DNA of 64,000 nt from Podarcis erhardii. Taxonomy: Eukaryota. Shown here piece after piece: positions 1-64,000 of this stretch (its first letter is position 1; the number at the start of each line of letters is the position of its first letter). The notes beneath the pieces are model-generated. The model made no database searches. It worked only from the letters and a program-made list of their open reading frames with translations, and was not told the origin of the DNA. The stretch lies in assembly GCA_964252035.1 (NCBI GenBank), contig CAXUOO010000144.1; one strand, given 5' to 3'. The position numbers and the translations under genes are program-made.

Positions 1-14329: not shown

Positions 14330-15630
14330 AAAGCGAGAAAGAGAGTAATTAGATTACCAATTGTCAAATATATATATATATATATATGAATATGTTGAGA
14401 GATTGATGAAAAAACCATAAGCTTTCTAGAGACATGTATATGTAGAATGAGAGAAAGTAGAAAAGCGCTTTTACGGTATATACGAAGAATATATATGCAT
14501 AAACATGTATATATTGAAGAAGCTTCTTCAGAACATGTCTTTGTAAAGAAATTCAAGTGAAGAGCAAACTTCTTGCAAAGCACCAAAGGCAGCTAATTCA
14601 GGCCAGCCAACACATCCTCAAATTTCTCGGTACAGTCAACATTCTACATACAATGACGCAATACAAACACTTTTCAACACATACACATGTAAAAACGTAT
14701 ATACATTTATATACATATATATATATATATATAGATATAGATGTATACGGAATGTGGCTGGAAACACTGATGTGACGTAGAAAACAGTTTTGCTCGAAAC
14801 ATTGTTCTCCAGATACAGCTGCACAGTGAGCACTAGAACTGCACAAATTATCTCTGAGAACATATATGTATAAATATATATATATATAAATATATATCTA
14901 TAGTGTGTGTATGTGTCTTTATACTCATATTTTTGTGTATTCCTATACATATATGTAACGCTATCTGTATACGTATATATATGTATGTGTAGATGTGTAA
15001 ATCTACATATATACACATCTATACAAAGTATGTATATGTATGCGCCAACGCATATACAACAAATATATATACATACATATATATGTATGAATCTCTTATA
15101 TCTGTCTATGTATATGTGTATAGCCGTGAATATACGCACCTGTAATATACACGTATGTATGTGGTGGAGTTGTGAATTGTGTGGGTGCAACATGCATTTG
15201 CGAAAGTGAAGATTGAGTGGATGCGAGAAATTTGTAGACAAGTGGAGATTGTGTGAGTGAGAAGTCGAGAAAAAGAGGAACGAACGAAACAAGAGCGCAA
15301 ATTGGGTTCAAAAAAAGACGTTCTAGTGGGGTTTTTTTACGTGGAAAGATGCAGAAACATGAGCCAGAAAAGCGTATTGGGCAGTGGAATTTGTTCGACT
15401 GAAAGATGCTCTCCATTTGGATTCAAAAAAGTTATCTGGCCTTTCAATTTCAGGTTCAAACCATCGCCATTAACCAGCAGCACTGAATAGCGATCCAGCG
15501 AAGGCACGCGAATTCGCACTTTCAAATTTCGATCCACCAGTGGCAGGCGCTGCAGTGTTTTCACCCCAAAATTACACACAAGTGTATATTCAGTCTCTTC
15601 AAATTCCACATATATTTCATCTTAATCAAG

Positions 15631-15677
<47 letters not shown>

Positions 15678-15855
15678 GTTTATGTGTGAGGATACACTAC
15701 TAGTCAAAATAGACGAAAAACTGAAAAAATCCAAACGCATGCATATCAATAAATGTGTGATCTGGATTTCAACGAAGCTTCTCAGTAAAGTCAAATGTCT
15801 GCGTCGTCTCTGTATGTCAGTAAAAGCTTTCAGATAAATGCACAATCCAGCATCA

Positions 15856-15892
<37 letters not shown>

Positions 15893-16079
15893 GTGTATAA
15901 CTATGCAAATATTTAGACGTTACATCAATTCGTATTTTGGTAGCGCATACGCGATCTAGACAAACTGAAGATACATACAAGTATGCGTGCATGCGCTTCG
16001 GCGCCAGTTAAAATTTTGGCACGGGAATGTAGTTCTGGTTCAAGATATGTACATTAGACAAGTTCCTCATACTCAATAC

Positions 16080-16122
<43 letters not shown>

Positions 16123-19100
16123 AAGAGGAGTTTAGGTGGATAGGTGTTAACGATGAAAAGTAGAGCGGTTGATTGATAGATAGATTGATTGAAAGGTGTA
16201 GATAGATATATAGGTAGATGCATACAGGTATACCGAGAAATAGATAGATACAGAGATAGGTAGGTGATAGAACCCAACTAGGAACTACGTAACTAAAGAA
16301 GTAGATAAGAGTGAAAGACAAACCGACGGCGGTGTGTTAGATGGAGAATGTCAGAGAAATTGTGATTGCCTGTATTTCGACACAGATAAACAGACATATA
16401 CACATCTTCTGTCATCACATATATGTCGACGAATCGAAGAGATCAGATTCGCAGTTGTCAAAGGGGGTAAAAAAAATAGATAAAAAAATATAATATATAT
16501 GTGTAATCAGCAGTATAAGTACTTTTTTTTGTTTGTACACTTACCGCGAGAGCTGGAAGGTACGAGTTGGCCACCACTCCTTCAGCAGCAGTGAATGAAG
16601 GCAGCCATTCGTTGTTTTGTTCGTACAAAGTCTGCAGAATTTTATAGCAGAGAATCACAAGATCAGTGTCCGGCTTCAATATACAACGCAAAGCACATTA
16701 GTATATCGGTTTATGGTAGTAGTGTCTCTAAAAATTAGACTTATAAAGGAGTTGTCGCTGACTCTCAAACAATGCATGTGCACTCTCAGCTCCATCTACT
16801 TCCCCTCTACAAGCACAAACGTCTCGACCATGCATTTCCCAAACAAACATAAACATATATACATATACATATATGTATAATATGTATGAGTTTTTCTACT
16901 TTTGCTTGCGTATTGTGCATAGATTGTTCGTGAGTGTAGTGAGTTGCGAATAATCAGTGTAAAGGAAGGAGTTTGACATTTGTCACCACTGCACACACAC
17001 TTCGAGGCATCCGCATCTGTTCTCCGTATTTGGAAAAGAGGGTGAAAAGTGTGGGACTGAATTCGAAAGTACAGAAACCCTCTGTCACTGCAGTGTATGT
17101 ACACACACATACAGACTTGCAGAGTGTGTGTATGTGATCAGCGAGAAGAGAGAGAGTTGGTTCTGCAATACATTATTATTCGCCTGAAAAACAGTACAGC
17201 CAAGACATTATGGTTGGAAGGAGCTGGAAAAAGGGCGTACTTACGTATTGAAAGTGATCCATGATGAGTATATACGTGTTGTTGACAGCGTAAATGAGAG
17301 GATCGAGAGCTGCATCGTCAGCGTAAAGACGAGACGAAAGCGCTGCAATTGTGGGCGTGTTTTCAACTTGACTTAGTCTTCTCTGCGAGTAGTGGCGGCG
17401 ACTTGCAAGTGTGGAGTTTGATTTTGAGCCTGTTCTTTTACTGCACGGATGTGTGCGTGCCCGGACTCTTCTTGAGTGTAGTAGTGCTGCTCACCAGCAG
17501 AATCGGTGAAGAACTGGCTCTGTTTGGGTGGGAACTTTGTCGTCTGCCGCTGAAGCTCTGGTAGTCTCTTTCGAAGCAGCTGCTGCTTTTTTTTTCTGCT
17601 TTCGGGTTCTCGCTTTCTCCGTGAAAATCCCCTGCTGTGGCTGGTTGAAGATTCGCCTTCTTTTTGATCTCTGCTTTCAGATCCTCAGGAAAAAAAGAAG
17701 CGTCGAGTTCGTCGAGTGAAGCAACTTGTTCAGAAAGAGGCGAGACGGGCTTCAATACGAAAACATCTGCGGCTTCTTGTGCTTCTTCAGTTCTGCGCTC
17801 GCCTGTTTTGAAGTCTTTCGCATCTTGCTTTGCTGCATCTCCTTCACCGCCATCACCATCATCGCAACATTTCCTTCCTTCTACTACTACTGGTGCTCTT
17901 CTCTGCGCCCTCTCTTCCTCTTCTTCTTCTTCCTCTTCGTCCGTTCTTTTACCACCACTTTCTACTGCTGCTTCTGCTTCTTGTTTTGAGGGGCTCAATG
18001 CTGCAAATGAGGCGACTTCTGCTGGTGTTGCTGGCAGTGCTACTGGTGTTAATGGTGGTGTTAATGGTGGTGTTAATGGTGGTGCTAATGGTGGTGTTAA
18101 TGGTGGTGCTATGGTGGTGTTAATGGTGGTGGTAATGGTGGTGTTAATGGTGGTGTTGATGGTGGTGTTAATGATGGTGCTAATGGTGGTGTTAATGGTG
18201 GTGTTAAAAGGGGGGGGGCTTGGGGAGGAAGTGGTGGTGATGGTGGGGTTGTTGTTGTTTCTTCGAAAGGTGGTGATTCTGAGGGGTGGGAAAGTGGTGG
18301 GGTTGTTGTTTCTTCGAAAGGTGGTGATGGTGGGGTTGTTGTTTCTTCAAAAGGTGGTGATTCTGAGGGGAGGGAAAGTGGTGGGGTTGTTGTTTCTTTT
18401 TGGGGTGGTGATTTAGGTGTTAAAGAGGAGGTGGAAGAAGAGGAAGAAGAAGGAAGAGTTGGTGGTTGGGGTGTTGGTGCTGGTGAAGTAGTGGTGAAGT
18501 TTTTGAGGGCGCTTTGTTGAAATTGGGGAAAGATTTGGAGGAGGCGTTGAAAAGAAAGCGAGTGGAGAAAGGAGTGAGAAGCTGTCGAAGCAGGACTGAC
18601 TTTGTTTGAGAAACCACCAAGTGCTGAAAAAAGTGTAGTCGTCGAAAAAGGTGGAGAAGAAAAGGAGCCCCAAAACTGCTGCTGTTGCTTCTGTTGAGAA
18701 AGAAGTGAAGAAGAAACTGAAAAAAGAGCTTCTTTGGGGTCCGAAGAAAGCCACCACGCAGAAGAAGAAGAAGAAGAAGAAGAAGAAGAGGTGGAGTTGG
18801 AGTTGAGGAGTTGAGAAGCAGGGTTTGTGTTCGAGGCAGAAAGAGGGGAGAAGTAAGAGGGGGCAGAAAGGGGTGTGACTGATGTGGTTGGTGGCGCCCG
18901 TTTTTTTTGTGGGAGAGAAAGAAGGAGAGGTGGTCGGGCTGAAAGCCAGTGAAGGAAAAAGAGGACGAGTTTCCTTCTTCTTCCTCTTCCTCTCCGAGAG
19001 GAAAGAAGACAGAGTGTGGGGAAGAGTGCGCGGAGAAAGGGCGCTGGCTGTGTTGGTTCCCCCGCGAGTTCTTGGGGTGGTGTACGTACACCGCTTCTCC

Positions 19101-22066
19101 GCGCGGTCGAAGAGGAAGATGCAGAAAGTGGTGCAGACCCAGCGCCGATCGACTGCAGCAGCCAACACACTGGCGACTTTGCCTGGAAAATTTGCTTTCA
19201 ACAGCGCTTTCCAGTAGGCGGCTGCAACGGCTCGGGCGTAAGAAGCAAGCTCTGCGTGGCTTTTCTGCGCTGGCTCCAACGGAATATCTTTGAGAGTAGT
19301 TTGCAAAACGAGCGGCACTGTGAAAGCGTCGTCCTCAGTCTCCTCTTCTCTCTCAGCAGCAGCCACAACCCCGCCCTTCGCTGCCAGTTCTCCTCTTTCC
19401 TCCTTCTCTGTTCGACGACTTTCTTCCACTGAAGAAGCAGCAGCAGTAAAAGTAGGAGCAGTAGTGACAGTAGTAGTGTTGGTTTGCTTTGCACGAGTGT
19501 TTGGGTGCTGGTTGCAGTCAACCACTCCTGCAGCCGACTGCCCCCCCCCACCAGACAAAACAGCGCTTTCTTTGGAGTCGTCGTCGCTCTCTTCGAGCGT
19601 GCCCCCACTACTGCCCCTCCTACTGTGATTTTTAGTGCTGCTTTTCGCACTAATAATACTACTGCTGCTGTTGCTATTGCTCAGCAACTGCCACCAACTC
19701 CACTGTGGTGGGTTTTTAACGTCGCCGCTGGGAGTGCGCAGAAAGCGCGAAAAAAACAAGTCACTTAGCGTCCACGCGTTTTCAGGCTCAAGGGCGCGAG
19801 TTTCAGCTTGTTTTTTCGCAGCTTCTTCACTTCTTCGACTCGAGTTTGTGGTCAGTGGTAGACCAGAGAAAGCAGCAGTAGGCGCACCAGCCTTTTCAGA
19901 CTGTGAAGGAAGAGCACTTTCCAACGACCCCTTTTCCAGTCTCCTCTCCACCACCACCACTGAAGGAGCTGCTGTTTCAGAGACGTTGGTGGACGTGGTT
20001 TTCTTCGCGGTTTCTGGAGAAGCAGACACCGAAGAAGAAAAAGAAGAACCCAAATTATTCTCTGCTTCTTTTTCTACTGGAGAGAAGTTGCGTTGTGGAG
20101 AAGAGCGTCGACGCTTGCTTTTCTCTGCGCGGACTCTTCGAAGCCCTGCTCCTTCTGTTGCTGCTGTTGAAACAGAAGAAGAAGAAGAAAGAAAAGGATG
20201 CGCAACTTTTTTTTTTTCTTCTTTTTCTGTGGCTTCAGTTGGAAGCGTCTGAGTCAGTAGGTGGAGTCTGCGCGGGTGCATTTCGAGTTCGCTCGAAACA
20301 GCAGCGAGTTCTCGACGATAACGGCGAGGCGAAGTGGGGGTGGTGGTGTGGCCCTTTGTGGGTGGTTTGGTTGTTGTGGTGGCTGTTGGAGAAGAGACTC
20401 CAGAAAAAAGAGAGGCCTTTGTTTCCGCGGATTTCTGTCTGGGCAGCTCTGCGTCTTGAGAGGGCCTTTTCTTCTCTCCCTGTAGCAGTCTTGGAAAAAA
20501 AAAACACAGGGTTTCTTGCGTACTGGTCGCCAACAACTACTCCTGCTGTGGTTGCTGGGGGTGTTGGTGTTGCTGGCTCATGTTGGTTTTCTTCTTCTTT
20601 TGCTTCTGCTTTTGCTTCTGCTTTTGCTTCTGCTTGTGCAGCCCACGCTCTTTCTTGCGTCGCTTCTTCTCTCGGAAAAGTGGATTTCTCTGGACGGGGA
20701 AGTTCGCGCGCGAATCGCGGCTCCGCCAGCGGCAAGTTGTTCACGTAGCTCGACGAAGGCAGCAGTTCCAAGTCAATTTCAATCACTCCTGCTCAGAAAA
20801 AAAACGCAAGTCGAAACCCATTACCACCACTACCATTACTCATGCGCGGCACTCAACAACAAACTGCTGCAAGTAGTTGAGAAGAAAACGCCCTTTTCTT
20901 CTTCTTCTTTTTGAACGGAGAAAGTCTCTGTGTGTGTGTGTTTGTGTGTGTTTGTGTGATTGAGACGTGCGATTCACACAGACGAAAGACGCACTATTAC
21001 ACACAGCCAGTGTATGTGTGTGGACAATGAAAAATATACACACACACATACATGTGTATATTGAGGGGTGTTTGCAAGTTGAGAACTGCCTCAACTGCAG
21101 CAGCAGATCGACCTTTTCACGCTCACACTCACGATATCCGCTGCTTTGTCCCTTTTACGTGGAAAAAGTGCTGCGTGTTGAATTGTGTGGATATCCACAC
21201 TATAGTTTAGAGAGCCACTCCTCTTACATTCGCGTTTTGGGATCAAACACGAAAAAAGGATGTGTGTGCACATACTCTCACTAAAAAGAAAGATTACAAA
21301 GAATCACAATTCAGAAGCTTGTGGTGGATGTGCCAGTAGAGAAACTCGTAGTAGGCGAAGAAGTGGGAGCGAAACGACAGCAGCAACTTGGCAACGAAGT
21401 TCGCGAACTTTCCAAAAACAGCCGGCACATAGTCTACAACAACATACGAGGTGTCAAGACACTGCTTTTTGAGAGAGACAGCTGGTGGCGCCGCATGCAG
21501 GAAAAGAGGGACTAGTGATCGAGCAAAAGAAGGCGCTAAAGTGCGCACAACAACAACACAGCACTTCCCTCAAGTGCACACAAGGGAGAGGAAACAGCAC
21601 ACTTCAAACCAAACACCACACACACATAAAAAAACACAAGTAACACACAACACACATACATACACATAACACACACACATACATACACATGATGAATTGC
21701 ATGTTTTCATGATGATTATGGTAGAGGAAATTGGCTACCTCCAGCGTAGAGTCCAATGTGAGGCGAGTCTCTGGCTGAAATTACTGAGTTCACCAAGTAG
21801 GGCAGTCTGCATAAAGTGAGAGTGGAAATCGCTTCAGTAGAGGCGGCGCAAGCACTGCCTGCGGCTGCTGCAGCTGCGGCTATCAAGCCATCAGAGGCAT
21901 CGACTCGACAAATCAGAGCTTCGGAAACAGGAAAAAGCAGCGAAAAAGCAGCCAAAAAAGGCATGCAGCCGAGAAAAAGAGCACAACGGCGTTTTTTGGA
22001 AGAAAGCCACTGCAGCGAGCTCGAGAGCGAGGATGCAGAAACTGCAGAAACTGCGAAAATTCCCAT
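6755..22066 (-). CDS. GOST-family (lung seven-transmembrane / GPR107-108-TMEM87-like) serpentine receptor with a large low-complexity luminal insertion
   Basis: Exons read on the minus strand: 22066 (or 21964)-21739; 20788-17495 (with frame breaks); 17382-17245; 16631-16545; 15549-15341; 13990-13823; 12305-12235; 11349-11237; 10685-10608; 9734-9667; 8383-8233; 7683-7639; 6823-6755. Splice phases at these junctions match. There is a signal-like N-terminus ([16 protein letters not shown]) and the luminal motif [38 protein letters not shown]. About seven hydrophobic helices follow ([20 protein letters not shown]; [18 protein letters not shown]; [14 protein letters not shown]; [18 protein letters not shown]; [19 protein letters not shown]; [16 protein letters not shown]; [24 protein letters not shown]). 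Family assignment is from remembered motifs, not a search. Confidence 0.85.
9491..9530. repeat. (GA)n microsatellite
   Basis: Pure gagaga run in an intron of the 7TM gene. Confidence 0.95.
12688..12832. other. Assembly gap (N run)
   Basis: Run of n. Confidence 1.
13200..13781. repeat. Five-copy minisatellite, 110-135-bp unit with an internal variable (TA)n
   Basis: The core gggaagaatgccagt(a/g)aagaag(t/c)tgagag(t/c)tctaatttctcataactacgtat recurs at about 13248, 13383, 13513, 13623 and 13753 (the last copy truncated after the core). It lies in 7TM intron 13822-12306. Confidence 0.95.
18045..18415 (-). repeat. Coding tandem repeats: 12-bp TPPL units and PPFEETTT units
   Basis: The plus-strand unit taatggtggtg(t/c) repeats over about 18048-18206. 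[21 protein letters not shown]-type units repeat over about 18230-18410. Confidence 0.9.
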
Positions 22067-25000
22067 TTTTGAGGCCACTCGCCGCAGTTTTTCGTCGCAC
22101 CAGAAAAAGAGGTCGAAGACACAAGGCCGCCAAAAAGGACGTCAGAGTCGCACTTAGTCGGAGCAATCCAACTAGACAAAGTCTGTTTGAGGCTGGAAAT
22201 TCGCTTTTTTTTGCCGACACCCCACCAGGAAAAGTCGCAGCAGAAGAAGGAAGCGCCTGGCGGGGACTGCGAGTGGCTGCTTTTCTCCTCTTTTTTCTCA
22301 ACGAAAACGCCAACACGTGACGACTGTCTCTCACCCATTTTCGCAAAAATCCACACACACCGACAACACACGTGCCTCTCAAAGAACTGCCGTCACTCGC
22401 TCCTCTCTGCGAAACAACTACTACTACTGCTGCTGTTTCTGTTGTTGGGGTGAAAAGCTCTTTTTTCTCCACTGATTTGGTGAGTGGATTTAGTGGTTTC
22501 ACACACCCCCACTGAAGGAGTGTTCAAAAGCCAAGAGAAGAGAAAAAGTGGCCGCCTCAAAAGCGCGACTTTGCTTTTTCTGCTTTGCAGCTGCTCACAC
22601 TTTCTCTCCCTTTCTTTGACACACTCTCACCACGCTGTCTGTTGCTGTGGTGGATACTCAAGAGTTTTCGATTCAAAACTTGCTTTTTTCTTTGAGTTGA
22701 TTAGTCTAAATTTGCCCTTCTTCATTCGCAGCAAAAGCAGCAGAGTCGCTTCTTTGAGCTGCTCAGCCAGTCTCGTCGACGCGAAGAAACTTGCTTGAAT
22801 TCGCGCAGTGACTTCAACTGCAAAGTTGAAATTCACCACCACTTTGAAAATTTGCGTGGACGCGCTTTTTCTGCTTTGAGTCGGAGAAAAAGGAGCGGCG
22901 ACTGACTACTGGGAGCTTTTTCGCGCAAAAAGCCATTCTTCTTCAGCTATAAATGCAGCAGCGACAAAAAAAGGATTCTTCTTCTTCAAAACGAATGTGT
23001 CGCAAATGTGGAGTCCCTTCTTCTTCTTTGAGATTAAAAAATCGCGGTTAAATCATCAGGCCTCCTCCAGTGTAGGCTGCTTTTGACTCACATTTGCAAT
23101 GTTTGTGAGTGGACTTTTTTAAGCTGTGAATGACACCACTGATAAGTGTGCGAAAGTGGTCGAGTTTCCACCACACACAAATCGAGACAGTCAACACACA
23201 AACCACTGCTTGCAGTTCAACTGCTGCGTCTTTTTTTCCCTCCATCACTTCAACTCGTCGACACTGCTCGTTCAGCTCCTTTTCGTGCAATAGTTGAGTG
23301 GCAAAAATCGCTACTTTCACCACCTCTAACTCTGGAACTGCTCAAATTTGCTCTAGCAAACTTCTTCTCCAACGTCTCCACCACAAAAAGTCTCAAACAC
23401 CCTCATTTTCTATACACGCCAAAGAAAAAACATTCGTCGTTGTTGGGAACGCCTATAATGTAAAACTTTATGGAATTCGTCTCCAGATTTCATCCCTGTA
23501 CACACATGTACTTATAGATCTAGCATATTCAAGGATACGTATTCTTGATTTAGCCGAATGCATGCAAAGTATACATATATACATGTGTTTATAGATTATT
23601 TAGTTATTTGGAAGTTTATATTCACGTATTATTGATTAGTCATTTATTAGTTATATGGATGACACACACTGGTGATGAAGCGAAATTGAGACGCCGCAAA
23701 AAAGCGTCGTGAAAAGAAAGTGAAATGCTTGAATTGATGAAAAAGAAAAAGAAGAAACCTTGATATTTTAGAGCAAAAATAGAGCAAACTAACAACACGT
23801 GAGAACACCAGCAGCGCAAGCACGCTTGCCAAATCCAGAGCACTACAACTCAGAAAAAGAAATGCTGCAGGCTGCTATCTATATACAATTATATGTATAT
23901 AATCAATATGCAGGAAGCGGTTCTAGCTGGATACGTAGCAGTCGCACATGTGTATGTGTAATAACGCATGTAATTCCTTGAGAACGTACATATATATAAG
24001 TATAATTTTTTATTCTGCAAACGTATCTAGTGTTTATCCCTATACAAACAGAGGTATATATATATCTACAATAGATACTATTTGAGTGTTTTGGACACCA
24101 ACGCCGGACGGAGGGGAGAGAGTTGATAGTATTCTGATTGGAGAAGCACATATACGAAAAACAAATTATGTATAGAGAAGGAGAGAAATTCAGAGACGAA
24201 TTTTCTGAGAATGTGTCGAAAAGCACGCAGACAAAACTTTGCTCCAAAAGCTTTGCCTGGACTGTACTTCTCTTCAGAAAGCTTGCGGAAAAACTGGAAC
24301 TTTGATTGTGAGCCAAAAATTTAAAAATCCGTACTTAGGTCTTGTGTCCGGTATAGTCACCCAAGTCATCAGCACACAAGGAGCACGTCGAAGAAACGAG
24401 ATTGCAGAGGGCAATAAGTACCACATATAATATATATATAGGTACAGTTGCATTACTATAAGCATACATATGTGTATACGAAAATGTAAGAGTGGGAATT
24501 CAGAAGATTTAGGTGCACTAATTGAAAAAAGTGAGCATACACACCAGGAGTCACTTCAGAAAACGACTGGGTGAAAGAGACGGAAGAGTACCGAGAGCAT
24601 CTTGACGGACCGGATGGAGAAAATCGTGTACATCCATATGGTTGATTGAGTCGGTGAATTTGAAAAAAACAGGGAAGCTGAGACAGTAGAGATAGCTTGC
24701 GAAAATTGAGCAAATTTTTGCTAGTCGAGGCTCCTCAAAATAGAAGACATGGCGCTGCGGCTCCTCTCATTCATCAACTTGCGTCAGTAAATTCACTATT
24801 TAAAGGAGCTGACGGAGAATACGGAAGTGAAGCAAGGGCGAGAAGTCACTGTTATGCATTTAAGCTTTGAAAGGGAAAAAATGTGCACGATACGTGAGAG
24901 TAAAGTTTCGCTAAAAAGAGAATCATGATGAGACGTATGAGAGAAAATCCGAAAAACTATGCGACAAAGATACAATATATGGATCGAACCAAATAAAGAA

Positions 25001-25790
25001 CTAGATTTTGAGTTGTCCAATTTACCTCAAAGTCCGGAAATGACACAATCACACATCACAAGCCATGTCGTCTTGCCACCGCTGTACGCACATGCATAAA
25101 CAATCTATTCTATATACCACAGCATCTGTTTGCGTTGCCAAAATCGCTATAGACTTGAACCTTACTTTTTGATAACGACTCTTTGATTCAAAAGTTATAG
25201 CGAATTTACTGCTGGAACAATCATCTTATGCTTCCTTGTAGACATTGAGTTCCTCTGAGCGCTTGTCCGCTCTTTCCTCTGCAGCACGTCGATGTTCACT
25301 AGGAAGTACTCGGCTATAGTGATTCTCGTCCGTTAAAATATCACATCACTTTTCTTCAAAGTGCGGCTATATTTTTTGTATTACTTTTCCAGAATAGTCA
25401 CCAGCAGTGTTCTGCTTTCGATAATTTTTCAATCAGGTCTGCACGACTGCGAGTGATTTCTGTATGTTGTCGATATCATCGCTCCGCTATTCCTATCCGC
25501 GCTTGCCCCCACTGATTTTTCAGAGCTGGAGGGAGCTTCTTGCATTTCTTTGTCTCATCTTTGTTCCGTTGTACAGAGCAATTCTTCTGAAGCCTCTTAT
25601 TTTGGGATATCTAATAGCATTGCCAGTTCGTATTCTCATTCCCTTGCATATATTGTAGGAAGACTATTCAACCGCCGTCGTTTTTCTCTCAATCGCTACC
25701 AGTCTGCGCCATTTAGGAGGGCTGCTTATTAGCTGCGTGTATCTCCTTACTTCAAACGTTTCCAATTGATGTTTTCTGGTATATTCTAAG

Positions 25791-26205
25791 ATGAATGCTC
25801 CAACTGCACCTGCAGTAGTTGCCGCCACTGCGACTACTGCAGCAACACCTGCAGCTACTGTACCTAAGTTAAATGCTGCTGATGCGGCCGTATGTTTGGT
25901 GGTGAGAAGCAGCGTAATAGCTGAAGAAGAGGAAAAAATAATTTCTTGTTTGCGTAAAGCAGAGAATTCTTCACTTCGTTTTGACGTGCGAGAAGTAGAG
26001 GACTTTCTTGCAGCGACAGAGCACGCTGAAAAACTATCTGGCTTTTACAAATATATCCTAATTTGCAGTATTCCTTCATCAGTTGACTACCAAAAATTAG
26101 CGAGTTTTCTCTTTCAAGTCGCCGCTCCTGCAGCAGCGGTCGTTCTTCTTCACCCACGGAGTCAAATAAATACGTCTTCTGCAGAAACTGTACGATTCAT
26201 TCCAC

Positions 26206-26238
<33 letters not shown>

Positions 26239-26790
26239 CGTATATGTGCTTTTGATGTTCCTCGTTACTTTTTGTGTATAATGCACGATGTCNNNNNNNN
26301 NNNNNNNNNNNNNNNNNNNNNNNNNNNNNNNNNNNNNNNNNNNNNNNNNNNNNNNNNNNNNNNNNNNNNNNNNNNNNNNNNNNNNNNNNNNNNNNNNNNN
26401 NNNNNNNNNNNNNNNNNNNNAAATGTGGACATTTCCTTTACGCTTATGTGTGATGATCTAGATTCATAAAAATACCTTTTGGACAGCTAATTGAGTCTCG
26501 AAGACGTTCTCAGCTTTTGCTGTTCATCTTCTCCTTCCTCTTTCTAAATATTTCTATAGATCGAGTATTTATAATCACGCCGATTCTAGATATATATATA
26601 TATATATATACGTATTCATAATAAGTAGAGAATTGTGAAAAACAATCAGACAAATGCGTATTCACATATGAACACGCTAGGTATGCATGTATCTATGTGG
26701 AGTTTCTACTTTGTCTTAAAACATATATATATATATATATATACACTGTATTTATTGAAAACATATTCAGGAGCGTCTTTCCCCGTTTGT

Positions 26791-26821
<31 letters not shown>

Positions 26822-27007
26822 TTCAGTTTTTTATTATATTTGCTGCGTTTTAGACTTCGCTGCAGAAAGCGTCGCGAAAACTTCATTTACAGCGGATTCA
26901 TTGCTGCGCCATCTCTCGCTTTACCAGAAGCCCTTGATACTTCAGGCTTAAGCAACCTTGTTCAAGTCAGCGGAGTCCTTATATTCACTCTCATTTCTCG
27001 CGCTTTC

Positions 27008-27057
<50 letters not shown>

Positions 27058-27180
27058 TTTATATACATAATTATATTATCTGTCTATGCGTTAGATGCTT
27101 TACTTATACAAATTTATGACTCTGTATTCAAAGTGGTGATTCTGCTTTCGCATTTTCAGCAATGTATGAAGTGTTCGCAA

Positions 27181-27261
<81 letters not shown>

Positions 27262-27325
27262 GAAGTTTTTCGCAGTTTCACTCGGGCCAATCTAGTCTTC
27301 CTCACTTGTTGGTCCACAAACGGAC

Positions 27326-27359
<34 letters not shown>

Positions 27360-27444
27360 ATTTTCATATGTAGATTTCTGTGATTTACTACAGACCCAAG
27401 CAGCTTTCTCTATACTGTGTACTCTAATGTAATTCGAATATGTT

Positions 27445-27480
<36 letters not shown>

Positions 27481-27662
27481 GATCTGTGTAATTCACTATA
27501 GACTCAAGCAGCTTTCTCTATACGGTGTACTCTAATGTGATTCGAATATGTTTATGTATATATATATATATATATATGTAGATCTTTTTAGTTTACTATA
27601 GACTCAAGCAGCTTTCTCTATACTGTGTACTCTAATGTAATTCGGATATTTTTATGTATATG

Positions 27663-27703
<41 letters not shown>

Positions 27704-28747
27704 TTATGACGTAGTTGTTTCTCCATTGTATATCTGGGGAGAGCGCGTCGCTTCAGTTTTGATTAACCTTCGAGCTTATCAGGTATATGTTGGCTTTTTA
27801 GGCTTTCCACGTGGTGATTTAGTATGACCATATATCACTTTGTATACACAGTGGATTAGATTTGCTAAGTTTCCTACTAGGATAGACGTCTCTGTGTCTG
27901 TACACTTGACTGCTTGGTTTTGTCTTCAGTATGATGTGCACGATACAGTGATTTTGCTCTCGCAAACTTATGAACTTACTAACATATGTAGGTTAGTAAA
28001 TATATGTTTATATGTGTATGAAGACCATTTCGATCAATTTTCCGTCATTGATTTCAGTCAATGATCGACACACGATATATGCACAAATACGTGTGTATGT
28101 GTGTGGGTATATTGATTCTGCAGTATAATCCGTACAGATTCTCGTATACATGTTTGCCTTGCTTTTTTGCAGTGGGTGGGTGCAAAGCCTACGTGGGCTT
28201 TAGGGACGTTTAAATTAGTAAACAATAAAACGCCTGCCAATTCTTCTACTGACAAGCCGGTTGAGTTGATTGATGAGTCTTCACTTATTGAAGAAGATAT
28301 GGCCTACGTTCCCCTTGGAAAAGGTATTTTGTTCTTCATACACACATATATTCAAAGTGTAATTTTATCTCCATCTAAAAAGTAGAAGTAGCAAGATCTT
28401 TATATATCTCCCCCGTTCAATTCGCCTCACACTCTCGCGATATATCTTGTTTACCGACCTATCAAAATCAACTCTCTCTCTCTCTCTCTACATATATATA
28501 TGTATATATATATATATATGTTGATGCTCAGTTATTAAGTACTATTAACTTGGTTGTGTGGGTAAATTCTGGTTATTGAAAGAAGATGGCGCTCATTCGT
28601 TACTGAGTTGTTATACGTAGAGATATATATATATATACATATGTATATGCGTGTGTGTGTACGTGCAAAAAAGTAAGCGGAAATTTGTAGGGAGAGGGAG
28701 AGAGTCAGACATGTGCTGTGTCCCAGCTCAATATATGCATATATCCT

Positions 28748-28786
<39 letters not shown>

Positions 28787-30913
28787 GTGCGATTTTGTGT
28801 ATACAGATCGCTCAAGTTGCGCATCGCGTCCACGCGCTTGTGCTAATTGCACGTGCGGCCGCAAAGAACGCGAAGACTCTGAAGCTCGCAAAGAAATGCT
28901 TGAAAAAGGACAAATTCGCTCTGCTTGTGGAAGCGTTAGTATAAACATTCATGTTGCTTCTTTTTCATTGTTAGTATATGGGTGAACGCAACACTATAAG
29001 ACTACTTCTTATTTCCCTGTTATATATATATATATATATATGTAACCTTATGAGTGTATGTTCTAGTGTAAGCTACATTTTATCCTGCGTGCGGTAGATT
29101 TATTATATATATATATATATATATACATATTTATGAAGCTAGTTAGATTGATTGATAGATAGATAGATGGATAGATAAATAGATAGATAGATAAATAAGT
29201 AGATTGGTGGGTAATAATTGAGCAGATAGATAGACAGATAGATAGATAGATAAAGAGATAAATACATATATAGTTAGATAAGTAGATAGTTACATACATA
29301 CGTACGTACATACATACAGACTTAAAAACATATATACGTACAGACATAAATACATACATACATAGGTATACAACAGAGATACGTAGATTAATACATACAT
29401 GAAATACGGACATACATACATACATACATATATAAATACGTACATGCATACATACATACATACATAATACGTACATACATACATACGCTCATACATACAT
29501 ACATGCATAGAAACATGGATTCATAGATACCTAGATAGACACATACATAAGATACATATCTGTGTATATGTAACTTTGTGCGGGTTTGAGCATATGGTTG
29601 TGCAAGGGGCAGTTCGCTATAATTTGATCTCGAGTTTTCAGGTGAATTCACATTGCTGACGTTGAATATCAAATATATAAATATATGTATATATTAATAT
29701 CCGTTAGATAGTTCATCAAATTAATTTTCGTATGCTGGCGTTTATATATTGAGACTGATCTGTCTATCATGTTCTCACGCACAAGTCGCTGCATGGATAT
29801 ATTTTCTTTATACCAAATTTTTTCACAGTATCAGAATATTTCACAATATACGTATATATTTATATCTGTATCTATATATCTATCTATCTATATATATAGA
29901 TATATATATATATATATACATATATATAAATTTAATATGTACCCTTACCACCATTTGTTTTTACAATGCTATTCAGTGCTACCTGGGCGACGCTTTTCGC
30001 TGCGCAGGATGTCCTTATCGAGGTAAAGTATTTGCCTTCTTTTACTCGATGCTGAAGTCGTATATGTATGTATATATAACATATATGCTTTGTCTACAGT
30101 TATGAGTTCAATCGTGCTTTATTAATATATATATGTGGATATTTGCCTTACTCTGCATGAGAGTAGATAATTCTTCGAGTAAAATTTTCAATGAAGCCAG
30201 CTTCTGCACAGAGCCATGCACGATTTTTCTGTTTTTCGTTGTTGAATTGTAGAGTTCAAGCAATTGTGACTCACAAGTGTATACATGTATGTACGTATAT
30301 ATGTAGTGTATCCTGTGTCAATTAGTCATGTGTCGGATTTAGTTCGTCGAACGGTCTCAACAGCAACGACATTCATGACACTGAAGTAATCAATATTTTT
30401 CGAGGCTTGTATTGTTTACACGGGTTTTTCCAAATTTATAAACGCTGCGCAAAATGTAATCATTCATGTGGTTACTAAAATGTTTATATATATATATATA
30501 TATAGATGTGTAGTATAGTTTCTCTTATATAATTTTTCTTCTAGCTGTCACTACTCTTTTCACTGTACAGGCTTGCCGGCTTTCAAACAAGGCGAAAAAG
30601 TATCACTTATTGAACAAGCTCCTACAGTCGCGGTAAAGACGTATAAGTTATTTTCTAGAGTGAATTATCATATAGGTGTTCCTCTTTGTTTTTCACTACT
30701 CGGTGTCGCGGAAACGCCTTTTTATTTGTCTTCGAAGAAAAACATGGATATAGCCATCAGTAATTTTTGTTCGGTTACATATGTACTATAAAAATGTAAT
30801 TGTTTGTTGGCATTTACCTGCATACACATAGATATACATACTATACATGAATACATATATACACGCATATATCTGAAGTTCTCGCAGAGACCGAGTCTGC
30901 CGCATGATGTAAA

Positions 30914-30952
<39 letters not shown>

Positions 30953-31623
30953 TAGTAATCACACATTCAAGCATAAAATTGTGTAGCCTGAAAGTGTATT
31001 CATTGCACATTAATTATTGAAAATGCTGAAGGTGAAACACTGCACAATATATGTAGAACCACGCGCATTCTATTTTCAGGATTGACCGAGCTGTGCACAC
31101 CGCCCCACGAAGGAAACGTTCTTCTGACTGTAGTGATACATACAAGAGGTTGACTTCATCACATTATATTTCGATATATCAAGCTTGTTTGTGAATACAA
31201 AATATATATATATACATATATATAGTACGTGTCTGTGCAACGACTGTGCGTCCCTATTAATGTGTCGTCTTGAACGCACTCGTAACGCGAGTATAGAGTA
31301 TTCAGGGCTCAATATATGCGCCTGGAGAAGTAAATATAATATCAAAACTTGTGAATATATGTATAATACATCACATACAAACCAGGGGAACATTGTCGTT
31401 TCTAATTATGACCATTCAAATTGATAAAATGATGGAAACTGCTAGCTGTTTTTTTTTTGAGTCTGCGCGGCGTCCCTAAGCATTTTTTTTTCTATCATTT
31501 GTTTTTCTTATTCACTCTTCGTGGATTTTTTTGTTTTTCCAGGGAGAGGCAAATTTGGATAAACAGCGCATTACAATCAAGAATAATAAAGTTGTTTTGA
31601 CGGGCGTTGCAGATGACTTATGA
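25791..31623 (+). CDS. CIAPIN1: Anamorsin / Dre2 (cytosolic Fe-S assembly electron-transfer protein)
   Basis: Exons 25791-26189, about 26852-26965, 28173-28323, 28807-28934, 29977-30022, 30571-30632 and 31543-31623. Motifs SSCASRPRACANCTCG and SACGS|CYLGDAFRCAGCPYRG|LPAFKQGEKV, ending ..VLTGVADDL*. Exon 1 to exon 2 phase does not match, so a small exon may be hidden in the N gap. Confidence 0.95.
26293..26420. other. Assembly gap (N run)
   Basis: Run of n. Confidence 1.
27368..27650. repeat. Three-copy about 100-110-bp minisatellite with internal (TA)n
   Basis: Unit atgtagat..ta(c/t)agac(c/t)caagcagctttctctatac(t/g)gtgtactctaatgt(a/g)attcg starts near 27368, 27477 and 27577, in an anamorsin intron. 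Confidence 0.92.
29130..29515. repeat. Compound (GATA)n then (TACA)n tetranucleotide satellite
   Basis: Degenerate gatagata to about 29290, then tacataca to about 29510, in anamorsin intron 28935-29976. Confidence 0.9.
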
Positions 31624-32110
31624 TATATCAGACGTATACGTGTACATGTGTACTGCTAGTCGGACATAGTACATGACACAACTATGCGTGACAGACACAA
31701 AGCAAACTTCTGTTGCGTTGATTTATCTCCACTCGTTGTCCATTGCTCCTTTTAGAAAGTTCAAAAAGTTCATTTGACAGTTCTTTAATTCGTCACTTTT
31801 TTACTGTTACGAACGTCTGCCCAGCGGCGCTCGCATGTACAAATCAGCCTCAACCTTTATGTAGGTGATCTATAGAATGTCTTCTTCTGGACGTTCATTG
31901 GCATGTCGCTATCATGGCGCATTGATCCCGCGGCTACATAAACTCAAATACAGACGTGAATAAATAAATATATATATATATATATATATATATTCATGTG
32001 CGTCTTTGCAAGAGTTCATGTATGTTGATAAGAGTGAGAAATAGTTGATTATGACGGAGGTTGATGTATAGTTTTTGTGTTCTCCCGTGTAGTGGTTGGG
32101 ACATCTGCAT

Positions 32111-32170
32111 GCGCTGGTGTAGCGGTTGGCAAACTGCGTGCGCTGGTGTAGCGGTTGGCAAACTGCGTGC
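32111..32170. repeat. Perfect 29-bp direct tandem duplication
   Basis: GCGCTGGTGTAGCGGTTGGCAAACTGCGT at 32111-32139 and 32140-32168. Confidence 0.97.
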
Positions 32171-34123
32171 CCTGTCGCTTTTTCTCCATACCAATTGCGG
32201 CTTATTTCTTGAACTCCTTTTTGCATGAAGACCCCTACAAGATTTTTTTTTCTATATTTCTTTCCGGTATTCGCTTTGTCAGGTTCTTGTATTTTAAAAG
32301 AAAACATTTTAGGAGAGCCTAATACGATGGTTACTGAGCTCCATATATGTACATAGAGCAGCCGACTGATTCAAGTTTTGCTCTCTAACATGTGCAATTG
32401 TGCAATTGAACTACTCGAGGTCTCATCTAGTGCTTTAGCGGCACTGTTACGTAAGTAAAAGCGCAACATTTCTTTTTTGCGATGGTTTTTTAAAAGGTCT
32501 TGAAAAAATGGGCTGAACAAGGTGAGCACCTGTGCTGCATGTCATCGTAGTACTCTTGTCCCACCGCGTATATGTGTACTGAGTTCATACACTTTGTGCG
32601 TAATTTTTTATGAACCCAATTGGAACTCTACTACAGTTGCATGTTCGCATGTATATTTTCATACAAGCCATACATATATATATAATATATTTGTATATAT
32701 GTACGTATACATTTCTTCTGTACGCGTTGGTGTACATGAGAGGTTATACCGATCAAATTTTGCAAACAGTTGCTGTGCTGGAAAATGCAGAGAAAGTCGG
32801 TGAAGGTGCGCTACTTTCGCTCTTCTTGTATTACTTGTGGAAATGCGTATTTCAACAATCAAGCAAACAAGTATAAAAAAGTGTGCATTCGCTGGTGAGC
32901 TCGCGGCAGTTCATTAGTATATACTTCTGCTTCTCAAGACATCTGATATCATTTTAAAAGTTTCGCGATGGAAAACGTTGACGAAAGCGTCAGCGAAACT
33001 TTTTGCACGTATTAAGCAACCTGGAAAGCAATATGTATTTAAATTTGTAGAGGAGGTGAGGGCATGTAAATGTCAATTTGTCTAGAAGTGACTAGACCGT
33101 AGAATGATACAAAGCAGAAATACTATCTGAATGGATAGCATGGAGAGTCTTTTGCAGCACCAGTGCGCGACCAGCTTGGTGGAAGCGCTAAGTGTCTCCC
33201 GTCTGTATGCTCCACGAAGATGAGTTTCTCCCGCATGCGCAGTGACATAGATTTTCTACATCTTTACAAGTAAATAAAAAATATACCTTCATATCCATTT
33301 GCATATTCAAGTTGTACATCTGAAATACATTTACATGCGTGCATAATTTTACATCTACATCTAGATATATATATATATATATATATATTGTACAGCTTCA
33401 ATGATACGAAGGTGTCAAAAGTTCAGTAATGACGCATCTTACATCGGTTACATAAATTGAATCAAGTTTGGGTTTTCGAAGCCTCGCTGACTTCCGACAC
33501 TTTACTTTGACATTCGTGTTTTCGTTTGTTACGGAGCAGAATGATGAGCGGGGCAACGAATACGTCCATCCTAAATGTCATCTTCACCAGGCTTTGCGTC
33601 GATTGGTTGTGTCTTCATATGCTCGAGGAATGCTGAGCGCAGAAATCCAAAAATGCTAACGAGAGGAATTTTTCCTCAGTGTGTTCACTATAGAGAGGGG
33701 AGATGTGCATATACTATGTCTAGTGGGAGAATCAGCAGTCGTAGCGGTAACATGGAATGTTTACTTATTGTAATTTTGTACACGAATGTCGACGTAGTTA
33801 GAAAGAGATGTAATGCAGTATGATGGGCTTCCTGAAGAATAAGCAGTATCACGATGTCGGTAGCCTGTCACTAACTTACGCTAGCAGACAGATCCACAGG
33901 TGATGTTATTAAGGCGTGTCAAGCAGAAAGAGCATTCAATTAATTAGCTTCAACGCAAGGTAAAACAAGCATTTCTTCCTGGAGATACTTAAACATTGTC
34001 CATTGTTTCTGGTGTGACTCAACTCTCATATCATCTTTGCCTGACATCCACGTATTGGAGATACTTCGTTAGCTGGGTGCACCGTTTCTAACTGTCACTA
34101 TTATCGTCTTCAACCAGCCTTAC

Positions 34124-35293
34124 CATTGAACTGATCTCGATCAAAAAATGCCTGCATTTCTTTGAAGGTGAACTTTTCTGCTGGAAAACTGAACACTCGC
34201 ACGCATCACAGCATTACAGAACATAATTTTTTCCTGGCGAGAAGAATTGCTGCTTATACAATCATCGAAATCGAATCATCTCGTGCCAAGAAATCTTCTG
34301 CGCAGCGTTAGCTTACTGATACTTAGCTCCGTTAGTGAGTTCGACTTTCACGATTGAAGGTGCGTCGTAACTGCAGAGAATAGATAGAGTTTGAAACAAA
34401 AACTATGTATATATATATACATAATAATTCGTTTGATCCGGGGAAATTCACAGGTTCAGGAAATTGTATGTTTGCAAGGCGCAAAGAACAAGGGGGCATA
34501 AGTACCAAAGCTTGCAAACATTTTTCTTTGCTGCACTTTTCAGCCGAAATTATGCCCACCGAACATTTTCGCTACGCAAAAATTCTTTGAAGCTCTTTTA
34601 CATTTCCTTCTCGAGTGCGTAATCAAGCGAGTCTCTTTGTCACACGCACTCATACCATGCTATGAGGGATAGAAGCAGAATATATTATGTTTCCGATCGT
34701 ATGCATATCATTGTGAGATGAACAGAACGCTTTTACCCCGACAGCGTCAAGCAGCACATACTCTCCTGCATTGTCAGCTGTCAACCGTAGAGTTGTAGAG
34801 TGATGTCTGTCAGGTTACAAAGTTCCATTACATCTGGTTGATAGATTTTCCATTCGAGAGATTGACTGTGTCTTTCATTTCAGTTCGAGTTAGTCGCAAA
34901 CATACACTTTCGCCTAGATGAACGTTGTGTGACGTTTCGTGTGTATATGTGTGTGTGTGTGTGTGCACACGTGCGTGTATTTGGAAGCAGAAGCATTTAT
35001 AAAAAGAGTCTTACGTTGCACTGCGTCCACCTTCCCGCGCATGTACATTTTGGACGAGCTTTACAAATAAATAAAGCATACAGTATAGTAAAATCACCTA
35101 TTTTCTTAGCTTACCCCAAGATCTCCCAAGAAGACTGCAGAGTAGGAAACTTCTTTTTTACCGCAGCAGATTTTATGTGTTGAATGAGGTGGCGACAGAC
35201 ATCGGACCGCGGGCGCCCGGGGTGATATGAAATATGAATCGATTTAACGTATGCAAGGAAATCTAGAGGTTTGAAAAGATCGTATTTTGGCAT
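34124..35293 (-). CDS. MRPL53: Mitochondrial large-subunit ribosomal protein mL53-like, 3' end unresolved
   Basis: Exons 35293-35115 (MPKYDLFKPLDFLAYVKSIHISYHPGRPRSDVCRHLIQHIKSAAVKKKFPTLQSSWEILG), 34370-34323 (YDAPSIVKVELTNGA) and 34188-34124 (FPAEKFTFKEMQAFFDRDQFN), all in matching phase. The pattern resembles yeast Mrpl44/mL53 (..PLVKVTYKD..NMNFQELANHFDR), as recalled. Confidence 0.65.
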
Positions 35294-36142
35294 CTTTTCC
35301 TTTAGATTTCATACTACCGCTCAGTCAAAGGTTCTGTCAACCAGCAAAGCCTTGGTGGAGAAGGTGGCTTGAATTAACATTGCTTTACGATTACGTCGCA
35401 TGCGCCGGCGAGTACGAAGGGCAAAGTAACTTGACACTCTAGCACACGTTGTGTTTTTAGCAGAAATTGAAAGAACCCTGTGCACCCACTTAAATGCGCT
35501 GATACTTTGCAGAGGAAACCAGCAGTGCTAAGTACGGCTTAGAGCTAGCATAGCTTACACACGATGAATTTATTACTTTGAGTAAGGGAACACCAATGCA
35601 AACATCCATGTACACCAGCAGCACCAGAAGAAAAAAAATGTGCAAACAGAGAGAGAAAGATGATCGAAAAACGTACTGCTGCCGATATGCAGTGTTAAAC
35701 ACATCAGTATATAAATAGCTACCAGCCAGGCCACATGCCGTGTGTTTTTGGCATGCATATTTTTCCGCGTATCACAGGATTTGGAAGTTGTTCAAAAGCG
35801 GCACACATCAGTCCTTAAAAGTGTGAAAAAACCTCCGTATCATCATAATGTTAGAAGACGGGATCCTGGTCTGTACTGTGGTGGTAAACACGCAGTTGTT
35901 GTGATCACCTGCGCTTTTAAAGTGATACAATATAGCAGAAACATGCAACAGGAAATTCCTGGGGCGCTGCCTGTTCCATATACTCGTGATAAACTACTTA
36001 GCAGAGAGTGGCATATTGAAAAGTATAAATTTGGGAAGATGAATGCTTCTAGCCGAACTGACAAAAGTCGTTGCTTTTGTCCCAGTATGCGGAGCAGTCG
36101 CAGACGCGGAGTTTTCATTTCTCAAGCACCCCAAATCCTGCT

Positions 36143-38959
36143 ATGACGGAACCATCTACTGCCGTGAAGAACTGGATTGAGTAAAATATCAACTTTTCAC
36201 AAATAAGGTTTTCCGTATATCGTGCTTTTGTCTATTCATTCTATCACTCTGAGAAGATTATTAGCAGTAGCACTAGTAATTTTACTCTTTTCTGTAACTT
36301 GCACTCCTGTCGGCAAATATTGTGAAAACATTGATGAGGAAATTCTCTCGTTTCGTTTGGTAATGAATTTGCTACAGAATACAGGAATCAATAAAGTGTC
36401 GCACAATTGATACGGACGACCACCCTGACTGGGTACTTGGTAGGTGATTCAAAGACGTGTGATATTCAATAAAACATGGTATTCGCTCGTTTACAGCCTC
36501 CTGATAGATAATTGAGGCCATAGAATGGAGATGCTAACCCTCTTGGCCGCTAAAGCAACAGTCAGAGTGAGCGAAGAAAGACAGTGATATGTATTTCCGC
36601 AAACACAGCAAACCAGCCCTCGAATACTCGCGAGGAGTCTACGACAACTGAGTAATGGGTAGGCGGTGGCTGCAGAAGACACAACTGCACCTCGAAAAGT
36701 TGATTGCTTTTATTTCTGCTTAGGCAATGATCCTAATTTCAAAGACTGCACGCTGAAGTTGATAGCTGGAGCGGATGTAAGCTATAAAGGAAAAGCTGCA
36801 GTGGCGGCGTTGGTTGTATTGGAATTTCCCTCTTTGAACGTAAGCTTTTGAACAACTTCTCTCACGATTGCGCTGTAAGGAGGGCTTTGCTAAGAGAAGA
36901 GTATGAGAGCTGCCGGGGAGGGCAGTGCCGCCAGCTCGTCAGCATCGAACTTGGACACGCAGACATCGCCTTTTTTGATCTGTTCAGCAAGAACTTTTAC
37001 AGTACAATAGTTCACGATGAGTCAAAAGATACATCTCCTACTCAAAGTGAGACATTGGTGTATACGTATGTGGAGGGCTATTCTAATCGATCCTGCGCCA
37101 CGAACTGGCAGCTAGTCCGCCTGCTTTGCGCTAGTATCCTTCAACACTCGTCGGAATTGATGTATTCGTTGTAGCATGTGGTAGGTCTGATCAAGTTTAA
37201 GATATATAATCATAAGGTTTGCTCACGGATGGTTACTCCGTAGAAGAGTCTTGTACGTGATACGCTGAATGAAAGTGTTGTTTCGTAGAACGACGAAGCA
37301 CAGTTGACTTATGGATTTAAGTACTTATGTACCAGTAGGGTATACGATTTGAAAACAGTTGATGCCTGTCAAGATGTTCCATCACATATTCCAGGTTGTT
37401 ACGGCACGCGTCAAGAAAGGCAGTTCTGAAGTAGAGTATGTTCCTGGATTTTTAGCTTTTCGAGGTACGTATTTATGCTCGATTTTGGCTAAACTTATGT
37501 TATCGTTGTGTATACACCACTCAAGGAAAAAAGTGGCAAGAATTTTGTGATAGGGCGTGTCTCTGCTCACTGTGTAAGACCCACGACCCCTATTGTTCAG
37601 TAGGGTTTACACTATAACTGTTGGCGATATATATTGTGAATCGCCTGCTTAACTTCTACTCTATAACTGTTGCGATATATTTCGAAATTTGCCTGCTCAC
37701 GACGAGTCAAACACTTTCGTGTATGAAGTTGCTGTGTGTAATGCACAAAGTTGAAGCAAATGCACATTCTGTATGTGCGTTCTAGTTTTACCTCTGTTGT
37801 GGGCATCGTTTCTGTTAGAAGCGCCGCTAATACTCAAAATACTGCAAGAGCTCAAGGTACAATATGCTACAAGCAAAGGTATTCGAGTATGAGGTAGAGT
37901 TATACATTCGGATAAAATTATTGTCACTTGAGCTTGCATCACTCTTTCCCTGCCCAGAAAACTGTTTCTGGAAAGTGGATCGTCGTGTTGTAGCGTATTA
38001 TGAATAGTAGAGGCGTTGCATAAAAATATCATCTGCACAGGAAGAACGGCCAGACGTGTATCCGCAGCTGCTCCTCGTCGATGGGAACGGTATATTCCAC
38101 CCCCGGCGCTCGGGTCTCGCTTGTTACATCGGTGTAACAGCAGATTTGCCTACTTTTGGAGTTGCTAAAAAATGTCTGAAACTTGAACATTACACGCAAC
38201 GAGATATTGCGAGGCTGACAGAAAGATATCTGAATGAGTAAGAGTTGTATAAAAGCGACTGTGAGACATACAATAAATAAAGCTGTATACGGCTTCCTAT
38301 CATTTACAGCCTCAAATCTACAGAGTCAGCGCACACTATTTGAGCAAGTACTCTAAAAATAAGATGTTAAACAGTTTGCGCAGATTTCTTATGATACTTC
38401 TGTCGCGTTGATAATTTGGAAACTCCTGTCACGTTGACAATTAAGTGTCCCCACAATCTTTGTGATTGGCCTGCGTGGGTTGGCATCAACGCAGGAAAGG
38501 GTCATTTGTTTATTTGAAAACCGAAGACGCTTCAGAGACTCTAGGGGCCTTGTATCGCCCCTCTGCCATGAGCAAAAAGGGAGTAATTGTCTCAATCGGC
38601 CATCGGATTTCCCTCGAAGTTTGCATTGCTGTGATGTCCAAATTGTGCACCTATAGAAACTGTGCACCGGTACGCTCTGAAGCTTCACACATTTGACAAA
38701 GGTGTGCTTCAAGCACGGATATGTAATACAACCCGCTTTTTTACCTAAAGCATGAATCACCCTTTATGGCAAAAATGTTTTTCAATCATGTGCAGTCACT
38801 CTGCATTGCTGCTTCTTATCACTTCATAATATCATAATCCCGCTGGAAAGCTGAAAGCACTTATGCGATTTGGTGGACTGTTTTCAGATTCGCCATGCGC
38901 ATATGCTTTCGAAAGCAGAACTAGCGCTGCTAACGCAAGAGCCTTCAAAAAGGCAATAA
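36143..38959 (+). CDS. ENDOV: Endonuclease V (inosine-specific nuclease)
   Basis: Exons 36143-36180, 36378-36439, 36724-36839, 37395-37464, 37819-37856, 38041-38237, 38495-38669 and 38888-38959, all in matching phase. Motifs [19 protein letters not shown] (wedge), [36 protein letters not shown] and [10 protein letters not shown]. Confidence 0.96.
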
Positions 38960-41900
38960 GTCATCATTAATCATATCATTTTTTCACACTGGCAGTGTGC
39001 ATATATTACTTCAACGCCAATGCGTGAGATTGACAAGACAACCTCCCAAGTGTGCACTGTTGGGCAGTACGTCGAGGTTTTCTCACGCTATCGTCGTGCA
39101 ATCCGCTCATCCAGATACACTGCTCTGGGGTGTTGCTTTTTGAAAAGTGAACCTGGGGAAATCGATACCTTTTCTTCACGACTAGCATCTAGAATGTGAT
39201 TTCCAAAATTCCTTTTGCCGTATTTCCTTCCGCGTAACGGCAATCGAGGCATCCAAGAACCGTCAATACAATGCCTGGTCTCCAGTTTACTCACCAGTTC
39301 TTGTCGGCTGCCGTCACTGGAATACAATAAAACCAAAGTTTTGTAACATACATACACGTGAATACCAGGGTTTACCTCGACAGCCATGCATAAGCTGCAC
39401 AGCGCCATCAACATTGCAAGTGATTCCATTTCAAACTTTGTATGATTGAGTGGGATTTACCGTGTGCTGAGGTTATTATGCCAGAACCGCACTGATAAAA
39501 GTCAAGCTTCCTTATTGCAACAGCATATGAAAGGCGTGAGAAACAATTCATAAACCGGATTGAGACGTGTAACAAACTTTTCTGACCGTAACCTTTCTCG
39601 AGGGCCACGAGTAATTGCTCCAGCTGGTCGGCGTCTTTGGGAAGCTCCGTTGCTCTCATTGCCCGTGCCTTGAAAACCGGTTTTATTCTGCGTGGTTTTG
39701 GCTTTTCTGGAGCGGGTCGAAAGAATTAAATGTACAGCACAGCCGAAGAATTTTTTTTGTAATAAATTTTCGTAATAATCTCTCGTTCTTTCATTCTAGA
39801 ACGGCTGACGCGGAGTCATCCACATAACATCATAGAAAAAAAAGCCACATGATCACTGCGAGGTCTGTCTCTTCGATTCTCACCTATCTCCTCGTCGATG
39901 ATTGCCAGCAGCTGTTGCACTTGTCTATTAAAAGAACTGACGCACAGGAACATCTCCTTTGGGGCCATAGTATTCGAGTATTTGTCGCACACGCTGGCAT
40001 ATACATCCTTTCTACGAGTCTCCTCTTCCTCACTTGTGCGCGCGCTCAAACAGTCGAGAACTGATAATTTCAAACGCATTGTTCGCAGAAACCAAGAACT
40101 CTGGGGGTTACCTAAGCCGCAGGCGTAAAACTGATAAGATGCAAATTATACGTTTGCCTCAAAGAGCGGCTAAAGCATGCCTTCATTGGCTACGATAGAC
40201 CGTATTAAAAATCTAGCGTGTAAATGTTTTGCTGCGACAGTGAATATATTCCGTATGATGGGGAAACTGGAGATGACGTATGCATTTGCGACGTCACAAC
40301 TGAAGTGCGCAACTGACGGCAATCCTTATCATTCTGCTGCCCTGTAAAGGGGTTTGGAGGTAAAGAGTCAACTGGAGCCGGCACGCAGCTGGCCAGGTAA
40401 GCTTCGCCGCCCTTGGACGAAGTTTCAAATGAGTAGTATCCCACGCTCAAGCCTAGCATGTCATTGATGAATTTACCGCTGCAGAAAAGTGCGGAGCATA
40501 TGCAGACAGCGTGAAACTTCGAGGTCCAGTCAGCCATCGAAAAAGCTTAAGAACAGCTTTCCAAATGCTGAATGACACAATACCTCAAATATGAGTGCGA
40601 CTTTATATATCACAGCAAAGAAAAGTAAGTCTTTCTTTTGGATTCGAAAGTGTAGCCATTTGAAGAAAACAGACTGCAATAGGAAAGTGGTTCGCGCTTT
40701 CAATACCAATTGTTGTCTTCGCTCGATTCGTAAAGTGATAGTGACCAGTTGACTAGAAAAATTCAGCGGTCAATCCGTGTTATATTTGTTATCGTATACA
40801 GAAAAACTCGTTAAATTCTCCGCTCCGCTGGTATCATACAAGACATATTGTATGAAGTGTGCAATGATTATCAAAGATTGAGCAGTACAGAACCAGAGTG
40901 TGATGTAATTTGTTATATGCGCACATGCTATGGTGCACTTGAAAGACCTTTGCCATACAGCCAATATATAACAGCTTCCCGACACCGCTGAACGAGAGCG
41001 GGCCGCTGATACCACTTAATCGACGCTAAGATGGTGCGTTTGCATCAGCCACAAAAACAGCACTGAGCAGAAATAAGTTGTTAACTACAGAAAAGGAAAC
41101 TGCAGGCTGATGGGAGAAACAACAGCTGTGTATAGTCGCCGGTTGCTTTTAGTAATGGGACGCATTCAAGTATCAGAACAACGTTGTCGTTTCGACAATT
41201 CAGACTTACTAAGGCAGCAAGTTGCCTATCTCGAAATCTTGATTCAGTTGCTCGCTAATCGTATTGTTCAGATCTGTGAAACTGCTACCCATGGCAGAAA
41301 TTACGGAGTCAATATGCAGTTCCGACTCCTGAAAGGAACGCACAACGCAGGGCACACACCAGCCTGCAATAGCATCAATGGCATTGTATTTGTCAGCGGC
41401 TAGCGTCCTAATACAGAAGGTTAATGTGTGCGTATGGGAAAATTTACATGGGCATCAATTAATTTTGAGGGTTTTGGCAATCTCTCAAAAATATGCGAAT
41501 CAGTTCGGAAAGTTGTCGGCATCTGTAGAATGTACGGCGCATAAACTCTATTCGTAAATACAGCTAGCAACTTCGTTCACTGCGTGTGTAGACGCTACAC
41601 AATGAAAAAGAAGCTCTCGAAGTAGATACTTCGGGTCGCGTACGGGAAATATCCGGCTTACTGATACCCAGTTAATCAACTATGCTAATATTTTCACGTT
41701 CGAAGTGGCGAATGGGGATTTCCCGCGTTCAAAAAAGACGGCCATATAGCAATCGACAGGATTCACGATCAAATTGAGGTAGAGCAGAGGCCTATATAAA
41801 GCCGCCGTACTACTACTTCACGTTCGACTGCTAACTTACGTCTCCTCCAAGCTGGTCAGGCGCATTCGCTCCTTCTTTGCTCATGAGAACCTCCATATTT

Positions 41901-43149
41901 GGCTACTGCATCCATATGGTCTTCATAAAAACATAGGAAAATCCATTTTAAACGCGCTTGGTCCAATACTCTGTCGCAAATACCTTGTTCTACACTTTCA
42001 TAGAGTTCAGCCATTACGGCATGCGCATAATGGCAGCACATGGGAACTCAGTTTGCCTTGAGAATATAAATAGGCTGTGTCTCGCAGCCGGGCTTGAGAG
42101 CGAGCATGCACGACCTCTCAAAATTCTCTGGCGTTGGCGCTCACCAGTGAAATTGGTACCGATCACTATCACTTTGCTGCTCTTCGTAATTGAACTATAT
42201 GCATTTAGCGAAACGATTGAATGGGAATGTAATAATCAACAGAGCGTTTTGGACGCACGCGCTGCTCTGCAGGTGATACGCGGTCATCGTCAGCAGGGCT
42301 GCTGCTACCGTCTTCTCCATCTTTGTCGAATTTTTTCTAGCTTTTTCCACGGGACCATGTTGTCATTTTTCAGTTTCAACGCTTTCTCTTTTCATTATGG
42401 CAGAGAGATACACTTGAGCCGGAGAATAGCCGTTCAGAAATGAGAGAATATAAACTGTTTTTGTTTCAATGCAGTCTTCTGCAGAAAATCATATTCGCTT
42501 GTCGGCCTAGTTTACGAAAAATATATACTCGGACTGCTTGTATTGAATAGAGCTGTATAGGCGTGCTGTACAAAATACGCATTGCTTTGAGCTGCTTTTC
42601 GCGCCGACACAACGCGCAGCGATACGCATGTGTTGGTTCTTTCTCCTTACATATCCTTGGGTTGTGTAAGACAAGTGCAGCAAACGAGACAAAATTTTCG
42701 CTTGCACACTTTCCTGCACCGTAATTAATACCGTCGAGAGGGAAACGCGTCGGCGACAAGCTGAGTCAGAAAGCGCTTGTGCATTGCCTTTCACGACACC
42801 AATTGTAGATATGGAGGTACGCTGATTTGTCCACATAACACAAAACCTATCAACAACCAGGCATGAATGTCGTTTATCTCTGCGGAGTTGGCCTGTATGC
42901 ATGAATTAGTGTAGTTTGATTCTGTGTTTTTATAAAGCTATTCCGGGTCACGACCTTGAAAGATGTCCTGTTTCTGCAATTCAGCCTCATTAGTTTACCC
43001 AAAATCTGCCTGTCCTACTTAGATGCCTCTGATAATTATACCGGCAGGTCCAATTTTGTGATGAGAAAACACTGTCGGGGCTTTGCAAGTGTACTCAGTT
43101 TGGCTGCAGAAAAGTGGTACATTGTGCATATGTTGATGTGAAATATGTG

Positions 43150-53084
<9,935 letters not shown>

Positions 53085-53279
53085 TATTGAGCTTCAGCAG
53101 CTCTTCCATATTTTTTGCTATCGGGTTGGATGCTACTTCTTGGCAGTGGATTGCGGTCATATATTATATTCTGAAACTGGTTACGAGCAGACTCATTTGC
53201 AAGGGATAGTCGCTATAAAAGCTTCTTGAAAGCTGAGAGGCTAGGGCTGATAAGGGTGGCAGGTGGCCGCACCTATGTT

Positions 53280-53413
53280 NNNNNNNNNNNNNNNNNNNNN
53301 NNNNNNNNNNNNNNNNNNNNNNNNNNNNNNNNNNNNNNNNNNNNNNNNNNNNNNNNNNNNNNNNNNNNNNNNNNNNNNNNNNNNNNNNNNNNNNNNNNNN
53401 NNNNNNNNNNNNN
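53280..53413. other. Assembly gap (N run)
   Basis: Run of n. Confidence 1.
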
Positions 53414-54706
53414 ATGCTTGCTCATGTGCTGGCAGCTAATATACATATGCAGCTACGCTCTTTCATCTAATAGCTACTGTTCACAAGTTGCTTGACCGGG
53501 TGCGGTTAACGCTCTTTTCAGCTTGCTCTGCCGTCAACATGCAAAACAAATAATTCACATATGCTGATTAGTCGTCAGCGGAGAGAGATTGTGTGACTAC
53601 GAAAAAATAGATTTTGTACAAACGCGGCCCCTGTGCCCTCTGACGTCGAAGATGAAGTCCGTGACTTCATGGGCTCGAGCATGTTCGTTAAACAAAGGAT
53701 GAATGTGATGGACATAAGCAAATTTTTGATATATAAAACTTCTAATGTCGTGTAGGGGTGGCGAGCACGAGTCTTCATGGTTTGACTGACCGGTCATCTC
53801 TCTCGTGAGTCTGTGTACTTTTCTATCACCGAGTTATCATGAGAGCTAAATTAACTCAAAATCGCCGTCCCAACTTAGTTGATGACTGTGATGGACACAT
53901 GTTTACATTTCATTCTCTTTGATAATTCTGTCCGATGTTTTTTCTACGAAAACGGAACCTTGCATCATGCCGCTTAGTATTGGCTTGCATGAGTTTGCCG
54001 CTAGTTGGGCATATTTCATTCCAAGGTGACCATGCGTATTTCAAGTGAAGACGTGTGTGCAGCTGCCTTGTTTGCTCACCGGTTCGACTCATAATGCTAT
54101 CTCTGTTGATATGCTATGGCCTGTATAAGAGCTTCAAAATATGATTGATATCTTCCATATATCTTCACGCTTTCGCGAGGACTGTGAAATACGTTTTCGA
54201 AGATGCGAAAACCAAAGCAAAATCTTGAGTAAGTATTTTTTAGTCCGGTGTGAGAAACTAGAAAAGCCTCACACTCCATTGGTGTACAAATTTACAGGAG
54301 GTTGAGCCTGTATGTGCATCAACCTGCCAGACGAAACGGTTGTCAGGCGGAGAGCGAGCTACTGTAAAGTCTTATATGAGTTATGAAATAGTTCAGCTCA
54401 CATAATTCACCTAGGATTGGAAGGTTGTTGTGCACGAATTGTACAGTACAAATGCTTAAACGTCTTTCCAGATCACGGCGCCGATTATGTTTCGACTAAC
54501 AGCCATGTGATCCGCAGTGCCGGTATATATTACTTCACCGCGTTGTGCTGATATGTATCACAAATCTCGAATCAATGATTTTATTTATCAGTTTGTGTTG
54601 CCAGATGTATTTCTGCATTTCGAACGTTAGCAGCGTGTGCTTCATGCCGGCACGTATATGTGTAGCATTATAACGATTTCTACCAAGATTATATTTGGAA
54701 AGTGCT

Positions 54707-56210
54707 CTACGGCTCCGCTGTAAGAGATATCACAAAGCTATCGAACATTGCGTGTCCCTTTTCAACCAGTAAACCCATGCTGCCTACACCTGAAGTGAGC
54801 AGTCGTCGGGATGTTGGTCATTCTGTAATCAAGCCTAATGCGCACAATTACCAGTGTAAGGCTCTTTGTGCGTTAGCAAAAGCTTATGGTTAAGAAATAC
54901 TTCGACAAGTTCTTCTCTTCCATGCTCATTCTACGGGGATGTCTCATTATAATTTTTTTTCGTTGTTGCACTCACACTTACCACTTTTAGTTGGTGACGC
55001 ATTTGTGGATGCAAATATGCAACGGATGCTTCCAGAATCACCGTCGAAACTCCGTCTTTAACATGCTTCAGCGAAACTGCCTATTGGTTTTTCCTTTAAT
55101 TTGAGAATTGTGTCAAACAGTATTGAGAACCATACTTTTTTTGTTTGATCAATCACAGCAGTGCTATAATTAGCAATGTTTTCCGCGCGAAATACTACGC
55201 CGGCCACACTGTCCTCCTCGATTCGAATATTTGCAGATATTGAAGCAGCGTTGCAAGCGTGATCCGACAAAAGAAGCGGCGTAGGCTCAGCAACTTCAAA
55301 TTTTGTAAAGCAGCATTTATACTTGATTTTTCCTGCTTATAACTGTTGGAATTCGCGCCCGTACCTGGTGCTGCATTTTTAGTTGTTAACCGCGTAATTT
55401 CAAACTCAGTCACTGCCGTCCATTTCGATGGTCCCTCCCAATCTGAGTTAATGAAAAGTCAAAGAATGCAAACTTGAAACGTCGTCGAGCGCACTGGGTA
55501 TAAAATAAAGCTAGAGTAGCATATTCAACCGTTCTACCCGTATTGTTTATCTCTTACCCATTAAAGACATTGCCGTATTTTCATAAGCACGGCATAAATG
55601 TATTATTTCTGGAGTTGCGAAATCTCCTGGAGCTAAACTATGCGCTTGATGATGATTGCCTTCTTCGTCTACGGCCAGTCCGCTGGCGACACCCTCAAAG
55701 GCTTTCAAAGGCGCCTTCTCGTCTGCTCGCCGGAAAATTTCATTCTTTACAAACAGGTTTTTTAAACTGGAGTACTTATTGGAAATTATTCTTGTGTCAC
55801 CTCTCGCGCATATAATCCTCTAAACTGTTCTTGCTGACGGTCGCTAGGCGGCACGTGCAGCTCGGAGTTGGGCTCAAAGTGTTCTGCCGCCTTTGCAGTG
55901 ACGTACTGGTAGTCTTTTGTCCAGTGGGGGATCGGCTCCACAGACTCGTCGTCGCGATTCTAGCGTGTTGACAGGTGTGCAGCGAAATTCTGTGTATTAC
56001 CGTCTAAACGCTAATCTTACTACAATTTCGTCAAATCGGAACGACGAGACTGTAGGGCGGCCAGATAGCTTTACTTCCGAAATCATTTGCAGTGTGGCTT
56101 TCAATAGCTGCATAAAAAATTCTGACCATCTCTGACTCGGCTTCCTGACTTTCGAAAAATATCAAATGAAGCCATATTGACGTAAAGAAGCTCGCAATCG
56201 AGAATATTCT
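54707..56210 (-). CDS. Hypothetical protein with a C-terminal ConA-like (levanase/DUF1080-type) lectin domain; 5' end unresolved
   Basis: Phase-consistent exons (about 55820)-55558, 55442-55365, 55332-55136, 55080-54982, 54930-54852 and 54789-54707. They give WEGPSKW..CNAASISANIRIEEDSVAGVVFRAENIANYSTAVIDQTKKAVSLKHVKDGVSTVILEASVAYLHPQMRHQLKVNEHGREELVEVFLNHKLLLTHKEPYTGVGSMGLLVEKGHAMFDSFVISLTAEP*. Confidence 0.65.
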
Positions 56211-57061
56211 GCATAAATTAGTGTCATAAAGTGTTAGCATAGTTGCGAGTGCTTTTTGCCTAAAAGTGCAGATGTATTCGACTATTATTATTGACACATT
56301 CCAGCGTTTGCGGTCGCTTCTAACTGAGAGATTATACCAATTTCGTCAGCGAAGGCCTCCAATAAGCGGTTTCAACGCAAAAGTTTACAATCTCAGTACG
56401 ACCATTTCCTGCACATTTGTGCTTCACTGTATATACAGTTTGAAACAAGATGCACAAAGGCCCACAAAGAGCTGTACGACTAAAGCTCTTCAGTGCCGAA
56501 GTTTCTGTCGTAATTTTCAAGTGTGCATGCTGCGATTCCAGCGCTTTTGAACCCCTTTTATGATCTGCTTGCTCTCTCGTCCGATTGAGTTGTATGTGAT
56601 GGTCAAACCAACACGACTCCAGCATTGAAACGTAAGTTTAGAAGAAGAGTCTTAGCTAACTACTGAATGTAAAAAAATCAAGTCGACATAGATATAAATC
56701 TATAAAAATCCTCGATTCCGAGCCCACAAAAAATTCAGAATCTTCCCGGGGTAAAGTCGACGTCTACGATTACAATGCTTCAGACACCGCATAACACCCA
56801 TAGCGCATATGTATTGCTGATATGAAAAGCGTCCTTAAGAAAAATGTCAACCTGGCATATCTGACCTTCAAAGGCCGTCAGTTCACTAATTTATGAACAA
56901 CTAGCTAGAAAATAGTAGATCCAACACCAATGATTTCGAAATCACACAAAAATGTGATGCCGCCTGCCGTCTCAAATCGACGACATGACACTGAAAGTCT
57001 GTGCATGGCTCTACTACGCTGACAAGGAAGTCGCAGCACTTAAATCCGACATAGTAATCTT

Positions 57062-60000
57062 TCACAACGTTTGTCCAACAACGCTGAACCACCTGGAGAC
57101 AAGCTGCTGCAGCCAATGACCTTCAATGGCAGTTACACATCGCAAATACGGCTTAGTAGTTTGAACGTACTCGCTGTACACGACATACCTGAAACAAATC
57201 AAACACACAAGACATGGCAAAAATACCGAAAAAAGACTTGCTCCTTTACGATCGCATATACACGCGGAGTTTTCCGCGAAAAGACATATACACAGATGCC
57301 GCAATTCACGGACTTACTGGGGAAGCGGTAATTTTCCAAAAACCCCGGAAGATGGATGAATCTTTGCAGTGAGACGATCTACCTGCGTTCATCCGCAATT
57401 ATAATACACGAGAAATTGATTACGGCACTGCAGGTTTTGTTGACACGCGTAGCCACTGTGCAGTCTCAAATAGCATACTGAAAATGAAAGCAGCCACAGG
57501 AGCAGCTCCTTACTGCAGTCATATAGGTAGATCCATCTCGCTGGAGTCGGGCACTACGGAGCCAGCAGCCAGCCGCCAGGCATTGCCTGATAGATGCCCA
57601 ATTGTTCTGCGAATCTCCTTTGTGCAAAAACTCCGTAACGTTGAGAATTAGCTTCATCAAATCTTCAAGCTGACTACGAATTAGCGCTGCCCGTTTGAGA
57701 GCATTATGATGTAAGCCATGTTCTTTGCAAAAACCGACTTTATCATGTGCCTGCGTATTCAACGTCAAACAGCAAAACGAAGGCCAGCACAGACAGCTGT
57801 CAATCAAGAATCGAGATATAAACACACACTCAACCGCGAAAAAATGTCGGCTAACCTCTTCCCACTTCATGTACGCATTCAATAGCGTGAGATGATCGCT
57901 CTGGTCATTAATGAGCTGCAGCCTCGCTTCGGAACGTTTGCGCTCATCCTTTCCTGAAATCACAAACAGGCATCAATATATATATAGATGATCTCGTTTT
58001 TTTTTCCACCCTTGGGTCACAGAATTCTTACTCCCCTAGCTTACATTTTTTTCACATTTCTCTCATAAGTATAAATGAATGTGCATACGACTACACGTCT
58101 AATCAAATAAGAAATCAACCGCGTTTTTTTGTCTAGCCACTTGGAGTCATATTTTGTTTTACTTTCCTCCTGAGCATAGATGAATGCTATACGACAACAC
58201 GTCTAGCACCCTCACCTTGTGGCCTTGTACAAGACCACAAAGAGTCCGTTGAAAGCATTGCGATGATAGTAAGGATTTCTGGTGTGCAAGAAAAATTGAT
58301 CGACTCCAGTAACAATTTTCCCATAATTGGCGCCAGCGGCAATGAGGCAAGTCTCCGGCTGAATATGCATGGTGTACACACGTACACATAATTAAACAAA
58401 CATAACTGTTCCACGCATGTAACAGATTCTCAATAATATATCTTTCCGAAACATATTCACTTGACAAAGATTGTTACCGGCAAATGCTAAAGCTGCTCAT
58501 TCGATATCACGTACCCTAATGCGGTGAGCTTTCCGCAAGAATCAAGCGCTTCAAGCCGGTGAAGCTCGCGGCCCGCGTTGAAAAGTGCCTCATTAGATGG
58601 AGGGTCGAGAAATGGAAATTCGGAAGGATCTTCAATTCCCAAAGCCTGAAGCGTCCAGTGTGAGTTAACGCGGTGCATACACCACAAACACGGGCGGGAG
58701 GGAAATTTATGACTTCAGTTCCTGGTAACACGCTGGCGCAAATAATATCAACTGCGCATAAAAGCTACTTTGATGATGGCTAACATTACTAACCGGTTGT
58801 AAGTCTCGCTGAACTAGTCTTGTTTATGAGAATATACGTCTCTCTTCCTCATTTACCTTCAATTCAAGGTAAACGCCTCCTAGATTGGCTCCAAGAATTT
58901 CTGGCACCCGTCGTGGCACAAAAGCGTTGAATGTATCCTCGGTGTACAACCTAAAAACCTTCCCTAAAAAATAATTGGAATAAATAAGGGAATATCTAGT
59001 TCTTCGCACTGCGTCGTAACAGCAGACTCACTACTATGGGAGGATGTGTGAGGCCAGAAGATAGATACAGAAAAGATAGTCATCGTCAAAAGCCGTCAGG
59101 TTGAATGACTGCGAGCGCTCTATGCTATCATCATATTTGATTGACGTTACAGATGTAAAACATAATTAGCTTGTCTTCTGCGGGGTATATCCAAATTTTT
59201 TTGTGTGATTCCTCCTCGACCGTTACTACAACACGGCTTGAGCGTTCATTCACGACCGTGCACTTCACATAACTGCACTGCATATTAGCAAATACATGAC
59301 TCTTTTACATAAGAGCGTGATTGAACAATCGTACGTATGGGCATGCACGCAACCCCTTCAGATTCGCATGCAACACGACAGATGTATGTATGCTCCTACG
59401 TCTTTGAATGTACGTGAGAGCATAACTTTCCGAGCTTACTGTCTCCCAGCTGTTAAGGTAGCGGATGCAAGATTCGGCAAAAAAGTCAGCTTACCGGGAG
59501 CTTCTCTGCCTGCCCTTCCAGCACGCTGAAGTGCAGCATCCTTCGAAATTTCTTCAACAACGAGGGCCTCAGCTCCCGTTCTGTGATTGACTTTTTTGTT
59601 TTTTTCCAAACCCGTATCTACTACATAACGTATGCCAGGAACGGTAATGGAAGTCTCTGCTATATTCGTAGCCAGAATGATCTACGTACATATCATCGCA
59701 AGAGTGAAAAAGGAAGTCGACAGCACACAAGCTCGGAAGACCGTACAATAACATGCATATCATTGAGATGAAGCGTTAACAGTCAACGCATACAGACAAG
59801 GCGGAAAACACCATTCCAATATTTTGAGTTTGGCTGGTATGAATTTTATATATTGATTTCTGCTTGCGTGCTGCTTTTTGCTCAAAGAAAACTTTTGATG
59901 TATATAGTCAAAAATAACGAACAATGTTTACGCTAAACGTCAACTCGTTAAGGCTACACGTCTACTGATGACAAATGTTCCCTATATATATATGTATATA

Positions 60001-61394
60001 TATATATATGGATATATGTGAATTTACACATTCGAGATAGTTACAAATTCCAAGCAAATACTTCGTAACAGTCACCCGAACGTGGCTCCTCCATCGTATG
60101 CGTTCCTTTGACGACTACGGCTCTCAGACCTTAAGGGATTCAGATCGACGTGAACGTACTCTAGATTGAGAATTTTCGTTTTTCGAAATGGAATATACTC
60201 TGCGTCCACGTGTATAGAAACACACTATGCATATAAACCCACCATATGTGTATGTGTGCGCAAAAACTTCGTATACTCACCTGCATCTGCGTCTAGCTAG
60301 TACAAATTAGGCCACCATAGTCAAAGAGAGCGAAACATACACATTGTAAAGCAGTTGCTTTAGCAGATATGTAGCACAGAGGAACTGCCAAAGTAGCTAA
60401 AAAACGATCCAGTTGTTGGGTGCTCGCGCCGCTTCCTGTATTCACGATTGATTTTTACAAAAATACTTATGGACACAGCGGATGTACGTGACAACGAATA
60501 CAAAGGGAAAAAATCTCCATGTGCCTATAGTACTTGTGAAAAGTTTGCGGCTTGGAAAACGAGGAATGAAAATGGAGACAAGCGAAAAAAAAAGTCACAG
60601 AGCACGAGAGAACCAGCAGCAAGACAATATGCGACGCCCGGCAGCTTCAGTATATATCTATTATCGTCGTGTAACTACGACAAATACTTTTAAGTCATAA
60701 ATGTATCTAAATTGATAAATACCTTTCGGATTCCTTTCGGCGGTGGCTCGAACACAAGTTTCTGCTGGTTGAAAGGCAGTGCCGCGAACAATGTACATAT
60801 TACAAATTCCACGGTTCGTGCATTTCGCATATACGTCTTGTCTCCAATTCGCAAACACAACTGCGCCGCTTGCATACATGACTCGTTTTTATCGTTACAC
60901 AACCCTCCAGTGGAACAACTGGGCTGCTGTCGTGCGGTTTCTGCGGATTGCGTGACAAAACTGGCAGCATCAGTAGCAACGGAAGTCAGCTGCTGCTTCG
61001 CTTTTTTCGCAAGCGCAAGTGCAGCAGCATTTCTTAACAGTTTTCTCTTTTCCTCCAACAATCCCTGTAAACCTTCTATATCATCTTGTCCAGGTAAAAA
61101 GATGAGAATATCTCCAGAAGGGAAAGTGGCGTGAATCTGCATCGCCGCTATGTAGGCTGCCTGTAGTTCGTTGTCACGGAGCATGTCACAAAAACAGAAA
61201 GAAGAGGCGGCTTGAAAAGAGAAGTAGAGCCGCGATTTGCTACAGCAAGAGCGTATAAGACTTATCGCATTGCTTACTTGACTAGAGAATTATGTGAAAA
61301 AGACATTCTTCGCATCCTTACCATTCACGAGTACGCAAGCCCTTGTGTTAGAAACTGCCACGTGTGCACAGCTAAATTTCTGCACGAATAACTA

Positions 61395-61432
<38 letters not shown>

Positions 61433-63335
61433 AATGGTTCGATAGATCGTCATGTTACAGAAGATACTTCCTGCATTTTTGCGTAGATATACAGAAAAAA
61501 AAGAAGTAGATTTTTACTGCTCAGATCAGATTGTACGCGAACGGCAACAAGAAAATCTACAGCCTAGAGAGGTTTGAACTGAATTGTAAGCATACCTCAA
61601 CGTAATCTTCTTCGGGTGCAGGGGTGTAGAAGAGCTCCACTGGGAACTGCCTGCCTGGGATATTCAGCGTAGCCACTTGCGGAAAGAAGGATTGCAACTT
61701 TGCGCAGTCGAGGGCAGCAGACATAAGCAAGACTTTCAAATCCGAGCGCTTCTGCAGCAAAAGCTTCACCAAACCGAGCAGCACATCCGTGCGTACAGAA
61801 CGTTCGTGCACTTCATCGAGGATGAGTACTGAGTAGTGAGAAAGTAGAGGATCTCGTATGGCCTCTCTCAACAGCAAACCGTCTGTCACGTACTTGATGC
61901 GTGTTCTGGGACTGCATTTTTCCTCAAAACGCACAGCGTACCCCACTGTCTCTCCTACAGGCAGACAGTGCATTTCTTCTGCTACACGCCGAGCCAACGA
62001 TACCGCTGCTACACGACGCGGCTGAGTAATTCCTATATATTTCAAGTTTGCAACATTGTCGAGCTATGCAAGCGCTTCTCAGTTTGCAGATACGGTGAAA
62101 CAGACAGTGATGCCCACTATCAACGTCACTTGGTGCTGCATCACTGTCTGTTTCACCGTATCTGCAAACTGAAGAATTGGCAGCTTCTGTCTACTTGACA
62201 TAGATCGACAAATGTCCTTAGCGGTCGCCGAAATTTCTCCTCCGTGTGCTGCACCTTCCACTGCAGCGCCACCTCCTGTAGTAGTGGTTTGTCTGTGCAA
62301 AGAATGAGCTGCATGCGGTTCTGACGGCGCCTTTTTCGAAAAAGAAGCTGCAGCTGCAGCTGTCGCAGCTGAGCCACGAGTGTTCCATGGGCGCCGAGAA
62401 AATGGAGCGGCAGAAACTTTGGCAGTTGCTGACACTTGAGCTGTGTGATGATTGGGTGTTTCGTGAGAGTTTTTCAACCTACGCTTTTCACTGCAGCAGA
62501 GGAACCAAGTCATGATCTCGACTTCTATCATAATCTGCAGCTGCACCTTCTCGGTGAGGCATTAACCTAATCCTGCCGTCAATTGTTTCGGCTTTGTTTG
62601 AGTCGGTGCGGCCGCTGTCATTGTCCCTTCTGCTGTGCCTGTTTGCTCCTTGCTTTCCCGTGCTGCTGCTGTTATTTGTGCTGCTATCGCATAAAAATGT
62701 CACCAACGGCACCCACAGCAGCACCAGAAGCAATGGATTTGAACTCTGCAGCAGCAGATGCTTTGCAGTGAGTTGAGCTCCTGGAATCATCAACGGAACT
62801 CTGAGAATCACGTTTGTCATCAAAACTGATCTTTCTACGAAGTTCAGTGCTCTCAGAGGACGTAGCATTACTAGCGTCCTAAATTGACTATTTGTCCAAG
62901 TTCTTGTTCCTCATCCGCTGCCGGGAACGAGAGAAAGTTCAAGGACGAAGAGTTGACTGTGCGAGTAGCCCGACGCTTTCCCTTCTGTGAAACAGTGTCA
63001 TCGTAAGAAGAAGACACCGCTCTTTCCGTTCGCGAGAGTGGGCGACACGAAATTTCTTGGCAAAAAGCCGTTTGTCCTTCAGAAGAAAGAGAGGAAGATT
63101 TCGTTGTGCAAGCAGACTTTTCTGGAAAAACAAAAGATTCAGATTTTTTTTTCGCAGAGGACAATTCTTTGCGGTTGAACGTGGTAAAAAGCTTTTTCTT
63201 CTGACAAAGAGGACTTATTTCTTGATCATACGAAAGATCCCTACCTTCCTTATGTAAACAAGGTTGCCCACATCCGCGATCTTCTGTTTCCGCCCATGCT
63301 TCCTTCAAAAGATACTCTTTCAGAAGCGTCGCCAT
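57062..63335 (-). CDS. DEAH/RHA-family RNA helicase (DHX33/Dhr2-like); disrupted in this sequence (motif I missing, N-terminal frame breaks)
   Basis: Exons 62063-61596 ([21 protein letters not shown]), 61160-60723 ([14 protein letters not shown]), 59681-59495 ([19 protein letters not shown]), 58963-58857, 58645-58515, 58358-58216, 57953-57856, 57750-57514, 57382-57318 and 57188-57062, all in matching phase, including HA2- and OB-fold-like C-terminal parts. GETGSGKT is absent. Confidence 0.93.
62079..62172. repeat. Perfect 35-bp inverted repeat with a 24-nt spacer
   Basis: 62079-62113 TCAGTTTGCAGATACGGTGAAACAGACAGTGATGC is the exact reverse complement of 62138-62172. Confidence 0.98.
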
Positions 63336-64000
63336 TTCGGGCAATAAGAAAAACTTATGCTGCAGAATGTGTTGGAAAAAGGCTTGAGAGGAAGTGTTTC
63401 AACAACTTGTCAACGTATTAGCAGTGGGAACGCACAAATGAAAAAGTGAAAACGGTTTAGTCATTGTGTTCCAACAACAATAAATTGGCAGCAGAAGGAA
63501 GTTCATTTTCTAAAAACAAAAAACTGCATTGCTAATAAAGATGGTGAAGTGTTAATTAAGATGCGTTGCCGCTGTGCACCGTGATCTTGTGAACAAATAT
63601 AGAAACTTCCGTAAACATTGACGAGGAAAAGATATATGTATTGGTCTAAGAAACATTTGACGATAACCAGCGATCATATAATTAACTCTGCGGCAACGTT
63701 CATCACTTCACTGAAGTTCACAAAGCAAAACATACTGCCGACAACAAAGAGTTACTCTCTGAAAATGCTACTGCAATCGCCACAAACGGGAAAAGCTACG
63801 ATTCCTGTACCAGCGAACCCGGACGCCCGAAAGAGAATCGATTGTATTTCATTTTGAGCTCGACGAGCATGAACCTACAAAGTATTCTACCATTCTCTGA
63901 CAGCTTTAACCTGCACGGCAAAAATCGAAAATCTGTTATACCGGAAAAAAGGATTCAAAGTTAAATATTCCCTACAATTTGTTCTATTTCGTAATTCCCT

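What the first reader, a model, noticed from the sequence alone, without database searches (positions are those of the whole stretch)
62064..62172. Perfect fold-back inversion replaces the helicase P-loop (Walker A)
Seen: the coding strand runs ..[24 protein letters not shown], where ETGSGKT should follow. Instead, the next 35 nt are the exact reverse complement of the 35 nt encoding (L)[11 protein letters not shown](Q) just upstream, creating a 35-bp stem with a 24-nt loop and a TGA stop. The sequence then resumes in what looks like an intron 3' end (ctgagaagcgcttgcatag) before an intact 468-nt exon, and the return junction shows ctga/gaag microhomology. Motif I, the rest of that exon and its donor site are lost. 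Established: inversion plus deletion with microhomology is the signature of replication template switching and also of chimeras from whole-genome amplification. Inference: either a real, very recent null or pseudo-helicase allele of a normally important ribosome-biogenesis/RNA helicase, or an assembly artefact.
Basis: partly seen in the sequence, partly recalled or inferred. Interest (0 to 1): 0.72.

Follow-up and report, generated by a model that had tools for sequence, protein, structure and literature searches.

The report
Assembly-only hairpin in parasite helicase gene
The perfect hairpin that wipes out the ATP-binding loop of this helicase gene exists in the assembled sequence, but independent read-based contigs of the same organism and of two relatives carry a normal, intact loop there, so it is almost certainly an error patch in the assembly and not a dead gene.

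Summary
It has a perfect 35-nt inverted repeat (62079-62113 / 62138-62172, 24-nt loop) where a minus-strand DEAH-box helicase should encode motif I, and it brings in two in-frame stops.

The biological reading does not hold. A contig built from public reads of the same organism (X1) matches the window exactly in both flanks and spans the site with a different, non-palindromic sequence. Contigs of a related organism from two other studies (X3, X6) do the same. X3 reads LIVGETGSGKSTQVPQLVLQLDNV, which has the same length as the window, stays in frame and has no intron.

There was no deletion and no intron. The distance from motif I to TQPRR is 29 residues, as in relatives.

The window also differs from all read contigs by four one-base homopolymer indels within 0.8 kb upstream. 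Applying them opens 429 codons with no stop, against 12 stops as assembled. The fold-back therefore sits in a low-quality consensus patch.

The scaffold belongs to a coccidian-like parasite co-assembled with a lizard host at low depth; earlier notes of this scan reached the same conclusion on other pieces of the genome.

Verdict: assembly or library artefact (about 0.8). A rare real template-switch variant cannot be excluded (about 0.12). Low interest.

The parts
62138..62172 (-). Original arm: genuine coding sequence for (L)[11 protein letters not shown](Q), upstream of motif I
   Evidence: arm; translation. The orthologous wording LPIHGFADAIRAAV in Besnoitia and LPVLQYETAIEDAV in Cystoisospora is shown.
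62114..62137 (-). Loop of the hairpin: genuine coding sequence for HQVTLIVG, the strand that leads into the P-loop
   Evidence: X1 shows no difference here and X3 shows one substitution at 62136.
62079..62113 (-). Inverted copy: exact reverse complement of 62138-62172. It occupies the place of the codons for ETGSGKSTQ.PQ and reads [10 protein letters not shown].
   Evidence: In one search table 3, all 17 X1 substitutions that are shown fall at 62071-62112, together with four X1 indels (62076-62090), and X3 shows nearly the same differences. The rebuilt X3 sequence reads GETGSGKSTQVPQLV.
62064..62078 (-). Aberrant tail after the arm, with a second stop (TAG, 62066-64). It is partly a continuation of the inverted copy (AGAA, if one A is skipped) and partly true sequence (GCTTG..CAT) lacking two bases.
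   Evidence: alignment to the continued inverted copy. (X1 and X3 differences at 62066-62079). The X6 contig leaves the window exactly at 62065/62066 (table 7).
61596..62063 (-). Rest of exon 1: motif Ia TQPRR, motif II DEVH, motif III written SAA, ending at a GT donor at 61595
   Evidence: DHX15/Prp43, E = 4e-51; alignment with relatives.
62173..63335 (-). N-terminal part of exon 1 (start codon near 63335). In the window it is broken by four one-base homopolymer indels at 62484, 62504, 62698 and 62878.
   Evidence: table 4: X1, X2 and X3 agree against the window wherever they cover a site (all three at three sites, X1 and X3 at 62698); homopolymer context; with these four differences the frame is open for 429 codons with 0 stops, against 12 stops as assembled.
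57068..61184 (-). Remaining exons of the helicase: RecA2 with TNIAETS and [10 protein letters not shown]2 winged-helix and ratchet, OB fold. All are present and collinear.
   Evidence: open stretches; tblastn of Besnoitia XP_029217573.1, residues 241-934; Pfam Helicase_C, HA2_N, HA2_C, OB_NTP_bind.

Best explanation
The fold-back is an error confined to this assembly. The true gene of this organism is an intact DEAH/RHA RNA helicase. Its first exon is one open frame of about 580 codons and encodes a normal P-loop (GETGSGKS) at this place.

The window belongs to a coccidian-like parasite that was co-assembled with its lizard host at low depth. Across about 0.8 kb (62066-62878) the consensus rests on poor evidence, most likely one or very few error-prone or chimeric molecules that polishing did not correct. 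That patch carries four homopolymer-length errors and one fold-back.

The fold-back itself is a polymerase or software template switch. Synthesis (or local reassembly) reached ...LIVG, copied about 35-39 nt of the opposite strand of the sequence just made, and then returned close to the right position, so the total length was kept.

Shown: the palindrome, the intact version in independent read contigs, the extra frameshifts, and the preserved length.
Inferred: the source of the error (library or amplification chimera, or an assembler or polisher step) and the low-coverage cause.
For: (1): X1 carries the same organism label and holds 91% of the sampled words. It has 0 differences to the window over 60000-61385 and 63500-64000. 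Its single 2118-nt contig spans 61440-63523. All 17 of its 25 substitutions that the table shows fall at 62071-62112, and four of its 11 indels at 62076-62090.
(2): X3 (different organism label, different study) spans 62029-62588. Rebuilt from the tables, it reads LIVGETGSGKSTQVPQLVLQLDN, with the same 71 nt as the window over 62055-62125 and in frame with [18 protein letters not shown]6 (a third study) leaves the window exactly at 62065/62066, and its overhang equals the X3 sequence apart from one letter. The rows shown for X1 read LIVGETGS..KSTQMPQLVH..LDN.
(3) table 4: four one-base indels at T4, CC, A5/T and CC runs separate the window from the read contigs, which agree wherever they cover (three sites X1, X2 and X3; 62698 X1 and X3). 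Applying them removes all 12 stops and opens 429 codons.
(4) Outside the fold-back, X1 has at most 8 substitutions against at least 4 indels. That ratio is typical of consensus error, not of divergence.
(5): every other exon and motif is intact.
(6): the length is preserved and there is no intron.
(7) Low k-mer depth (2.7-3.8) in X1. Best named relatives are the coccidia Besnoitia and Cystoisospora, and earlier notes of the scan describe a parasite co-assembled with a wall lizard.
Against: Only Logan contigs could be laid, not raw reads. Contigs show that the intact form is present, not that the fold-back form is absent. The contigs are of low depth (2.7-3.9).

The X1 sequence could not be rebuilt completely, because three of its indel rows were not displayed. 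The rows shown leave it 2 nt short, so its in-frame state is inferred from X3.

It is not known whether X1 is the sample the assembly was made from.

A replacement that keeps the length needs two switches. That is the hallmark of genuine short template-switch mutations, and it is not what simple one-junction amplification chimeras give.

The sequencing platform and assembly method are unknown to me.
Confidence: 0.8

Rival explanations
1. It is a real but rare in-vivo template-switch mutation. One parasite cell or a minority clone in the sampled host carried a short replication template switch that overwrote the P-loop codons. The low-coverage assembly happened to take its consensus from that molecule. 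The neighbouring homopolymer indels are ordinary sequencing errors of the same read.
For: The geometry fits the four-point template-switch model. A segment is replaced by the reverse complement of adjacent sequence, the length is kept, and a perfect hairpin is made in one step (model in PMC5453318 and PMC8794818). Contigs drop rare variants, so cannot exclude a minority allele.
Against: There is no positive evidence that any read other than those behind the assembly carries it. The lesion sits in a patch with four other errors, so that stretch of consensus is untrustworthy in general. A null in a conserved DEAH helicase would be strongly selected against in the haploid stages of an apicomplexan; this rests on general knowledge and was not tested here.
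Confidence: 0.12
2. It is a fixed pseudogene or null helicase allele in the assembled parasite strain. The gene is decaying, with a fold-back plus four frameshifts, and X1 is a different strain with the functional gene.
For: There are five disabling lesions in one exon of the window.
Against: X1 is identical to the window over 1.9 kb of flanks, including introns, which leaves no time for five independent lesions. Outside the fold-back, indels equal or outnumber substitutions. All other exons and motifs are intact. No second copy and no displaced motif I is present in the window.
Confidence: 0.03
3. It is a functional hairpin, for example a regulatory RNA or DNA structure or a programmed element placed in the gene.
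For: The structure is very stable: -46 kcal/mol, z = -13.
Against: It is absent from the same organism's read contigs and from relatives. It destroys an essential motif and brings in two stops. Rfam finds nothing.
Confidence: 0.01

Closest known systems
Inverted chimeras of whole-genome (multiple displacement) amplification and similar fold-back library artefacts (Lasken and Stockwell 2007, PMC1855051)
   Same: A stretch is joined to the reverse complement of sequence a few tens of bases away on the same molecule, with little or no homology at the junction. Such events are found only in the data set that carries them.
   Different: The abstract read describes inverted sequences with intervening deletions, and priming at 2-21 complementary bases in over 70% of junctions. 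Here the sequence switches back after 35-39 nt and the length is kept. The first junction shares only 1 base. Whether the sample was amplified is unknown.
Short template-switch mutations in replication (four-point model; Loytynoja and Goldman 2017, PMC5453318; hairpin creation, PMC8794818)
   Same: A segment is replaced by a reverse-complement copy of neighbouring sequence. This gives a cluster of apparent substitutions and indels and a perfect hairpin in one event, with the length kept.
   Different: A genuine mutation should be present in independent reads of the organism. Here the same-organism contig and two relatives carry the unswitched sequence, and the site lies in a patch of other consensus errors.
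DEAH/RHA RNA helicases (DHX15/Prp43 are the best solved relatives; coccidian 'helicase' proteins B. besnoiti XP_029217573.1 and C. suis XP_067926734.1 are the best named relatives)
   Same: Motifs Ia, II, V and VI, the HA2 and OB domains, the LPI...VTLIVG lead-in and the 29-residue spacing to TQPRR all match. Motif I is present in the read contigs.
   Different: The window's letters lack motif I. They also read DEVH where five aligned relatives have DEAH or DESH, and SAA where those relatives have SAT. The N-terminal 400 residues are lineage-specific. The subfamily was not resolved here; it looks DHX33-like by motif wording from my own knowledge.

Membership tests
DEAH/RHA helicase (the gene) | Motif I / Walker A GxTGSGK[ST] | tested here: met
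   Absent from the window's letters. Present at this position in read contigs: X3 reads GETGSGKS in full and X1 reads GETGS..KS from the rows shown.
DEAH/RHA helicase (the gene) | Motif Ia TQPRR and motif II DExH | tested here: met
   ITQPRRVAA and LDEVHERS lie in 61596-62063. The V in DEVH is unusual among the relatives aligned.
DEAH/RHA helicase (the gene) | Motif III SAT | tested here: not met
   The window reads MSAALD, while all five aligned relatives read MSATLD. Whether this is real or another consensus error could not be checked; one search lists no row there, but not all rows were shown.
DEAH/RHA helicase (the gene) | RecA2 motifs V and VI, plus HA2 winged-helix, ratchet and OB-fold C-terminal domains | tested here: met
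   TNIAETS and QRAGRAGR. Pfam Helicase_C, HA2_C and OB_NTP_bind pass their cut-offs, and HA2_N falls just below. The gene is collinear with the Besnoitia protein to its last residue.
Genuine template-switch mutation | The new segment is the reverse complement of nearby sequence, and the ancestral state is known from outgroups | tested here: met
   (35/35 complementary). X3 and X6 give the unswitched state.
Genuine template-switch mutation | Present in the organism's DNA in data independent of the assembly | tested here: not met
   The X1 contig of the same organism spans the site without it. This rests on contigs only, so a minority allele is not excluded.
Amplification or library fold-back chimera | Inverted join to nearby sequence on the same molecule with short microhomology | tested here: inconclusive
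   The inverted, nearby origin is met. Microhomology is 1 nt at the first junction and 3-4 nt at the return only if a one-base slip is allowed. The return to the original strand is not typical.
Amplification or library fold-back chimera | Sample amplified, or chimeric reads visible in the raw data | not testable with these tools
   Run records are coded, and only Logan contigs could be laid.

The most novel reading that the evidence does not exclude
The fold-back is a real in-vivo short template-switch mutation, caught in a single parasite genome or a minority clone inside the host. It would be a one-step, length-preserving overwrite of a helicase P-loop that creates a 35-bp perfect hairpin in coding sequence.
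Probability: 0.12. Interest if true: 0.3.

Novelty: not a real feature. Interest (0 to 1): 0.08.

Why it matters
As biology it matters little. The parasite's helicase is intact, so there is no pseudo-helicase or null allele to explain.

As quality control it is useful. It shows that scaffolds of the co-assembled coccidian-like parasite contain patches with frame-breaking consensus errors and at least one palindromic artefact. Apparent pseudogenes, frameshifts or lost catalytic motifs on these scaffolds should therefore be checked against reads before they are interpreted. The DEVH and SAA wordings in this same gene are examples.

Tried and rejected
Both flanks share one frame, the spacing from motif I to TQPRR is 29 residues as in relatives, and the Besnoitia protein aligns straight through the site.

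(2) Fetching the real contig DNA:
- The word search with the species-specific N-terminal piece found nothing.
- The word search with the exon found only relatives of 63% identity or less in the allowed length range.
- The exhaustive representative search gave at most 65% identity, so no protein of the same or a sister species is public.
- An exact look-up of the exon-2 ORF found no record.
The intact sequence therefore had to be rebuilt from the tables. X3 was rebuilt in full; X1 remains 2 nt short because three of its indel rows were not displayed.

(3) Displaced motif I or a paralogue in the window: none.

(4) Known RNA family at the hairpin or anywhere in the window: none.

(5) Other fold-backs of this kind in the window: none. 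All other long inverted repeats are (TA)n tracts.

(8) The paper search for parasite contamination in lizard assemblies gave nothing specific.

Full report
**What is in the window**

The window holds a perfect inverted repeat. Its arms are 62079-62113 and 62138-62172, 35 nt each and 100% complementary, with 24 nt between them. Every other inverted repeat of comparable length in the 64 kb is a (TA)n tract. From base composition, about 1e-13 such repeats are expected by chance. As single-stranded DNA the stretch folds at -46 kcal/mol, z = -13.

The gene is on the minus strand. One frame reads ...[28 protein letters not shown], then [14 protein letters not shown], then [30 protein letters not shown]...EEDYVE, followed by a GT donor at 61595. 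The right arm and the loop are genuine coding sequence. The left arm stands where motif I should be.

**What the gene is**

The 156-residue stretch 61596-62063 matches DEAH/RHA helicases; DHX15/Prp43 are the best solved relatives, E = 4e-51. Downstream exons carry TNIAETS and QRAGRAGR and the Helicase_C, HA2 and OB_NTP_bind domains.

The best named relatives in an exhaustive search are coccidian helicases of Besnoitia besnoiti and Cystoisospora suis, at 62% identity. An unnamed Logan protein reaches 65%, and nothing is closer. The Besnoitia protein aligns collinearly from its residue 241 to its end over 62183-57068. The first aligned piece runs straight through the fold-back.

**No deletion and no intron**

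In about 150 relatives the distance from the first G of GETGSGKT to TQPRR peaks at 28-30 residues. In the window, counting through the aberrant codons, it is 29. Both flanks are in the same frame. About 37-47 nt were therefore replaced by the same number of nt inside a single long exon.

**Independent data**

One search for public runs gave X1, labelled organism A, which holds 91% of the sampled words. It also gave several runs labelled organism B, which hold 5-14%. All were available only as Logan contigs. I laid X1, X2, X3 and X6, from four different studies, on 60000-64000.

- **X1.** It is identical to the window over 60000-61385 and 63500-64000. One 2118-nt contig spans 61440-63523. All 17 of its substitutions that the table shows fall at 62071-62112, and four of its indels at 62076-62090. 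These are the left arm and the 13 nt after it.
- **X3.** One contig spans 62029-62588 and shows almost the same differences.
- **X6.** One contig runs along the window up to 62065 and then continues with letters that equal the X3 version apart from one letter.

I rebuilt the sequences from the tables. X3 has exactly the window's length over 62055-62125 and reads LIVGETGSGKSTQVPQLVLQLDN, a canonical P-loop in frame with the rest of the exon. From the rows shown, X1 reads LIVGETGS, KSTQMPQLVH and LDN in three successive frames and is 2 nt short. Three of its indel rows were not displayed, so its in-frame state is an inference. No copy of the missing segment and no other motif I lies elsewhere in the window.

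**The fold-back sits in a bad patch**

One search also lists one-base indels at 62484 (+T), 62504 (+C), 62698 (-1) and 62878 (-1). At each site the read contigs that cover it agree against the window: X1, X2 and X3 at three sites, X1 and X3 at 62698. All four lie at short homopolymers.

Applied together in a script, they turn the frame upstream of LIVG from 12 stops into 429 open codons, which include a start at MATLLKEY near 63335. The true first exon is therefore one open frame of about 580 codons. The window breaks it five times within 0.8 kb, while 1.9 kb of flanks are letter-perfect against X1.

Outside the fold-back, X1 differs from the window by at most 8 substitutions and at least 4 indels. 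That ratio points to consensus error, not to divergence or gene decay.

**Context**

Earlier notes of this scan describe the genome as a wall lizard with a co-assembled coccidian parasite. My own data agree:
- GC is 39%, with many (TA)n tracts and short introns.
- The conserved helicase exon is no more than 65% identical to anything public.
- The best named hits are coccidian.
- The k-mer depth in X1 is low, 2.7-3.8.
- Relatives a few per cent diverged (most pieces 90-99% alike) occur at low depth in runs labelled with another organism.

A parasite present at a small fraction of host coverage is exactly where a consensus can rest on one or two molecules.

**Mechanism**

What is shown is that the assembly's letters switch strand after ...GTGGG. 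They copy 35 nt of the complement of the sequence just read; the copy extends to 39 nt if one A of a run is skipped. They then rejoin the true sequence near GCTTG..CAT with two bases missing.

What is inferred is the agent. I consider a chimeric or fold-back molecule from library preparation or amplification (PMC1855051), or a local reassembly or polishing step at a coverage hole, most likely: about 0.8 together.

The preserved length needs a switch there and back. That is the signature of genuine short template-switch mutations (PMC5453318, PMC8794818). I therefore keep about 0.12 for a real but rare variant caught in a single molecule. A fixed null or pseudogene allele (about 0.03) is contradicted by X1, and a functional hairpin (about 0.01) has nothing in its favour.

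**Limits**

- Only contigs could be laid, not raw reads. They prove that the intact form is present, not that the fold-back form is absent.
- Contig depths are low.
- It is not known whether X1 is the assembly's own sample.
- The X1 sequence could not be rebuilt completely.

**Verdict**

The biological interpretation is not: this is not a real feature of the organism's gene. Interest is low, apart from the warning it gives about consensus quality on the parasite scaffolds of this assembly.

Noticed in passing
window 1-64000: The whole window looks like a scaffold of a coccidian-like apicomplexan parasite, not of the lizard host. GC is 39%, (TA)n tracts are abundant, introns are 0.3-1 kb, and the helicase's best named relatives are Besnoitia and Cystoisospora at 62% identity. 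Nothing public is closer than 65%, so the parasite lineage seems to have no public proteome. Related sequence, a few per cent diverged (most pieces 90-99% alike), occurs at low depth in runs labelled with a second organism from three other studies, so relatives of this parasite appear to be widespread.
   Followed up: partly
window 62484, 62504, 62698, 62878: Four one-base homopolymer indels separate the window from all the read contigs that cover them. Each shifts the helicase frame, and together they hide a first exon of about 580 codons. Apparent frameshifts elsewhere on this parasite's scaffolds deserve the same check.
   Followed up: yes
window 61713-61715 and about 61812-61814 (minus strand): The helicase reads SAA where all five aligned relatives read SAT (motif III), and DEVH where they read DEAH or DESH. 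These may be real lineage-specific changes in the motifs that couple ATP hydrolysis to unwinding, or further consensus errors.
   Followed up: no
window 62200-63335 (minus strand): The N-terminal 400 or so residues of the helicase are low-complexity (runs of A, S and T) and have no detectable relatives. This is typical of apicomplexan lineage-specific extensions.
   Followed up: partly
window 12688-12832, 26293-26420, 53280-53413: There are three N runs of 145, 128 and 134 letters. All three sit in the AT-rich, (TA)n-rich parts of the window. They were left untouched.
   Followed up: no
window 180-842 (+): An open frame of 220 residues with WD40 repeats (Pfam E = 5e-31) lies at the left edge of the window. 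It is probably an exon of a beta-propeller protein.
   Followed up: no
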